Assembly (NCBI GenBank): GCA_016187335.1
Contig: JACPJW010000001.1
Coordinates: 96,001-160,000, forward strand
Direction of reading: 5' to 3'
From: Candidatus Aenigmatarchaeota archaeon
Lineage (GTDB): Archaea; Aenigmatarchaeota; Aenigmatarchaeia; GW2011-AR5
Length of the DNA stretch: 64,000 nucleotides
In this document: piece by piece, positions 1 to 64,000 of the stretch
Layout of the letters: each line of letters opens with the position of its first letter
Numbering within the stretch: the first letter of the stretch is position 1
Program-made: the position numbers and the translations under genes
Notes under the pieces: model-generated
What the model was told of the DNA's origin: nothing
Databases searched by the model: none
Seen by the model: only the letters and a program-made list of their open reading frames with translations

Positions 1-220
1 AGCCGAAGTTTCTTGCAATAATCCGCAGCTGCTCTATTTCTTGCTCAAAGCTGACAAAAATGCCCGGCTCGCTTTCTGCGGCGCTGAGCAGGAACTGCAG
101 GCCGAAAACAGTTTTCCCCGCGCCCGAAACGCCGCTGAGCAGGACAAGGTCTTTTTCAGGGACGCCTCCGCCGATAAGCTCGTCAAGCCCTTTCACGCCG
201 GTGGAAATTCTTTTTACCAT
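1..220 (-). CDS. KaiC/RAD55-family RecA-superfamily ATPase, N-terminal part (runs off window edge; not in ORF track)
   Basis: Manual translation from ATG at 220: MVKRISTGVKGLDELIGGGVPEKDLVLLSGVSGAGKTVFGLQFL...GIFVSFEQ. It has the STG..GLD.L.GGG start, Walker A GxxGxGKT and the vSfE motif typical of KaiC-like proteins. Confidence 0.8.
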   Translation of the reverse strand, partial: MVKRISTGVKGLDELIGGGVPEKDLVLLSGVSGAGKTVFGLQFLLSAAESEPGIFVSFEQEIEQLRIIARNFG

Positions 221-325
221 ATCATCACAGAAAATTTTCCCCTCAACACGGATCATTTGGCTTCGTTCTGGGCATTTGCAACGCGAATCTTTTGAAATTT
301 GGCGGGAATTTACTGGACAGCTTTT

Positions 326-372
326 ATAGTTCTCCAAGGAAACATTCAGGTATTAGTTTCCTTGGGAACTAT
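326..372. repeat. Imperfect palindrome overlapping the ATPase stop codon
   Basis: ATAGTTCTCCAAGGAAAC (326-343) pairs with GTTTCCTTGGGAACTAT (356-372), with one bulge and a 12-nt loop. Confidence 0.8.
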
Positions 373-3300
373 ACATGGTGAAGCTTCGCTTCACCTGTAC
401 AGGAGAACCTTCGGTTCTCCATGTATGTGAAACCAGAAATCATGTCCAGATTCTTTTCTGGTTTCCTGTCAGCCGCTTCGGGGTCGCGCGCGTACATCCT
501 CAGGTATTTGATGACGTCCTCCAGTTTCGTTATGTTGTTGTCAAGCATCCAGTTGAGCAGCTTTTTCCTTCTTGAGATGTCCTTGAGTATCGTGTTCATA
601 GGTATCCCTTTCTCCGTGGACAGCCTGCTTAGGACCCATGAACTGCCGTGGTATTCAAAGCTGTCCTCGGCGGGCAGCCATATGAAAACCTTCGCGGCGC
701 GCGCCCTTCCAGTTTCAGGTTCGATGCTCTCTATTTCGGCAATTTCTTTTATGCGCCTCGCTGACTTGCCTTTTTCGCGCGCGTGGACCATGACCAGCAC
801 GACATCCAGCGCGTCAAGAAGCCCCGGCGAAAGGCTTATAGGCTTTGTCTGCAGCCGCTTGATGACATCGTCAACGCTGCCGGCGTGCATCGTTGCCATG
901 GAAGGGTGGCCGGAATTGTGCAATAAAACGCCGCCAAATCCTCCGACAAAATTTTGCTTGCCTGTAACAACCAGATCGTACACGTCAACAGGATTTTCAA
1001 AAGATAGTTTTTCTATATTCCGTACCCTGTCAAAGTATATGTCACCTATTATTTTGCCCCCGCCTTTAGACTTCGTATCCTTAAAGCTGTTTTTTTTCAG
1101 AGGTCTGATATATTTCAAAAATTCTCTTTTGTCATTTACTTTTCCAAATAGCACTTCATAATCCTTTGTGCCTCTTCCTTTTCTTTCCCTTTCAATAATG
1201 GTCGCTACAATTCCATAAACAAGAAGCAACTGCGTCAAGTCGCTGGCAAGCTCTTTGGAAATTGTATAGTATCCGAATCTTTTCCCGAAGGTGCCATCGC
1301 CGTTATACAATCCAGAAAGGAATTTACCTATTTTTTCCTTGCTCAATCCAAATATGAAATCAGGTATTTTCTTTTCCTTTCCATGACCTGCATGCTGTTT
1401 CAGTAGCTCAAAAAGCACCTTGTGGTTGAATGACAGTTCAGTTGAAACACCCCATCCGTGGGTTTCTCTTTCTTTCGGCTCCTTGCCTGTAACTGCCTTT
1501 ATGCATTTCTTCATGTCTTCGATTATTTCAGGTTGTTTTGCATAAAGGCTGATGCGGTTTGATTTCCTGCCCATGTCCAAGCTTCCTTCAGAAATGTAAT
1601 ACCCTACTAATCGCAGCAGCTCAGGTGTAATAGGCAGATGCGCCGGAAATGACTCGCTTTTTCTGTCGTATCTCACTTGTATTTCTTCAGCAGTATACTT
1701 GATACCAGCCGCTTCCATAAGAGCCTGGAATATTTTTAATTTCATGGCTGAAGGCTTTCTTCCAGAAAAATCAGCATAGTAGCTCGAAACGCTCGGGCAT
1801 ATTCTGCACGCTGCTTCGTATCCGAGTTTCCTGACAGCCTCCCTAACAAGCTTAGGTGCGTAAACCCTGCAGTCTATAAGCAATTTCGTAATATCAAGGT
1901 GCTCCAAGTCATTAAGTCCTGCCGGAAGTCTTGCAGGAATTAGGACAACGCTCCCTTCCTTTAGTTCCTCGGTTCTAGAAACAGTTATTTTCCCATTCTC
2001 AAAGGAAAACAAAGAATGGTCTGGTGTAGTTATTACACTTCTTCCTGTCCGAGTTGTTATTTTATAAAGCTCCCTTCTTGGGGCGTGTTTTCGCTTCTGG
2101 AAAGGCATTAATTCTATTTTGAACTTGTTCGTGTCAAGGGCAGGTACTCTGAAACTTGTCCGGGGCTCGAGCTTTCCGATAGGTATCCGCTTAAGCTGGT
2201 TGTCGTTCAAGATCAATACTTTCTCTTCTGCCGGAATAGAAGCCATTGCCTGGAACATGACGTAAGCTTCCTTTCCCCTTATCTCGCCTACGATGAGGTA
2301 GTCGGGGTTCTGCCTGAACGATTCCTTTAGCAGTTCGAACATTGAAACCTCGCCGACGCCGCTGCTGCCGAAGGATGTTCTCGCAACGCCGGGTATCCAG
2401 TTCTCGTGCGGCAAAGAAAGTTCTCGCGTGTCCTCTATGCTAACGATTTTCGCTTCTTCCTTTATGAACAGCGAGAGCGTGTTGAGTATTGATGTCTTGC
2501 CCGTAGCGACCCCGCCTGTTATCAGCACGTTCGCGCCGTTCTCGACAACAAACCACAGGTAGGCGAGCATTTCCTCAGAAGCTGTCCCGAGCTTTATCAT
2601 GTCAACAGGGTTGAACGGCGTTTCCCTGAACTTCCTGATGGAGAACGTGGGCCCTCTTGTCGTCACGTCGCTGGCTATTGACGCCTGCACTCGAGTGCCG
2701 TCAGGCAACGAGCCGTCCAGCAGGGGCTCAGCGTAGCTTATGTACCTGTCGCACCTCTCCGCAAGCTTCGTGACAAAATTTCTCAGCTTGTCAACGTCGC
2801 TGTAGACGATGCTTGTTTTTATTGAGCCGTATTTCTGGTGGACGATGTAAACGTTGACGGAAACCCCGTCGCAGCCTATGTCCTCTATGTAGGGGTCGTG
2901 CAGGAAAGGCTCTATCTCGTTGAGCCCGATGAAGTCGCGGTAGATGTAGTACATTATTTTTATCAGCTCGATGTCGCTCAGCTTGAAGTCGTACTGCTTC
3001 ACCAGCATGTCTATGTTTTCCTCAAGGAATTCCAGGAGTTTCTGCTCGTTCTTCACGTCGCCGAGGCTCACTTTTATCACCTGGACAAGCCCCTCCTTCA
3101 GCTTCTCAAGTATGTTTTTCTCTTTGCTGGTCAGCCTGGGCTCTGTGATCTTGTAAACAAGGGAGTGCTCCAGGGGGTCCCATTTTATGTTCGCGTAGGA
3201 ATAAGGCGGTATAAGAGGGTATATGACTCCCGTGCGCTTCACCTCTTCCGGCGACGGCAGCGTTTTCAAGGTTTTCACAGGAATGATGCCGAACTTCAGG

Positions 3301-3428
3301 CCTTCCTTGTTCCGCGCCTTTATGGCGTAAATCATCTCGGCCGCCCTTGAGTTAAATACAGGAGGTTTTTCACTTTTTGATATCTTCCTGTAAAGGGCTC
3401 CTCTCAGGCTTTTTATTTTGTCGAGCAT
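369..3428 (-). CDS. Type II/IV secretion (archaeal pilus/FlaI-TadA-like) ATPase containing an intein
   Basis: Walker A GGVATGKT, Asp box IEDTREL, Walker B LIVGEIRG, His box SGHPSMATMHA after intein removal; GGTGG Shine-Dalgarno upstream of the ATG. Confidence 0.93.
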   Translation of the reverse strand: MLDKIKSLRGALYRKISKSEKPPVFNSRAAEMIYAIKARNKEGLKFGIIPVKTLKTLPSPEEVKRTGVIYPLIPPYSYANIKWDPLEHSLVYKITEPRLTSKEKNILEKLKEGLVQVIKVSLGDVKNEQKLLEFLEENIDMLVKQYDFKLSDIELIKIMYYIYRDFIGLNEIEPFLHDPYIEDIGCDGVSVNVYIVHQKYGSIKTSIVYSDVDKLRNFVTKLAERCDRYISYAEPLLDGSLPDGTRVQASIASDVTTRGPTFSIRKFRETPFNPVDMIKLGTASEEMLAYLWFVVENGANVLITGGVATGKTSILNTLSLFIKEEAKIVSIEDTRELSLPHENWIPGVARTSFGSSGVGEVSMFELLKESFRQNPDYLIVGEIRGKEAYVMFQAMASIPAEEKVLILNDNQLKRIPIGKLEPRTSFRVPALDTNKFKIELMPFQKRKHAPRRELYKITTRTGRSVITTPDHSLFSFENGKITVSRTEELKEGSVVLIPARLPAGLNDLEHLDITKLLIDCRVYAPKLVREAVRKLGYEAACRICPSVSSYYADFSGRKPSAMKLKIFQALMEAAGIKYTAEEIQVRYDRKSESFPAHLPITPELLRLVGYYISEGSLDMGRKSNRISLYAKQPEIIEDMKKCIKAVTGKEPKERETHGWGVSTELSFNHKVLFELLKQHAGHGKEKKIPDFIFGLSKEKIGKFLSGLYNGDGTFGKRFGYYTISKELASDLTQLLLVYGIVATIIERERKGRGTKDYEVLFGKVNDKREFLKYIRPLKKNSFKDTKSKGGGKIIGDIYFDRVRNIEKLSFENPVDVYDLVVTGKQNFVGGFGGVLLHNSGHPSMATMHAGSVDDVIKRLQTKPISLSPGLLDALDVVLVMVHAREKGKSARRIKEIAEIESIEPETGRARAAKVFIWLPAEDSFEYHGSSWVLSRLSTEKGIPMNTILKDISRRKKLLNWMLDNNITKLEDVIKYLRMYARDPEAADRKPEKNLDMISGFTYMENRRFSCTGEAKLHHV
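371..426. repeat. Branched palindromic element translated as the C-terminus of the ATPase
   Basis: Outer stem ATACATGG/CCATGTAT encloses GGTGAAGC-TTC-GCTTCACC and GGAGAACC-TTC-GGTTCTCC. Confidence 0.8.
915..2240 (-). mobile_element. Intein (442 aa) with LAGLIDADG homing endonuclease
   Basis: Starts SIPAEEKVL (Ser1). Block B TPDH, endonuclease blocks LVGYYISEG and FLSGLYNGDG, block F VYDLVV, ends VLLHN followed by extein Ser. Removal gives FQAMA-SGHP. Confidence 0.95.
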
Positions 3429-3436
3429 CAGTCCAC

Positions 3437-3497
3437 CTTTGACCAGACTTTTTGGTCAGATTTTTTTTTGATCAAACTTTTTTTCCAAAAAAGTTTG
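3437..3497. repeat. Family-1 palindromic repeat (CAAACTTTT..AAAAGTTTGATCAAAA on the minus strand) plus a variant CTTTGACC..GGTCAGA
   Basis: Same module as at 8177, 8264, 8325, 8355, 17654 and 59824-59976. Confidence 0.85.
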
Positions 3498-3788
3498 CTA
3501 TTGGTTGCTTTCTTCGTCTCTTCCGAAGCGCGAGCCCCTTGAGCGGCCGATTTTCACAATGCCGCGGAAGCGCGCGCACGAAGGGCATACGTACATCTTC
3601 CTGCCGAACGTTGAAACAAATCTGCGGTCTATCTGTTTCCTCAGGACAGGGTCGGTAATCCTGAAGCTCTTGATAACGCTTATCGTTTTCCATCTCGGGA
3701 CGCTTTTGCTGCAGTAACCGCACGAGACGGTGGATTCGTGTCCCTTTGACTTTGTGTGATGATATCCTCTTTTGTAAGGTGCCGGCAT
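3498..3788 (-). CDS. rps26e: Ribosomal protein S26e
   Basis: KGH...V.CGYC...VPRWK...CPSCARFRGIVK zinc-finger pattern of S26e; ATG at 3788 preferred. Confidence 0.85.
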   Translation of the reverse strand: MPAPYKRGYHHTKSKGHESTVSCGYCSKSVPRWKTISVIKSFRITDPVLRKQIDRRFVSTFGRKMYVCPSCARFRGIVKIGRSRGSRFGRDEESNQ

Positions 3789-3865
3789 TTCTATCAACTC
3801 CGTTTTTATATATTCTATTGCCTGCCCTTATATAATAATTTAAGGTTAATTAAGAAATTGGGTTC

Positions 3866-4948
3866 ATGGGAGCAGCGACATCAGGAAATATTGAAAAAAT
3901 CCTCGGGGAGAAGGCGCCTCTTATTGACAGAACAATAGAAAAATACCTGCCGAAGAAATACAATGAAAAATCGATGGAGTTTACGTTTGGAAAGGCAAGA
4001 TACCGCTTCAGCGCTGAAGCCGCGGACAAGGCACTGGCCGTTCCCGTATGGGACCTGCTTGGCAGGGGCGGCAAGAGGTGGCGCCCTTTTCTTTTTCTCA
4101 CAACCTGCGAAGCGCTTGGCGGGAATCCTAAAAAATTTCTTGATTTCGTCGCGCTGATTGAACTCATACATAATGGGAGCCTTATCATTGACGACATCGA
4201 AGATAGCAGCGAATTGAGAAGGGGAAAGCCCTGCACGTACAAAATTTTCGGCACGGACACTGCCGTAAACGCCGGCAACTTCATGTATTTCGCACCACTT
4301 CTTGTCTTGCTAAAAAGTAAAATGCCTGAACAAAAGAAGCTCCGCGCCTACGAAATTTATGCGCAGGAACTCATCAATATCCATCTCGGCCAGGCCATGG
4401 ACATTTTGTGGCACCGCGGGATTGCCGAGCCTGCTGGAGAGCAGGAATATTTGCAGATGTGCGCGTTCAAGACCGGCACATTAGCAAGGCTAGCCGCGAA
4501 GCTCGGCGCGCTGTGCGCCGGCGCCGATGAAAAAACAATGGAAACAATGGGCGCGCTTGCCGAATCCTTGGGCGTCGCTTTCCAGATACAGGACGATGTC
4601 CTCAACCTCACCGCCGCAAGCAACAAGGGCCAGTTCGTCAAGCATTATTTGGGCGAGGACATCCATGAGGGAAAAAGAACTTTGATGGTAATCCGCACGC
4701 TTGAAAAAGCTTCCGCAACCGACAGGAAACGCTTGGTAAAAATTTTAAGCATGCACACGTCTGACAAAAAACTTATTAATGAAGCCATAGCAATATTGAA
4801 TAGATACGGCGCGATAGATTATGCAAAAGAACGCGCGAAAAGCATTGTGAAAAAGTCATGGGGCGAAGCTGACAAAATCCTCAGGTCTTCGCAGTCAAAG
4901 GATAACCTGAAAGCCCTGGTCAGCTTTGCAATAGAAAGGGAATTTTAA
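3866..4948 (+). CDS. idsA: Polyprenyl (geranylgeranyl) diphosphate synthase
   Basis: GGKRWRP, first Asp-rich motif IIDDIED..ELRRG, GQAMD, FKTG, FQIQDD. Confidence 0.92.
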   Translation: MGAATSGNIEKILGEKAPLIDRTIEKYLPKKYNEKSMEFTFGKARYRFSAEAADKALAVPVWDLLGRGGKRWRPFLFLTTCEALGGNPKKFLDFVALIELIHNGSLIIDDIEDSSELRRGKPCTYKIFGTDTAVNAGNFMYFAPLLVLLKSKMPEQKKLRAYEIYAQELINIHLGQAMDILWHRGIAEPAGEQEYLQMCAFKTGTLARLAAKLGALCAGADEKTMETMGALAESLGVAFQIQDDVLNLTAASNKGQFVKHYLGEDIHEGKRTLMVIRTLEKASATDRKRLVKILSMHTSDKKLINEAIAILNRYGAIDYAKERAKSIVKKSWGEADKILRSSQSKDNLKALVSFAIEREF

Positions 4949-4971
4949 TTCTTTCTCATCAATTATGGACT

Positions 4972-7134
4972 ATGCGCATAGAGGAAACAAATTTCCCGCC
5001 GCCAGTCCTTGACATCCTGAAAAAAGAGCTGAGCATTCTGAATCCGCCGCAGGCTGCAGCGCTGAACGCCGGCCTGCTGGAAAGGAAGAACATTGTCGTC
5101 GCTTCGCCAACGGCGTCAGGAAAGACGATGATAGCTGAGCTGGCAATATTGAAAAACTTTCTCGCAAGCCGCGGAAAAGCGGTGTATATCGTGCCGCTGA
5201 AAGCACTGGCTTCGGAGAAGTACAGGGAGTTTGTCGGGAAATACAAGAAAATCGGCATGAAGATAGCGATATCCATAGGCGACCTGGACGGCAACGACAC
5301 GTGGCTTGAAAATTATGACCTGATTATTGCAAGCAACGAGAAGATGGACTCGCTGCTCAGGCACGAGGCGAAGTGGGTTAGCAACGTCAGCCTAGTTGTA
5401 TGCGACGAAGTCCACATGCTCAACGACGTATCGCGCGGCCCGACGCTAGAAATTGTCCTGACGCGGATGCGCGACATGTGCGACGCGCAATTCCTTGCCT
5501 TGTCCGCGACGATAAAGAACGCCGAGGAAATCGCCGAATGGATGAAAGCCAATCTCGTGAAAAGCGATTACCGCCCGGTGAAGCTTTACTACGGCGTCGC
5601 TTATCCTGATAAGGAAAAAATGGTTCTGGAATACGAAGGCAAGGGCGATTTCGTGCTCAGCGAAAGCGAGCCAGAAACGGCGCTGAGCAGGGACGTTGTT
5701 GCGCGCGGCAAGCAGGCGCTGTTCTTTGTTTCAACGCGCAGGAGCGCCGAGGCGGCGGCAGAAAGAATCGCAGAAGCCATTCACAAACATCTGGGCGATG
5801 AGGAAAAAGCGCAGCTGAAAAAAATATCCGACGAAGCCCTGCACGCCCTTCCCGGGCCGACAAAGCAGTGCAGGCGCCTGTCGGCATGCTTAGCAAAAGG
5901 CGCGGCGTTCCATCACGCCGGCCTTGTCGCAGCGCAGCGCACGATAATAGAGGACAATTTCCGCAGCGGCATTATAAAAATCCTGGCTGCAACGCCCACG
6001 CTTGCGTTCGGCATAAACCTGCCCGCGTGGCGCGTATACATACGTGATGTTAAGCGCTTCAGCGGTTATGGCTCTGATTACCTGCCGGTCCTTGAGGTGC
6101 AGCAGATGTGCGGAAGAGCCGGACGCCCTAAGTATGATACAGAAGGAGAAGCCATACTTGTCGCAAAGAACAGCTACGAGAAAAATGAACTGAAAGAGCG
6201 CTATGTTTACGGCGAGCCTGAGCCTATTTATTCAAAGCTTTCCGTGGAGCCCGTCCTGCGCATGCATGTTCTGGCTCTTGTCGCAAGCAAGGCGACGAAA
6301 AGCAAGTATGAACTCAGCGAATTCTTTGAAAAGACATTCTTTTCTCACCAGTACAAGGACGTAGACGAGGTGATGAAAAGGGTTGAGAAAGTCATCGCCG
6401 AGCTTGCCAGCTACGGCTTCGTGGAAACAGAAAAAGAGCCTTTCATGCTGCCGGATTTTGTCCCGGCTTTCGCGCTTGATAAAGATTATAAAGTTCAGGC
6501 AACCCGCACTGGCAGGCGTGTCAGCGAACTGTACGTAGACCCCGCATCGGCTTTCCACATTATAAGCAATTTAAAGCCAAGAACGGATTTTGAATTTCTT
6601 TCTGTTATCAACAAGTGCATGGAAATGCGGCCGATGCTGCGCGTGAAGAAAAATGAATACGAAGATCTGGAAAAAGAAATAGAGCGCTTCGGCATAACCA
6701 CGCCGGACGTATGGGACGTCGATTACGAGGAATTCGCTGCCTTGTTCAAGACTTCATTGATGTTCAACGAATGGATGAACGAGGCGTCGGAAGAGCAGAT
6801 GATGGAAAAATTCGGCATAGCGCCCGGCGAGCTCCATGTAAAGATAAACAACGCCGAATGGCTTCTCTACGCAGGGCGCGAGCTTGCTCTTGTCCTGGGC
6901 AGAAGAAGCATCGCCAACAGGATGAACCGGCTCCGCTTAAGGATAAAGCATGGCGTGAAGGAAGAGCTGCTCCGGCTGGTAAAGCTGCGCGGGGTCGGCC
7001 GCGTGAGGGCTCGCATGCTTTTCAGGAACGGCATAAAGAGCGCAGCTGACATCAAGAACAACTTTGAAAAGGCTGAGAATCTGCTGGGCAAAGGGGTTGC
7101 AAGGCAGATAATGGAAGAGGTAAAATCGCAATAA
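4972..7134 (+). CDS. hel308: Ski2-like DEVH helicase Hel308/Hjm
   Basis: PTASGKT, DEVH, SAT, QMCGRAGRP and C-terminal HhH GVGRVRAR. Confidence 0.95.
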   Translation: MRIEETNFPPPVLDILKKELSILNPPQAAALNAGLLERKNIVVASPTASGKTMIAELAILKNFLASRGKAVYIVPLKALASEKYREFVGKYKKIGMKIAISIGDLDGNDTWLENYDLIIASNEKMDSLLRHEAKWVSNVSLVVCDEVHMLNDVSRGPTLEIVLTRMRDMCDAQFLALSATIKNAEEIAEWMKANLVKSDYRPVKLYYGVAYPDKEKMVLEYEGKGDFVLSESEPETALSRDVVARGKQALFFVSTRRSAEAAAERIAEAIHKHLGDEEKAQLKKISDEALHALPGPTKQCRRLSACLAKGAAFHHAGLVAAQRTIIEDNFRSGIIKILAATPTLAFGINLPAWRVYIRDVKRFSGYGSDYLPVLEVQQMCGRAGRPKYDTEGEAILVAKNSYEKNELKERYVYGEPEPIYSKLSVEPVLRMHVLALVASKATKSKYELSEFFEKTFFSHQYKDVDEVMKRVEKVIAELASYGFVETEKEPFMLPDFVPAFALDKDYKVQATRTGRRVSELYVDPASAFHIISNLKPRTDFEFLSVINKCMEMRPMLRVKKNEYEDLEKEIERFGITTPDVWDVDYEEFAALFKTSLMFNEWMNEASEEQMMEKFGIAPGELHVKINNAEWLLYAGRELALVLGRRSIANRMNRLRLRIKHGVKEELLRLVKLRGVGRVRARMLFRNGIKSAADIKNNFEKAENLLGKGVARQIMEEVKSQ

Positions 7135-7232
7135 AAATTATGATAAAATATTTTATTAACTGACATCAATTCAGACCCGCTTTATTTTAGCATTCAGAAA
7201 CCCGGGAAACATCGTTCTGAATATGACAAATT

Positions 7233-8084
7233 TTACAAGAAAACCTTCGCCAGCGTCAGCAGGACGCCAGCTCCGAAAAGCATTGCGGAACCTAAAATTA
7301 CCTTCATCCTGATTTTCTTGTCCTTGATTTCCTTGAAGTAGAAAAGCCCCCAAAGAACGCCGACGAGCAGGGCAAGCTGCGTGAGCGGCGCGCCGATTGC
7401 AAGCCCCAGATAAGTTATTGCGTAGAGCGAGCTTAGCATAGCAACAGACCACATAAATCCGGAAATCATGCCCGGCTTCACCTGGTTTTTGACAACTTTT
7501 CTTACCTTCACCAGAAACAGGATTGACGATGCTGCAATTATGCCGGCGGCCATCGGAAACAGGAATTCGTTTATGCCTAAGTTGCTCAGCTTGAAAAGAA
7601 AGGCCGGTGCGCCGAAAAACAGTCCTGCAAAGAAGGCTGCGGCAAGCCCTTTATTGTCCGCATTTATTTTCTCTTTGCCCTGCGACACAAGCACAAGGCC
7701 GGCCAGAAATACAAGCACGCCAAAAGCGCCGAGCGCAATATTAAGCGGCTCCACGAAGAAAAATGTCCCTGAAAGGAACGTGATAATCAGCGGCATTCCT
7801 AACGGAATAGCCGTGCCCTTTGCGATGCCTATTCTTTCTATCGACACGATATGAAGCACGTTCCCGATATTCCACAAGATTCCTGCAAGAATGCCGAAAT
7901 AATTCAAGGCAAAAGGAAACCCCAGCATGAATGTCAGCGCGACGCTTGTTCCTAAAATTCCCAGCGCCATGAACATGTTGTAGTGCAGCATGTTCGGATT
8001 TTTCATCCGCTTTAAGGGCACGAACTGCGAGCCCCAGAATAAAGCAGAAACAGAAGCCGCCGCCACGCCAAGAAGCAGGGACAT
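7233..8084 (-). CDS. DMT-superfamily (GRP/GlcU-like) membrane transporter
   Basis: About 10 hydrophobic segments in two repeats; WGSQFVP and LVGVLWGLFYFKE motifs. Confidence 0.75.
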   Translation of the reverse strand: MSLLLGVAAASVSALFWGSQFVPLKRMKNPNMLHYNMFMALGILGTSVALTFMLGFPFALNYFGILAGILWNIGNVLHIVSIERIGIAKGTAIPLGMPLIITFLSGTFFFVEPLNIALGAFGVLVFLAGLVLVSQGKEKINADNKGLAAAFFAGLFFGAPAFLFKLSNLGINEFLFPMAAGIIAASSILFLVKVRKVVKNQVKPGMISGFMWSVAMLSSLYAITYLGLAIGAPLTQLALLVGVLWGLFYFKEIKDKKIRMKVILGSAMLFGAGVLLTLAKVFL

Positions 8085-8176
8085 AAGATTACATGCGCCG
8101 TCAGATTAAAAAGCTTGCCCACTATGTTCATTTGATTCGGGCCTGTAGTCTAGCTTGGTAGGATTCGGGCTTCGGG

Positions 8177-8241
8177 CAAACTTTTCCAAAAGTTTGATCA
8201 AAAGGATGAGCTTCTAAGAGCTCAAGGAAAAGTTTAGAACC
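8177..8241 (+). other. tRNA intron 1 (65 nt, canonical 37/38, relaxed BHB)
   Basis: AAACTTTTCC/GGAAAAGTTT 10-bp helix, 3-nt bulges, central helix TTCG/AGAA with one G-A mismatch. Confidence 0.9.
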
Positions 8242-8262
8242 AGTCCGTGGCGGGAGTTCAAA

Positions 8263-8308
8263 TTGAACTTTTCCGAAAAGTTCAATCAAAAGGGAAAGTT
8301 CATGAAAA
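8263..8308 (+). other. tRNA intron 2 (46 nt, T-loop 59/60, strict BHB)
   Basis: Central helix TTCA/TGAA, bulges AAT and AAT, inner helix TGAACTTTTCC/GGGAAAGTTCA. Confidence 0.92.
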
Positions 8309-8324
8309 TCTCCCCGGGCCCATT

Positions 8325-8445
8325 CAAACTTTGCTGCTCCAAAGTTTGATCAAACAAACTTCTTTGGAAAAGAAGTTTGATCAAGAAAATAATATGGTCT
8401 GGACAGAATCGCAAAGCGATTCTGGGCAGTGTGGTCAAAAGACAC
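8325..8445. repeat. Cluster of palindromic repeats between tRNA-Pro and trmI (two family-1 copies, a 39-nt family-2 hairpin, a family-1 variant)
   Basis: CAAACTTTG..CAAAGTTTGATCAAA (8325-8354), CAAACTTCTTT..AAAGAAGTTTGATCAAG (8355-8385), AATATGGTCTGGACAGAATCGCAAAGCGATTCTGGGCAG (8391-8429). Confidence 0.85.
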
Positions 8446-9191
8446 TACAAAACCTTCCTCCCGAAAGTGATGAATCCGGTGTGCACAATCTGGGAGGGAC
8501 GGGGATGCGTGTAGTCGCTGACCTGCCAGTCGACCTGCTGCGTTGATATCGTTTTTATCTGCGCGAACTTGTTCTTTTCCAGCTCCTTCACAGCCCTTTT
8601 CTGCTGCTCGATGTGCGGTGAGTAGATGCAAAGCCATCCGCCGCTTTTCAGCGCTGTTTTGCATTTTTTCACCATCTTGTCCGCGTCAATCATGTCCAGC
8701 GTTATCATGTCCAGGTTTTTTTCCGTAAAGCGCTCCGCCGGCTTGTTTTTTATATTCACTGTGCCAGCAAGACCACAGAACTCTATGTTCCTTTTTGCGT
8801 TCTCGTAGAATTTCTTGTTCTTCTCGTAAGTTGTTACGGAGCCGCTGGGCTTTACGATATTGCCGAGGAATATTGACAGGAAAGCAGAGCCCGTGCCTGC
8901 ATCAAGGCAGTGCCAGCCGCTGCTTACGCCTGTGTGCGCAGCTATCTGGCCGGCGTCCTTGGGCATGATTATCTGCGGCATCCTCTTTGCCTTGCGAAGC
9001 AAATCCAGTATGGTGGGTTTTAGCACGACAAATTCGTGGCCGGTGTTGCTTTTCAGAACCTGGCCGTATTTCTTTATTTTCGTAAGGTCAAGAAGACCGT
9101 AATTCGTTGAAAACTTCTTCTGCGCAATGTCGGCGATGAAAGAACGCTCGCCCAAAAGAAGAATCTTGCCCGACGGTTTTTCTTTTTTCAT
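8445..9191 (-). CDS. trmI: tRNA (adenine-N1, A57/A58) methyltransferase TrmI/GCD14
   Basis: PQIIMPKD, DAGTGSAFL SAM-binding motif, LDM, YSP.IEQ. Confidence 0.9.
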   Translation of the reverse strand: MKKEKPSGKILLLGERSFIADIAQKKFSTNYGLLDLTKIKKYGQVLKSNTGHEFVVLKPTILDLLRKAKRMPQIIMPKDAGQIAAHTGVSSGWHCLDAGTGSAFLSIFLGNIVKPSGSVTTYEKNKKFYENAKRNIEFCGLAGTVNIKNKPAERFTEKNLDMITLDMIDADKMVKKCKTALKSGGWLCIYSPHIEQQKRAVKELEKNKFAQIKTISTQQVDWQVSDYTHPRPSQIVHTGFITFGRKVL

Positions 9192-9421
9192 AAAAATCCC
9201 CTTAGCGCCATTACGATAAAAAGTATCGCGAGAACAGCGGAAATGACTATGGCAATTTTCACCAGCTGCGGGTCGTTGCCGAAGCCGAACGGGATGAAAC
9301 CAATCACCCCGCCCACGGCGACCTTTCCGTCGCTTTTTCCTGTTAACGTGCCTACGAAAACAAGAAGGAATCCTAAAAGGATCATTGCGATGCCGATGGA
9401 AACTATATTTATCTCTGCCAT
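9188..9421 (-). CDS. Small membrane protein, DUF131/TIGR00304-like
   Basis: Hydrophobic, with GGVIGFIPFGFG motif; ATG at 9421 preferred. Confidence 0.7.
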   Translation of the reverse strand: MAEINIVSIGIAMILLGFLLVFVGTLTGKSDGKVAVGGVIGFIPFGFGNDPQLVKIAIVISAVLAILFIVMALRGFL

Positions 9422-9453
9422 GATTCTTCTATTTGCTGATAAGATTTTAAACC

Positions 9454-9915
9454 ATGCAGGCAATTTTTATCATGCCTTTAAGGAAAAACGGCTGCATTGA
9501 AGGCGTCACCTTTGCTTTTGTAAGGAAAGGGAAAATACTGGCTGAAATAAGAAACAGGAGAAACCGTTCAGAAATCATGATACCTTCAGGAATAATAGAA
9601 AAATCTGATGCAAAGAATGGCGACTACAGGATAGCTGCGCTGAAAAGGGAAATCAGGGAAGAAATGAATGTTGATGCAGAGGAATTCGTTTATCTTGGAA
9701 AATGCAGGCTGAGGACACGCCCTCTGGTCATGCATGTCTTTCTTATTAAAAAATGGAAGGGAGAAATACCAAGCCATACAGTGGAAAACGGAAAAAAAGA
9801 TTCAAGGCTGGTTTGGTTCCCGCTTGACGAGAGGTATTTCGTAAGGTACGGCTCGAATTTCACCTGCAGGAAAGTCCTTGAATACCTGAAAGCTGGATCG
9901 TCATCAAAGAAATAA
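9454..9915 (+). CDS. NUDIX hydrolase
   Basis: Nudix box G..E......ALKREIREE. Confidence 0.8.
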   Translation: MQAIFIMPLRKNGCIEGVTFAFVRKGKILAEIRNRRNRSEIMIPSGIIEKSDAKNGDYRIAALKREIREEMNVDAEEFVYLGKCRLRTRPLVMHVFLIKKWKGEIPSHTVENGKKDSRLVWFPLDERYFVRYGSNFTCRKVLEYLKAGSSSKK

Positions 9916-9936
9916 TTTCGCCTGATTTCTTTGCTT

Positions 9937-10647
9937 TTATTTCCCGAACCTTCGTTTTCGCTGGGCGTATTCTTCCAGGCTTGCTGTAAAATCTTCTTTC
10001 GTTATTTCAGGCCATTTCTTGTCCAGGAAAATTAATTCCGAGTAAGCTGACTGGAAAGGAAGGAAGTTGCTTAACCGCTTCTCTCCGCCTGTGCGGATGA
10101 TCAAGTCGGGAAAAGGGTGGCCGTTGGTGTATAAATGCTGCTTTATTATTTCTTCGCTCAGTTCCGCCGGCTTTATTATTCCTTTCATGCCTTTCTTCAG
10201 TATTTCCCGCAGGGCGTCCACAAGCTCCTGCTGGCCGCCGTAGGCAACGGCTATGTTCAGGCAGTGCTTCTTGTATTTCTTCGTTTTCTTTTCCACTTCC
10301 TTTATCTTGTGCTGCAGCCATAGCGGAAGCAGCTGCGTCCGTCCGATGAAGCGCACGTTTATTTTTCTTCTGTTCACGACGTGATCCCTGTTTTTCATGA
10401 TGTTGTCAGCCTCGCTGCCTATGTAATGGAGAATCAGTTGCAATTCCCTTTTCGGCCTTTTCTTTAGATTTTCCAGGGAAAGCGTGTAAGCCGTCAGGTA
10501 TTTTATTTTTGAATCGCATGCCCATTCCAGAACCTCCCTGGATTTCTCAAGGCCGTATTTATGGCCTTCCCACGGCGTTTTCATCAGCTGCTTGGCAAAG
10601 CGCCTGTTGCCGTCAAGGATTATTCCGACATGGAGGGGTGCTTTCAT
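9937..10647 (-). CDS. uppS: cis-prenyltransferase (undecaprenyl/tritrans-polycis diphosphate synthase)
   Basis: HVGIILDGNRR, PDLIIRTGGEKRLSNFL. Confidence 0.95.
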   Translation of the reverse strand: MKAPLHVGIILDGNRRFAKQLMKTPWEGHKYGLEKSREVLEWACDSKIKYLTAYTLSLENLKKRPKRELQLILHYIGSEADNIMKNRDHVVNRRKINVRFIGRTQLLPLWLQHKIKEVEKKTKKYKKHCLNIAVAYGGQQELVDALREILKKGMKGIIKPAELSEEIIKQHLYTNGHPFPDLIIRTGGEKRLSNFLPFQSAYSELIFLDKKWPEITKEDFTASLEEYAQRKRRFGK

Positions 10648-10756
10648 GAGAAATCACACTGTTTTGGACATCTTATATTTGTTTTGGGCGGTTCCTGCAA
10701 ATAATTTTAGTTACGATACATTTTAAAAGCAAGGTTTTTAAGTGTTAAGCGATTGC

Positions 10757-11545
10757 ATGCCTGAAATCATCGTCTTTCTCGCTGTTCTCGGCTCAGCTGC
10801 AGCAGGATTGTGGGACCTGAAAACCACGGAAGTGCCTGATGAGATACCGGCGCTGATGATCGTCGCGGGAATTTTATATTGGTTCGTGAGCGGCGTGAGC
10901 ACAGGCGATGCGCAGCCTTTTCTTGTTTCTGTTGTTTCATCCGCTTTTATAGGGGCGGCGGGTTATGCCCTGTACAAGGCGGGAAAATGGGGGGGTGCCG
11001 ACGCCTTCATTTTTTCAGCCATAGCAGCAATGGTGCCTGTCTACAACGGCCGCTTGTTCATCTTAGACTACGCGATGAATTTCATAATCGTGAGCGGCGC
11101 ATACCTTCTTCTTTACACGGCGGCGATCGGCGTGATGAACCCTTCTGTCTTTTCTTATTTCAGGAAAGACCTGAAGAAAACGTGGCTTTACGTTCTGGCT
11201 GTTCCCGCCGTATATTTCCCGGCAATATACCTCGCAGGCGCCGTGAATTCCTTGACAATATTCTACGGCGCATTGCTGGCGTTCCTCGTGTTCTTCTGGC
11301 GCTACGCTTTCGTCATTGAGGAGAAAATATTCAAGAAAAAGATTGCTGTCTCAAGGCTGAAGCCGGGCGATGTCCTGGAAAAAATGGTATGGCGCGGCCT
11401 GACAGCCGAGGAAATAAAGGAGATAAAGAGGAAGGAGAAGTACGTCACCGTCAAAGAAGGCGTGCGTTTTGTTCCAGCCTTTGCGATAAACCTGGTAATC
11501 ACCCTTCTGTACGGAAATATCCTGCTCATGGTTTTCGGGCTTTAG
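10757..11545 (+). CDS. Prepilin/preflagellin peptidase (A24 aspartic peptidase)
   Basis: WDLKTTEVPD and WGGADA catalytic Asp motifs; C-terminal VRFVPAF; multi-pass membrane protein. Confidence 0.85.
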   Translation: MPEIIVFLAVLGSAAAGLWDLKTTEVPDEIPALMIVAGILYWFVSGVSTGDAQPFLVSVVSSAFIGAAGYALYKAGKWGGADAFIFSAIAAMVPVYNGRLFILDYAMNFIIVSGAYLLLYTAAIGVMNPSVFSYFRKDLKKTWLYVLAVPAVYFPAIYLAGAVNSLTIFYGALLAFLVFFWRYAFVIEEKIFKKKIAVSRLKPGDVLEKMVWRGLTAEEIKEIKRKEKYVTVKEGVRFVPAFAINLVITLLYGNILLMVFGL

Positions 11546-11599
11546 GAACGCGCGGTAACAGAAACGCTTTCATACTTGACAGGACATAAGTGATTTGAG

Positions 11600-12625
11600 A
11601 TGATAATCAGTTTCCCGAAGAATGTCATGGTTGAAAAATCCGTGAAAGGGAAGGCAGCCGGGATGCTTTCACAGATGCGTCTGGGCGACAGCTGCGCTAT
11701 TTTATGCGATCCCGACGTGCAGAAGATTATAGGCAATGACGTAAGAAAAGATCTCTCTTCTTCTTTCACCGCGGACATCATCAGCCCGGAATCGCTGGAA
11801 AAAAAACATCTGGAGAAGCTGGCGAAGCAACTGGGAGACTACGATTTCCTGATAGGCATGGGCGGCGGGCGCGCCATGGACATAACAAAATATTCTGCGC
11901 ATCTCGCCGATACCGAGTGGGTCGCTTTCCCGACGATACTGAGCCAGGATGGCATCGTTTCATCCAACGCTGTGATCAGCGATGGCGGCCGCAAAACCTC
12001 GGTATGGTGCAAAGAACCCGCGGCGATCATTGCCGACATAAATACAATAAAGCGCGCGCCTTACAGGTTCATAGCGGCGGGCGCGGGGGACCTTCTTTCC
12101 AATATTTCTGCCGTCGAGGATTGGCGCATTGCCGGCGAAGCGGGCAAGGAAAATTACAATCCGGTTACAGCCAGGCTGTCGCTTCTTGCTGCTGAAGCGG
12201 TGATGGAAAACCCTGAAAAAATCAGAAATAAGGACGCCGGGGGGCTGGAAATTCTGTTCTGGTCGCTGATGCTGTCGGGCTTCTCCAAGAACATGCACGG
12301 TTCGTCGCGGCCGACATCAGGCAGCGAGCATTATTTTGCGCATGCATTGGAGCAGCTAGGCAGCAGGGCGCTGCACGGCGAGCAGGCTGCTTTGGGCGCA
12401 TTAGTATCCGTATTCCTGCAGAAAGGCGACTGGCTGAAAATCAAGGCAGTGATGGAAAAACTGGGCCTGCCGGCAACGGCGAAGGATGCAGGCATGGAAA
12501 GAGACATGGTCATAGAAGCGCTGATGCTCGCGCCGAAAATCCGCGACCGCTACACGGTTCTGGACAAGTATGATATCACGAGGAAGCAGGCTGAGAATAT
12601 TTTGCAGAAGGTCGGGATAATCTGA
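11600..12625 (+). CDS. egsA: sn-glycerol-1-phosphate dehydrogenase
   Basis: GGGRAMDITK, PTILSQDG, GAGDLLS, GSEH, LHGEQ. Confidence 0.9.
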   Translation: MIISFPKNVMVEKSVKGKAAGMLSQMRLGDSCAILCDPDVQKIIGNDVRKDLSSSFTADIISPESLEKKHLEKLAKQLGDYDFLIGMGGGRAMDITKYSAHLADTEWVAFPTILSQDGIVSSNAVISDGGRKTSVWCKEPAAIIADINTIKRAPYRFIAAGAGDLLSNISAVEDWRIAGEAGKENYNPVTARLSLLAAEAVMENPEKIRNKDAGGLEILFWSLMLSGFSKNMHGSSRPTSGSEHYFAHALEQLGSRALHGEQAALGALVSVFLQKGDWLKIKAVMEKLGLPATAKDAGMERDMVIEALMLAPKIRDRYTVLDKYDITRKQAENILQKVGII

Positions 12626-13191
12626 TGGAAGAAAAACATCTTATTTTTATTTCCGCATTGCTTGCCGAGGTTTCTATGGCTTTCTATGTGATTCTCATAT
12701 TCTCGTTTTTTGGCAACCTCGGCGGGATGGGCTTGCTTGAAAGCCTGCTGACAGGGTCTGTCCTTATGTTCATAATTCCCAACATTGCTGTTTACTATTT
12801 TTATAGGAGCATCGAACTGAGCAAAGTGAAAACCGAAGAAAGGTACAAGTTTTATCTGACTGTAATTGCCTGTTATCTAGCTGCTTTTCTTGTATTCAAT
12901 TATTTCAGCAACACTTTGCTGGCAAAGGTGGTGCTGTCGTATTTTCTGATATTCCTCATTTTATTTGTCATAAATTTCAGGTGGAGAATAAGCCTGCACG
13001 CCGCAGGTATAGGCGCAGCCTCGATGATTCTGTTTCTGAATAATTTCGTCATTCCTGCACTGATTTTCTTCGCACTAACGCCCTTTGTTTACTGGCTGAA
13101 AATGAGTCTTAGATCCCATGGAATTTACCAGATGCTTACAGGAAGCATCGTTTCGTTTATCGTCAGCTATGCTGTTTTCGTGCTTCTTTAA
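12625..13191 (+). CDS. Integral membrane protein, PAP2-like
   Basis: About 6 TM segments, WRISLHAAG motif, translationally coupled to egsA. Confidence 0.55.
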   Translation: MEEKHLIFISALLAEVSMAFYVILIFSFFGNLGGMGLLESLLTGSVLMFIIPNIAVYYFYRSIELSKVKTEERYKFYLTVIACYLAAFLVFNYFSNTLLAKVVLSYFLIFLILFVINFRWRISLHAAGIGAASMILFLNNFVIPALIFFALTPFVYWLKMSLRSHGIYQMLTGSIVSFIVSYAVFVLL

Positions 13192-13224
13192 AATAAATTT
13201 AGAATAAAGACAATTTTAATTCTC

Positions 13225-14007
13225 TTATTTCCCCAGCTTTCTTCTTCCTTCCTTTTTCACCGCCTGCACGAATTCTTCAAGAAGCTGGAGGGGGTTCTTT
13301 GTTCTTTCTGCAGCTGTTCCGATCTGGACCCAGTCAGCGCCTGCTTTGACAATCTCAGCAGCCTGCCTTGGCGTTCTTATGCCCCCTGCGACCAGGTAAG
13401 GAATATCTATTGCTCTTTTCACTGCTGAAACCATTTCCGTTGGCACAGGTTCGTAAGCGGCGGAGCCGGCATCGGTGAATATTATCCTGTGCCCGCTGAA
13501 CTGCGCTGCCAGCGCAAGCGCCGCAGCAATGTTCGGCTTGCTGCGCGGAACGAGGTTCGCGTCTCCGACCCATCCTACCGTGCCTCCGGGCTCGACAACT
13601 ATGTAACCGATTGGCAGCGGCTCTATCTGCAGCTGTTTTATCAGGGGCGCTGCCAGCGTTTGCGCATGCGAAATCCAGTAGGGGTTCCTTGAGTTGAGCA
13701 GTGACATGAAATAAATGGCGTCCGCGAACGGCGTTATGGTGCCGATATTTCCGGGAAAAAGGACAACTGGCACGCTTACCTTTTCCTTTATCGACTTCGT
13801 CACGGTGTCAAGCAGTTTTCCCTGCGCGCCTATGCTCCCGCCCACGGCGATTATGTCAACGCCAGCCTCGTGCGCAGCCATTGCTGTATCTACAGCCCTC
13901 GAGGGATTGGGATAATCCACCGGGTCGATGATTATGGATATTATCCCCCCGTCCTTTTCTATCTTCTCAAGAATGTATTTCTCAACTTTTCCCGCCAAAA
14001 TCGTCAC
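13225..14007 (-). CDS. Geranylgeranylglyceryl phosphate synthase (group II-like)
   Basis: IIDP, GGS, LFPG, LLNSRNPYWI, GYIVVEPG, AGGIRT. Confidence 0.9.
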   Translation of the reverse strand: MTILAGKVEKYILEKIEKDGGIISIIIDPVDYPNPSRAVDTAMAAHEAGVDIIAVGGSIGAQGKLLDTVTKSIKEKVSVPVVLFPGNIGTITPFADAIYFMSLLNSRNPYWISHAQTLAAPLIKQLQIEPLPIGYIVVEPGGTVGWVGDANLVPRSKPNIAAALALAAQFSGHRIIFTDAGSAAYEPVPTEMVSAVKRAIDIPYLVAGGIRTPRQAAEIVKAGADWVQIGTAAERTKNPLQLLEEFVQAVKKEGRRKLGK

Positions 14008-14983
14008 CGTCCATCAGTCCTTTCTCTGCTATCTCAAAATCCGAATAACCTTGTTTAGCCATTTGAAGGTATTTAATCGTTTCTTTCAAAGCCGTCCTTG
14101 TGTCGTATTTCGGTTCAAATCCGATAAGCTTTGCGTTGTTCATTGAAATCCTTCTGTTTCTCGTCAGGCGCTCAATGCTCGACCTCATCATCGTCAAGCT
14201 CGGCCTTTTGCCCCTGACCCTGCACCAGCCTTCGTAAACAGAAGCAGCAAATTTCATCGCAATAACCGGCACGTGCTTTCCCGTCATTTTTGTTTTCATT
14301 TCCTCGCACATCATTGTGTAGACCTCCTTGTACGCAGGAACGTCCTTTGTTGCAACGTGAAATATCCTGCCCGCCGCCCTGCTGTTTCCTTTCACGGAAT
14401 TAAGCATGTCGGCGGCGTCCTTGATGTACGCGAGGTGAAATTTGTTCTCACCCGAGCCTATTATAGGGTATCTGTTTTTTGCCGCCTGGAATATCTTGTA
14501 CCATATGTAATTTGGCCCTATTATCACAGGCGCCCTGACAATTGTGCAAGGGACGCCGGAACCTGTTACAAGTTTTTCCGCTTCTGCCTTGGATTTTTCG
14601 TATAGCGTTTTCGGATTGTACCCGCCGTCTTCTTCAGCAATTACGGCGTCGCCGAGGGCGCCGCACGATCCCATGAATACCAGATGCTTCGTCCTGTGCT
14701 TTATGCAAAGATCAACGACATTGCGCGTGCCCTCAACGTTTATTTCGTACATCTCCGGGTTTGACTCGTCCAGCTCGGCGGCAAGGTGGTATACGACATC
14801 GCAGGGGAACGCCTTTTCCAGGGCTTTTTTGTCGCGCACGTCGCCCGTGACAAAAAGCACCTTGTCTATGAGCTCGTCTTCCATCTTGCGCGAGAAAACA
14901 GTTATTTCATGCCTTTCTCTGAGCAGCCTTACAAGCAGGTGCTTTCCTAGAAACCCTGTTCCGCCCACTACCAGAATGCGCAT
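13982..14983 (-). CDS. NAD-dependent epimerase/dehydratase (extended SDR)
   Basis: MRILVVGGTGFLG Rossmann motif, YEKSK catalytic YxxxK; ATG at 14983 preferred. Confidence 0.88.
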   Translation of the reverse strand: MRILVVGGTGFLGKHLLVRLLRERHEITVFSRKMEDELIDKVLFVTGDVRDKKALEKAFPCDVVYHLAAELDESNPEMYEINVEGTRNVVDLCIKHRTKHLVFMGSCGALGDAVIAEEDGGYNPKTLYEKSKAEAEKLVTGSGVPCTIVRAPVIIGPNYIWYKIFQAAKNRYPIIGSGENKFHLAYIKDAADMLNSVKGNSRAAGRIFHVATKDVPAYKEVYTMMCEEMKTKMTGKHVPVIAMKFAASVYEGWCRVRGKRPSLTMMRSSIERLTRNRRISMNNAKLIGFEPKYDTRTALKETIKYLQMAKQGYSDFEIAEKGLMDGDDFGGKS

Positions 14984-15079
14984 ACCAAGAATAAAAACGC
15001 AATCAATAAAAAGAGAATCCGGTTTAAAAAGACTGTTTGTTGCCAAGACGGAGGCAGCGCCTGCGGAAGAACATATTAT

Positions 15080-16153
15080 TTATTCAACAACCACAGGCAT
15101 CCTGTCCAGCATTTCCTTCAGCACGCTTGTCAGCTGGTCCAGCTTCCGCTCAACAGAATCCATCCTTCTTTCTATGGGCGTTGTATCAGGGACCTGTATG
15201 TAGCGAATCTTGTTGCTGATGTTCGCGGAGAACTGCTCGAATTCATCTTTTGTGACAAGCTCCGGGACCTTCCTGTCGAGCGCCCTGGCGAATTCTTCCA
15301 GCCGCCGCGCAATTATCGGGGTTATTTCTGATTCAATCACCGCCGGCCTTTCCTTGTACAGGCCGCTCATTTTCATTTCAGCATCCTTCACTTTCTTCTC
15401 AAGCGAAGACCTGTAGGCGCTCTCGTCCTCCAGGAGCTTTCTGATTTCTTCCAGCTTCTTTGTCTCGTCTTCCAGGGTTTCCATCCTTCTTTCAATATCA
15501 ATAAGGTTTCTGCCGCTGATTTCTTCTTCTATCTTGTCCAGCCTCTTGTGCACCGCCGCGACATCCGTGGCTTCCACCTTCCTCAGGCGCTCCTCAAGGT
15601 CCTTGTCAAACTGGTGCATCCTTTCTGTTGCCTTGTTGTCAAAATCCGTGAGCTTCTCGGTCCTGTTTTTGTCAAATTCGCCGGTTTTGCTGGAAATCTC
15701 CAGCTCTACGCGGTCCAGTTTCTTCCTCAGCTCGTCGGCCGTCTGCTGTATCCTGGAAAAGTCCTGGCTTGCCGCGGCCTGCAGCCTTTCCTCGAATTTT
15801 CCCAGCTCCTCCTTCACGTGCCTTTCAAGCTTGCCGAGCCTTTCCGGGCTTGAAGAAGCCTTCATGTATTCCACGTGCTTCTTCAGTTCGCTGACGTCTC
15901 CGGCAATTTTGGCCTTGTGCTCTTTCAGCTCGCTTATATGCGGCGAGTAGTCCGGAACTGATTCGACATGCGATTTGATTTCACGCAGCTCGTCCTTCAT
16001 CTCCTCGACATCAGTTGCGATTTCATTCATCCTTTCCTTGACGTGCTCGGGCATCTCCGACGATTTTACCTCGCTTTCAAGCCTGTTCATCTCGCTCTTG
16101 ACGTGCAGGGCTATCGCCTTTATTGCCTGCTCGATTTCCCGCTGGTTTGACAT
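15080..16153 (-). CDS. Long coiled-coil hypothetical protein
   Basis: E/K/L-rich heptads throughout; ends PVVVE. Confidence 0.75.
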   Translation of the reverse strand: MSNQREIEQAIKAIALHVKSEMNRLESEVKSSEMPEHVKERMNEIATDVEEMKDELREIKSHVESVPDYSPHISELKEHKAKIAGDVSELKKHVEYMKASSSPERLGKLERHVKEELGKFEERLQAAASQDFSRIQQTADELRKKLDRVELEISSKTGEFDKNRTEKLTDFDNKATERMHQFDKDLEERLRKVEATDVAAVHKRLDKIEEEISGRNLIDIERRMETLEDETKKLEEIRKLLEDESAYRSSLEKKVKDAEMKMSGLYKERPAVIESEITPIIARRLEEFARALDRKVPELVTKDEFEQFSANISNKIRYIQVPDTTPIERRMDSVERKLDQLTSVLKEMLDRMPVVVE

Positions 16154-16284
16154 GTTTTTTCTCCTTTATCAAAGTTGAAACGATAGTTCGGTTTCTTTAT
16201 CAGGATGGAATGCTTGGCTTGATTTTTTTCTTTTCTAAGTCGGGAGTTTATGTACCATTTTGCTTAAATTCCCTTCGTTCTTGG

Positions 16285-16974
16285 TTACTTATTTTTCAAT
16301 ATCATCTGGACTTCTTCCAGGATGCTTTTTTCTTCGTCGCGCGGCTTTGTTCTTTCAACCCGCGTCAGTACTTTCGGCGCTTTCTCAAGCCTTTCAATCC
16401 TTTCGTGCAGCTTGGATATTTCCTTTTCGTAGTGCTCTTTCAGCTCGCTTATTTTTTCTTCCCTGCCGTCGGCTGTTTCAGGGGCTTCTGTTTTTTCTTC
16501 GACGCCATGAGATTCCGTTTTTGCTTCCAGGATGCGCACCCTCTCTTCAATCCTGCTTGTTTCCGTATCCTGCGACAGCGAAAGCTGTTCCTCTATGCGG
16601 CTGAGGCGCTCGTTGATGTCGGGAGAAACAACAGCATGTATTGCCGCTTCCTCTGTTCCTGATATTCCTTCCCTCATCTTTGTGTTTTCCAGTTCTATCA
16701 GCAGCAGCAGGTCCTCAAGCTCCTGTATGCGCTCCTTCATGTCCCCGAGAGTTTCCATGCGGTCTTTTCCTTCAATAATAACCGGCTCTTCATCGCCTTT
16801 CTGCTCTGTTTGTTTTGCCCCGGAATGTTTCTGCTGCGGCTGTGCCGGTTTGGGCGGCTGGGCCTGCAGTTTTGTTTCTATAGAAGTAAGGCGTTTTTCC
16901 GTGGCGGAGTAAATGTTCCTGAGCGCGTCCTCAAGCCTTCTGATGCGCTTTTCCATTTCGTTGAGGTCGGGCAT
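16285..16974 (-). CDS. Coiled-coil hypothetical protein
   Basis: Heptad-rich segments with P/Q linkers; co-oriented with neighbours. Confidence 0.7.
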   Translation of the reverse strand: MPDLNEMEKRIRRLEDALRNIYSATEKRLTSIETKLQAQPPKPAQPQQKHSGAKQTEQKGDEEPVIIEGKDRMETLGDMKERIQELEDLLLLIELENTKMREGISGTEEAAIHAVVSPDINERLSRIEEQLSLSQDTETSRIEERVRILEAKTESHGVEEKTEAPETADGREEKISELKEHYEKEISKLHERIERLEKAPKVLTRVERTKPRDEEKSILEEVQMILKNK

Positions 16975-16986
16975 ACTATTTATTTA

Positions 16987-17691
16987 TCAAAGGGGGTATT
17001 TTAAGTTTGGGAGATTGCTTCGCTTCATGCTTATCCTGAGCCACGCCAGCCAGAAAATAATAACAGCGGTTATCAGCCCCCAGCTCCACACCACGGCGTG
17101 AACCAGAGCAAAATTAGCGATATCAAAAGTGACGACGTACCAGAAAATGAACCATATGCGGCCGATATTTACAAGATAAATAACCGGCGCAAGCAGCAAA
17201 AAGCCCTTTATTTTCGTGCGCAGCGGCAGCTCCGTGGCAAAAATGAGCGCGAACAAAGCAAGAACAGATTTCCATCCGACGCAGTCCCAGTTTATCAGCG
17301 CGCCCCAGCTGCCGTTCTTGACGGCAACGGAAATCACGTTCCCGTAGGCAGCGGGACTGAAGCCTGTTGCCGCAAGCAGTGAAAAGACAATATTGTACGT
17401 TGTATCTATGAGCAATCCTGATTGCCACCCTGTCAGAAGCAGAAAGTAAAGCGGTATAGCAAAAATATTGAACTTGGCAATAAAGCGGAATAGCGGGTAG
17501 TATTTATTCTTCCGGAATTCGTTAAAGACGGAACGGAAAGTTCTGCCCTTAATTCGAGATGCAATACTGACTTTACTTTTCTTGTTTCCAAAGAAGCCGC
17601 CTTTTCCTTCCGCCTTATTTCGCCTAAATCGGCGGCTTCGATTTTCATTAACGATCCTTTTGATCAAACTTTTTGGAAAAGTTTGTTTCAT
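16987..17691 (-). CDS. Exosortase/archaeosortase-family membrane protein (5' end perturbed by palindromes)
   Basis: NWDCVGW (catalytic Cys), VNIGRI (catalytic Arg) and His in LVHAVVW; multi-TM. Confidence 0.75.
   Translation of the reverse strand: MKQTFPKSLIKRIVNENRSRRFRRNKAEGKGGFFGNKKSKVSIASRIKGRTFRSVFNEFRKNKYYPLFRFIAKFNIFAIPLYFLLLTGWQSGLLIDTTYNIVFSLLAATGFSPAAYGNVISVAVKNGSWGALINWDCVGWKSVLALFALIFATELPLRTKIKGFLLLAPVIYLVNIGRIWFIFWYVVTFDIANFALVHAVVWSWGLITAVIIFWLAWLRISMKRSNLPNLKYPL
17593..17639. repeat. 47-bp palindromic element in the exosortase 5' region
   Basis: GAAGCCGCC...GGCGGCTTC terminal stem. Confidence 0.7.
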
Positions 17692-18700
17692 ATCTTTGCT
17701 TATAATCGCCCAGCCACGAGATAAAGTTTTTCTTTATCGCGCCGTCCACTGCGGCTTTTTCCGCGACCAGGAAGTCACCAACCTTTTTTACCGCAACAGA
17801 ATCTTTTTCCAGGACAGGAACGTCAGCATCTTCCGTTTTTTCGGCAATGATTGCTTTCGGCATTTTTTTTGCAACAGCAGCAACATCAGCCCTTTTATCA
17901 ACGATTACAATCTTATCCCTCACGTCCGCGCCGGGCTCGTATTCAACGAGGATGTAATAATCCTTTTCCAATCCGGCGGGCAGAGTTTCCTTCTTCATGA
18001 CAGGCCTGCTTTTTGCTATAATGCCGGATATTTTCTTTCTCAGTTCCTCTTCGCGCTTCAGTTCGTAGCCGAGCTGCTTCATTTTCTGCTCCAGTTCTGC
18101 TATTTTCTTCCTAAGCTGGGCATTCTCCTTTTCATAGCGTTCTACCTGTTTTCTCAGCTCTAGAATTGACTTGGAATCAACAAGCCTTGAGACAATCCTT
18201 GTATCTTTCCTCTCTTCCGGCGCCAGCATTTTCAGCGCCTGCTCTATGTTGCTTGCCTCGCCCTTTAACAGCAATTCTTTGACGTCGCCTTTCAGTTCCG
18301 CGAAGCCTTTCCTTTCAAGGATAGTGTCTATTTTTTCCAGAAATGAAGAGAAATGTTTTTTCGCTTCCAGAGCCGCAGCCAGAGCGTCCTGCTCGTGGTC
18401 GTTTGCAAAGGAAAATTTTCTGGTCAGCGTTTCTTTTTGTTCAACAGCCATGTTTTCTTTCGGCACATGAATTCTTGCGCCAAATGTCGCGGCTATTTTC
18501 TTCACGAAGTCCGGCGCGCTTTTCTTGTCCGTGGCGATGATGAGCGGGTCGCCTTTGCTCACAATATAGTCGCAGACCGCAGAGAACGAAAAGTCCTTTC
18601 TGCTGGCAACATCAGCAAGCGATGAATCTATGTCAAGCAGCGCGACAGCCGTGGTCGTGCCGGGGTCTATGCCGACGATGAGCTTCCGGATGGGGATCAC
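17648..18700 (-). CDS. DUF460-family protein (RNase H-fold N-terminus plus coiled coil)
   Basis: LIVGIDPGTTTAVA, IIATDK, NDHEQDALAAA. Confidence 0.85.
   Translation of the reverse strand: MIPIRKLIVGIDPGTTTAVALLDIDSSLADVASRKDFSFSAVCDYIVSKGDPLIIATDKKSAPDFVKKIAATFGARIHVPKENMAVEQKETLTRKFSFANDHEQDALAAALEAKKHFSSFLEKIDTILERKGFAELKGDVKELLLKGEASNIEQALKMLAPEERKDTRIVSRLVDSKSILELRKQVERYEKENAQLRKKIAELEQKMKQLGYELKREEELRKKISGIIAKSRPVMKKETLPAGLEKDYYILVEYEPGADVRDKIVIVDKRADVAAVAKKMPKAIIAEKTEDADVPVLEKDSVAVKKVGDFLVAEKAAVDGAIKKNFISWLGDYKQRYETNFSKKFDQKDR
17654..17685 (-). repeat. Family-1 palindromic repeat, near-identical to the start of tRNA intron 1
   Basis: Minus strand CAAACTTTTCCAAAAAGTTTGATCAAAAGGAT versus intron CAAACTTTTCCAAAAGTTTGATCAAAAGGAT (one extra A). 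Confidence 0.9.
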
Positions 18701-18759
18701 TGAATTAAATTGTCCTGAATGGCTTTAAAAAATTAAGCTGTTTAGTACTGCTGATCAGT

Positions 18760-19140
18760 ATGGGAAGCCTTCAGAAGCTGGAAATGCGCCAAATAGCGCG
18801 GGGTTATACTAGAGATCCTGCAGGATTTATTAAGAGGATGCTCGAGAGCGGAAGGGCAACAACTGAGGATTCAGGCACTGTTATTGCAGGTCGGTTGGGT
18901 CTCTATATGCTGCCAGCGGGAACCGACCCCAATGAGATAATCTCATGGCTTGGGCGCTACAAATCGTTATTCCAAGGAATAAATGCAAGGGGAAATATAA
19001 AGGGCCCTGTCATCTCTGGAGATTCTGGAGTGAAAGTTCAGATAGTCAGACCCGCTCGCGTCGAGAGAACACGATATACGTTCGATGTCGCAAGTGATGG
19101 TGACGGTTTGTATCACATTTCGAATCCTGCATCCGCTTGA
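18760..19140 (+). CDS. Hypothetical protein (ORFan)
   Basis: 126-aa ORF filling an intergenic gap; no motif recognised. Confidence 0.55.
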   Translation: MGSLQKLEMRQIARGYTRDPAGFIKRMLESGRATTEDSGTVIAGRLGLYMLPAGTDPNEIISWLGRYKSLFQGINARGNIKGPVISGDSGVKVQIVRPARVERTRYTFDVASDGDGLYHISNPASA

Positions 19141-19168
19141 AAACCTTCTCCTTATCTTTCTTCTTCGG

Positions 19169-19558
19169 TCACTTCGCCCCCTTAATCAGCACGTTCGCCC
19201 CGAACTTCCACACCAGAATCTCTCCGCCCTCAATGAGCTTGCCTTTTAATTCGTCGGGTATGGGCACCTCGCTCATATCGTAGGTTTCCAGATCCATCAG
19301 CTGAACGTTGTTCCCGGTTATGGCCACGACCTGCATGGACTTCTTCTCGACGATGGGAACGTCGACCTTCGCGCTGCCAGGCTTGACAATGATGCGCTTG
19401 ATGCCGTCGAATATGCCTACCGCCGTCAATCTTGCTTTCGCCGAGCCGTGCTTGCCTGCCTTGCTTATCTGCACGTCCTCGACCCTGCACGGCGCTTCGT
19501 CGATGAGGATGAATCCGCCTTCCTTCAGGTCCTTTATCTCTGTAGAGCGCTTTTCCAT
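19169..19558 (-). CDS. eif5a: Translation factor aIF5A
   Basis: SKAGKHGSAK hypusination loop. Confidence 0.95.
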   Translation of the reverse strand: MEKRSTEIKDLKEGGFILIDEAPCRVEDVQISKAGKHGSAKARLTAVGIFDGIKRIIVKPGSAKVDVPIVEKKSMQVVAITGNNVQLMDLETYDMSEVPIPDELKGKLIEGGEILVWKFGANVLIKGAK

Positions 19559-19632
19559 ATCAATCACATATTAAGGAGAAAAAGTCATCTTCAGTTTTAT
19601 TCCAGAATTAAGGATTATATACGGCATTTCAA

Positions 19633-19839
19633 TTACTCCAGCTTCCTGACAACAAACAGCACGTCGTTTTTCATCACAGTGCGGCGATTGGCGTGCTTTG
19701 AGATTTTGACGGCTTTCTCCGCTATTTCCAGGCCGAATTCTTCCACGGCATCCCTCAATTCCTCAACGGCTTCCTTGGAAATGCGCCGCGCGCCCGCTTT
19801 TTTGGCGATGCGCTCAAAGGGATAAAGAGGAAGTGTCAT
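19633..19839 (-). CDS. Archaeal histone (HMf-like)
   Basis: LP..PFERIAKKAGARRIS..A...HANRRTV..ND histone fold. Confidence 0.92.
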   Translation of the reverse strand: MTLPLYPFERIAKKAGARRISKEAVEELRDAVEEFGLEIAEKAVKISKHANRRTVMKNDVLFVVRKLE

Positions 19840-19888
19840 GACAACACTCTAAATTAATGGCAACGCAGGTATAAATTCGTGATCGGCA

Positions 19889-20149
19889 TCAGTCATCAAG
19901 CCAAGCAGTCGCGTTTATCATTAATCCGATTGCAGAAAAAACTGCTGCGTATGCCAAATCAGAAGGCACTGTGTCGGCGTTTCCTGACAGGTATCTGAAG
20001 ACAGCTTTCCCTGCTAATACGGTAGCAGTCGAGTAGAAAGCAAAAGAGCCTGCATAAATAAATGGTTTTCTTTTTACATCTTTCCAACGCGAGGACGATA
20101 TTTCCTTTAGGTGTTCTAATCTTCCCCTGAACTCTGCCATAATCCTCAT
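19889..20149 (-). CDS. Hypothetical membrane protein (ORFan)
   Basis: Two hydrophobic segments; no family recognised. Confidence 0.5.
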   Translation of the reverse strand: MRIMAEFRGRLEHLKEISSSRWKDVKRKPFIYAGSFAFYSTATVLAGKAVFRYLSGNADTVPSDLAYAAVFSAIGLMINATAWLDD

Positions 20150-20164
20150 GACGCAGCAAAGTTT

Positions 20165-21136
20165 TTATTTCAGCCTGCGGAGGAAACGGTACGTTATCTT
20201 CGGGTTGAACCAGACCGCGGCGAAACCTGCGACCACAACGAGCCAGTAGGAGATGAAGCGGTCAAGGATTATGGCGGAACCGGCTATGTGCTGCGTCAGC
20301 CCCAGCTGTATCAGGGCCAGGATCATGCCGCCCTCCACCAGGCCCAGGCCCCCGGGCAGCCACGGCACAGCGGACAGGACAAGAAATACTACCCAGATGA
20401 GCACGACGACCTTGAATGAGACCACCTGCCCCAGCGCAAGCAGGACAAGCCACATCCGCGCAAACTCCAGGAACTTCATGGATATGGAAATACCAAGCAC
20501 TGAAAACATGGTCTTCTTGTCGCTGCTCAGCTCATGGAACGAGCCGTAGAAGCGGGCGGCATAATCCCTCTCTTTCAGCACGCCGAACTTCGGTATCTTT
20601 GAGACCGCCCCGACAACGCTGTCAAGCCACTCCCTGTTCGTGCACACCTTGATGAAGACCAGGGTAAGGAATGCGGAGACTGCCAGAAAGACAAGCACTG
20701 CCGGTGACAGCTCGCCAGGTATGTCCTTGTAAAGGAAGAACACAGAAGCTATCACCACTATATATAGGGAGATGACTTCGGCAAGCACGTCCACAGCAAT
20801 CACGGCAGAGCCCTTTTCAGGGGTGATTTTATCCTTCATCATGTAGATTTTGACAGGCTCGCCGCCAAGGCGGGCTAAGGGCGACAAAAAGCCCACGAAC
20901 ATGCCGACCAGCGAGGTGTTGAATGCCTCCAAAAACCCCAGGCGGGCGTATTTCCTGGATATTACCATGAGCCGCAGGGCCGTGAACGCAAGAAGCAGCG
21001 CCTGGATGGACACTGCTATGGCAACAATCCCGAAATTTGCACCCGCCAGGGCCGCCAGAATCTGCTGCAATCCAAAGAATTCAGCTATGAAAATAATCAT
21101 GGCTATGCCAAGAACGAGCAGGGCAGCTTCGAGCAT
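20165..21136 (-). CDS. Lysylphosphatidylglycerol synthase TM / UPF0104 flippase-like protein
   Basis: LARLGGEPVK, PWLPGGLGLVEG, ILDRFISYW. Confidence 0.85.
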   Translation of the reverse strand: MLEAALLVLGIAMIIFIAEFFGLQQILAALAGANFGIVAIAVSIQALLLAFTALRLMVISRKYARLGFLEAFNTSLVGMFVGFLSPLARLGGEPVKIYMMKDKITPEKGSAVIAVDVLAEVISLYIVVIASVFFLYKDIPGELSPAVLVFLAVSAFLTLVFIKVCTNREWLDSVVGAVSKIPKFGVLKERDYAARFYGSFHELSSDKKTMFSVLGISISMKFLEFARMWLVLLALGQVVSFKVVVLIWVVFLVLSAVPWLPGGLGLVEGGMILALIQLGLTQHIAGSAIILDRFISYWLVVVAGFAAVWFNPKITYRFLRRLK

Positions 21137-21246
21137 GCTTGGATAATTGAAAGCAGCGTTTTAAACGATATTGTAGGTTAACAAACCATAATAGCGATAG
21201 TGTTGCAGGAAGCGTGCTGTAATGTGCCTGTTGCGTAATTGTTGTT

Positions 21247-21681
21247 TTATTCATTGCTATCTAAATAACTTTCTATTTCAAGAATTGTCTTTACAAGAAT
21301 CTTCGGATAAGCATCTGGTTGGAATAGTGTCGTTATCATTTCTTTTTGTTCATCGTTTAGCACAACAAGATAAACATATTGTGCATCTCTTAATTTCAAT
21401 GCGTGGAAGACCATTGAGTTCATTTCATCTCTTTCTGAATCATCTTCCATGCGGTCAATATAAGCATCTAACCTGAGAAAAAATTCTTTGGCTTTTTCTG
21501 GACTATTAAATTTTTCTTTGAAAGCCTTTTCTGTTTGTGTCGTAACTCGGGCTTTCATTCCGTTATTACTCAAATGATCTAAGAACTTGAGTAGGATTAG
21601 TCTTTCACGACAACTAATTTCTCGTCTTTTGAGTTGTGCAAGTACAGAAGAATGGGGGAAAAATTCTCTCACCGTTGCCAT
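21247..21681 (-). CDS. Passenger protein, possible degenerate PIN-like domain
   Basis: FFPHSSVL resembles PIN (F/L)DSSV; RDAQYVYL resembles DA.h.a; coupled by TAATG to the upstream ORF. Confidence 0.5.
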   Translation of the reverse strand: MATVREFFPHSSVLAQLKRREISCRERLILLKFLDHLSNNGMKARVTTQTEKAFKEKFNSPEKAKEFFLRLDAYIDRMEDDSERDEMNSMVFHALKLRDAQYVYLVVLNDEQKEMITTLFQPDAYPKILVKTILEIESYLDSNE

Positions 21682-21884
21682 TACTCATCACGTTCATCCT
21701 CAGGCAACGCTTTCATGAGCCACTCAGACGGCATGCCCTCTAATTCTTCCCATTCCACGCGGAATACGGGATTGAAAATTTTTTTTACGGCAAAGCCTTT
21801 GTGGTTTTTAAACTGAGCCCTAATCTCGTCTGGTAATTCTTGAATCTTATATACTTCATAGCCAACTAATCCCATATCACTCAC
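21681..21884 (-). CDS. Small passenger protein, possible antitoxin
   Basis: 67 aa, GAGGTGA SD, acidic C-terminus, overlaps the downstream start. Confidence 0.55.
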   Translation of the reverse strand: MSDMGLVGYEVYKIQELPDEIRAQFKNHKGFAVKKIFNPVFRVEWEELEGMPSEWLMKALPEDERDE

Positions 21885-22131
21885 CTCACTTTAATTATAT
21901 ATAAATGCTTGTCGCCAAGGGTAATAAAGATTTGTGTCCCAGTGTAATTGCCGTGTAATTCTGACCACAAAGTAAGAAAAGATTGAATACTTGCTGTTAA
22001 TTAGCACCTAAAATTATTTAATATCAAGCTGATAGGGTCAAGTGTCCGAATCGTCATCGTGCATATTTGTAGGTGCTACTGGTAGTGGTGGTAGGGCTGG
22101 TATAGCGCTAGTAGCGCAGGTCAGGAACTAA

Positions 22132-22335
22132 ATGTCAGACAAGACCGCTCAGGCATGGTCTAACGGCTTTCGGGTTTATTACAACTACATCCGTCCGCAC
22201 ACGGGCTTAGACGGGCTGACACCAGCACAGGCAAGCGGTCTTAACCTACCGCTTGAACAGAACAAGTGGCTGAGCCTCATAAAAATGTCAAACCAGCCAC
22301 AAATTGAGGCATCAACAAACGTGCAACAGGGGTGA
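22132..22335 (+). pseudogene. C-terminal fragment of a DDE (IS6-like/integrase core) transposase
   Basis: YYNYIRPHTGLDGLTPAQA motif; lies just inside the right IR; catalytic N-terminal part absent. Confidence 0.8.
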
Positions 22336-22550
22336 AAAACAGCAAAAAATCAACACTTCCTGCAACAAAGCCATAATAGCATGGTTTTTTATATTTAAAC
22401 CCTAAAAATACCGAAACCTTTAAATACTTTACGCCATAATGTTACCTTTTGTAATATTCCCGTAAATTTTCACTTTTTAGGAGTGAATGGGAATAAAGTG
22501 GGTTGTGGCTTGCAGTTACTAACCTACTTATTGAAGCAAAGGTGTGAAAA

Positions 22551-22790
22551 ATGGGATTAGAAAGCGGAGATTTGTCAGGAGTGCCGGTAATACGAAGCCT
22601 GGAAGAAATGAAGAGATATCTGGCGGAGGGTTCACATCGCGAACCTAGCGATGCTATTGCCGGTGCTTTATTAGAGTTTGTTCTAAACCAAGGTGCAGAC
22701 CCTGCGCATTTGAGGATTGCTTATGCGGGTGGCGCTACAGACGCAATAGGTTCATTATTGGAAGCTCGAGATCAATATAATAAAAGGTGA
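22551..22790 (+). CDS. Hypothetical protein (ORFan)
   Basis: 79 aa with AGGTG SD, directly upstream of tfb. Confidence 0.45.
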   Translation: MGLESGDLSGVPVIRSLEEMKRYLAEGSHREPSDAIAGALLEFVLNQGADPAHLRIAYAGGATDAIGSLLEARDQYNKR

Positions 22791-22796
22791 TAATCA

Positions 22797-23726
22797 ATGG
22801 CAGCAAAATGTCCTGAATGCGGTTCAAAATACTTTTACGAAGATCCTGAAAAAGCGGAGAAGGTCTGCGCGAAGTGCGGTCTTGTTATTGAGCACAGCAT
22901 GGTCGACACGGGCCAGGACTGGCGCGCCTTCGACCACGACCAGAAAGTCAAGCGCGCAAGAACAGGCGCTCCGCTTACGCACAAGCGTCATGACAAGGGT
23001 TTGACTACAGAGATAGGCAAGGGAGCAACCGAGCTTTTCAAGGTCCCGGCTAAAAAGCGCTCCCAGTTCTTCAGAATAAGAAAATGGCAGAAGCGTTTGC
23101 TTACAAGCAAGGACAGGAACATGTCCTTTGCCCTGTCGGAGCTCCAGAGGCTTGTTTCCTTCCTGGGCCTGCCGAAGACGCTTCACGAGGAAGTCGCGAA
23201 CCTCTACGAGAAAGCCCTGCAGAAGGGCCTTGTTCGCGGAAGAAGCATTGAAAGCATTATTGCCGCTTTAGTTTATGCGCTCGCGCGCGAATACGAGACG
23301 CCAAGGACGCTGACCGAGATTTCACAGGCATCAGGTATAGGCAAGCGCGAGCTTGGCAGGACTTATCGTTACATCTCGCGCAAATTGAGCATCAGAATTC
23401 TCCCGGCGAGAGCGGAAACATACATACCGCGCTTTTCCTCGATGCTGAAGCTTTCCGACCGCGTCCAGATGCGCGCAATAAAGATACTGAAAATCGCCAA
23501 GGAAAAGGACGTGATAAGCGGCAAGGGCCCTACGGGTTGCGCTGCCGCTGCTATTTACATAGCCAGCGTGCTTGAAGGTGAGCGCAAGACCCAGCGCGAC
23601 GTCGCTGACGTAGTCGGTGTGACAGAGGTCACCATACGCAACCGCTACAAGGAGATGGCCGAGGCGCTGGACATTGAGGAAGAGGTAGAGCGCAAAGCCA
23701 AGGAAGAGGAGAAGGCCGAGGTTTGA
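22797..23726 (+). CDS. tfb: Transcription initiation factor IIB
   Basis: CPECG..VCAKCG zinc ribbon, DWRAF B-reader, two cyclin repeats, VTEVTIRNRYKE. Confidence 0.97.
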   Translation: MAAKCPECGSKYFYEDPEKAEKVCAKCGLVIEHSMVDTGQDWRAFDHDQKVKRARTGAPLTHKRHDKGLTTEIGKGATELFKVPAKKRSQFFRIRKWQKRLLTSKDRNMSFALSELQRLVSFLGLPKTLHEEVANLYEKALQKGLVRGRSIESIIAALVYALAREYETPRTLTEISQASGIGKRELGRTYRYISRKLSIRILPARAETYIPRFSSMLKLSDRVQMRAIKILKIAKEKDVISGKGPTGCAAAAIYIASVLEGERKTQRDVADVVGVTEVTIRNRYKEMAEALDIEEEVERKAKEEEKAEV

Positions 23727-23753
23727 AGCCCTTTTCTTATAAGATGGAAATTT

Positions 23754-24347
23754 ATGAAACTAAGATTGCTAGCCGAAGAAATAACAAAAGCAGAGACTAT
23801 TGAATACTTAGCTGAAGGTGTAAGAAGAGTCGTTCCTGTTCATTTAGATTTTTCGGTAATCGGTGAAAGATATTCTAAAGGTAATGTATGGATGTGCAAT
23901 TTACATCATATAGGTATTAAATTCGTGCCTCCAAATTTAGACGAATACCTGTTAATTCTAACGCATTCACCATTTTCTTACAGGAGGAAAGATATCTCCG
24001 ATCGATTTGAATGGATTGGGAACGCCCACGAAATTAGCTATGCTGGATTATGTGATAATGAAAGTAGAATTCTCATCGTTGGCGGAGACAATTCTCCGAG
24101 TAATGGTAATGTTAAGGTTGCTAGCCATGAAATAGCTCATGCAGTTTTAGGTTATCCCGTAACTTGGGATTTTGAATCTATTCATTGTAAAAATTTTATT
24201 GGTAGCAAAAGATGTGTAATGAATACCGTACAGGAAGTAGGTCAGGGAGTAGGTAGAGACCTCGAAGAATTGTACTTAGGGTTTTGTCAGCCATGCACCG
24301 ATGCAATGAAAGAAGTTGAAAAAAATAAATTCACTCCAAAATCCTGA
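23754..24347 (+). CDS. Archaemetzincin-like Zn metalloprotease
   Basis: HEIAHAVLG...HC....CVM...FCQPC. Confidence 0.65.
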   Translation: MKLRLLAEEITKAETIEYLAEGVRRVVPVHLDFSVIGERYSKGNVWMCNLHHIGIKFVPPNLDEYLLILTHSPFSYRRKDISDRFEWIGNAHEISYAGLCDNESRILIVGGDNSPSNGNVKVASHEIAHAVLGYPVTWDFESIHCKNFIGSKRCVMNTVQEVGQGVGRDLEELYLGFCQPCTDAMKEVEKNKFTPKS

Positions 24348-24365
24348 CGTCATCCACGACGCCGT
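24331..24365 (-). repeat. Orphan copy of the 3' end of the 26317-27237 gene
   Basis: 31 bp (24335-24365) identical to 26321-26351; continues GAG TGA versus GAA TAG, so both copies encode ...GVVDDVRILE*. Confidence 0.92.
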
Positions 24366-24370
24366 GATTT

Positions 24371-25045
24371 TTACATCTGCAATTTCTCTATTCTCAAAAT
24401 CAGATTCGGGTCAGGGCACAATTTCAGGTATTTTTCTCTTTGCTCTATGCTGGCAACGCCGGGGAAATCTCCCTTCATTCCATGCATGTCCGCGATTACC
24501 TGGAAATGAAGGTGCTCGAACCACTGGCCGTTAACACTAAAATTGCCTATCTCCCCGATAGCTTCGCCCATTTGGATTTCCTGCCCTTCTTTTCTGCCTT
24601 CCAGAGACTCCTCGCTTAGATGTCCGTAAAGCGTGTAAAATACCGTGCCGCCAAGCTCATGCTGCAGGATTATTGTAGGACCGTAATCGCCGTGTCCTCT
24701 GTTATTGTGGAAGCTGTGAACAGCAGCGTCAAGCGGCGAGAATATTTTTGTTCCGGCAGGCAGGATCACGTCGATTCCAAGATGAATTGTCCTTTCGGCA
24801 AAAAGGCTGCTGTGCCTGTAAATTGTCCTGTCCTCGTTGTATCTGCCAATGCCAACTGCCGCATTGTTTAGCCGCAAGGTTTCTTTCACGCATCTGTCAA
24901 ATTCTTCGGCAGATCTTATGTCTATTTTCCGCAGCTCCTCATTGTCTTCAGTGAAATCGAAAACAAATATTTTCTCTTTGTTTAGGTCAAAAGAAATTAC
25001 TCTGCCTATTCTGTCTTTATTTCTTCTCAGAATTTCTTCCAGCAT
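24371..25045 (-). CDS. M23 family metallopeptidase
   Basis: HLGID (HxxxD), YGH and EHLHFQ (HxH) motifs. Confidence 0.85.
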   Translation of the reverse strand: MLEEILRRNKDRIGRVISFDLNKEKIFVFDFTEDNEELRKIDIRSAEEFDRCVKETLRLNNAAVGIGRYNEDRTIYRHSSLFAERTIHLGIDVILPAGTKIFSPLDAAVHSFHNNRGHGDYGPTIILQHELGGTVFYTLYGHLSEESLEGRKEGQEIQMGEAIGEIGNFSVNGQWFEHLHFQVIADMHGMKGDFPGVASIEQREKYLKLCPDPNLILRIEKLQM

Positions 25046-25049
25046 TTTC

Positions 25050-26045
25050 TCACCTCGGTAGAAACCAGACGTTAAGGTCTTCGTAAGGCCCTTCCACTTC
25101 TACGTCCCTGTCAGCGTCTATCCTGCAGTGCCTGTTCAGCCTTCCTGCGTATCGAAAGCCAAGGTTCGCTGACTGCTGGTTGACGCCGCGCGAACAAGCC
25201 CTGTCCTCTTCGAAAATAAGGTGAATGTCATTGCCGTATCTTCCAAGAAGCTCGTTTACAAGCGTGGCAACGCATGCCTGGTTCAGTCCGTTGCTCCTGT
25301 GACTAGGATCCGTAGCCTCGTCGCTGAGCTCGCTTATTCTCAGCAACCCTCTGCTTGTTTCGATCTCTGCTATTTCTGCTATTGCAACGGAAACAATGCT
25401 CCCGGAACCATGTCTTGCTAAAGCTACTATAGAAGTGGGTGTTTCGACCAATTCTGCTACATTTTCTTCAGTGAGAGGAAAAACGTAGTCTCTGTAAACT
25501 GCCTGGTAAAGCCTGAAAAGTTGCCTTATGTCCCCGTCACTTCTTATTCCAAGCTCTGTTACGTAGCCTCTTTCGGAAGCCTTTGAAAACGGGTCTCTTG
25601 AAGTAGCTGTTCTTAGCGATTCAAAAACTATTTCATCCTCTTTCAATACCGCATTTCCCTGTTCGATTCTTCGGGCGGAGTTTTCTCCGAAATATTGAAC
25701 CCCGTATCCTTGCCATTCTCCGCTTAAAGGAATGTATTCCGTCTCAAATCCCCGGCTGTAAAAATTTCCCAGCGGAGAAAAGCAATTTGGTTTTCTTATT
25801 CCAGACGATGCCAAGCATGTTCGTTCTGCTAATGGATATCTTGTTACGAATCTGAGCGTTATTCTGGATGCATATCTCCAATCTCTTACGATTCTTGCTT
25901 GTTCTATGAACGGCATAGCTCCATCAGAATGTTCAAGAACAGTTGTGCAGAATCCTTTCACCCTGTCGTTATGCCTGTCAAAAACAGGCTCTCCTATTCT
26001 ACCTATTGAACTGGCGCTTTGATATTCACCCTGCATTGTTATCAA
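25050..26045 (-). CDS. GNAT acetyltransferase resembling beta-lysine N-acetyltransferase (AblB-like)
   Basis: ELSDEATDPSHRSNGL (acetyl-CoA motif), RA.S.GVN..S.NLGFRYAGRL..HC.I, EDLNVW. Confidence 0.7.
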   Translation of the reverse strand: MITMQGEYQSASSIGRIGEPVFDRHNDRVKGFCTTVLEHSDGAMPFIEQARIVRDWRYASRITLRFVTRYPLAERTCLASSGIRKPNCFSPLGNFYSRGFETEYIPLSGEWQGYGVQYFGENSARRIEQGNAVLKEDEIVFESLRTATSRDPFSKASERGYVTELGIRSDGDIRQLFRLYQAVYRDYVFPLTEENVAELVETPTSIVALARHGSGSIVSVAIAEIAEIETSRGLLRISELSDEATDPSHRSNGLNQACVATLVNELLGRYGNDIHLIFEEDRACSRGVNQQSANLGFRYAGRLNRHCRIDADRDVEVEGPYEDLNVWFLPR

Positions 26046-26256
26046 CTCGGCTATTAACTACAGCGTAAAGCAGTTTTCTTCTTCTGTCAGAAAACGAGAA
26101 TGATTCCGCAATTGCTTTCCGCCTTCTGAGCACGGAAATATTGTACCTTAGAGTTCTCTCTGGAACTCTGATTGATTCGCGCAACTGGCGGATATTCATA
26201 GGTCTAGAAGAAAGAGCTTGTAGAATTCTTCTCTGCAGGACGCTTTTCACGTTCAC
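26026..26256 (-). CDS. Winged HTH DNA-binding protein
   Basis: RILQAL...MNIRQL...IRVPERTLRYNISVL. Confidence 0.7.
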   Translation of the reverse strand: MNVKSVLQRRILQALSSRPMNIRQLRESIRVPERTLRYNISVLRRRKAIAESFSFSDRRRKLLYAVVNSRVDNNAG

Positions 26257-26316
26257 CCATCGGAATCACTTGCACTTCATGTACGTGCACACTTTTATTC
26301 CTTTTCATAGCGGCAA

Positions 26317-27237
26317 CTATTCCAAAATCCTGACGTCATCCACGACGCCGTCGTAATCGCTGTCCAAGCCAAGGACAACGTGCGCGTTCTTTTTCTGTAT
26401 TTCATCGAAGCGCTTGAGAAGAGCAAGCACGGCCGCGCGCGTTCCTGAAAACCTTTTCCCGGCTATGAGCAGCAGCTTGCTTTTCCGGTTGAAAGGGTTG
26501 TCCGCCTTGACGATGATGCCGCACTCGTCGCTCCTATAAGTTTTTTTCGTGAGCGATGAGTAGATGTTCTTTTTTGCGTCGAACCGGACGGGCAGCTTGT
26601 CATTGACCGCCCTGGTTATCCTGTTTATGACGGGCCCGCCGATTATTATCAGGTTTTCTTTTACCTCATGCAATTCCGTGTCAAGAACAACAGAAGGCTC
26701 GCTTTTGTTAAGGAACGTTCCCAGAAACAGCGCAAGGTCTATGGCATAGGAAGCATCGCGTGAGCGGGCGCGCTCAGGGCCGTGAGGGTCAGGCGAGCCC
26801 ACGACGATCTTCGCATTGAAAACGCCTTCAGCAATGAAGGGTTCAAGGAATTTGTTGGCTGTTTTAGGAATTTTCTCCGTCTTCTCAAAGTCGCGGAATT
26901 TCAGGAAGAAAGAAGGCTTTGTCAAAACATAAATTTTTGCCAATGTTCCTCCTCTTTCCTCTTTCCTCAGGACCCTTATGATTCCTTGCTTCTCTAGGTT
27001 ATGTACATGGTAGTAAACCTTCTGCTCGTGCATGCGCAGTTGCGCAGCCATTTCCTTGGGGTACGAAGGTTTTTTCGCGAGGGAATGCAGGATCTTCATC
27101 GCCGTCTCAGAAAAATCGGCCTTGCCAAGCTCCGCCGAGGGCAGCGCCAGCACCCTGCCGTCTTTTTCTTCAACTACAAATGCCATTATAACCACAAGTC
27201 TCTTTTGATTGAACTTTGGAGCAGCAAAGTTCATCAC
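26317..27237 (-). CDS. ArsR-type HTH protein with a C-terminal S-layer-like domain (start may be ATG 27186)
   Basis: YPKEMA..L.MHEQKVYYH HTH; IVVGSPDPHG, NLIIIGGPVINRIT, AGKRFSGTRAA. Confidence 0.7.
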   Translation of the reverse strand: MMNFAAPKFNQKRLVVIMAFVVEEKDGRVLALPSAELGKADFSETAMKILHSLAKKPSYPKEMAAQLRMHEQKVYYHVHNLEKQGIIRVLRKEERGGTLAKIYVLTKPSFFLKFRDFEKTEKIPKTANKFLEPFIAEGVFNAKIVVGSPDPHGPERARSRDASYAIDLALFLGTFLNKSEPSVVLDTELHEVKENLIIIGGPVINRITRAVNDKLPVRFDAKKNIYSSLTKKTYRSDECGIIVKADNPFNRKSKLLLIAGKRFSGTRAAVLALLKRFDEIQKKNAHVVLGLDSDYDGVVDDVRILE

Positions 27238-27330
27238 ACTTCGTAATACTTTACATTATAAATTTTCTTATAATACATTTATAAATTTTTTAGCAAATCT
27301 ATTTAAAACATTCGTGCCCGTAGTCTTAGG

Positions 27331-28491
27331 ATGAAAGCCGTTATTCTTGCCGCAGGCAGAGGCACACGCTTCGAGCCTCTGACGCTCACGACGCCCAAGC
27401 CGCTTCTGGAAGTCGCCAACAAGCCTGTCCTTGAATGGAATCTGCAGCAGCTGAAAGGCGTTGCAAATGAAGTAGTCATAGTTGTCGGATACTTGGGAGA
27501 AAAAATAAAGGAAAGAATAGGCGATGAATATAACGGAATAAGAATCGAATACGCTGAGCAGAAAGAGCCTTTAGGGACGGGCCATGCCCTGGAAAGCGCC
27601 AAGCAGTTTCTGGACGGCCGCTTTATTGTCCTGAACGGCGACGACCTTTACCACAAGGATGACATAGAGGCGTGCGCGAAGCGCAAGTTTGCTGTTTTGG
27701 GAAAGGAAGTCAATAACGCCCGCGCCTTTGGTGTGATAAACGAAGAAGGCGGCAAATTGCTGTCGATAAAAGAAAAGCCCGACCAGGACGCCGGGCTTGC
27801 GAACACGGGTTTGTACGTTCTTGATGATTCTGTGTTTGATTTCCAGTTAAAAAAATCTTCCCGCGGCGAATACGAGATTATAGATTATGTCACGCATCTT
27901 GCTGATAATGGCGAAGTGCGTGCTGAAATTGTTAAAAAATTCTGGCAGCCGCTTACATATTCGTGGCATCTGCTGGACGCCAACGCCTTGTTGCTCAAAG
28001 AGCATGGAACGCAGATTGCCGATAATGCAGAAATCCGCTCCGGAGCGTACATAGAAGAGCCCGTGGCTATTGGTGCCGGCTCAATTGTCGGTCCCAACTG
28101 CGTTATCAGGAAGCACGTGTCAATAGGCAGCAACTGCTGGGTTGGCAGCACTGAAGTGAAAAACAGCATAATTATGAGCGGGACAAAGTCAAAGCATTTC
28201 GGCTACATCGGGGAATCTGTGGTAGGGCGCGGCTGCAACTTCGGCGGCGGCGTTGTTGTCGCTGACCTGCGCCTGGACGAGAAAAACGTTTTGGTCAGGA
28301 TCAAGGGCGAAAAAATCGATAGCGGTCGCCGGAAGCTTGGAGCCATCATAGGTGACAGCGTGAAGATAGGGGCAAACGTGACCATAATGCCCGGCAAGAA
28401 GATATGGCCCGGTATCATCGTGCCTCCTCTGATGGCCGTGAAAGAGGATATTGAAAAGCAGCCGGAACTGAAAATCAATCAAGAGGAATGA
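27331..28491 (+). CDS. glmU: Bifunctional sugar-1-phosphate nucleotidylyltransferase/acetyltransferase
   Basis: ILAAGRGTR...PKPLL, EQKEPLGTG, hexapeptide repeats; adjacent to glmS. Confidence 0.88.
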   Translation: MKAVILAAGRGTRFEPLTLTTPKPLLEVANKPVLEWNLQQLKGVANEVVIVVGYLGEKIKERIGDEYNGIRIEYAEQKEPLGTGHALESAKQFLDGRFIVLNGDDLYHKDDIEACAKRKFAVLGKEVNNARAFGVINEEGGKLLSIKEKPDQDAGLANTGLYVLDDSVFDFQLKKSSRGEYEIIDYVTHLADNGEVRAEIVKKFWQPLTYSWHLLDANALLLKEHGTQIADNAEIRSGAYIEEPVAIGAGSIVGPNCVIRKHVSIGSNCWVGSTEVKNSIIMSGTKSKHFGYIGESVVGRGCNFGGGVVVADLRLDEKNVLVRIKGEKIDSGRRKLGAIIGDSVKIGANVTIMPGKKIWPGIIVPPLMAVKEDIEKQPELKINQEE

Positions 28492-28499
28492 AAGTATGT

Positions 28500-28546
28500 G
28501 TGAAAAACGGAGTTTTTCAACATCCAAAATCAACGGAGTTGATTTT
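28500..28546. repeat. Two small GGA-triloop hairpins between glmU and glmS
   Basis: TGAAAAAC-GGA-GTTTTTCA and AAAATCAAC-GGA-GTTGATTTT. Confidence 0.65.
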
Positions 28547-28549
28547 TAG

Positions 28550-30268
28550 ATGTGCGGGATAATAGGAATTGTTTCAAAGAATCTATTTTCATCAGAAGAT
28601 TTATTGCGCGCCTTGAAGCGATTGGAGTACCGCGGTTATGATTCTTTCGGCTATGCGACAAATTCCGGAATACTTGAGAAAGACATCGGTGAAATTCGGC
28701 TCCTTTCTTCCAATGAATGCACGACAGCAATTGGGCATACGCGCTGGGCCACCCATGGAGGCGTTACAAAATTAAATGCCCACCCGCATGCTGACTGCAA
28801 AAATGAAATATTCATAGTCCACAACGGCATAATCGAGAATTACCTCGAATTGAAGGAAAAGCTTCGCGGCCACGTTTTCAGGAGCGAAACTGATTCAGAA
28901 GTCATAGCACATTATCTGGAAGAGAAATTGAAAACAAAGCCGATGCGTGAAGCGATTATTGACTTCATTAATGAAGCTGAAGGCACCTTCGCAGTTGTTG
29001 TTTTGCAAAAAAGTGGGCAGCAATTATACGCCTTCAAGCGCGATTCGCCGCTTGTCCTTGGATTGGCGGGGGATGCCAATATTTTTGCCAGCGACATTTA
29101 TGCATTCAGCGACAAAACAAACAAGGCCGTGTTTTTCGAAGACGACGAGTTTGCAGAAGTAAGCGACAGCAGCTATGCGTTTTACAACAAATCCGGGAAC
29201 ATGCTTGACAAAAAAATTTATGAATTCGAGTGGAAAGAAGAAGAATCTGAAATGAAATTTGACCACTACATGCTCAAGGAAATTTATGAGCAGCCTGCTG
29301 TCGCTGAAAGGCTCATAAATTCGCTGCGGACGGTTCAGGCAGACAAACTGGAAAATCTTGTCTCTCTGATAAAAAATTCGAGGCGCATTATTTTCATTGC
29401 TGTAGGAACATCTTACCACGCTTCGCTTCTCGGCGTTTACTTCCTGCACAAAGCGGGCGTTGAGGCGCAGACAATCATTGCTTCTGAATTCAAGGATTAC
29501 GCCAACGTTGATGAAAACACTCTTGTAATAGCAATAACCCAGAGCGGCGAGACCATGGATCTCATAGATGCGGTAAAGCACGCGAAGCGGAAAGGCGCAA
29601 AGATAGCTTCTTTGGTCAATGTTCCCTACTCCACGGTGCAGCGTCTTAGCGATTTGTCCCTGCAGATAGAAGCCGGCCAGGAGATATGCGTCGCGGCCAC
29701 GAAATCATTCATGAATCAGGTAATTCTTCTCTTATCTCTTGCTAGGGAGTTCGGCTACGATGTCAATCCTGAAAAAATATCTGAAGTCATGCGTTCAGTC
29801 TTTGGCAAAGAGGAAAAAATAAAATCTATAGCAAGATCGCTTTCAGCCAGCAAGGATCTCTATATCATCGGCCGGGGACTGTCCTATCCTGTATCAAGGG
29901 AGATTGCATTAAAGCTCAAGGAAATCTCCTACGTACACGCCGAGGGCATGATGGGCGGCGAGCTGAAGCACGGCACGCTGGCATTGATTGAGGAAGGAAC
30001 GCCTGTTATTGCTCTGATTAATGGTAATCCGCATATAATTTCTAACGCAATGGAAGTTAAGGCGCGCGGCGGAAGGATTATTGCAGTAACAAACCAAAAA
30101 AACCTTTCCGTAGCCAAGGATCTGATAGAAATTGATGCGGACAATGACGCGGCCTTTGCAATAGCAGCGATAATTGCAGGGCAACTACTGACTTATTATA
30201 TTGCCAAAGAAAAGGACCTGCCGATTGACAAGCCACGAAACCTAGCGAAGTCGGTCACAGTCAAGTAA
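28550..30268 (+). CDS. glmS: Glutamine-fructose-6-phosphate aminotransferase
   Basis: N-terminal MCGI, GHTRWATHG, TQSGET, PRNLAKSVTV. Confidence 0.97.
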   Translation: MCGIIGIVSKNLFSSEDLLRALKRLEYRGYDSFGYATNSGILEKDIGEIRLLSSNECTTAIGHTRWATHGGVTKLNAHPHADCKNEIFIVHNGIIENYLELKEKLRGHVFRSETDSEVIAHYLEEKLKTKPMREAIIDFINEAEGTFAVVVLQKSGQQLYAFKRDSPLVLGLAGDANIFASDIYAFSDKTNKAVFFEDDEFAEVSDSSYAFYNKSGNMLDKKIYEFEWKEEESEMKFDHYMLKEIYEQPAVAERLINSLRTVQADKLENLVSLIKNSRRIIFIAVGTSYHASLLGVYFLHKAGVEAQTIIASEFKDYANVDENTLVIAITQSGETMDLIDAVKHAKRKGAKIASLVNVPYSTVQRLSDLSLQIEAGQEICVAATKSFMNQVILLLSLAREFGYDVNPEKISEVMRSVFGKEEKIKSIARSLSASKDLYIIGRGLSYPVSREIALKLKEISYVHAEGMMGGELKHGTLALIEEGTPVIALINGNPHIISNAMEVKARGGRIIAVTNQKNLSVAKDLIEIDADNDAAFAIAAIIAGQLLTYYIAKEKDLPIDKPRNLAKSVTVK

Positions 30269-31921
30269 TTATTTCTTCCGTCCCTGCATCCTGAAAAATT
30301 TCTCTATGTCCGCGACTGTATTGGCATCCTTCGGTCCCTTGTCTTCCTTTTCCCTTATCCTCAGAAGCCTCGGAAACCGCAGCGCATATCCTGACGGATA
30401 TTTCGGCGAGCGCTGGATTTCCTCATAGCCGACCTCGACCACAATTTCCGGTTTCACTTTTACTATCTTTCCGTGCTCTTCCGTGATGAGCGGCTTCAGT
30501 TTCTTGGTCAGGTCTTCCATCTGCTGTTCCGTCAGGCCCGAAGCCATCCTGCCCGTTTCAACAAATTCATTGCCGTGCCGCGCTGCCAGAATCAGCGAGC
30601 CGATCCACCTTGCCCTCTTGCCCTCGCCCCACTCGCCCCCGACAACAACCAGATCCAGAGGCTCCAGGATTTCTTTGACCTTTAGCCAGAACCCGACCCG
30701 CTTGCCCGGCTGGTAGTGCGCGTCAAGGTTCTTCACGATAACGCCTTCCTGTTGCATCGCCAGCGAGCGTTTGTAGAATTTCTCCGCTTCCTCGTAGCTT
30801 TTCGGCTCGATGTGGTCGGCAAGGCGGAAATGGTCCGTTTCTTTTATTATTTTCTTCAGCGCGTTCCATCTATCGCTCAGCGGCTTGTTCATGTAAGAAA
30901 CGCCGTTAAGGTATAGGAGTTCAAAAAGATTTATCTGGACAGGTATTTCCTTGACCGTTTTTTCTATGTCGTACTTTCTTTGTATTCTCCTGGACAAAAC
31001 CTGGAACGGCAGCGGCTTCAGGTTTTTGTCAACAGCCAAAGCTTCTCCTTCAATGATGCATTCCTTTGCTTTGATATTTTCCCTTGCCCACTTAGCAATG
31101 TCCGGGAACTGGTTCGTAACATCTTCCATGCGGCGCGAGAATATTTTTATTTTATTTCCTGATTTATGCCCCTGAATCCGGAAGCCGTCGTATTTCCATT
31201 CGGCTGCGGCTTTCTCAAACTCGTCTAAAGCTTCTTTTAATCCCGGCGACCTGTCAGCAAGCATCACGCGGACAGGCATTCCTACGGTTATTTCGGCGTG
31301 CAGCTTGCCCTCGGCAGCGAGCTGCGCGACACGCCCGTAGTCGCCGATGACGTCAAAGCATTTTTCTATGTCCTCTGAATTTTGCTCAAATGCCTTTGCT
31401 AATGCGTCCCTCACCAAACCTGCGGCAACGCCCACGCGCATCTCGCCCAGAACCGTCCTCATTATATAGCGCGCTTCTTTCGGGCTGGCTGATGAGAGCA
31501 GCTCGGCAATCAGCAATATTTTTTTATCCTGCGAACCCGTTCCGGATATTTCAGGCAATTTGCGCAGGTTCTCGAAAACCTTCTCCACGGTCAGGTCTTT
31601 TCTGCCGAGCGTTTCCTGCTTTTTGTTTTTCAGCAGCTGTTCAGCAGCAAGACCCAGGTCGCCGGTTTCCTTGAATTTTTTCGTGACATCGGCTTCGCCC
31701 GCGCCGGTTACCTTTGCAATAACGCGCTTTATCGTCTCCTCGGCAATGCCTAGTTCAAGTCCCCCTGCGGAAAACACAGCGCCCATTGAAAGCAGCGTTA
31801 CCCTGTAAAGGTCATCCTCTTCGCAGTCCCTGTAAAGCCCGGCAAGAATATCCCTTTTCTCCAGCTTCTTTGTAGTTTTTTCCAGCTTTTCATAGCATTC
31901 CACAAGCTTCGCGTAGCGCAT
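30269..31921 (-). CDS. lig: ATP-dependent DNA ligase
   Basis: EWKYDGFR motif I, EGVIVK, WLKVK, ALRFPR. Confidence 0.97.
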   Translation of the reverse strand: MRYAKLVECYEKLEKTTKKLEKRDILAGLYRDCEEDDLYRVTLLSMGAVFSAGGLELGIAEETIKRVIAKVTGAGEADVTKKFKETGDLGLAAEQLLKNKKQETLGRKDLTVEKVFENLRKLPEISGTGSQDKKILLIAELLSSASPKEARYIMRTVLGEMRVGVAAGLVRDALAKAFEQNSEDIEKCFDVIGDYGRVAQLAAEGKLHAEITVGMPVRVMLADRSPGLKEALDEFEKAAAEWKYDGFRIQGHKSGNKIKIFSRRMEDVTNQFPDIAKWARENIKAKECIIEGEALAVDKNLKPLPFQVLSRRIQRKYDIEKTVKEIPVQINLFELLYLNGVSYMNKPLSDRWNALKKIIKETDHFRLADHIEPKSYEEAEKFYKRSLAMQQEGVIVKNLDAHYQPGKRVGFWLKVKEILEPLDLVVVGGEWGEGKRARWIGSLILAARHGNEFVETGRMASGLTEQQMEDLTKKLKPLITEEHGKIVKVKPEIVVEVGYEEIQRSPKYPSGYALRFPRLLRIREKEDKGPKDANTVADIEKFFRMQGRKK

Positions 31922-31965
31922 GAATTAAATTGCAGGGGAAGGTTAAAATTGTTATAACATGCTCT

Positions 31966-32251
31966 AATATGAACCCACGACTTTAGTCGTGGGTTTTATG
32001 TGCATCTTCAAAGAGCAAAGCTCTTTGAGATCTCAAAAACCTCTGGTTTTTGAAGATGTTATCCAGAATACGTTGTGTTTCATCTGCTGTCTGAAGACAG
32101 CAGTTTTCAACGTATTCTCGGATAAACATAATCCACCGACTAAAGTCGGTGGTATTTCGGAGAAATACCACATATCTTATTAGTGGATTATGTTATACAG
32201 AACATACCACTTTAATACCACCATCTAAAGATAGGTGGTATGTTCTTGTAT
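31966..32251. repeat. Chain of five simple or branched palindromes (REP/MITE-like)
   Basis: AACCCACGAC-TTTA-GTCGTGGGTT; CATCTTCAAA..TTTGAAGATG; TTATCC..GGATAA; ACATAATCCAC..GTGGATTATGT; TACAGAACATACC..GGTATGTTCTTGTA. Confidence 0.85.
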
Positions 32252-32353
32252 CAAAATGAAGGGGGTGTCAGATTTTCTTAATGAAACCGGAAAGCATTTT
32301 CCGTCTTAATTAAAGCCTTTTAAAAGTTCTTCTCAATTATTGATGCTGATATT

Positions 32354-32899
32354 ATGGCCTTGAAAAAGCAGTGGTACGAAATAACCGCCCCGAAGATGTT
32401 CGGCGAGCGGGTTGTCGGGGAAACTTTAGCCGTTGACCCCAAGCAGCTTGTGGGCAGGAAAGTACAGGTAAGCATAGTGGAAGTGAGCAAGGATTTTTCC
32501 CGCTTTTTTGTAAAACTGAACTTTAAAATCACGGACGTCAGCGGCACGAGAGCCGCCACAAAGCTTGTGGGCCACGACGTGATGAGCGAGCGCATCTACA
32601 GGATGGTCCAGCGCTACGTGCGCAGGGTTGACGTTATACAGGATGTTGTCACAAAGGACGGCGTGAAAGTCCGCGTCAAGACGGTGTTCACGCTTGCAAG
32701 GCGCGTCAACAGCGCCCTGAAAACAGCCGCAAGAAAGGTTGCTTTTGACTTTATTGAAAAAACCGCCACGGCAATGAATTTCGACGACCTGATGCAGTCG
32801 GTGATCAAGGGCGACATCCAGCACAGGCTCCGCAGGGAATGCTCAAAGGTTTATCCCGTAGCCAATGTGGAAATCCGCAAAACGGAAGTTATGGGGTAA
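32354..32899 (+). CDS. rps3ae: Ribosomal protein S3Ae (eS1)
   Basis: KKQWYEITAPKMFG...GR...KIYP-like VYPVANVEIRK. Confidence 0.95.
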   Translation: MALKKQWYEITAPKMFGERVVGETLAVDPKQLVGRKVQVSIVEVSKDFSRFFVKLNFKITDVSGTRAATKLVGHDVMSERIYRMVQRYVRRVDVIQDVVTKDGVKVRVKTVFTLARRVNSALKTAARKVAFDFIEKTATAMNFDDLMQSVIKGDIQHRLRRECSKVYPVANVEIRKTEVMG

Positions 32900-32900
32900 A

Positions 32901-33575
32901 CTAAACAAAATTGCAGAGAAAAGAAATAACTGAAGGATCGAAATGTTCCCGATCGATGTGACCGTAATAACCCACTAGCTTCTTTGCTGTTTTCAGATTT
33001 CTGAATTTTTCAAGCGCCTTTTCGCGTTCTTGGCGGACATATTGCGGCGATACCCCCAGTAATTTTCCTACTTGGCTGAGACTCCTTGGTGTATCCCCGC
33101 CGAACCCGTAAATTAATTTAATAATCTGTCTCTGCTTGGGTGTAACGATAGAAAGAGCTTCGTGCATAACAGTGACAAGATCTTCCCTTGCAACGTGATC
33201 CACAAGTTCCTCTTCATACCATACAAATTCTGAATGTGTTCCCATAACATCGCGGAAAGGCACTTCTTGGACTGTTTTGTCAGGCCGGGAAACAAATTCC
33301 TTTAGATATAGAGGAAAAGTATTTTCCGGTTCAAGTGGTACGCCCCTTCCTGAGTAGAATTTGCATATGTTCTCCTGAATGTGACGGGGAGGATATGTTC
33401 TTATGGTTTCAATCTGACTGAAATAACATACACTGATGCCTGCTCCTCGTGCGACATCTTTTTGGAGCAGCCCCAAGTCCTTTCTTGCTCTTACCAGAAC
33501 ATCGTTTCTTAACGTCGTATTTCCGCGTTGCCTGTGAAGACCATTAGAAACGGGATAAACCATCATGCCAATCAA
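32901..33575 (-). CDS. Xre-type HTH fused to a sigma-70 region 4-like domain
   Basis: N-terminal RARKDLGLLQKDVARGAGISVCYFSQIE; C-terminal TPKQRQIIKLIYGF...PRSLSQVGKLLGVS.QYVRQ..EKALEKFR. Confidence 0.75.
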   Translation of the reverse strand: MIGMMVYPVSNGLHRQRGNTTLRNDVLVRARKDLGLLQKDVARGAGISVCYFSQIETIRTYPPRHIQENICKFYSGRGVPLEPENTFPLYLKEFVSRPDKTVQEVPFRDVMGTHSEFVWYEEELVDHVAREDLVTVMHEALSIVTPKQRQIIKLIYGFGGDTPRSLSQVGKLLGVSPQYVRQEREKALEKFRNLKTAKKLVGYYGHIDREHFDPSVISFLCNFV

Positions 33576-33635
33576 ATTCTGTATAGAAAATCTTTAATTA
33601 TCTTAAGCTTTCTTTCGGCTTCTTGTGAAAATTTC

Positions 33636-33893
33636 TTACTGCCTTATCATCTCGTATATTTCTCCCGGTCTCGCCAGGACAAGATTTCCGGCTGGAATTG
33701 CCCTGCCAGAAATTTCATAATCTTCTTGCAGTCTTACAACAACCCATGTTTCTGTGGGCCCCCATTCAACGCTTACCATTGCATGAGCCTTTCTTTCATC
33801 CTCCATCCCCCTGTAAAATAATCGGGCTCCCCGCTTTAGGTTTGGAAAACCTTCATACCCGACGGGAACGAAAATGCTTCCAAGTTCTTGCAT
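33636..33893 (-). CDS. Hypothetical protein (ORFan)
   Basis: 85 aa with AGGTGA SD. Confidence 0.5.
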   Translation of the reverse strand: MQELGSIFVPVGYEGFPNLKRGARLFYRGMEDERKAHAMVSVEWGPTETWVVVRLQEDYEISGRAIPAGNLVLARPGEIYEMIRQ

Positions 33894-33897
33894 TTAT

Positions 33898-34299
33898 TCA
33901 CCTTTCCTCTTCCTTCATGACTTCCTTTATTTCTTCTATATCCTTCTCTATTTTCTTTATCAGCCTTTTTTCGCCGTTTTCCTTGGGGGGCGTTGCTGCT
34001 TCTTCCTCTTTCATGGCATCCTTGATTTCCTTGACTTCCTCCTTTATTTCCTTGACGTCTTCCTCCCCGTGGCTTCCCCACGGCTCTTCCGTCCTGTCAA
34101 TGGCAGCGTTCGTGCCCGCGGAAATCCACATCAGGCCGGCTATGGCAAAAAGCGAGAAGGAAAGCAGTATTGCCAGCGTGAACGACGCCTCCGTGGTGCC
34201 CTCTACCCATCGCAGGTTCCCGGCTATGATAGCGCCTATGAAAAAGAACACTGCCCCCAGAATCCACAGGCCGTGAACGTAAAAATCAAAGCGGGGCAT
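33898..34299 (-). CDS. Small two-TM membrane protein with a charged tail
   Basis: Two hydrophobic helices followed by an E/K-rich coil; host-like codon usage. Confidence 0.7.
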   Translation of the reverse strand: MPRFDFYVHGLWILGAVFFFIGAIIAGNLRWVEGTTEASFTLAILLSFSLFAIAGLMWISAGTNAAIDRTEEPWGSHGEEDVKEIKEEVKEIKDAMKEEEAATPPKENGEKRLIKKIEKDIEEIKEVMKEEER

Positions 34300-34317
34300 G
34301 ATTATCTACCATTCATT

Positions 34318-34662
34318 TTAAGGCATCTTTAGAAGTTCTTGATCAATGTCATCAATGCGTCCTAATGTACCACGAGTCAGCACGAAGCCCAGCGCCGCGC
34401 CCGCGGCTGTACCTGTTGCGAGAGAGCGCCGGCGCTCGCCCGTCGAATCATGATGCAGATAGTCTTTCGCTTTGTCTACGAGTTCCCTAGCCACGCGGTA
34501 CAATAAGGTAGCCGCTGCCGCGCAAACAATCCCGTCTGCCGTGTAATGTCCCGCTCCTGTTCTCGGTTTTCCTCTCGGTTGCGTGCCATCAGGCAGAGGC
34601 CTGACGAGCCTCAGGTGTGGATGAGATCCTCTCGCGGATACCGGATTTCTTTGATAATGCAT
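34318..34662 (-). CDS. Hypothetical protein (ORFan)
   Basis: 114 aa with two moderately hydrophobic segments. Confidence 0.45.
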   Translation of the reverse strand: MHYQRNPVSARGSHPHLRLVRPLPDGTQPRGKPRTGAGHYTADGIVCAAAATLLYRVARELVDKAKDYLHHDSTGERRRSLATGTAAGAALGFVLTRGTLGRIDDIDQELLKMP

Positions 34663-34666
34663 TGTT

Positions 34667-34897
34667 TCACCTTTGATACATTGCTGGCGTGATTCCGAGA
34701 GCCCTGTACATTTCTGCTGTCCTTTGGCGCTCCTCTATTTCTAGTCTCATTTCGCTGACTGCTCCCTCAATGTCGAAATCAGCACGTGAGAGATAATCTC
34801 CCATCCGGACTGCAGCCGTGGCTCCTATAGCGGTGATTGCGACTAACGCAGCAGCCTTTTGCAGTAAACGCATTAAACCACTTGTAATTACTAACAA
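34667..34897 (-). CDS. Hypothetical protein with N-terminal signal/TM segment (ORFan)
   Basis: Basic N-terminus followed by an Ala-rich hydrophobic stretch. Confidence 0.45.
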   Translation of the reverse strand: MLVITSGLMRLLQKAAALVAITAIGATAAVRMGDYLSRADFDIEGAVSEMRLEIEERQRTAEMYRALGITPAMYQR

Positions 34898-34935
34898 GTG
34901 AAAGGTTTAAAAGGTTATTTTTTTACATAGCTGTT

Positions 34936-35319
34936 ATGACGGAATTCGTTCTCGTTCATGACGGAATAGAACTAGAAAGCCGGGAACGCCTGAACAGACG
35001 CGGCATCAAGACTTATTGGAGGCAACACCCTCTCTTTGGATCCTCCATATTCAGCCTCTTCCCGTGGCGCGACAGCGTGTACAAGCGCGCGATTATCGTT
35101 GATGGGTCTAATCCAGAAAGCTACTTGAGGGAATTGATCGTAATAAGGTTTGTTCTCGAGCAAGGCGGCTGCGACGTATTAAACTTCCGCGAGCCTGCAC
35201 GAGCTCTTGCTGCATATGGTCCTGATACTGACCTGGTCGTAGCCTATTACCACATTAACAAGAATTCGACTGGTATCGGTACGATAGAAGAAATGATGGA
35301 AAAGGCGAAGCGGTCTTGA
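34936..35319 (+). CDS. Hypothetical protein (ORFan)
   Basis: 127-aa ORF; no motif recognised. Confidence 0.5.
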   Translation: MTEFVLVHDGIELESRERLNRRGIKTYWRQHPLFGSSIFSLFPWRDSVYKRAIIVDGSNPESYLRELIVIRFVLEQGGCDVLNFREPARALAAYGPDTDLVVAYYHINKNSTGIGTIEEMMEKAKRS

Positions 35320-36582
35320 TTACTTCTTCTTGCCCTTGCTTATCTTCAGCCTTCCTTCCAGAATCGGCTCTAAATCGCGCACAAACCTGCGGACGTATTC
35401 TCTTGTCAGCTCAATGTCGCGCTGGGGGATTTCTCCGACCTTGTCCTCGTCCAGCAGCTTCCGCATCGTGACGACCTGCCGGAAAACCTCGGAGAAGTAC
35501 GGGTCAACATGCCCCTGGTCTATCAGATAGTTTTTTACAGCGTGCGGCAGGTCCTTGGGATCCTCCGGAAGGTGCTCCATCTTCTTCAAAGCAGCAACAG
35601 CCGCCTTGATCATCACTTCATAGTTTTTCTCGACAATGTTTTCCTTCTTCTTTTTCTGCAATTGCATCAGCAGCTGCTCCATCCTTGAAACGAACTGCTT
35701 TGACTTTGTTATGAACTCGTCCACTTCGGCTCCTGATATGTCCTTTACTTCCTTGTGCTCTATGCGCTTCCTGAAGTCAATGATTTTCTCAAGGTCCTGC
35801 AAATAATTTTCCTCCAGCAGCTTCTGGTCAACAAGGTGCTCCTTGACGGCAACGGGCGTGTGCTTCGGCGACGGCGGGTTCTGCCCTAAATACATTAAAA
35901 CTGCCTGCGCGCTGTTGAGCATGGCGTAGTAGAGGTCTTCAGCGACCATGTACAATTTTGCTGTTTCCACGCGGTTTATTTTCTGCGGCGCGGCTTCCAT
36001 GAACTTTTCCACTGCCTCAAGCGTTGTGGGTATCTTTCCCAGCTCAAGCAGCTTTCTCACGGGGATGAAAAATCCCGTGTCGTAGAGAGCCCACCCGTCC
36101 CTGACTATGGTGAACAGCAAAGGATGCCCTATGCGGGCCATGTCCCAGAATTCGGTGAGCGACCACGCGGGCTGCACTGTGATGTATTCTGAAATCTTTT
36201 TGGACAAATCATACAATTCGTCGTCAAACCTGTCCTTCATCTCCGGCGTAAAGCGGGCGAACGTATCATCGTAAACAACAAGTATGTCTATGTCGCTTTT
36301 TTCATGGAAGTCGCCGCGCACCAGCGAGCCGAACAGGACAACGCTCTTGATTATGTTCTTGTAGCGCTTCAGAACCTCGTCCTTGTATTTGTTCGCGAGC
36401 GCCATCTGCTTCTTGCGCAGCTTTTCCCGCGCTTCGTCAACCTTTTTGTGGGGCTGCTGCGGAATAACCTGCTGGGGCATGAATGCTTCCGTCATGCTTT
36501 CTTGATGCTTCATCTTGTAGGCTTTTTTCGCTTCCTTTGCCGGCTTGCGCTGCTTCTTCTTTGCTTTTCTGGCCATCTTCAT
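35320..36582 (-). CDS. Minimal nucleotidyltransferase (MNT) fused to HEPN-like domains
   Basis: FGSLVRGDFHEKSDID (GSx10DxD); YYAMLNSAQAVL..G..P HEPN helix with RKRIEH (Rx4H). Confidence 0.8.
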   Translation of the reverse strand: MKMARKAKKKQRKPAKEAKKAYKMKHQESMTEAFMPQQVIPQQPHKKVDEAREKLRKKQMALANKYKDEVLKRYKNIIKSVVLFGSLVRGDFHEKSDIDILVVYDDTFARFTPEMKDRFDDELYDLSKKISEYITVQPAWSLTEFWDMARIGHPLLFTIVRDGWALYDTGFFIPVRKLLELGKIPTTLEAVEKFMEAAPQKINRVETAKLYMVAEDLYYAMLNSAQAVLMYLGQNPPSPKHTPVAVKEHLVDQKLLEENYLQDLEKIIDFRKRIEHKEVKDISGAEVDEFITKSKQFVSRMEQLLMQLQKKKKENIVEKNYEVMIKAAVAALKKMEHLPEDPKDLPHAVKNYLIDQGHVDPYFSEVFRQVVTMRKLLDEDKVGEIPQRDIELTREYVRRFVRDLEPILEGRLKISKGKKK

Positions 36583-36782
36583 CGCCTTTATAGTTCTACA
36601 AGGAAAGATTCTGGATATTATTTCCTTGTGAACTATATGTGAACCCAGTATAACATATCCTGATTATTTACTGGGTTCACTATAACAGAAATTGTTAATG
36701 TATGGATTTAAATAGAAATAGGAAGTACTTTCATTCAAAAAGTTTGCGTTGGCTTAATTTCCGTTAACGCTTTTTAAAATAC

Positions 36783-36869
36783 AAATAATATGTTTCTTTG
36801 CTCAGAAAGCGAAAGCTTTCTGGCAACTCAAGAAGCTTACGCTTCTTCGAGTTTTCCCGAGGGTTTTTC
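36783..36869. repeat. 87-bp structured direct repeat, copy 1
   Basis: Identical to 40797-40883; hairpins CAGAAAGC-GAAA-GCTTTCTG and AAGAAGC-TTAC-GCTTCTT. Confidence 0.95.
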
Positions 36870-36913
36870 GAAACAGCTTGACGCACTTTGTGCGTCGTTC
36901 GGCTCGAAAAGGC

Positions 36914-38641
36914 TCACCGGAACTTCCTCTTTTCCCATTCCTGCGCCTTGCCTTTCCTCACGGCTTCGCCGCCAAGGAAGGTGTGCTTCTCCTCCGGGAT
37001 TGCCAGAACGTCGTGGAGCGGGTCCCACGCGTGCTCCCTGATTGTAACCAGCTGCCTTGCCCATATGTCCTTGTTGTCAAAAGACATGCCGAAGAATTCC
37101 GGCGGCAACTGGTCAGGTTCGGTGTCGTTGTCAAGGAATTTGGATATCTGCCGGAGGACCCATATGCTGTGCTCAAAGACGTTGAACGCGCTCTGGTCTC
37201 CCGGGCGGCGGCCGGCGCCCCTTTCAAAAATAAGGTAGCCGTCGCTGAATCCTTTCTTGCGGAAGGCAAAAATCCACTTGTACAGAACCTCCTGCGCCTG
37301 CGAGCCTAAGGGTATTGGTATATGCGCAGGGTGGTAAGGCTTCGGCTCTCCCAGATGTAACATCTTTATCTGCTTCCCGAAATCCTCGGGCGCGTCCTTG
37401 ACGAGCTTGTCCGGGTCAATCCTCTGCGTAAGCATGTGCTCAAAGTCAATAGTCATTTTAAAGTATGGCGAGCTTATTTTTTTTATCAGGTGGTAGAACT
37501 CCAGGGGATTGAAGAACCTGTAAAGCCCTTCCTGCCCCGCGCCCGCCTCGGGATTTTCAAAAAGTATGTACAATTCCTTATCGCCGACGAAATCCTTGAC
37601 CGTCTTGCCGTCCAGGTCCTTGTTCTTCACGGCGGCAAAATGCCCCTCTATGTACTTCGCAGCGACGGCGGCATTGAACTGCAAAGGCTTGTCGTTGTAG
37701 GCTTCTTCCGGCGTTAGGTTGCCGACAATGCTTGTCCACAAAGGGTCGCCCGCCTCTTTCATTGAATGCGCCACAACCATGTAAGCGTCTATCTCGCCGC
37801 CTTCCAGGACGTACCGGGTATAAGGGGACTTTTTCCACGCTTCGTAAAAGAAATCGCGGCTCCCCCGGGTTTCCCTTTCTTGTTCGTTCTGGGCTGCGGC
37901 GCTGAATTCCTGGTTGATTTTTTCCTCTTGCTGTCTCTGGAGTTCAGGGTGCAGCCGCTGGTACTCAGGATTTCGCCTTAGCGCTTCAATCGCCTTTTTG
38001 ATCCTTTCCGCGTATTTCCGCCTTATTTCTTCCCATTTTTTCTCGGCCAGTTCCTGATACGGCTTCTCGCTCATTATGTGGCGCCCGAGGGCGTTTATTT
38101 CCATCATCCTCATAACGTATTCCTTCGCTGCTTTTGATTTATCGCAAAGCACCGGGAACGGTTCGCCCGTGGGCGTGACAACGTGGTAGGAAAACCCGAA
38201 AGGCCTTATCCTCGCTTCCTCCTGCTGCAGGATGATGGAAGCAGAATAATGGTAATTGATGTACTTGAAACCCAGCTCCGCGGAGCGCTTCACGGTCTCG
38301 ACCATCCTGCTGTGGACCTGCTCCCATGTTTTCCGCTCCGCGCTCTCGAACGCGCCCATCTGGCTTATCTCGCCGTGCAGGCCGATTTCCAGGCCCAGGT
38401 CCTTCTGCATGCGCTTCATGTTTTCCTTGAGCCGCGGCTCTAAGAATTCAGAAATTGTTTCCAGGTCAAGCTGCGTGAACCTTATGCCGCCCGTCGCGCC
38501 CAGGCCGCCGGCTTTCTGCGCAAGCCCCAGCAGCGAAGGGTCTTTTCCTATGTTCCAGAAGCCCGTTGAAATCCCGACTTTGTATGCCATTGTTTTATCT
38601 CCTTCACTCATCAATGCGGAAGTGATTTCCTTCTGTTGCAA
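36914..38641 (-). CDS. Endonuclease IV/xylose isomerase-like TIM barrel protein with a large helical insertion (start may be ATG 38590)
   Basis: GLHG, INYH, LFEN, TIDFEH, MLHL, HPAHIP, IFERG occur in the order of the AP-endonuclease-2 metal ligands. Confidence 0.7.
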   Translation of the reverse strand: MQQKEITSALMSEGDKTMAYKVGISTGFWNIGKDPSLLGLAQKAGGLGATGGIRFTQLDLETISEFLEPRLKENMKRMQKDLGLEIGLHGEISQMGAFESAERKTWEQVHSRMVETVKRSAELGFKYINYHYSASIILQQEEARIRPFGFSYHVVTPTGEPFPVLCDKSKAAKEYVMRMMEINALGRHIMSEKPYQELAEKKWEEIRRKYAERIKKAIEALRRNPEYQRLHPELQRQQEEKINQEFSAAAQNEQERETRGSRDFFYEAWKKSPYTRYVLEGGEIDAYMVVAHSMKEAGDPLWTSIVGNLTPEEAYNDKPLQFNAAVAAKYIEGHFAAVKNKDLDGKTVKDFVGDKELYILFENPEAGAGQEGLYRFFNPLEFYHLIKKISSPYFKMTIDFEHMLTQRIDPDKLVKDAPEDFGKQIKMLHLGEPKPYHPAHIPIPLGSQAQEVLYKWIFAFRKKGFSDGYLIFERGAGRRPGDQSAFNVFEHSIWVLRQISKFLDNDTEPDQLPPEFFGMSFDNKDIWARQLVTIREHAWDPLHDVLAIPEEKHTFLGGEAVRKGKAQEWEKRKFR

Positions 38642-38675
38642 AGTTCAGGAACCCTCCGGTTCCTTCCGTCTTGCT

Positions 38676-40349
38676 TTACTGCCCGTAGCCGCTCTTCTGC
38701 TTGATGAAGTTGGTGATCGTGGCGTAACGCGCGTACGCCGCGGAGCGCACATGGCCCTTTGATATCCTTTCAAAAAAGTCATGCTCGTACGGGCCTTTCT
38801 TGGCGAACATGAACTCAAAGCCGAAGTAGTCAAAGAATTTCTTCGCCGGCTGCAGCCAGTCCCTTTCATCCTTGGGTTTTTGCCCTTTCGGCGTGCATAT
38901 GGGGCATCCGGGGTCCCTCACGCCGATCAGGTTGTCAATATAGTGGTTCATCTCCACCTGCTTCGCCTTCATCTCGAGGAGCTTTGCAAAGAGCGCGTTC
39001 TCGCTCATGTAGATGTAGTTGACATCAAAAGTGCCGTCCTCCATCTCCGAGCCCGTCGGCATCCTGATGTTCAGCTTTTCCAGGGTTATTATAAAGAAGC
39101 TGTAATACATCTTGACAGGGTCTATCCACGGCCTTATGCCGGCTCCCTGGCTCTCGCGGGTCGTCATGAATTTTTCCTGTTCCTTCACCCATTCGTCGGT
39201 TATCCACGGGAAGTCAGCCACGAGGCCGTGATCTTTGTGAAATATGAGGTTTTTCTTGGTCCAGCTGTCATAAGGCCTGACAGCACCTTCAGCCCTTTCC
39301 TGCCCGAGAAGCTCTGTCCCGCCCTTGTAAAGCTCCGGAGGGGTTGCGCCGAACTCCCTCCATGTCCACAGCTCTATCTGGTTGAAAGAAGTGGCATGCC
39401 CTGCCGGCATCGCAAAGAGCGAGCTTAGCGTGCTCCTTGCTCCGGGCCCAATACCCAGCCCTTCCTGAAGTATCTGGTGCCTTGCAACGTAAGGCTTCAG
39501 CCACTCCCTGTACTGGTCAACGGACGATTCCCTGCTCCGCACGAGCTCCCTTATTCTCCTGAACCTGTCCTGGATTTCTCCTCCGAAAAGCTTTTTCCAT
39601 TCCATGTAGAGCTTGTTCTTTGTCACTAAGACAACGGCTTCAGCCTTTGACACGTCCATCTTTTCTTTTACCTTGTCCGGGTCCGTGTCGCTGTCGTTCA
39701 GCTTCATGAAGTCAACAATCAGCGTCGGCCACCTGCTCACTATGGTCCTTATCGCTATGCCCTCGCCCGTGTGCACGTCCACCTGGTCTATGAAAACGCT
39801 CCTGAGCGCATGCTCGTCCTTTTCCTTCTTTTCCTTGAAGCCGTTTGCTGATTCGTCGTATTCATAGCCGAAGTAGTCCAGGAATTCCCTGTACTTGCGC
39901 TCGTCGTGCTTCAGCAGCTCCAGATCCGCTACGGACTGCGCGGCCGAGGCAAGTCCTGCCTTTATCTGCTGCTCCACCTCCTGCTTCTGCTTTACCGTGA
40001 GCTGGTAGTATTGCTGGTGGACCGGCGAGACTTCTATCCATTCGTCTGCCTTCTGCACGAAGAACTCCCATTTTCTCAGCTGGAAAACCAGCGAGAAATA
40101 AATGCCTGATATGAACCCGGGAGGCCCCGTAGGATTGATTCTCGTGTGCCCTTCATAAGGCAGAGCAAAGACCAGGTTGCCTATGTTTTTGTGTGCCCAG
40201 TCGTCAAGGGGCATCCCCTCGACAACCGCCGGTACCTGGTTCGTGTAAGTCCTCGCGAGATTTGATAAAGCGAATCTTCCCATATTCCACATTATAGCTT
40301 TGTTCAATATAATAAGTTTTTCGCTGGCGGCGAAGATAATTATCAGCAT
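38676..40349 (-). CDS. Hypothetical protein, partly coiled-coil (start likely ATG 40283 or 40292)
   Basis: Long ORF with host-like codon usage; no family recognised. Confidence 0.8.
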   Translation of the reverse strand: MLIIIFAASEKLIILNKAIMWNMGRFALSNLARTYTNQVPAVVEGMPLDDWAHKNIGNLVFALPYEGHTRINPTGPPGFISGIYFSLVFQLRKWEFFVQKADEWIEVSPVHQQYYQLTVKQKQEVEQQIKAGLASAAQSVADLELLKHDERKYREFLDYFGYEYDESANGFKEKKEKDEHALRSVFIDQVDVHTGEGIAIRTIVSRWPTLIVDFMKLNDSDTDPDKVKEKMDVSKAEAVVLVTKNKLYMEWKKLFGGEIQDRFRRIRELVRSRESSVDQYREWLKPYVARHQILQEGLGIGPGARSTLSSLFAMPAGHATSFNQIELWTWREFGATPPELYKGGTELLGQERAEGAVRPYDSWTKKNLIFHKDHGLVADFPWITDEWVKEQEKFMTTRESQGAGIRPWIDPVKMYYSFFIITLEKLNIRMPTGSEMEDGTFDVNYIYMSENALFAKLLEMKAKQVEMNHYIDNLIGVRDPGCPICTPKGQKPKDERDWLQPAKKFFDYFGFEFMFAKKGPYEHDFFERISKGHVRSAAYARYATITNFIKQKSGYGQ

Positions 40350-40405
40350 AAACGGGCATCCGAATGATTTTGTTTATGCGAGAAACAAGAATATTCTTTC
40401 CGTTT

Positions 40406-40744
40406 TCAAAAAAGCAGCAGATATATTCCTATTATCAGGAAAATCAGGCCGAAAAATACGCCGGTCTTGGACATCGCAGCCCGCTGGTAATCCGGCGCGA
40501 CGTCCGGGAACCCTACCACGAGGAAAATTCCCAGCGCCCCCAGAAGCAGCCCGGCTATTTTCCGGATGATGAATTCCCATGTTATCTTTGAGATGATAAT
40601 CCATCCGCCCGCAAAAATAAACACGGCGCCTATGAAAAGTATGAACAGCAGCTTCGGGTCGTCGGCGCCGCTGTCAACGGAAAATATTATCGCAAACACG
40701 CCGAAGGATATGAGAACGGCTGCGGCTATGATGTCAAGGACCAT
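40406..40744 (-). CDS. Small four-TM membrane protein
   Basis: Four hydrophobic segments; co-oriented with the 557-aa gene. Confidence 0.7.
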   Translation of the reverse strand: MVLDIIAAAVLISFGVFAIIFSVDSGADDPKLLFILFIGAVFIFAGGWIIISKITWEFIIRKIAGLLLGALGIFLVVGFPDVAPDYQRAAMSKTGVFFGLIFLIIGIYLLLF

Positions 40745-40796
40745 CTGCTATCACTCTTCTTTATTTGTCGTCCCGTTCTATAAAGGTTTCTGGAAT

Positions 40797-40883
40797 AAAT
40801 AATATGTTTCTTTGCTCAGAAAGCGAAAGCTTTCTGGCAACTCAAGAAGCTTACGCTTCTTCGAGTTTTCCCGAGGGTTTTTC
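40797..40883. repeat. 87-bp structured direct repeat, copy 2
   Basis: Identical to 36783-36869. Confidence 0.95.
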
Positions 40884-40940
40884 TTTGCAAAAGAAAAAGG
40901 CTCTTTTATAAACCCTGAACAATAATAATTAGGTTTTGCT

Positions 40941-41480
40941 ATGGTATGGGCGCGGACAAAGCTGATGATATGGGACTACATATTCGAGCCCGTTGTGGAC
41001 GTGAGAATAAGCTACACCGGGAAAACGCCCGAGAAGTTCTACAAGAAAATCAACGAGTACATACGCACGATTTTCAACATCCCCGACGCCTACGTGCAGG
41101 AAAAGAACTACCTGTGGGAAAAGAACAAGGACGGCGAGAAATTCGAGGTCGCGTGGGAAATCACGAAAATCCTTGACGTCTTCAGCTACATCGTCGTTGA
41201 AATAGATTTAAGGGGGTTCTCAGCCGCCGGCGAGGGCAAGGCCACGGTAAGGCTGAAGCCGAGGCTGATAACGGAATATCCGCAGGACACGATATTCCAG
41301 CAGAACCTTCTTTACGAAATACTGAGAAGGACGTGGCACAGGCTTTTTTACCACAGGAAAAGGATGGAGTACCTGAATTTAGGGAAGGAGCTCGTGACGA
41401 CGTTTGAGAGCAGCGTAAAGCGCTTCGGCGAAACCATGAACGGCGAGCCGGAAAGCAGGGAAGAGGCAAGCCAGGGATAA
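40941..41480 (+). CDS. Hypothetical protein, paralog A
   Basis: Shares E..Y/I.W, G.G.A.V, I.T.YP...F.Q and aromatic ..FY...R..YL pattern with 41533-42033. Confidence 0.8.
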   Translation: MVWARTKLMIWDYIFEPVVDVRISYTGKTPEKFYKKINEYIRTIFNIPDAYVQEKNYLWEKNKDGEKFEVAWEITKILDVFSYIVVEIDLRGFSAAGEGKATVRLKPRLITEYPQDTIFQQNLLYEILRRTWHRLFYHRKRMEYLNLGKELVTTFESSVKRFGETMNGEPESREEASQG

Positions 41481-41532
41481 AATTTTCTTTCCGCCCTGAT
41501 TTGCCGGAAAGGATTGAAGATTTTGTTGAGCG

Positions 41533-42033
41533 ATGGTTATGGCAGAAGTTGTATGGCTTGACGATGTTCACGCCCCCGCTGAATGGGTCATAAGGCTAAG
41601 GGGCAAGAGGCCGTACCAGCTCGCGGAGATGGCACCGGACATCCTCAGAAGGGTAATGAAGGTCCAGACAAAGAACATTTTTGAGCTGGACATAAGATGG
41701 GACCTCACAGGGGACCCGAGGACGTTCTACGGCTACTGGGAAGGCCACAGGACCGAGGACCAGTGGACGAGAACGACGCTGAAAATAACAATACAGGGCG
41801 AGCAGTCAGCCGCCGACGGGACGGGAACGGCGCACGTGAGGGTCAGGGGCGTCATTGCAACAAGATATCCCTACCACAATTTCATACAGCGCACTTTCTG
41901 GTGGTTCTACAACCGCTTCTTTTACTATCAGCAGAGAAGAAATTACCTTTTCAAGACAAAGGACGAGATTTTACAGATGAGGGAAATAATGCTCCGCACC
42001 TTCGGCGTCAACGAGGAGGAAGTTTCACGTTAA
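41533..42033 (+). CDS. Hypothetical protein, paralog B
   Basis: Same motif pattern as paralog A. Confidence 0.8.
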   Translation: MVMAEVVWLDDVHAPAEWVIRLRGKRPYQLAEMAPDILRRVMKVQTKNIFELDIRWDLTGDPRTFYGYWEGHRTEDQWTRTTLKITIQGEQSAADGTGTAHVRVRGVIATRYPYHNFIQRTFWWFYNRFFYYQQRRNYLFKTKDEILQMREIMLRTFGVNEEEVSR

Positions 42034-42227
42034 ACTTTGCCAAAGCGGAAGCATAAGGCAAGTATAGCAAAAGCAAAATCGGAAAGGAATGTCAGAGTTA
42101 ACAAAAACCCTGGCGATTCTTTCCATCTGCGGAAGTTCTAAAACTTTTATTAATAGTGGAAATGAAATAATTACCATGCTGGAAGGGAAATGTTAAGATA
42201 TAGTTTTCTAAAAACCTGCTGAGAATC

Positions 42228-42632
42228 TTGACTTTCTTTTCCACCTTGATAAAAGGGGCAGATTATATGGGCATATTTTCGGCAATAAAGAAAAGGCTTG
42301 GGCGCGGCAGCGACGATTACGGGGACATAAAGAGCCACGTCCTTGACGAGCCGTTCCCTCCTCCGCCGGCGCCTGCGCAGCAATACGACGAAAGGTTCGG
42401 CCCGCCGCTCCAGCAGGAAGAATTCCCCCGCGAGACTGGTTTTCCCGAGATGGAAAAACCGCTGACGCTGGAACGTGAACTGGAACCGCCTTCGCGAGAT
42501 TTCGGCAAAGAATACGACATTGCTGACAAATTAAACCTGATAGAGGCGCAGCTTTCGGCAATCCGCTCGCAGACGGAAACGATAAACGAGCGGCTGAAGA
42601 ACATGGAAGCGCGGTTGGCGAGGAGATATTAA
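42228..42632 (+). CDS. Hypothetical protein: amphipathic N-terminus, Pro/Glu-rich linker, C-terminal coiled coil
   Basis: MGIFSAIKKRLG...PPPPAP...LNLIEAQLSAIRSQTETINERLKNME. Confidence 0.75.
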   Translation: MTFFSTLIKGADYMGIFSAIKKRLGRGSDDYGDIKSHVLDEPFPPPPAPAQQYDERFGPPLQQEEFPRETGFPEMEKPLTLERELEPPSRDFGKEYDIADKLNLIEAQLSAIRSQTETINERLKNMEARLARRY

Positions 42633-42990
42633 TCAAACGGCTTCTTGATAAGTTCTTCAAAGCCCAGTTGCTCTTCCGGAATTCCTTGAGATATGCCGTA
42701 TTTTCTTGCTTGTTCCAGATTTTCATCGCCTTTCGAAAACTGGAATGACTTGTTCCGGAATATGACAACGATTTCCTTGTTCCTGCATATGTGAATATAC
42801 CATCTTTTCTTCAGGGAATTCTTTGCTTTTCTTACGAACTCATTTTTTCTGCTGACATCGACCACGATGTTGTGGAATGGCATTTTAGCTTTTCTCCTTC
42901 CAGTGTTTTCTTTTTTGTCCCCATGATTTTTACAATACCCAGCAAATCTTTATTTCTCAGGCTTTCCTCGATCATCACTCCTTTCCACAT
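42629..42990 (-). pseudogene. Frameshifted small hypothetical gene
   Basis: ATG at 42990 gives MWKGVMIEESLRNKDLLGIVKIMGTKKKTLEGEK, which continues in another frame as ...FHNIVVDV...WYIHI...GIPEEQLGF; 107-nt offset between the two starts. Confidence 0.55.
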
Positions 42991-42994
42991 TTTC

Positions 42995-43450
42995 TCACTC
43001 CATCACAACCTCGTACCGCCTGTTAAAAATCTTCTCCAGCAGCCGCGATGCTTCTTCAGCATTGATACGCTTTTTGTGTATCCGGATTTTTCTTATTTCG
43101 CCGGGATAAGCAACATTGACGCCGATGACATGCACGCCCAGGATTTTCTCAATCATTGTGCGCTCTTCTGATTTTTCAACGACGCGCACGTTCTTGCCCA
43201 GGGCGGATGACAGTTTTTTCACGTTCTTTCCGGAAGTCCCTATGAATTTCGGGACGTCGGCAGCCGAGGCGATGACAAAGATGTCTTTCTCCGTATCAAT
43301 GACGTGGCTGAACTTCGCTCCTATTCCGAGCTTGTGGACGGCGCGCGCTGCGCTGATTTCTGTTCCAGTTATTTCCCTAGCCTTCAGCCTGTTGCCGCAT
43401 CCTTTGCAAAGAATGTCGCTCTGCAGGCATACATTGCATATGACTTGCAT
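42995..43450 (-). CDS. Archaeal NusA-like KH-domain protein with a Cys-rich N-terminus
   Basis: ICNVCLQSDILCKGC and KH loop FIGTSGKNVKKL..LGKNVRVVE. Confidence 0.8.
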   Translation of the reverse strand: MQVICNVCLQSDILCKGCGNRLKAREITGTEISAARAVHKLGIGAKFSHVIDTEKDIFVIASAADVPKFIGTSGKNVKKLSSALGKNVRVVEKSEERTMIEKILGVHVIGVNVAYPGEIRKIRIHKKRINAEEASRLLEKIFNRRYEVVME

Positions 43451-43503
43451 AACGATTATTGAAGCATGTTATCATTTAAAAATTCTCCTGTGCCCATAAT
43501 CCT

Positions 43504-44394
43504 ATGGTTGACCTGGTAGTTTTAGGCTCCGTCGGATACGACAGCATAAAGACGCCTTTTGGCTCAGCGGATAACGTTTTAGGCGGCGCTGCAACTTACG
43601 CATCAATTGCTGCTTCCTTTTTTGCTAAGCCGGGCGTGGTCGCCGTTGTCGGCGAGGATTTCAGCGGCATGGATAAGTTCCTTTCAAGGAATATCTCAAC
43701 AGACGGAATAAAAATCGTGAAAGGCATGACATTCCGCTGGTCGGGATATTACGAATACGACATGAACGAGGCCCGCACCGTTGAGACGCAGATGAATGTT
43801 TTTGAAGGATTCAGCCCTGCTCTTCCGGAAAGTTATAAAAAAGCGAAAAGCGTCTTTCTCGGCAACATAGACCCTGGGCTGCAGCTTTCCGTGCTTAAGC
43901 AGATGAGGCCGGAGCTTGTCGTTGCTGACACGATGAACTACTGGATAGAAAACAGGCGTGATGCGCTTTTTGACGTCATTAAAAAAAGCACTATATTCCT
44001 TCTCAACGACGGCGAGGCGAGGCAGCTTTTCAGCACGACCAGCCTTGCAGCAGCAGGGAAAAAAATCCTCTCTCTAGGTGCAAAAGCGGCTGTAATAAAG
44101 AAAGGCGAGCACGGCGTCCTTTTGTTCACGGACAGCAGCGTATTCATGCTTCCGGGTTATCCTTTGGAAAACGTTGTTGACCCGACTGGAGCCGGCGACA
44201 GCTTCGGCGGCGCGCTTTCCGGCTGCCTGTTAAAGAACGGATTGAGTGAGCAGTCCCTTAGAAAAGCAGTTGTTTACGGCTCGGCTGTAGCATCGTTCAG
44301 CGTGGAAGATTTCGGCACGAGCAATCTGGAAAGAATAACGATGAGCGACATAGAAAGGCGCTACAGGGAATTTGAAGCCATGATAAGGTTTTAG
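43504..44394 (+). CDS. PfkB-family carbohydrate/nucleoside kinase
   Basis: GGAATY, LNDGEA, DPTGAGDSFGG. Confidence 0.92.
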   Translation: MVDLVVLGSVGYDSIKTPFGSADNVLGGAATYASIAASFFAKPGVVAVVGEDFSGMDKFLSRNISTDGIKIVKGMTFRWSGYYEYDMNEARTVETQMNVFEGFSPALPESYKKAKSVFLGNIDPGLQLSVLKQMRPELVVADTMNYWIENRRDALFDVIKKSTIFLLNDGEARQLFSTTSLAAAGKKILSLGAKAAVIKKGEHGVLLFTDSSVFMLPGYPLENVVDPTGAGDSFGGALSGCLLKNGLSEQSLRKAVVYGSAVASFSVEDFGTSNLERITMSDIERRYREFEAMIRF

Positions 44395-44478
44395 CAACAA
44401 AATAATTTCCATAATTTCCCGCTTTTCTGAATCCCTTTAAGTTTGTTTTGTTTATAGTTACCCTAACAGGTTTTGGAT

Positions 44479-45726
44479 ATGCCGTACGATGTCAAGGATA
44501 TTTCTTTGGCGGAGCAGGGAAAAAAGCAGATAGAGCTGGCGGAAGCCCGGATGAAAGGGCTGCTGAAAATAAGGCGGCGCTTTGCCGAGGAAAAGCCCCT
44601 TTCAGGCCTGCGCATAGGCATGGCCCTGCACATCACGAAGGAAACCGCTGTGCTCGTTAGGACGCTGCACGCAGGCGGCGCTTCTGTGGCAATAACAGGC
44701 TGCAACCCGCTCAGCACGCAGGACGACGTTGCCGCGGCCCTGGCAGAAGAGGGTTTCGCTGTTTTCGGATGGAAGGGCGAAACGAACAGGGAATATTACG
44801 ACAACCTCAACAGGGTCCTTGAAACAAAGCCGAACATCACCATAGACGACGGCTGCGACCTTGTGACCGAGGTCCATACAAAAAGAAAAGAGCTTCTCAA
44901 AAACATCATCGGAGGCGCCGAGGAAACGACGACAGGCGTCATCAGGCTCAGGGCAATGGAAAAAGACGGCGCGCTGAAATACCCTATCATAGCTGTGAAT
45001 GACTCGAAGACAAAGCACCTGATGGACAATTATATCGGCACCGGGCAGAGCACGATTGACGGCATTCTTCGCGCGACAAACATTCTTCTGGCCGGAAAAA
45101 ATTTTGTCGTCTGCGGCTACGGGAGCTGCGGCAAGGGCGTTGCAATGCGCGCGAAGGGCATGGGCGCGAACGTTATTGTAACAGAGGTGGACCCCTTCAG
45201 GGCTGTACAGGCATTGATGGACGGTTATCGCGTCATGCCGATGGGCAAGGCAGCGGAAACCGGCGACATATTTGTAACGGTGACCGGCTCAAAGCACGTC
45301 ATATCCCTTGATGATGCAAAGAAGATGAAGGACGGCGCTGTCCTCGCTAACGCCGGCCATTTCAACATAGAGATAGACCTGGATTCTCTGGAAAAAACAG
45401 CGAAGAAAAGAAACATAAGGCCTTTCATGGATGAGTACACCCTCAATGGAAAAAGGCTTTACGTTTTGGGCGAAGGCCGCCTGGTCAACCTTGCGGCTGC
45501 AGAAGGGCACCCTTCGGAAATAATGAGCATGTCTTTCATGAACCAGGCCCTTGCTGCTGAATACATTGCAAAGAATCACCGGAACCTTGAGCCGAAAATC
45601 TACAGGCTGCCGGACGACATAGACAGCATGGTCGCCAAAATCCAGCTGGAAGCTTTGGGCGTCGAAATTGATTCGTTAACTCCAGCGCAGAAAAAATATC
45701 TGGAATCGTGGAGTGAAGGGACATAA
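44479..45726 (+). CDS. ahcY: S-adenosylhomocysteine hydrolase
   Basis: [43 protein letters not shown]. Confidence 0.97.
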
Positions 45727-45743
45727 TTCTGAAGGCTGTTGTT

Positions 45744-46310
45744 ATGGACTACGTCCACAGAAGAGTTGCTTCCGCAATAATAACCCTGGCAGACATAATG
45801 GAACCGGGTCAGTATGTTATGCCTGTTGCTCTGGACGGGGCAGTTGCTTATCATTTATCACGTTTTCGCTGGATGAGAAAAGGATTAAATCCGGAAGACC
45901 AGCTGGGCAATACAATCCAGGCAACGTCAAGGCTTGGTGAAATGGACGAGGCTAAATTCAGAAGAATATTGCAGGACGCTTACTCTGCCGATAAATCTGT
46001 ATACGCATTGGATATCAGGACAAAAACAGGCAGGCTTGGCTCAATGCTGAGAGGCATAGCGGGCAGCACAAGCACCAGGTTTCTTTATGCTGTCCTTTTT
46101 GACCCCAATCACGTGGCTGACATAATGGCTTCTGATGAAGATCTGACAGATGAGGAAAGGTCTCATATTTACTGGACACCGACCCGCGAAGCTCAGCAAG
46201 AATTTATCAGAAAAGAAGGCAATTTGTGGGTTTATAACTTAAGCCATGATGCCCTCAGCAGGCTTGACCACGTTCAGCCGATAAAAGACCTGCTGATGCA
46301 GCTAGGCTGA
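45744..46310 (+). CDS. Hypothetical protein (ORFan)
   Basis: 188-aa ORF; no motif recognised. Confidence 0.55.
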   Translation: MDYVHRRVASAIITLADIMEPGQYVMPVALDGAVAYHLSRFRWMRKGLNPEDQLGNTIQATSRLGEMDEAKFRRILQDAYSADKSVYALDIRTKTGRLGSMLRGIAGSTSTRFLYAVLFDPNHVADIMASDEDLTDEERSHIYWTPTREAQQEFIRKEGNLWVYNLSHDALSRLDHVQPIKDLLMQLG

Positions 46311-46356
46311 TTCTTTTTCGGCTTGATTATTAAAATATTCTTCTCCTACTTTTATC

Positions 46357-47514
46357 ATGCTTGAGTTAGCTTTGGTAGGCGCGCCGAACAGCGGGAAATC
46401 CACGTTCTTCAAGGCAGCAACATTGAAAGACGTGAAGATTGCTCCTTATCCTTTCACAACGCTGGAGCCCAACGAGGGCTTGGCCTATGTCACGGCAAAA
46501 TGCGTCTGTGCGGAACTAGGCACGAAATGCATTCATTGCATCGACAATGTGCGCTTCGTTCCAGTGAAATTATGGGACGTCGCAGGTCTTGTCCCTGAGG
46601 CGCACCTTGGAAAAGGAAGGGGAAACGAGTTTCTCACGGACGTGATGAAGGCTTCGGGGTTTATCCAGATCGTGGACGCTTCCGGCAGAACGGACAGTGA
46701 GGGAAACCCATCGCAGGAATTTGACCCTTCAAAAACCGTTGGTATGCTGGAAAAGGAACTGGACTACTGGCTGTTATCGCTCATCAAAAAAGACTGGCGC
46801 GCCATCCAGCAGGACGCTGATTTTTCCAAAACCATAGCGGCGCGCCTCTCGGGCCTCGGCTTCAGCGAAGGAGTTGTGAAAAGAACTGCGGAAAAACTGG
46901 GCGCCGGCAAGGGCAGCGAAGACCTGCTGCTCCTTGATTTCCTGAGCGCGCTGCGCAAGCAGGCAAAGCCTGCGGTGATCGCTGCGAACAAGTGCGACGT
47001 GCGCGGCGCACGGAGTAACTTAGAAAAAATGCGCTCGGAATTCTCTGAATATCCGGCAATACCGACGTCAGCGGAAATTGAGCTGGCGCTGAAAGAGGCG
47101 TCAAAAGAAGAAATGATAGAATACACGCCAGGCAACAGCAGCATAAAAATAATCAGCGAAGATAAAATGAACCAGAAGCAGAAATTCGCCGTCAGCTTTA
47201 TGTCCGAATTTCTGAAAGAGCATGGCAGCACGGGCGTTCAGCAGTGCCTGAACACTTTGGTCTTTGAACTGCTCGACATGATAGTTGTTTATCCCGTAGC
47301 GGATGTGCACAAATTCACTGACAAGCACGGCAACGTACTGCCTGATGCCTATCTGATGAAGAAAGGTTCCACAGCGCTTGACCTCGCCTTCGCCATACAC
47401 CAGGACTTCGGCCACAAGTTCATTGCCGCAGTGGACGCAAGGACAGGCAGGAACGTATCAGCGAATTATGTTTTGCAGAACAACGACGTGCTTTCAATAA
47501 AGAGCGGGAAATGA
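46357..47514 (+). CDS. ychF: YchF/OLA1-family translation-associated GTPase/ATPase with TGS domain
   Basis: GAPNSGKST, YPFTT, DVAGLV, NKCD, IHQD TGS domain. Confidence 0.92.
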   Translation: MLELALVGAPNSGKSTFFKAATLKDVKIAPYPFTTLEPNEGLAYVTAKCVCAELGTKCIHCIDNVRFVPVKLWDVAGLVPEAHLGKGRGNEFLTDVMKASGFIQIVDASGRTDSEGNPSQEFDPSKTVGMLEKELDYWLLSLIKKDWRAIQQDADFSKTIAARLSGLGFSEGVVKRTAEKLGAGKGSEDLLLLDFLSALRKQAKPAVIAANKCDVRGARSNLEKMRSEFSEYPAIPTSAEIELALKEASKEEMIEYTPGNSSIKIISEDKMNQKQKFAVSFMSEFLKEHGSTGVQQCLNTLVFELLDMIVVYPVADVHKFTDKHGNVLPDAYLMKKGSTALDLAFAIHQDFGHKFIAAVDARTGRNVSANYVLQNNDVLSIKSGK

Positions 47515-47591
47515 TTGTCAAAGCGGAAGGAAAAGTTCACGTCAGATGCTTATCAGAATAATTTTCAATTCGTACTTTCCTTTTGTCTTGA

Positions 47592-48575
47592 TTATTTCTT
47601 CCCGAAAGCGCCGGCTACAATCAGCGGGAAAATTATCGTCGCATCGCCCTCGACATTGACGGAGGAAGCGGCGAAAGCCTGCTTGCCCCATGACACGGCT
47701 TCTTCCGTTCGCGCACCGGAAACAGAACCGTCGCCTTCCGTTCCTGTGGTTATGTAAACGGTGTAATCGGTCCCGCCCCTTGCAAGATTGGCGTTCATTA
47801 TGTGGTGCTTCGGCAGGGAGCCGCCTAAAATTATGGCTCCGGTTTTCTTCGAGTCCATTGCGATGTCCGTGAGAAGTTTCAGGTCAGCAGCAATATCCAC
47901 TTTGAAGTCCGGGTGCTCGTGCATGAAGAAATACATCATGTCGCCTATGCTGCCGTCTGTGAGCGCAGGGCAGAAGACCGGTATGCTGTTGCGCGCCGCC
48001 CAATACAAAACCGAGTTTTCATCCTTGGCGAGCATTCCCAACCTTCTGGAAAATTCGCTGGCACTGATGATTTTTCCCGTCTTCTTCTGCTCTTTGTGCA
48101 ATTCCGAAAAGAACGGCATCATCAGTTTCTCAAACTCAATGTAGCATTCCGTCGGCACCAGTATGTTTCCTATCCTGTTTATGCCCGCTTCGCGCAGCTT
48201 CCTGTCGTCCATCCTGAAAGAGCCTAGAACAAAAGGACGCAGCGTTTTTATCACGTCCTCCTCAACGCCGCCGGCTGTTGTGACAAGGACGTCAACGTAC
48301 CTGTTCTTAACAAGATAAGCAATAACTTCGCGCAGGCCCGAGGAAACCATGTTGGAAGTGTATCCGAGGAATATCGTCGCCTTCTCCTGCCTCATCTGCT
48401 TTATGATGTCCACGGCTGTTTTCAGGTTCGTTGCCTGGAATCCTGTGGTGCCGTATTTTTCCAGAAATTCTTCAATGCTGAACGTTTTTGAGAAATCATA
48501 TCCTCTGACGGCTGTCCCTTTCGCCGGCTTGCTTTTCTTCAGAATATTCTTTCTCGCCTTTTCCAGATTGTCCAT
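47592..48575 (-). CDS. dys: Deoxyhypusine synthase
   Basis: GFQAT, YTSNMVSSG, TTAGGVEED, GGSLPKHH, EAVSWGK. Confidence 0.95.
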   Translation of the reverse strand: MDNLEKARKNILKKSKPAKGTAVRGYDFSKTFSIEEFLEKYGTTGFQATNLKTAVDIIKQMRQEKATIFLGYTSNMVSSGLREVIAYLVKNRYVDVLVTTAGGVEEDVIKTLRPFVLGSFRMDDRKLREAGINRIGNILVPTECYIEFEKLMMPFFSELHKEQKKTGKIISASEFSRRLGMLAKDENSVLYWAARNSIPVFCPALTDGSIGDMMYFFMHEHPDFKVDIAADLKLLTDIAMDSKKTGAIILGGSLPKHHIMNANLARGGTDYTVYITTGTEGDGSVSGARTEEAVSWGKQAFAASSVNVEGDATIIFPLIVAGAFGKK

Positions 48576-48625
48576 TCAAAGACTCTTTGTAAAAAACATT
48601 TAAAGAGCTGAAAGAAAGCTTGTCT

Positions 48626-50269
48626 ATGCATCCGTTTGCGCAGTTCCGCAAGGAATGCGAAGAGTTGTGCGGCGAAAACGCGCGGTTTCTGGAAGAGCCC
48701 AAGGAGCACGCAGACCTCGCCCTGCCTTGCTTCCGCCTGGGCAGGAACCCTGTTGAGATAGCGAAGCAACTGGAAAAAGACCTGCAAAGCAGGATAAAGA
48801 AGGACTCGCTTGTAAAGGATGTGGAAGCGTCAGGTCCATATATTAATTTTTTCATCGACAACAAGAAATTTTCTCATATTGTTATTCAGCAGGTTTTAAA
48901 TGAAAAAGAAAAATACGGCTCGCAGCCGCGCATGAAAGAAAAGATAATGATTGAGTACGCCCATCCAAACACGCACAAGGCCTTCCACGTCGGCCACGTG
49001 CGGAACATCTGCATCGGCGAGGCCCTGTGCAGGCTGCTCGAAAAAAGCGGTTATAAAGTGATCCGCGCAAATTACCAAGGAGATATCGGGCCTCACGTCG
49101 CGAAATGCTTATGGGGCCTGCAGAACCTGGGCATGTCGCAGGAAAAGAACAAGGGCCTTTTTCTCGGTGACGTTTACGCCGCGGCAAACGCGAGGATGGA
49201 GGGGAACCCCCAGCTGGAATCGGAGATCCAGAAGATTAGTAGCGCCCTTTACAGGAGGAGCGACAAAAAACTGCTCCAGTTATGGAAAAAGACAAGGAAG
49301 TGGTCGCTTGACTACTTCGGCTCGATATACAAGGATTTTGGCGCGAAGTTTGACCACCTTTATTTCGAGAGCGAGGTCTTCGAGGAAGGAATAAGGATGG
49401 CTCGCGAGCTGCTCGAGAAGGGTGTCGCGGAGATGAGCGAAGGCGCCATAATTGCCGATTTGAAAAAGCAGGGGCTCGGGGTGTGTGTGATATTGAAAAG
49501 CGATGATGATCCGCTTTACTCGACGAAGGATCTTGGCCTGGTGAAAAAGCAGTTCAGTGAGTACAAGCCCGATAAAATAATCCATGTCGTGGGCTCGGAG
49601 CAGCGGCTGTACTTCCAGCAGATGTTCAAGATATTCGGCTTCATCAACCCTGACTGGGAAAGTAAGAACTACCATCTTTCCTATGAGCTTGTCATGCTGC
49701 AGACGGGCAAGATATCTTCAAGGGCGGGCAGCGTCGTGACTTACGAGCACCTGATCGAGGAAGGGACTGAAAAAGCGGTGGAAGAAATAAAGGAACGAGG
49801 CATCTCGGAAGAAAAAGCCGCGAAGGACATTGCCCTCGCAGCGGTAAAGTATGCCATGCTGAAAAGGGACACTGATAGGACCATAACTTTTGACTGGTCC
49901 GAAGTGCTTAATTTCGAGGGCGACACCGGGCCTTATTTGCAGTACACTTACGCCCGCGCCTTATCCATTTTACGCAAGAGCAAAAGGAAGCCCAAAGCCG
50001 CTCCGCTTTTTACTGAACTAGAGTTCGACCTTGCAAAGAAGCTTGCCATGTTTCCTGAAATCATTGAAAAGTCAGCAAGGGATTTGAAGCCGAACTATGT
50101 TGCAAATTATCTTTATGACCTGGCGACGCTGTTCAACAAATTCTATCATGAAACCCGTGTTGTCGGCACTAAGGAAGAAGAGACTCGCCTAGCGCTGGTT
50201 GCCGCAACGGCGCATGTTCTTAAAAACGGCATGGAAATACTAGGGATAAAAGCATTAGAGAAAATGTAA
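48626..50269 (+). CDS. argS: Arginine-tRNA ligase
   Basis: HVGH (HIGH), KISSR (KMSKS), FEGDTGPYLQYTYAR. Confidence 0.96.
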   Translation: MHPFAQFRKECEELCGENARFLEEPKEHADLALPCFRLGRNPVEIAKQLEKDLQSRIKKDSLVKDVEASGPYINFFIDNKKFSHIVIQQVLNEKEKYGSQPRMKEKIMIEYAHPNTHKAFHVGHVRNICIGEALCRLLEKSGYKVIRANYQGDIGPHVAKCLWGLQNLGMSQEKNKGLFLGDVYAAANARMEGNPQLESEIQKISSALYRRSDKKLLQLWKKTRKWSLDYFGSIYKDFGAKFDHLYFESEVFEEGIRMARELLEKGVAEMSEGAIIADLKKQGLGVCVILKSDDDPLYSTKDLGLVKKQFSEYKPDKIIHVVGSEQRLYFQQMFKIFGFINPDWESKNYHLSYELVMLQTGKISSRAGSVVTYEHLIEEGTEKAVEEIKERGISEEKAAKDIALAAVKYAMLKRDTDRTITFDWSEVLNFEGDTGPYLQYTYARALSILRKSKRKPKAAPLFTELEFDLAKKLAMFPEIIEKSARDLKPNYVANYLYDLATLFNKFYHETRVVGTKEEETRLALVAATAHVLKNGMEILGIKALEKM

Positions 50270-50306
50270 TATGGTCTAGAAAGAATTTCAAAGAAATTCT
50301 TGGTAG
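50268..50306. repeat. 39-nt family-2 hairpin, covarying partner of 8391-8429
   Basis: AATATGGTCTAGAAAGAATTTCAAAGAAATTCTTGGTAG. Confidence 0.85.
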
Positions 50307-50332
50307 GCATCAAGGCATTGGAGAAGATGTAG
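50306..50332 (+). repeat. Synonymously recoded orphan copy of the argS 3' end
   Basis: GGC ATC AAG GCA TTG GAG AAG ATG TAG versus GGG ATA AAA GCA TTA GAG AAA ATG TAA (50243-50269); both read GIKALEKM*. Confidence 0.88.
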
Positions 50333-50402
50333 GCAAAAACTATCATTGCGTAGTGAAGCGGAAAATAAAGTTTTTTAATCCTTTTCCCTGCTATTTTTCA
50401 TT

Positions 50403-50906
50403 ATGTTCTTCTCAGAAATCTACGGTTCGTGGAGGAAAATACAGGAAGAGAAATACGAGGGCTTGTGGAGCATCCTCGGGAGGGATTTCTTCGCGGCGTT
50501 TGAAAAAAGGCGCGTTCTTGACCTGGGGTGCGGCTCCGGGTATTTTGAGTCGTTCCTGCGCAGCAGGGGCGTGAACGCCGGGATAATCAGCGTTGACGTT
50601 GAATTTACAAAAAAGGTTTCCCCGTTTGTCATTGCGGACGGCGATTCGCTGCCTTTCAGGGACGGTTCTTTTGATATTGTAGTCTGCGTGGACACTGCCC
50701 ACCTCTTAGGCGGCAGCGATTTCCGCCGCGTTCTGCGCAAAAACGGTATTCTGCTGATGAGCGTTTTCTTCAACGGCACAAATTACGGGGAGCGCGCTGA
50801 AATGCTGAAGGAAAAGCTTGGCGGCTTTGAAATTCTGCTGGAATTTGAAACCGGTAAGAGGGAAAGGGACTGCGTAATTGTTGCAAAAAACTCAATGACC
50901 AGTTAA
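50403..50906 (+). CDS. Class I SAM-dependent methyltransferase
   Basis: VLDLGCGSG, DGDSLPFRDGSFD. Confidence 0.85.
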   Translation: MFFSEIYGSWRKIQEEKYEGLWSILGRDFFAAFEKRRVLDLGCGSGYFESFLRSRGVNAGIISVDVEFTKKVSPFVIADGDSLPFRDGSFDIVVCVDTAHLLGGSDFRRVLRKNGILLMSVFFNGTNYGERAEMLKEKLGGFEILLEFETGKRERDCVIVAKNSMTS

Positions 50907-50933
50907 AATAGAAATAAAAAATATAAGAAGAAA

Positions 50934-51161
50934 TCAGACCTTCTTTATTGCGTCGGAAAGAAAATCGATGATTTCTTTTTCCACGGGCACTGCGATGCTT
51001 TTCTTGTAGCGCCTTTCGCCCGTCCTTGTCATGAAGCCGCGGGAAATTGAAATGAATTCGTTTTCCCCTTCTTCCGTGACCGCTTTCTTTCTGGCTATTT
51101 CCAGGAAATTGGAAGAGCCGAACTTTATCTCCTCGCTTTTGATTGTTTCAAATGTTACCAT
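50934..51161 (-). CDS. Small nucleic-acid-binding protein, possibly PC4-like fold
   Basis: Beta-rich; FLEIARK, FISISRGF, KSIAVP; GAGGTG SD. Confidence 0.5.
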   Translation of the reverse strand: MVTFETIKSEEIKFGSSNFLEIARKKAVTEEGENEFISISRGFMTRTGERRYKKSIAVPVEKEIIDFLSDAIKKV

Positions 51162-51351
51162 GTTGCCACCTCGTTGTCGCTTGACGCAAAATCGCGTGAA
51201 TCATGAATTGCTTCGGGTTGTCTTGCGTCTGTTTTTGTTTTCAAACTTTGTTTTCGTTTAGGTTTCTTCCGTTTTGGTTCCTTTCGGTTATGACCGGACT
51301 TTCTGGTTTTTGGTTAAACTTTTTTATAAAAAGGTTGCTTGAAAGAAAAAA

Positions 51352-51597
51352 TCACTTCTTCTTCTCGGCGCGTTCGCGCGCTTCCCATTTCATGTCTTCG
51401 TACTCAATCCAGGCGATGAGAAAGCCCAGGAACGCAAGGAACGCCCCGAAAGTCCCGAAGAACACCGTCTTCAGTGCGCTCCATGTATTAACGCCGAACA
51501 CGCTCCCGTTCCCGAACCAGGGGGTTGAAACGGCGTACCAATAAATGCCTGCGAATAAAATTAGCAGCCCTATGATCATTTTAACTGCTGAATTCAT
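51352..51597 (-). CDS. Small two-TM membrane protein
   Basis: Two hydrophobic helices and a charged tail WIEYEDMK. Confidence 0.7.
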   Translation of the reverse strand: MNSAVKMIIGLLILFAGIYWYAVSTPWFGNGSVFGVNTWSALKTVFFGTFGAFLAFLGFLIAWIEYEDMKWEARERAEKKK

Positions 51598-51658
51598 TTT
51601 TTATCCACCTCTGGTTTACGTGATTATGTTTGTCGCAAAGCTTTTTAAACGCTATTGC

Positions 51659-51724
51659 TACAAGAACATACCGCTAGATATTTTATTAGTGGTATGTTCT
51701 GTACAATGAGAACGTACGTTCTCA
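51659..51724. repeat. Palindrome sharing both arms with 32196-32250, plus a second palindrome TGAGAACG-TA-CGTTCTCA
   Basis: Reverse complement has TACAGAACATACCACT (16 nt) and GGTATGTTCTTGTA (14 nt), identical to the 32196-32250 arms. Confidence 0.85.
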
Positions 51725-51767
51725 TTATAAAAGCAATTGTCGGATTTTTTTTTTGAAGGTGCCAAAA

Positions 51768-52325
51768 ATGGTTCATCAATATTTGCGGGAAGCGTGGAAA
51801 AAGCCCAGACAGACCGGCGAACAAAAACAGACCGACGAACGAAATTCGTCAAGCAACTTTGCGTCTATCGGTTCTCTTGTAAAGGATAAAGTGACAAAGT
51901 GGAGAAAGCAGGGAGTTGTTGTTCGTATTGACAAACCGACCAGGATTGACCGCGCCCGCTCTCTGGGTTACAAGGCGAAGCAGGGCTTTGTAATTGCAAG
52001 GGTGCGGATCAAGAAAGGCGGCAGAAGGCGCCACACAATAAGAAAAGGCAGAAAGCCGACGAAGGTCGGGCTTCGCCACTACACGCCTGAGAGAAGCAAG
52101 CAGTCAATAGCGGAAACCCGCGTTGCCGGAAGGTTTCCCAACATGGAGGTTCTGAATTCATACTACATCGGCGAGGACGGGAAATACAATTATTACGAGG
52201 TCATCCTTGTCGACTCCAATCATCCGGCAATAAGAAACGACAAAAGGATTTCGTGGATTGCCCGCCAGCGGCGGCGCGCATACAGGGGCCTGACATCAGC
52301 GGCAAAGAAATCAAGGGCGCTCTGA
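51768..52325 (+). CDS. rpl15e: Ribosomal protein L15e with an apparent N-terminal insertion
   Basis: YLREAWKKP, PTRIDRARSLGYKAKQG, EVLNSY..GEDG.Y..YEVILVD; GAAGGTG SD before ATG 51768. Confidence 0.95.
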   Translation: MVHQYLREAWKKPRQTGEQKQTDERNSSSNFASIGSLVKDKVTKWRKQGVVVRIDKPTRIDRARSLGYKAKQGFVIARVRIKKGGRRRHTIRKGRKPTKVGLRHYTPERSKQSIAETRVAGRFPNMEVLNSYYIGEDGKYNYYEVILVDSNHPAIRNDKRISWIARQRRRAYRGLTSAAKKSRAL

Positions 52326-52446
52326 TTCTTCCGTTTTAAAAGATTCCCGTCCTAAATTATTGCAAGGGCAGAACGCAGGATGGCATGAAGAAAGCAGCGG
52401 CGAACTTCGGCGCTTGCGATGTTGATGAAGCTCTTTGGTGGTAGTT

Positions 52447-53157
52447 ATGCCCTTCTACGACATGCATGTTCACACTACTCTTTCTATAGGCGAAAATACG
52501 CTGGGTGACATAGCGGATTTCGCGAAAAAGCTCGGCCTGAACGGCCTTGGCATTGTCAGGTATTACAGCGGCGGGAAAATCGAGCAACTGGCAAAAAGAA
52601 GCGACATTGATATCGTTGATGCGGTTATGCTCAAGCCTGCCAGCCCTGAAGAGCTGAACAGGCTGGCTGAGAAAGTTAGAGCAAGATCAGAAATCCTGAT
52701 GGTCCACGGCGGCAACTACGACGTGAACCGCGCCGCGTGCGAGAACCCGCTCATTGATGTTTTATGCCACCCGGAGCTTGGCAGGAACGACAGCGGCATT
52801 GACCATATTGTAGCAAAGGCGGCTGCTGAAAATGACGTTGCTGTTGAAATTAATTTCCGCGAGGTTCTGGAATCCTACAAGAGGCAGCGGGTGCATATTT
52901 TGTCAAGCATGAGGAAAAACGTGAAGCTGTGCGAGAAATACGAGGCGAAGATAATCACGGCTTCCGGCGCTATCTCAAAATGGAACATGCGCCCCGGCCG
53001 CGACCTGGCCGCACTGAGCCATTTGTTGGGCCTTGAGCTGGGAAAAGCGATAGACACTGTCACAACAATACCCGAAGAAATGGTAAGAGCGAACAGGGAG
53101 AAATTGGAAGGCAAAAGGTGGGAAGGAGTCAGCATTGTAGAGGAAGGTGGGGAATAG
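52447..53157 (+). CDS. rnp3: RNase P protein component 3 (Rpp30)
   Basis: PHP-like barrel, NRAACE, AVEINF; in the rpl15e-rnp3-rnp2 context. Confidence 0.88.
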   Translation: MPFYDMHVHTTLSIGENTLGDIADFAKKLGLNGLGIVRYYSGGKIEQLAKRSDIDIVDAVMLKPASPEELNRLAEKVRARSEILMVHGGNYDVNRAACENPLIDVLCHPELGRNDSGIDHIVAKAAAENDVAVEINFREVLESYKRQRVHILSSMRKNVKLCEKYEAKIITASGAISKWNMRPGRDLAALSHLLGLELGKAIDTVTTIPEEMVRANREKLEGKRWEGVSIVEEGGE

Positions 53158-53477
53158 TGAAAATAAGCAAAGCACAGAAAATCGTGAAGGAATTTGCAAA
53201 GCGCAACAAATGGAAAGATGACCCGAACATAGACAAGTTCGACCATGTTCACGAGGAGCTAATAGAAATGTCAAGGCATTTGCGTTACAAGGAACTGGAA
53301 GAGCGCAAAAAAATCATCAAGGAAAGAAAAGAAGTTTTTGAGGACGGCATAGGTGATTTGCTTTTTGTTGTCATGCGCCTTTCAAACCAGCTTGGAATTG
53401 ATGCCGAGAAAGCTTTCGAAAAAGTAAAGAGAAGAATAACGAAAAGGTACGATAGGAAAAGCGAAGGAAAGAAGTGA
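53157..53477 (+). CDS. MazG-like nucleotide pyrophosphohydrolase
   Basis: HEELIE..., EDGIGDLLF motif; GTG start overlapping the rnp3 stop. Confidence 0.75.
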   Translation: MKISKAQKIVKEFAKRNKWKDDPNIDKFDHVHEELIEMSRHLRYKELEERKKIIKERKEVFEDGIGDLLFVVMRLSNQLGIDAEKAFEKVKRRITKRYDRKSEGKK

Positions 53478-53518
53478 AGATGAAAATGCGAAATTCGAAT
53501 TGACCGTGGTGAATAGTC

Positions 53519-53884
53519 ATGTCAGAACCCAAGATGCTGCCGCCGAGCATGCGCTCGCAGAAGCGCTATGTTGTATTTGAAATCATCAGCGAGCACAAAG
53601 TCGCTTATCCTGACATCGTCACGGCTGTATGGGCGAACATGTTGGGATTCCTGGGTGAAGCCGCGGCGAGCGAAGCAAAGATATGGAACATAAAAAACCT
53701 GTACGACGAGTCCCAGCAGAAGGGCGTCATAAGGTGTGCGCACGACCGCGTGGAGCATATAAGGACTGTCCTGTCCCTGATGCAGATAATCGGCGAATCC
53801 CGGTGCGTTGTACGGGTCGTCGGAGTGACAGGCACGATAAAGGCTGCCAGAAACAAGTATCTTTCTAAAGAAGCGGAGAAGTAG
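53519..53884 (+). CDS. rnp2: RNase P protein component 2 (Pop5/Rpp14)
   Basis: LPPSMRSQKRYVVF, GVTGTIKAA. Confidence 0.9.
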   Translation: MSEPKMLPPSMRSQKRYVVFEIISEHKVAYPDIVTAVWANMLGFLGEAAASEAKIWNIKNLYDESQQKGVIRCAHDRVEHIRTVLSLMQIIGESRCVVRVVGVTGTIKAARNKYLSKEAEK

Positions 53885-54018
53885 GAGAAAAATTTCAGCT
53901 TCCGGGGGAACTTAGGTTCTTCTGTATAAAAGGTTTTCTTTATTGGAAAATAGAAGGTAGCTTTATTGGTTTTTGGAAACAAGGAATGTTTGGAGTGAAT
54001 CATAGGGTGATTTTGGAT

Positions 54019-54420
54019 ATGGACTACAAAGAACTTCTGAAAAAAGCCCGCGCGAACCTGCCCGTGAAAAAGGGCGACGCCAGGTTTGAGATGCCGCGCG
54101 CCAGCGTGCTTATAACGGGCCGCCTGACTACCGTGAAGAATTTTTCGGACTTGGCCAAGATTTTGAGGCGTGATGCGAAGCATGTATCAAAATATTTATT
54201 CAAGGAGCTGGCAGTTCCGGGGGACATCAAGGGCGGCGAGCTCGTGCTGCAGGGAAAGTTTTCCTCGTCCGTGATCAACGGCAAGATAGAGAACTACGCT
54301 GAGGAGTTCGTCTACTGCCACGAGTGCGGCAAGCCCGACACGGTGGTTGTGAAAACAGACAGGATTGAGCAGATAAAATGCGAGGCGTGCGGCGCTCGCA
54401 GGCCTGCGCGCCATATCTGA
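54019..54420 (+). CDS. eif2b: Translation initiation factor 2 beta subunit
   Basis: RFEMP, ELAVPG, VYCHECGKPDT, CEACGA. Confidence 0.93.
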   Translation: MDYKELLKKARANLPVKKGDARFEMPRASVLITGRLTTVKNFSDLAKILRRDAKHVSKYLFKELAVPGDIKGGELVLQGKFSSSVINGKIENYAEEFVYCHECGKPDTVVVKTDRIEQIKCEACGARRPARHI

Positions 54421-54442
54421 AGAACATGAATTTTGGCGGAAG

Positions 54443-54748
54443 ATGGTTCCGATGTTTGACTATAAGGTATTCAGGGCCGGCAGCGATGTCCTGGTTGCAA
54501 TAGCCGATTCTTCTATAGTAGGGAAAAAATTTTCCGAGGGCGGCCTGGAACTGGAAGTGAAAAGGGATTTTTACGGCGGCATGAAATGCGATGAAAGGAA
54601 AGCTGTGAAAATCGTGAATTCAGCCACTATCGTCAATGCAGTCGGCAAGGATATCGTATCGCTGCTGCTGAAGAAAGGCTTTGTGGACGGCGACAAGGTC
54701 ATCAAGGTGCAGAAAATACCGCATGCCCAGATAGTTGTGGTGAAGTGA
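54443..54748 (+). CDS. DUF424-family protein
   Basis: VAIAD..IVGK, FYGG, ATIVNAVG, IPHAQ. Confidence 0.85.
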   Translation: MVPMFDYKVFRAGSDVLVAIADSSIVGKKFSEGGLELEVKRDFYGGMKCDERKAVKIVNSATIVNAVGKDIVSLLLKKGFVDGDKVIKVQKIPHAQIVVVK

Positions 54749-54753
54749 GTAAA

Positions 54754-55674
54754 TTATTCAACTTGAATTTCCGGAGCCTTGGATTCTTCATATAATTCAT
54801 TCAGATACATATTCGGGCCGCCCAGTATTCCCGCAACACGACTAAAGGCGGTTACAGGATCTTTAGGATCTACTTCGCCTTTGTACCATTTCATGTGGTG
54901 AGTTTTTTCCCAGTTGTATCTATGTTCGGATATTCCTGATTTTAGCAAGATTCTTCTTGCAAGCTCGGGATTTTCACCCTCCGATAGAAAAATCAAAGTC
55001 GTTACTGCGCTTTCATAATGCAACCCAGCTGTCCCAATAGGCTCTATCTGAGCTGCTACTTGCCTTAGTCCGTCTTTACTGCGCTCGGGATTAACAACGG
55101 GCTTTCCGACATCTTTCAACTGCGGCGTAAACCTTTCAGCCAGTTCAATTATTCTTCCTGCAGGGGTCTGTGGATGACCATCAGCGATTTCTTGCAGAAG
55201 CCTTCTATACATAGTTGCGGCTCTGAAACATCTTGCATTGTCCCTGACGTGATGATTAAGGCAAGGTTCAAGATTGTAATCAATTCGCAAACATGAATCT
55301 TCTCTTGCTAATTGATAAAATTCATTTCCTTTAGGTTCAAGGACATGGGACTCGTGCGGCAATAAAACAATATGAGAAAGCATCATAATACTCATTTTGT
55401 CCGAAGCATCTTCGTCAAAAAATACTACGCCTCGATATTCTCCGGTCTTGCATCCAAGACACAAGTCACTTACATGAATCCCTCCATACGATTCGAGTTG
55501 TTCTGCTGGAATGACACCAGGAAAAGTATAACGTCTTCCAAAAGGTTCAACCGTGCTTTTTGTTTGGAATCGCCCAAACCCCGCAGGACCCCAAGAAGTT
55601 TGCGTGGTTCCATCTTTTCCGCAATGAAGGCATGCAAGATTCTTTATAAGATGAACGTAGTCTATGGCGCTCAT
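54754..55674 (-). CDS. Hypothetical protein with two CxxC pairs (ORFan)
   Basis: CLHC...CLGC; 306 aa. Confidence 0.6.
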   Translation of the reverse strand: MSAIDYVHLIKNLACLHCGKDGTTQTSWGPAGFGRFQTKSTVEPFGRRYTFPGVIPAEQLESYGGIHVSDLCLGCKTGEYRGVVFFDEDASDKMSIMMLSHIVLLPHESHVLEPKGNEFYQLAREDSCLRIDYNLEPCLNHHVRDNARCFRAATMYRRLLQEIADGHPQTPAGRIIELAERFTPQLKDVGKPVVNPERSKDGLRQVAAQIEPIGTAGLHYESAVTTLIFLSEGENPELARRILLKSGISEHRYNWEKTHHMKWYKGEVDPKDPVTAFSRVAGILGGPNMYLNELYEESKAPEIQVE

Positions 55675-55756
55675 AAAACTTCCTTAATACTAATACCTCT
55701 TAGCTTAAATTCGTGAAATAATAGATGGAATCAATTACAAAGATATCACAAATAAA

Positions 55757-56119
55757 TCACGTCGTGAACGTCTCGGTCTTCTTCGCCCTGTTCGAGGAAA
55801 TGCCCAGCGTTATGGTGTATTTTTTCTGGGCGCAGTCCGCGGCAGAAAAGGAAACGTCTTCTATGTATCCCAAGGACGCCATCTTCCTTTTTGTGTAATA
55901 AATGGCTTCACTGAGGTTTTTTTCGATGCCCGCGCAGTCCGGCGGCGAGCTGCTCACAGAGTTTTCCAGCACCGTCTTCACGTTCTCGAAATAGAATGCC
56001 TCCGAAGACGTTCCTGTCGGCAGAAAATCTATTGCAGAATAGTCCCTGAGCAGGCCGGAAAGAACGACAAAAAACGACGTTATGACGACGGCGGAAATTA
56101 TGAACCACTGGCCTTTCAT
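55757..56119 (-). CDS. Type IV pilin-like protein (class III signal peptide)
   Basis: MKG/QWFIISAVVITSFFVVL: basic-Gly cleavage site, Gln +1 and a hydrophobic helix. Confidence 0.6.
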   Translation of the reverse strand: MKGQWFIISAVVITSFFVVLSGLLRDYSAIDFLPTGTSSEAFYFENVKTVLENSVSSSPPDCAGIEKNLSEAIYYTKRKMASLGYIEDVSFSAADCAQKKYTITLGISSNRAKKTETFTT

Positions 56120-56143
56120 GGAAAACTAATTGGCTGCGCGGCT

Positions 56144-57247
56144 TTAATGCTTTTTGCTGAAACTGATTATTTCTTCCGCCTCGCCTTCTTCCAGAGAAAA
56201 CTTCTCCGCCAGGGCGGCATTCTTGCGGAGCAGCGCGGAAACAAGCGGAATATAGCTCCTTGCCTTTTTTCTTGATGTGCCGAGCGCCGAGGCGATTTTT
56301 TCCAGTGCATCATTGCCTTTGCCCGCATAGAACCTCCGCGGCGGCTGGTATCTGGTAAAGCCGGCGTAAGCTTTTTTCTTGCTCAATGAAACGCCAAAAG
56401 CCGCGAGGTCGTATGCAAACTTCTGCAGGCTCCACGACTGCCTTTTTATTATCCTTGCTGAGAACAAATCCGACTTTGAAAGGTAGTCATAAGCAGCGGC
56501 GATTTCATCTTCGCTCCTGTATTCGTTAGCTATGTTCTCCTGCAGCCACGGTATCACGCTCTCTCCCGCGCTGCGCATTGCTTCGGAAACCGCGGAAATG
56601 CTCTTTGTCTTGAAAATTGTTCTCATAACAGCAAAAATATTTTCCTCGAAATCGCGCCGGCTTTCGCCTGAAAACAAATCAATAATGGCCGCGCGCAGGT
56701 CGCCGTTGCAGTTAACCGCTATCCTCCTTATCGCCTTCATCTCCATATCCATTTTTTCCAAAACAGCTACCTTCCTCAGGAAGTATTCAACGTCGTCAGC
56801 GGCGATCCTCTCGTATTTGACAAGAACGCAGCATTCGCGCAGCGCCCTCAATTTTTGCTCGTAAGCGTCGGTGGCGATGACAATCACAGGGAATTCGCTT
56901 TCCTGTACGAGGCCCTTTATGGCGGCGGCGGAATCCAGCGCTTCCGCGTCGTCTATGACAAACAGCTTTTTCTTGTAAAAAATGCTCCTCTGCTTCGCCG
57001 CCTTGAGCAGGGTTTCCTTTATGGCAGAAGCGCTCCTGATGTCGGAAGCGTAGCTCTCCACGAGCTCGCAGCCAAGCTCCTTTGCTATGAGCTTTACGGA
57101 CAAGGATTTGCCGACGCCCGGCGGACCGTAAAGAAGAAGCCCCTTTCCTTTCTTCCAGTTTTTCACCCATCGCAATATTCCGGCGGCCTGCTGCCTGTTG
57201 CCAGCAAAATCCTTGAGCGACATGGGCTCGTATTTCCGGAGGAGCAT
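56144..57247 (-). CDS. rfcL: Replication factor C large subunit
   Basis: KYEP, GPPGVGKS, E..ASD.RS, GDLRAAI. Confidence 0.88.
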   Translation of the reverse strand: MLLRKYEPMSLKDFAGNRQQAAGILRWVKNWKKGKGLLLYGPPGVGKSLSVKLIAKELGCELVESYASDIRSASAIKETLLKAAKQRSIFYKKKLFVIDDAEALDSAAAIKGLVQESEFPVIVIATDAYEQKLRALRECCVLVKYERIAADDVEYFLRKVAVLEKMDMEMKAIRRIAVNCNGDLRAAIIDLFSGESRRDFEENIFAVMRTIFKTKSISAVSEAMRSAGESVIPWLQENIANEYRSEDEIAAAYDYLSKSDLFSARIIKRQSWSLQKFAYDLAAFGVSLSKKKAYAGFTRYQPPRRFYAGKGNDALEKIASALGTSRKKARSYIPLVSALLRKNAALAEKFSLEEGEAEEIISFSKKH

Positions 57248-57297
57248 GCTTTTCCTTTGGGAAGAATTTATAAAAAGAAGGTACACTGCAACTGCAT

Positions 57298-57999
57298 CTA
57301 CGCTGTTTTCTCGATTGCATCTGCCAGTTCATCACGAAGGGGGAAAATTCCATGTGAAAGATTTTCTGTCATTTCATCGATGAAGGGTGTTCGTCTTTCC
57401 TCTTGGCGTGCAATGATTTCATCTAGATGCCTTGTCGCCTCCTTGTCGCCAGCCATCTCCCTTCTTATTAAATCTTCTGCAAAATCACCTGTATATTCAG
57501 CGCCACAAATGTAAACGTCATATGCTTCGAGACTTTCTTCGATTTCGCCGAGCCTTAGCCTGACGTGAACAAGCCCGGCTCTGTCAGTTAAAATCGTCTC
57601 GGGCAATCTTCTGTTTTCAAGCCAATGGCGGGGGAAGCGTCTCCATGCTGGATTTCCAAGTCTTCTTATTGAATAAGAGGAGCAAGCCATTCCAGCCAGT
57701 TCATATCTCTGGTAAAGATGCCAGCTGGAATAAAAAACTTCGGTTGCTCTCCCCCATATCGCCGCTATATCCAGCGGACCCAAGCTGAAATCTCCTATGT
57801 CCTCAATCGCATCAGCAAGGAACCCGTAACTTCTTCTGACAAAAGAATATAATTCGTTGTTATGCTTAATTTTCAAAGACTTATCATTGAGCTGCTGGAT
57901 TATCGGCAGATGAGCGTCAATAACAGAAATCACCGGGTGCTGTCCGTACGCCCCCTCCCTTCGCGCTGCCTGCTCTATAAGCTCTCTCGTAAGTTCCAT
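57298..57999 (-). CDS. Hypothetical protein (ORFan)
   Basis: 233-aa ORF; no motif recognised. Confidence 0.6.
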   Translation of the reverse strand: MELTRELIEQAARREGAYGQHPVISVIDAHLPIIQQLNDKSLKIKHNNELYSFVRRSYGFLADAIEDIGDFSLGPLDIAAIWGRATEVFYSSWHLYQRYELAGMACSSYSIRRLGNPAWRRFPRHWLENRRLPETILTDRAGLVHVRLRLGEIEESLEAYDVYICGAEYTGDFAEDLIRREMAGDKEATRHLDEIIARQEERRTPFIDEMTENLSHGIFPLRDELADAIEKTA

Positions 58000-58029
58000 A
58001 GCAATCTGAAATCTCTGAAGGATTTAAAT

Positions 58030-58521
58030 TCAGAACCTGTATTCCTCCAACTTGTATATCTTTGATACGATGACTTCCTTCCAGTCGCCTATCAGGCCGC
58101 CGAATTTCTCGCGGAACTCCAGCTTCATGGTTTCGAACTCGCGCGCATCTTTGGCAAGAAAAACTATGTACAAATCATAATCGCCGAGCATGGCCATGAG
58201 GTCGATGACCCTCGGATTCTTTTTCATCGCGTCGATCAGCGCCTCGTACTTCTCCTTGTCTATGTCCTTCAGCTTGATGTAGACATGCACGGCGAAGCCG
58301 ATGCCTATTTTGCCCGGATCCGGCTCTATCGTATATCGCCTTATCACCCCGATGCGCTCAAGCTTTGCTATGCGCTTCTTCGTGGAATCAACGGAAAGAC
58401 CTATGTCACCGGCGATTTTTGTCAGTTTTGAGCGTGCATTTTCGCCTAAAATGTTCAGGATGCGCCTGTCTTTCTCGTCCAGGTGCCTTATTTTCTCCGA
58501 TTCCTCTTCATTTTTGACCAT
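58030..58521 (-). CDS. Lrp/AsnC transcriptional regulator
   Basis: LDEKDRRIL..L.ENAR...IA..IGLS..ST..RI.KLE..GVI; C-terminal RAM domain LGDYDL. Confidence 0.92.
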   Translation of the reverse strand: MVKNEEESEKIRHLDEKDRRILNILGENARSKLTKIAGDIGLSVDSTKKRIAKLERIGVIRRYTIEPDPGKIGIGFAVHVYIKLKDIDKEKYEALIDAMKKNPRVIDLMAMLGDYDLYIVFLAKDAREFETMKLEFREKFGGLIGDWKEVIVSKIYKLEEYRF

Positions 58522-58548
58522 ATTTATCTTATAAATTAAGATAAATAT
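58520..58548. promoter_or_regulatory. Perfect 12-bp inverted repeat at the Lrp start, candidate operator
   Basis: ATATTTATCTTA-TAAAT-TAAGATAAATAT in a divergent promoter region. Confidence 0.5.
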
Positions 58549-58617
58549 TTAAAGAAATTCCTATTTTTTAAGACATTTTTCGTTAAAAGGCTTAATACTT
58601 TCACATACTACTATATA

Positions 58618-58821
58618 GTGGTGATAATAATGATATTTGGTTTCATGGAAAGCGCTCCCCTGAAAGAGGTCAGGCAGAGCAGGCTTAATCCTCCTGCTGT
58701 TTTCAGGAAAAAGAATGAGGATTGTTCGGGCTGCGTTGACGTTTTTGATTTCAGCCTGAACGGAAGCGGGGCTGTCTTCAGGACAGTAACCTGCGGGTAC
58801 CACGGTGAGGGATTAAAGTGA
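58618..58821 (+). CDS. Small hypothetical protein with CxxC and CxxH (ORFan)
   Basis: CSGC...CGYH; overlaps the next ORF. Confidence 0.4.
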   Translation: MVIIMIFGFMESAPLKEVRQSRLNPPAVFRKKNEDCSGCVDVFDFSLNGSGAVFRTVTCGYHGEGLK

Positions 58822-59087
58822 TGTTCTTCCTTGGTTATGCAGTTGGAATTAACGGGCAACCGCAAGAACCATTATTCAAAGGCCGATTAGCAGAGTCGTT
58901 GGTCAGAGGGGCATTGATTGGGCTCAGGCGGGGTCTGGAACAGGGTCATGAACCATCGGAAATTGAAAGTTATCTTGTCTTCGAAAAAGAAAACGGAGAA
59001 AGATTTTACAAGGTATTGTTCCAATCAGAAGTCCAACCAAAGAATCCCGGGTACAAAAGTAGAGACCATTGCGGGTACGGGTTATAG
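58818..59087 (+). CDS. Hypothetical protein (ORFan)
   Basis: 89 aa, overlapping both neighbours. Confidence 0.4.
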   Translation: MMFFLGYAVGINGQPQEPLFKGRLAESLVRGALIGLRRGLEQGHEPSEIESYLVFEKENGERFYKVLFQSEVQPKNPGYKSRDHCGYGL

Positions 59088-59488
59088 TCATGACAGAATA
59101 TTTCTCACAGTCCAAAAGCGTCAGGGAAACAGCTGGCAGGTTAGGTATCTCGTCGTACGAAGAAGCGGCAGCTGGATTAAACGGGGCACAAAGGCGTCTG
59201 CGCGAAATAGATAGTGAAATCAACAGGCTTCAGCGTCTCAAATCCGCAGCGATAGGCCAAGTTCGGGATTACCATTTCTGCTCGCGCCTGCGTGATTACA
59301 GGGAAGCTGTAATAAGAGAGCTTGATGGAAAGGACCCGAGGCAAATGGACGAGCAGGAACGTGCTGCGTTGCAAAACTCTGTGAAGATTCGCGCTTACGA
59401 ACATGGCTTCGACGTCTTCGGCATGGAACAGCGAAGAATGCGGGAAAAGCTCGCGAGCAGGTTGAGCGTGACGGACAAGAGGAAATAA
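59069..59488 (+). CDS. Hypothetical coiled-coil protein (ORFan)
   Basis: HTH-like start (VRETAGRLGIS) followed by a coiled coil. Confidence 0.5.
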   Translation: MRVRVIVMTEYFSQSKSVRETAGRLGISSYEEAAAGLNGAQRRLREIDSEINRLQRLKSAAIGQVRDYHFCSRLRDYREAVIRELDGKDPRQMDEQERAALQNSVKIRAYEHGFDVFGMEQRRMREKLASRLSVTDKRK

Positions 59489-59608
59489 AACAGTAAAGAG
59501 AATGTGAAACGGCAAGGCAATTGCAGAAACGATAGGAATATTTTACCGGTTTTTTCTTTCCGTTTATTCCGCAATCATTATTTAAGATTTCATCGCGATT
59601 TATTCAAC

Positions 59609-59821
59609 ATGCGCAGGCAGGCAAAGAAAATAGAAATAAAAAACGCCATGAAATGCGGGCGCTGCGAGCTTTCATTCAAGAGCATGCTCGCGCTGAAGAG
59701 GCACAGCCACGTGCATCTGGACGACATGCAGGAACTGAGGCTGCTGCAGGAAGGCCACAAGCCCGTGGAAACGAAGTTCGGCGGGATTTTCAAGGGGAAA
59801 AATAAGGTTATAATAAGTTAA
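59609..59821 (+). CDS. C2H2 zinc-finger protein
   Basis: KCGRCELSFKSMLALKRHSHVH. Confidence 0.75.
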   Translation: MRRQAKKIEIKNAMKCGRCELSFKSMLALKRHSHVHLDDMQELRLLQEGHKPVETKFGGIFKGKNKVIIS

Positions 59822-59976
59822 TTCTTTGATTAAACTTTCTTTCTAAGAAAGTTTACAAGAACAGGGTTATTATAAGCTAATTCTTTTGGTGCAACTTTTC
59901 CTAAAAGTTGCTTTGATTAAACTTTGGATTTACTGGCCACAAGTCTCTTTTGGTGCAACTTTGGAGAAGCAAATTG
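59822..59976. repeat. Family-1 palindrome cluster containing a recoded orphan copy of the C2H2 gene 3' end (59857-59880)
   Basis: Modules at 59824-59856, 59883-59910, 59911-59927 and 59947-59976. AAG AAC AGG GTT ATT ATA AGC TAA versus AAA AAT AAG GTT ATA ATA AGT TAA. Confidence 0.85.
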
Positions 59977-59977
59977 C

Positions 59978-60730
59978 TTAGTGACCGCCGTATTTGAATA
60001 ATGCAGTCATGTATATTTTTTCTAATTTAGGTATCTCTTCTCTGGGAAGACGTAACTCCAATGCTTCAAGCGTTCTGCTCATTGACCTGTATCTTACTGT
60101 ATCCCTTATGAAAGGCTTGAATCCTTCTTTGCCGTCATGAGGGCTGACATAATATCTGTTTACAAGATCGCCGAATGCAAGCGCCTCCCGATAAGGCGTT
60201 GTCGTCTCTATTTCTCTTCTTCCATTACCATCTTCATTAAGCCAGCCGCCGTATTCTGCGTATGTCTCCATGAAAAGCGTTGCTAGTGGTTGCGGAACAT
60301 CAGCGCTTTTCAAAAGTCTTCTGGACCTGACATGCCTAGTTTCGTGGTCCGTGACTCTTTGAGGGCGTAAGTGAGAAGGTAAACGTCTATTGAAACCCAT
60401 CACAGGAACTTTCACAGCATCTCTAATTGGGTCGTACTGGAAGCCTGTGACGCCTGGCGGACCGTTTTCATATACTACAACGGGTACTCTACTGTTTTCA
60501 GGTTTATCACCCACGCCAAGGTCATCTTCTTGGTTTATCTTCCTGAAAGACCTTTCTACGCTTGATCTAACATCATAAGGCAAACCGCTTGTATCCAGAG
60601 AAGGCATAAGGAGTCCGCGCAGCATTCCTCTTAATCTGAATCCGGGCATCATGAGCGTAAGTTCGTCCACTAATTCCTGCACGCTTGTCCCGCCCCTGTA
60701 GTCCGAAATGCTTCCTCTCATCCAAATCAC
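59978..60730 (-). CDS. Hypothetical protein with an HExxH zincin motif (ORFan)
   Basis: DHETRH with a downstream ETYAE. Confidence 0.55.
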   Translation of the reverse strand: MIWMRGSISDYRGGTSVQELVDELTLMMPGFRLRGMLRGLLMPSLDTSGLPYDVRSSVERSFRKINQEDDLGVGDKPENSRVPVVVYENGPPGVTGFQYDPIRDAVKVPVMGFNRRLPSHLRPQRVTDHETRHVRSRRLLKSADVPQPLATLFMETYAEYGGWLNEDGNGRREIETTTPYREALAFGDLVNRYYVSPHDGKEGFKPFIRDTVRYRSMSRTLEALELRLPREEIPKLEKIYMTALFKYGGH

Positions 60731-60798
60731 ATCTATTCCTTGCCGCCCAGCGATTTAAGCTTTTCCCTTTTTAAAGCTATTCCCGGCTCTTTTTTATT

Positions 60799-61446
60799 AT
60801 GGCAAAGCGAAGGCTCCCCTCAGCAGCTAGGCAAAGAGCAGCCGTGCAAAGGCAGCGCCTTGCCCTGGAAAGGCAGAAGCGCCGCCTGGCATTGGCAAGG
60901 CAAAGGCAGCGGCTGTCATCGCAGTACGAAACGGAAGAAAAGCGGGCAAGCAGTGGAAGGCGCGTTTTCATAGCAGGGCTTGCTTTGATACTGGTCATAA
61001 TTTTCCTTTATTTCTTTGTTATGTATCCTGCATTTGTCGCGAAGCCATCTGTGGACAGGTTCCCCCTGGCCGCCGCTTCTGACATTGACAGCGAGCACAT
61101 TAACTGGCTGATAAACGAGGCGGGCGGCTACAAGCTGCACCCCGACTGGTATTTTTTCGGCGAAAGGCCTGAAATAGAAACAGTGATTACGGACCAGGGC
61201 AGGCGCTTCACCACGACGATAATAAACGGCTATCCCGTGACCGTGGAAGCGCCGGCAAAGAATCCGGACATACGCTTCCGCATAAGCAGCGGCGACTTTC
61301 TGCTTCTTTACGCGTCGCCGGACATACTGAAAACAGCGCAGGCCATGAGGAACGAAGGCACCCTGCGCGTTGACTTGCTGAAGAGCGAGTTCGCCCTGAC
61401 CGTGAAGGGCTACCGTGTCATCTATGACAAGCTGCCGTCTCCATGA
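60799..61446 (+). CDS. Membrane-anchored protein with a C-terminal SCP2-like domain
   Basis: R/Q-rich N-terminus, one TM helix, NPDIRFRI...G.LRVDLLK.E..L.VKGY. Confidence 0.55.
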   Translation: MAKRRLPSAARQRAAVQRQRLALERQKRRLALARQRQRLSSQYETEEKRASSGRRVFIAGLALILVIIFLYFFVMYPAFVAKPSVDRFPLAAASDIDSEHINWLINEAGGYKLHPDWYFFGERPEIETVITDQGRRFTTTIINGYPVTVEAPAKNPDIRFRISSGDFLLLYASPDILKTAQAMRNEGTLRVDLLKSEFALTVKGYRVIYDKLPSP

Positions 61447-61468
61447 TTCCTGCGCACAGTGATAAGTT

Positions 61469-61726
61469 ATGGATTTCACTTACAGAATACGCAAGATAAA
61501 CCCGCGGTGGGGATACTCGCAGGCTGATCAGGTCAGAAATTATCTGGAATCCCTTGAGCAGCGCAGGATAGTCGGCGGGATTGTTTTCCTGTCCCCGCAG
61601 CCCGATGGCGATTTCTTTGACGTGACTTTCAGGCTCGGCGACACTTCCAAAGAACCCGAAATAACCCGGAAACTTTTGGAAGTCTACAGCGCGCAAATAA
61701 AGGATGACCCGGACACCAGTGCATAG
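61469..61726 (+). CDS. Hypothetical protein (ORFan)
   Basis: 85-aa ORF. Confidence 0.45.
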   Translation: MDFTYRIRKINPRWGYSQADQVRNYLESLEQRRIVGGIVFLSPQPDGDFFDVTFRLGDTSKEPEITRKLLEVYSAQIKDDPDTSA

Positions 61727-61728
61727 GA

Positions 61729-62454
61729 CTACTTTTTCATTTTCCACAATTCCTTCAGCTCGGACAGGCTCAGCTGGTGCACCTTCTTCTTCGCCATCTC
61801 TGCACGCGCGTCCCTGAACACCTTGCCTGCGTCTCTGTTGCGCTTCGCGTAGGTTATTTTAAGGAATGACCAGAAATCAGTGTTGAGCAATGATTTCTGC
61901 CGTAGTATAATTATAGCGGAATCAACGGCAGGCGGGTAGAAAGCCGTAGCAGGCACAATCCTGACAATATCCGAATCGCAGCAGTCAGCTACAGCAGCAG
62001 CAACCGCCTCCTTCTTCCACAGCTTCTCGGCAAACTCCTTCTGCACGCACAAAACCGCAATGCTCCACTCATGCTGCAGAAGCTCTATCAGCAGCTTCTG
62101 CGACAGCGAGTAGGGTATGTTGGAGATGATTTTGTTGAATGTAAAATACTGCTTGCCGCTCCGCTTTTCTTCCAGCGCCTGCAAGGCGTCGCCGATGATT
62201 ACTTCTGTATTTTCCACCTTTCTCAGCAATGGAAGGAACCGCTTGTCTTCTTCTATCGCAACAACCCCGCATTTCCCCGCTATCTTCCGCGTCAGGTTCC
62301 CGGGCCCCGCGCCGATTTCCAGAACAGCATCAGAAGGCGACAGTCCGGCCAGTTCCACCTCAAAATCAAGAGTGCTGTTATCAGCCAGAAAAAACTGGTC
62401 CTTGCTGCGAAGAGGTTCTATTTTGTGTTCTTTCAGGACGCGTGCGATATCCAT
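61729..62454 (-). CDS. ksgA: 16S rRNA dimethyladenosine transferase KsgA/Dim1
   Basis: DQFFL, VLEIGAGPGNLT, ISNIPYS, FYPP.VDS. Confidence 0.92.
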   Translation of the reverse strand: MDIARVLKEHKIEPLRSKDQFFLADNSTLDFEVELAGLSPSDAVLEIGAGPGNLTRKIAGKCGVVAIEEDKRFLPLLRKVENTEVIIGDALQALEEKRSGKQYFTFNKIISNIPYSLSQKLLIELLQHEWSIAVLCVQKEFAEKLWKKEAVAAAVADCCDSDIVRIVPATAFYPPAVDSAIIILRQKSLLNTDFWSFLKITYAKRNRDAGKVFRDARAEMAKKKVHQLSLSELKELWKMKK

Positions 62455-62496
62455 GGGAGTAGTATTGTTATAAAGTTTTTAACTTGAAACAAAGAT

Positions 62497-62889
62497 TTGG
62501 CGGTTCAGATGGTTTGGTACGTAGGACCGGCTGCAAACGGTACGTTGGTGGAGCTTATTGCCCGGTGGGAACCGAAAGCAAGTGAAATCAGGCTTGTGAG
62601 ACATAGGAGTGTTTATTACATTAGTGTCTTGTACCCGACAGACCTTTCAACATCTTACCTTGAAGTGGGTCCGATATTGTCTTATGTCTGCGTAGGAAGA
62701 CGGGAAGTCGATAATTTGAGCAGAGAAGTAAATGAACTTACTGATCCAAAAGGCGGAATAATACCGGTAGTCAGGCTCTTAAGAGATAAAGATGATAGAA
62801 CAACTAAAATACCAACTTACAAATTTTATGTACCAAGAAAAAGTAAAAGGCTCAAAAAGGTGAGAACTAGGCTTGCTGTACGAAGCTAG
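62497..62889 (+). CDS. Hypothetical protein (ORFan)
   Basis: 130 aa with TTG start. Confidence 0.4.
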   Translation: MAVQMVWYVGPAANGTLVELIARWEPKASEIRLVRHRSVYYISVLYPTDLSTSYLEVGPILSYVCVGRREVDNLSREVNELTDPKGGIIPVVRLLRDKDDRTTKIPTYKFYVPRKSKRLKKVRTRLAVRS

Positions 62890-62910
62890 TTTTCTTTACG
62901 ATCTGCGTCT

Positions 62911-63114
62911 CTAAATCCTGAACTTCGCTATCTTTTCCAGGGTATCTATGTGCGTCATGAAGAGCGCCCTGCAGCAGTAGCTTTTCATCCCTAAATCGTC
63001 CAGGACTTTCCCCGCAGGCTCGCCGCTGGCAACCCTTTGCCTGAACTTCTCGAACATCCCGCCTACAGGGCGGCCGCAACTCATACACCTGACTGGTATT
63101 AAGGTAATTATCAC
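62911..63114 (-). CDS. rpoN: RNA polymerase subunit N (Rpo10)
   Basis: IPVRCMSCG...YCCR. Confidence 0.95.
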   Translation of the reverse strand: MIITLIPVRCMSCGRPVGGMFEKFRQRVASGEPAGKVLDDLGMKSYCCRALFMTHIDTLEKIAKFRI

Positions 63115-63147
63115 CTTGTTTTTTTTCTTCTATGATGTCCTCTTCGT

Positions 63148-63642
63148 TTAACGCTTGCTCTGCTGCTTTGTAGCCCTCGGCCCGTCCTTGCTGCGCGAAG
63201 GCTTGTGCGGCTCCGTCCTGCGGGGATCCGACACGAGCAGCGACCTGTCATAATCAACGTACATGCGCTTCAGCTTCTCGTCCTTGCTCCACGCCACCAG
63301 GCCGTTGGCTATTGCTGTTCTCGCGGCGTCCGCCTGGCCCCACATCCCGCCGCCCTTCACGCTGACGGAAATGTCCAGGCTGCGCCACGAATCCTTTGCA
63401 ATTATCAGCGGCTCCTTTATCCTCATCTGCCTGTATCTGGGCTGTACCAGATCCAGGGGCACGCCGTTTATCCTGATAACGCCCCTGCCCTCCCTGACAA
63501 CAGCTCTTGCAATCGCTTTCTTTCTCTTGCCCACGGTTATGATTATCTTCGCCTTTTTCTTGCGCGCAGGCGCTGCGGCTTCAGCTGCCTCTTTCTTTTC
63601 CTGTGCTGCCAGCGGCTTAGGTTCTAGTTGAAGTTCTTGCAT
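63148..63642 (-). CDS. rps9: Ribosomal protein S9 (uS9)
   Basis: GKRKKAIARA, V.GGG..GQA.A.R.AIA, DPRRTEPHK..R..Q.SKR. Confidence 0.96.
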   Translation of the reverse strand: MQELQLEPKPLAAQEKKEAAEAAAPARKKKAKIIITVGKRKKAIARAVVREGRGVIRINGVPLDLVQPRYRQMRIKEPLIIAKDSWRSLDISVSVKGGGMWGQADAARTAIANGLVAWSKDEKLKRMYVDYDRSLLVSDPRRTEPHKPSRSKDGPRATKQQSKR

Positions 63643-63647
63643 GATTA

Positions 63648-63962
63648 TCACGAATGAGTCTGACGACTTCTGGAGCTTATTTCAAGATTAAGGTCTCTTA
63701 TCGCCCGCGGATCCGGAGTTGTAACATCCACTATTCCTAAAAATTCATAGCCCATTATACCCATTCTTCTTGTCACTTCTCTTGCTAAATAAGGACCTCT
63801 TAAATCTACAATTCCATCCGGATTTTCTCTTCCATAAGAGAAAGTCATCATTTCGTGGTAATCAGGAGGGGATTTGCCTTCAACGATAAATATGCCGTTT
63901 GCATCTACAGCGATATTTGCTTCCGGTGGCTTTCTGAATCGCATTGTTAATTGAAAGAACAT
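63648..63962 (-). CDS. Hypothetical protein (ORFan) directly upstream of rps9
   Basis: 104 aa with AGGTGA SD. Confidence 0.5.
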   Translation of the reverse strand: MFFQLTMRFRKPPEANIAVDANGIFIVEGKSPPDYHEMMTFSYGRENPDGIVDLRGPYLAREVTRRMGIMGYEFLGIVDVTTPDPRAIRDLNLEISSRSRQTHS

Positions 63963-64000
63963 TTTGTCACCTTTTAGGTTTTAGATCTTCTCGTGCCATC

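Follow-up and report, generated by a model that had tools for sequence, protein, structure and literature searches.

Our analysis indicated that the end of a small C2H2 zinc-finger gene is present twice in an archaeal chromosome, on either side of a short hairpin element, and that the locus has somewhat better than an even chance of being a recombination scar, in which two diverged alleles of a unit made of a gene end and a hairpin were joined, with one illegitimate junction at the base of the hairpin. The gene lies in the window, by which we mean the whole 64,000-nt stretch that was analyzed (positions 96,001 to 160,000 of contig JACPJW010000001.1, here C2), within a genome (G000) of 1.01 Mb in two contigs that is 91% complete. 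The runs holding the locus sequence are groundwater metagenomes. Positions below refer to the window unless preceded by C2, and the locus is laid out as follows.

59609–59821, + strand: C2H2 zinc-finger gene (protein P0001, 70 amino acids), with a CX2CX12HX3H finger and a conserved C-terminal tail, as read from the translation
59798–59821, + strand: in-frame tail (tail 1), KNKVIIS followed by TAA, with A/T-ending codons
59822–59856, − strand: hairpin element A, abutting the in-frame stop codon
59857–59880, + strand: stranded tail (tail 2), KNRVIIS followed by TAA, out of the gene's frame (spacing 59)
59881–59911, − strand: hairpin element B, abutting the stop codon of tail 2 in the register that A has to tail 1
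59911–59927, − strand: truncated hairpin element A′, with an exact 15-mer in common with element A
59937–59977, − strand: hairpin element B′ of family 2, with an exact 17-mer in common with B
59978–60730, − strand: gene X (250 amino acids), convergent with the C2H2 gene

The duplication of the C2H2 gene end across a palindrome, first claimed in an earlier note on this DNA, was confirmed both by reading the sequence and by a repeat search, which returned a direct repeat of 30 nt (59798–59827 and 59857–59886) with 25 of 30 positions identical at a spacing of 59. Codon by codon, tails 1 and 2 read AAA and AAG (K), AAT and AAC (N), AAG and AGG (K and R), GTT in both (V), ATA and ATT (I), ATA in both (I), AGT and AGC (S), and TAA in both; the four synonymous changes and one K/R change that had been counted are thus four silent third-position changes and one second-position change (AAG/AGG), with the stop codon retained. 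Tail 2 begins at 59857, one base beyond the paired part of hairpin A (last arm, 59845–59855). Each tail is indeed followed by TTCTTT and a hairpin of its own, but two details needed amendment: TTCTTT was assigned to the hairpin elements because the same prefix is found on the copies of the sister species, so that the truly duplicated gene sequence is 24 nt long, and element B ends at 59911 rather than 59910. The description of the tail as recoded stands if it means divergence under coding constraint in another lineage, and falls if it means active recoding.

Read on the − strand, element A has a stem of 11 bp and a loop of 3 nt ahead of AATCAAAGAA, its arms being placed at 59831–59841 and 59845–59855 by an inverted-repeat search, and element B consists of a 9-bp stem (GCAACTTTT/AAAAGTTGC) followed by ACCAAAAGAA, with arms read from the sequence at 59891–59899 and 59903–59911. 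Element B′, which begins directly after the stop codon of gene X, has a GGAGAAGC-type loop and a long tail ending in ...AAAAGAGACTTGTGG on the − strand. All four elements are oriented as gene X is; seen from the C2H2 side, both tails are abutted by an ATCAAAA-type element end, the stop codon being followed by TTCTTT. The exact 15-mer (59824–59838 and 59911–59925) and the exact 17-mer (59882–59898 and 59946–59962) give an A-B-A′-B′ pattern, are common to neighbors from two hairpin families, and include the rare GGTGCAAC variant; the pattern suggests that the array has undergone gene conversion or duplication on a local scale. The hairpins probably serve the two convergent genes as 3′-end structures or as structures resembling terminators. 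A reading of the hairpin as a BRE/TATA-type promoter (AAAGTTTNATCAAAA) was dropped, given that many copies start at the stop codon of a gene running the same way and that the elements also form arrays.

The paired tails stood out clearly against chance expectation. None of five Markov-simulated 918-kb contigs, matched in size and dinucleotide make-up, contained a pair of 30-mers with at least 25 of 30 identical positions at a spacing of 30–300, and the real contig held 14 bins with such pairs, mostly hairpin arrays. In the real genome, only 28 loci reached 24/30 for 30-mers within 300 nt, most of them arrays of hairpins or repeats within genes. Followed by a stop, the tail's peptide motif [KR]N[KR][IVL]3[STA] occurred just twice in the six reading frames of the whole genome, both times at the C2H2 locus, and exactly once per locus, within ~1.5 kb, in ~27 orthologous loci. 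Judged by these loci, the second tail is specific to the lineage of this genome.

The protein itself carries the signature CGRCX12HSHVH, which is conserved among its orthologues, although the Pfam models zf-C2H2_11, zf-C2HE, and zf-C2H2_4 gave it only 15–19 bits, below their cut-offs of 27–30. A search of 61 related genomes turned up homologues of the gene in 49. Outside the finger, the best conserved stretch is the C-terminus, F[KR]GKN[KR][IV][IV][IV][ST]-stop, in which conservation among 25 distinct orthologues reaches 90% or more for F, G, K, and N, a pattern indicating that the tail is under strong selection. Compared with the orthologues, both tails match this conserved C-terminus far better than chance. 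The closest homologue, P0002 (83% identical), ends in KNKVIIS and is therefore identical in peptide to the in-frame tail. Its Q>H and R>K replacements, along with silent changes, were seen in run X1 as a 2.2x variant of ~89% identity over 59654–59785, so that this groundwater sample also contains a second, related lineage at low depth. The lineage of P0002 is a possible donor that co-occurs with the recipient in the sample. P0002 is encoded on an 11.5-kb contig of a Logan assembly, and a further homologue, P0003, on a 3.5-kb contig in an NCBI record. A scan of metagenome contigs for a closer relative returned none, a family-wide search gave at most 64% identity to P0003, and the genome G001 from the same genus (56% complete) lacks the C2H2 locus and has only the hairpin families in common.

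In related genomes, the C2H2 gene and the homologue of gene X are convergent neighbors whose stop codons abut or overlap, whereas here they are separated by a gap of 156 nt that holds the hairpin elements and the spare tail. Because the loci of other genera have a single tail and abutting convergent genes, the 156-nt gap is derived, and because the relatives have the same convergent neighbors, the assembled gene order is ancestral. Upstream, three genes (a 233-residue protein of unknown type, an Lrp/AsnC regulator, and an unknown protein of 132 residues) lie at 57298–59488 between an RFC-like gene and the C2H2 gene; in the relatives, the RFC-like gene directly adjoins the C2H2 gene or is separated from it by a HicAB-like pair, and in view of the three extra genes, the region is dynamic. 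Gene X had no Pfam or NCBIfam match in a profile search.

Codon composition was considered as proof that tail 1 is foreign and was found to be weak. The GC content at third codon positions is 1/7 in tail 1 against 0.78 in the gene body, but the codon usage of the genome makes tail 2 only ~4.6 times more typical than tail 1, and the K/I-rich N-terminus of the gene itself also uses AAA and ATA. Codons for K, N, and I are AT-rich in any case.

The two halves of the locus were recovered separately from public data. Logan contigs from four runs in two studies reproduced the C2H2 gene, tail 1, and hairpin A with zero differences, and contigs from the same four runs reproduced hairpin A, tail 2, B, A′, B′, and gene X, again with zero differences; in runs X5 and X6, parts of the stretch had no contig cover, to which a depth of 5–6x allows no meaning to be attached. 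A single-tail form of the locus was absent from the Logan contigs. No public Logan contig bridges the 34-nt core of hairpin A, the contigs of the two halves breaking inside it, and this core is exactly repeated, in inverted orientation, at C2:510396. An assembly artefact in which the core was joined to the wrong flank, so that the tails would not be adjacent in cells, might draw on this break and on a contig of run X5 in which the C2H2 gene, tail 1, and hairpin A lead on to sequence similar to that flanking the 510-kb copy. However, a graph built with k = 31 must branch at an exact repeat of 34 nt, so that contigs can be expected to break or to take odd paths there; neither half shows a difference in two studies; and tail 2 is plainly the end of a C2H2 gene and adjoins the conserved convergent gene X, which makes the assembled order the parsimonious one. 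Even a different join would leave tail 2 as a stranded C2H2 end beside an A-type hairpin. We consider an artefact extremely improbable. The join between tail 1 and tail 2 is thus supported by synteny and not by an independent contig bridge. Neither of the outcomes named in the earlier note as refuting its reading applies, and that reading is supported: no chimera was shown, each half being exact in the contigs and the order of neighbors in the relatives being the same, and both tails match the orthologues. The low-coverage X5 contig may itself reflect a 355-kb inversion polymorphism or a graph artefact.

The hairpins belong to an abundant repeat family built from a variable closing pair, AACTTT, a loop, and AAAGTT, with ATCAAAA on one side. 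The genome contains 114 strict copies, of which 105 can be oriented (~105–114 per Mb), and tandem arrays of the elements with periods of 27–47 nt are common. An element starts directly at the stop codon of a gene running the same way in 20 of 51 copies, and intergenic copies are oriented as the upstream gene in only 51 of 81 cases (crude ORF calls). The orientable elements (e.g., at window positions 3463, 8189, 17655, and 27205) lie mostly on the − strand (79, with 26 on the + strand), compared with only 56% of genes on the − strand in crude gene calls. Hairpin A matches an inverted copy at C2:510395–510432 at 37 of 38 positions and appears to be young or to have undergone recent conversion. 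The arms of A and B differ from each other by changes that are paired and compensatory, and copies of both the A type and the B type are present in the sister species. The possibility that tail 1 and hairpin A had been copied together from the flank of the copy at C2:510396 was rejected (similarity 16 against 13.0 ± 2.3 for shuffled sequence, p = 0.14).

A purely local origin of the second tail would involve either a 59-nt tandem duplication by slippage or an insertion of hairpin A with a target duplication of 24–30 nt, after which the copies would have diverged in place while selection held the in-frame one. Slippage in the hairpin array is plausible at this site because exact 15- and 17-mers are common to A/A′ and B/B′; moreover, element arrays are frequent in the genome, the repeat-element-repeat geometry is that of a target duplication, and a near-identical copy of hairpin A elsewhere is to be expected after a recent insertion. 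However, a neutral copy should hold most of the differences, at random codon positions. In our simulations, the observed pattern of exclusively silent or conservative changes with a retained stop codon had a P value of 0.03 to 0.001 if three to five of the differences were neutral, and for a second locus, argS (see below), the P value was at most 0.008 for a neutral copy still reading as a correct tail. The statistics of the C2H2 locus are modest, given only five differences; nevertheless, as all differences are silent or conservative, neutral decay of a spare copy in place is unlikely.

The ages of the parts also disagree with a local origin, as a divergence of 21% between the tails does not fit an apparently young hairpin A. 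Taken together with the compensatory changes between the arms of A and B, the contrast between 37/38 identity in the hairpin and 21% divergence in the tails argues that the 59-nt units are not a fresh tandem duplicate. Our genome-wide scan for 30-mers with at least 24 of 30 identical positions within 300 nt revealed no other locus at which flanking non-element sequence was doubled around a single element, a result that speaks against target duplication of the transposon type. No RAYT/Y1 transposase scored over the cut-off in the genome (best PF01797 match, 16.7 bits against a cut-off of 23, in a sequence containing a stop), and target duplication would not be their mode of insertion anyway, since Y1/RAYT enzymes (IS200/IS605) make none. 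On balance, we regard a local event as fairly unlikely.

A scan in which the last eight residues of every gene were compared with the downstream frames revealed four stranded ends in the genome besides that of the C2H2 gene. The genome therefore carries at least five such scars, two of which have only a dispersed hairpin between the copies. The second hairpin-only case is argS (window 50243–50332, C2:146243–146332), in which the in-frame tail is followed by a small hairpin and then by a stranded end, GIKALEKM-stop, 36 nt after the stop codon; all six differences between the tails are silent, and the spacer is a hairpin from a different dispersed family from that at the C2H2 locus. A gene encoding a 306-residue HTH protein (window 24331–27237) has a silently differing stranded end behind 1950 nt of cargo. 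A 76-residue zinc-ribbon gene (C2:221300–224495) is followed by a 2922-nt, AT-rich block (36% GC) of three genes and then by ~18 stranded codons, with 11 of 14 differences between the tails at third codon positions; from the translations, rather than from profile hits, we labeled the three products as a HerA/FtsK-like ATPase, a membrane/zinc-ribbon protein, and a 316-residue protein. In this case, the whole in-frame gene is AT-rich like its cargo. Finally, behind a gene for a 219-residue protein (C2:31814–33330) lie an 818-nt insert, which contains a PIN-like ORF of 150 residues, and then a stranded end of ~40 codons. A further pair of ends, GMVGGC-stop at C2:891886–892866, was rejected as a scar, as it belongs to two real adjacent genes; these are tandem paralogues with a common C-terminal GMVGGC-stop and a hairpin element of the second family between them.

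argS and the three cargo-bearing ends share with the C2H2 locus an A/T-richer in-frame end, a hairpin or cargo, a G/C-richer stranded end, and silent differences; they differ from it in that the spacer hairpin of argS comes from the other family and the remaining three carry 0.8–2.9 kb of genes. Pooled over the five scars, positions with A/T in the in-frame copy and G/C in the stranded copy outnumber the reverse by 26 to 7 (p = 0.0013), and by 15 to 5 when the largest case is left out. This bias suggests incoming DNA as the source of the in-frame end.

The cargo-bearing cases bring to mind site-specific integration. The C2H2 locus could be the remnant of an integrative element (an attL-attR "micro-CIME") that brought its own copy of the gene end, integrated at the 3′ end of the C2H2 gene, and has since lost all of its cargo except the hairpin, along the lines of e14 in icd, for which a prophage-supplied 3′ end is a precedent (PMC6379469). 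As in an icd/e14-type insertion, the 3′ end of the gene is duplicated on both sides of the insert and the ORF is completed by the in-frame copy; three other genes have stranded ends behind 0.8 to 2.9 kb of cargo, and an exact 9-nt run common to both copies, TAATTCTTT, could have served as the core. However, 6 nt of this run, the longest identical one, are hairpin-element sequence. No recombinase was found in or beside the locus, where the neighboring genes have no Pfam or NCBIfam match; the sole PF00589 match in the genome lies ~580 kb away (C2:737809–738315), and reading of the translations, as opposed to a profile search, revealed no integrase-like ORF in the cargo. An integrative remnant is, in our judgment, quite improbable.

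A selected module, in which the tails and the hairpin work together, for example as a long shared 3′ stem-loop or with tail 2 as a spare end after loss of the hairpin, is a further candidate. The stranded copy is codon-perfect, TTATAATAA in tail 1 (59808–59816) and TTATTATAA in tail 2 (59867–59875) are exact reverse complements, and the tails pair around hairpin A on both strands, a single A/T difference making the 9-bp helix perfect. Furthermore, the 221-nt region folds better than shuffled sequences (z = −3.1 on the + strand and −5.0 on the − strand). The pairing, however, follows from the near-palindromic V-I-I codons and is probably a by-product, and none of the ~27 orthologous loci from other genera has a second tail. 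Splicing of an archaeal bulge-helix-bulge (BHB) intron into tail 2 was rejected, as the BHB motif is absent from the folds predicted for the two strands, which consist of a stem interrupted by symmetric internal loops. Read-through or frameshifting into tail 2 was likewise rejected: read-through meets a TAA three codons past the stop, and tail 2 lies in a frame that a TGA at 59827–59829 closes and that has no start codon. A search of Rfam found no known RNA family. We therefore hold a selected module to be very improbable; the stranded copy is most likely without a function of its own.

Joining of two diverged alleles by recombination, which we favor, would account for these observations as follows. 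Two alleles, each consisting of a C2H2 gene end with a hairpin directly behind the stop codon, would have diverged in separate lineages while both were coding. DNA from a related strain would then have entered the cell, uptake being the most likely route, and one crossover would have taken place within homologous sequence, with a second, illegitimate junction at the base of hairpin A (59856/59857). As a result, tail 1 and hairpin A (59 nt) would now end the gene, and the last 24 nt of the other allele would have been left behind untranslated. Such a mechanism, which we infer, would resemble homology-facilitated illegitimate recombination (HFIR). Which tail was resident is likewise a matter of inference; from the composition trend over the five scars, the in-frame copy would be the incoming one. 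A mirror scenario, in which tail 2, hairpin B, and gene X came in anchored on the gene X side, fits equally well.

It is also conceivable that in ultra-small archaea, and possibly in CPR bacteria as well, gene ends are replaced recurrently and that the hairpin repeats are themselves the active sites. Small units of gene end and hairpin that encode no protein, or larger cargo, would then be acquired from relatives and spliced in ahead of the resident end through DNA breaks or template switching at the base of the hairpin, with no dedicated recombinase. We consider such a role unlikely. If true, it would amount to a general route for the acquisition of alleles and gene cassettes, with stranded, silently differing tails as its signature.

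On its own, the C2H2 locus is best seen as a neutral scar without evident function. Collectively, the five scars, two of them hairpin-only, point to frequent gene-end replacement and hint that hairpin repeats mark the junctions; should the link with hairpins hold, a very abundant repeat family would be tied to gene exchange. The value of such stranded, silently differing gene ends is that they record the joining of DNA from diverged relatives into the chromosome of an uncultivated, host-dependent archaeon, and the scar is most likely a useful footprint of gene exchange rather than a new machine. To our knowledge, recombination and DNA uptake are essentially unstudied in such host-dependent archaea and have not been characterized in DPANN archaea.

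Among known repeats, the hairpins resemble REP/BIME and MITE-like sequences in being short, dispersed, oriented elements that sit between gene ends, form tandem arrays, and show compensatory changes in their arms; they differ in that this genome has no RAYT/Y1 transposase over the cut-off. We know of no REP insertion that duplicates or replaces 24 nt of coding sequence.

A close mechanistic parallel is HFIR, in which a homologous anchor combined with an illegitimate junction would place the incoming end first and leave a remainder of the resident end behind it. HFIR has been shown experimentally in naturally transformable bacteria (de Vries & Wackernagel 2002; Prudhomme et al. 2002; Meier & Wackernagel 2003, as cited in PMC6382021), whereas in the present DPANN archaeon it is a proposed mechanism. 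A close parallel in outcome is icd/e14 of Escherichia coli K-12 (also phage 21), in which the prophage supplies the icd 3′ end and leaves a 163-bp pseudo-icd (Hill et al. 1989, summarized in PMC6379469). In that system too, the insert provides a replacement 3′ end that keeps the gene intact, the original 3′ end is left downstream and untranslated, and the changes between the two ends are silent or conservative. The contrast lies in scale and machinery: e14 is a prophage of 15 kb that encodes an integrase and is associated with a duplicate of 163 bp, whereas the insert here is 59 nt long (a 24-nt tail and a 35-nt hairpin) and resides in an archaeon. The scar may thus be viewed as a cargo-less analogue of icd and pseudo-icd around e14, and what is new relative to known footprints is that it is hairpin-only, lacks a recombinase, and occurs in an archaeon.
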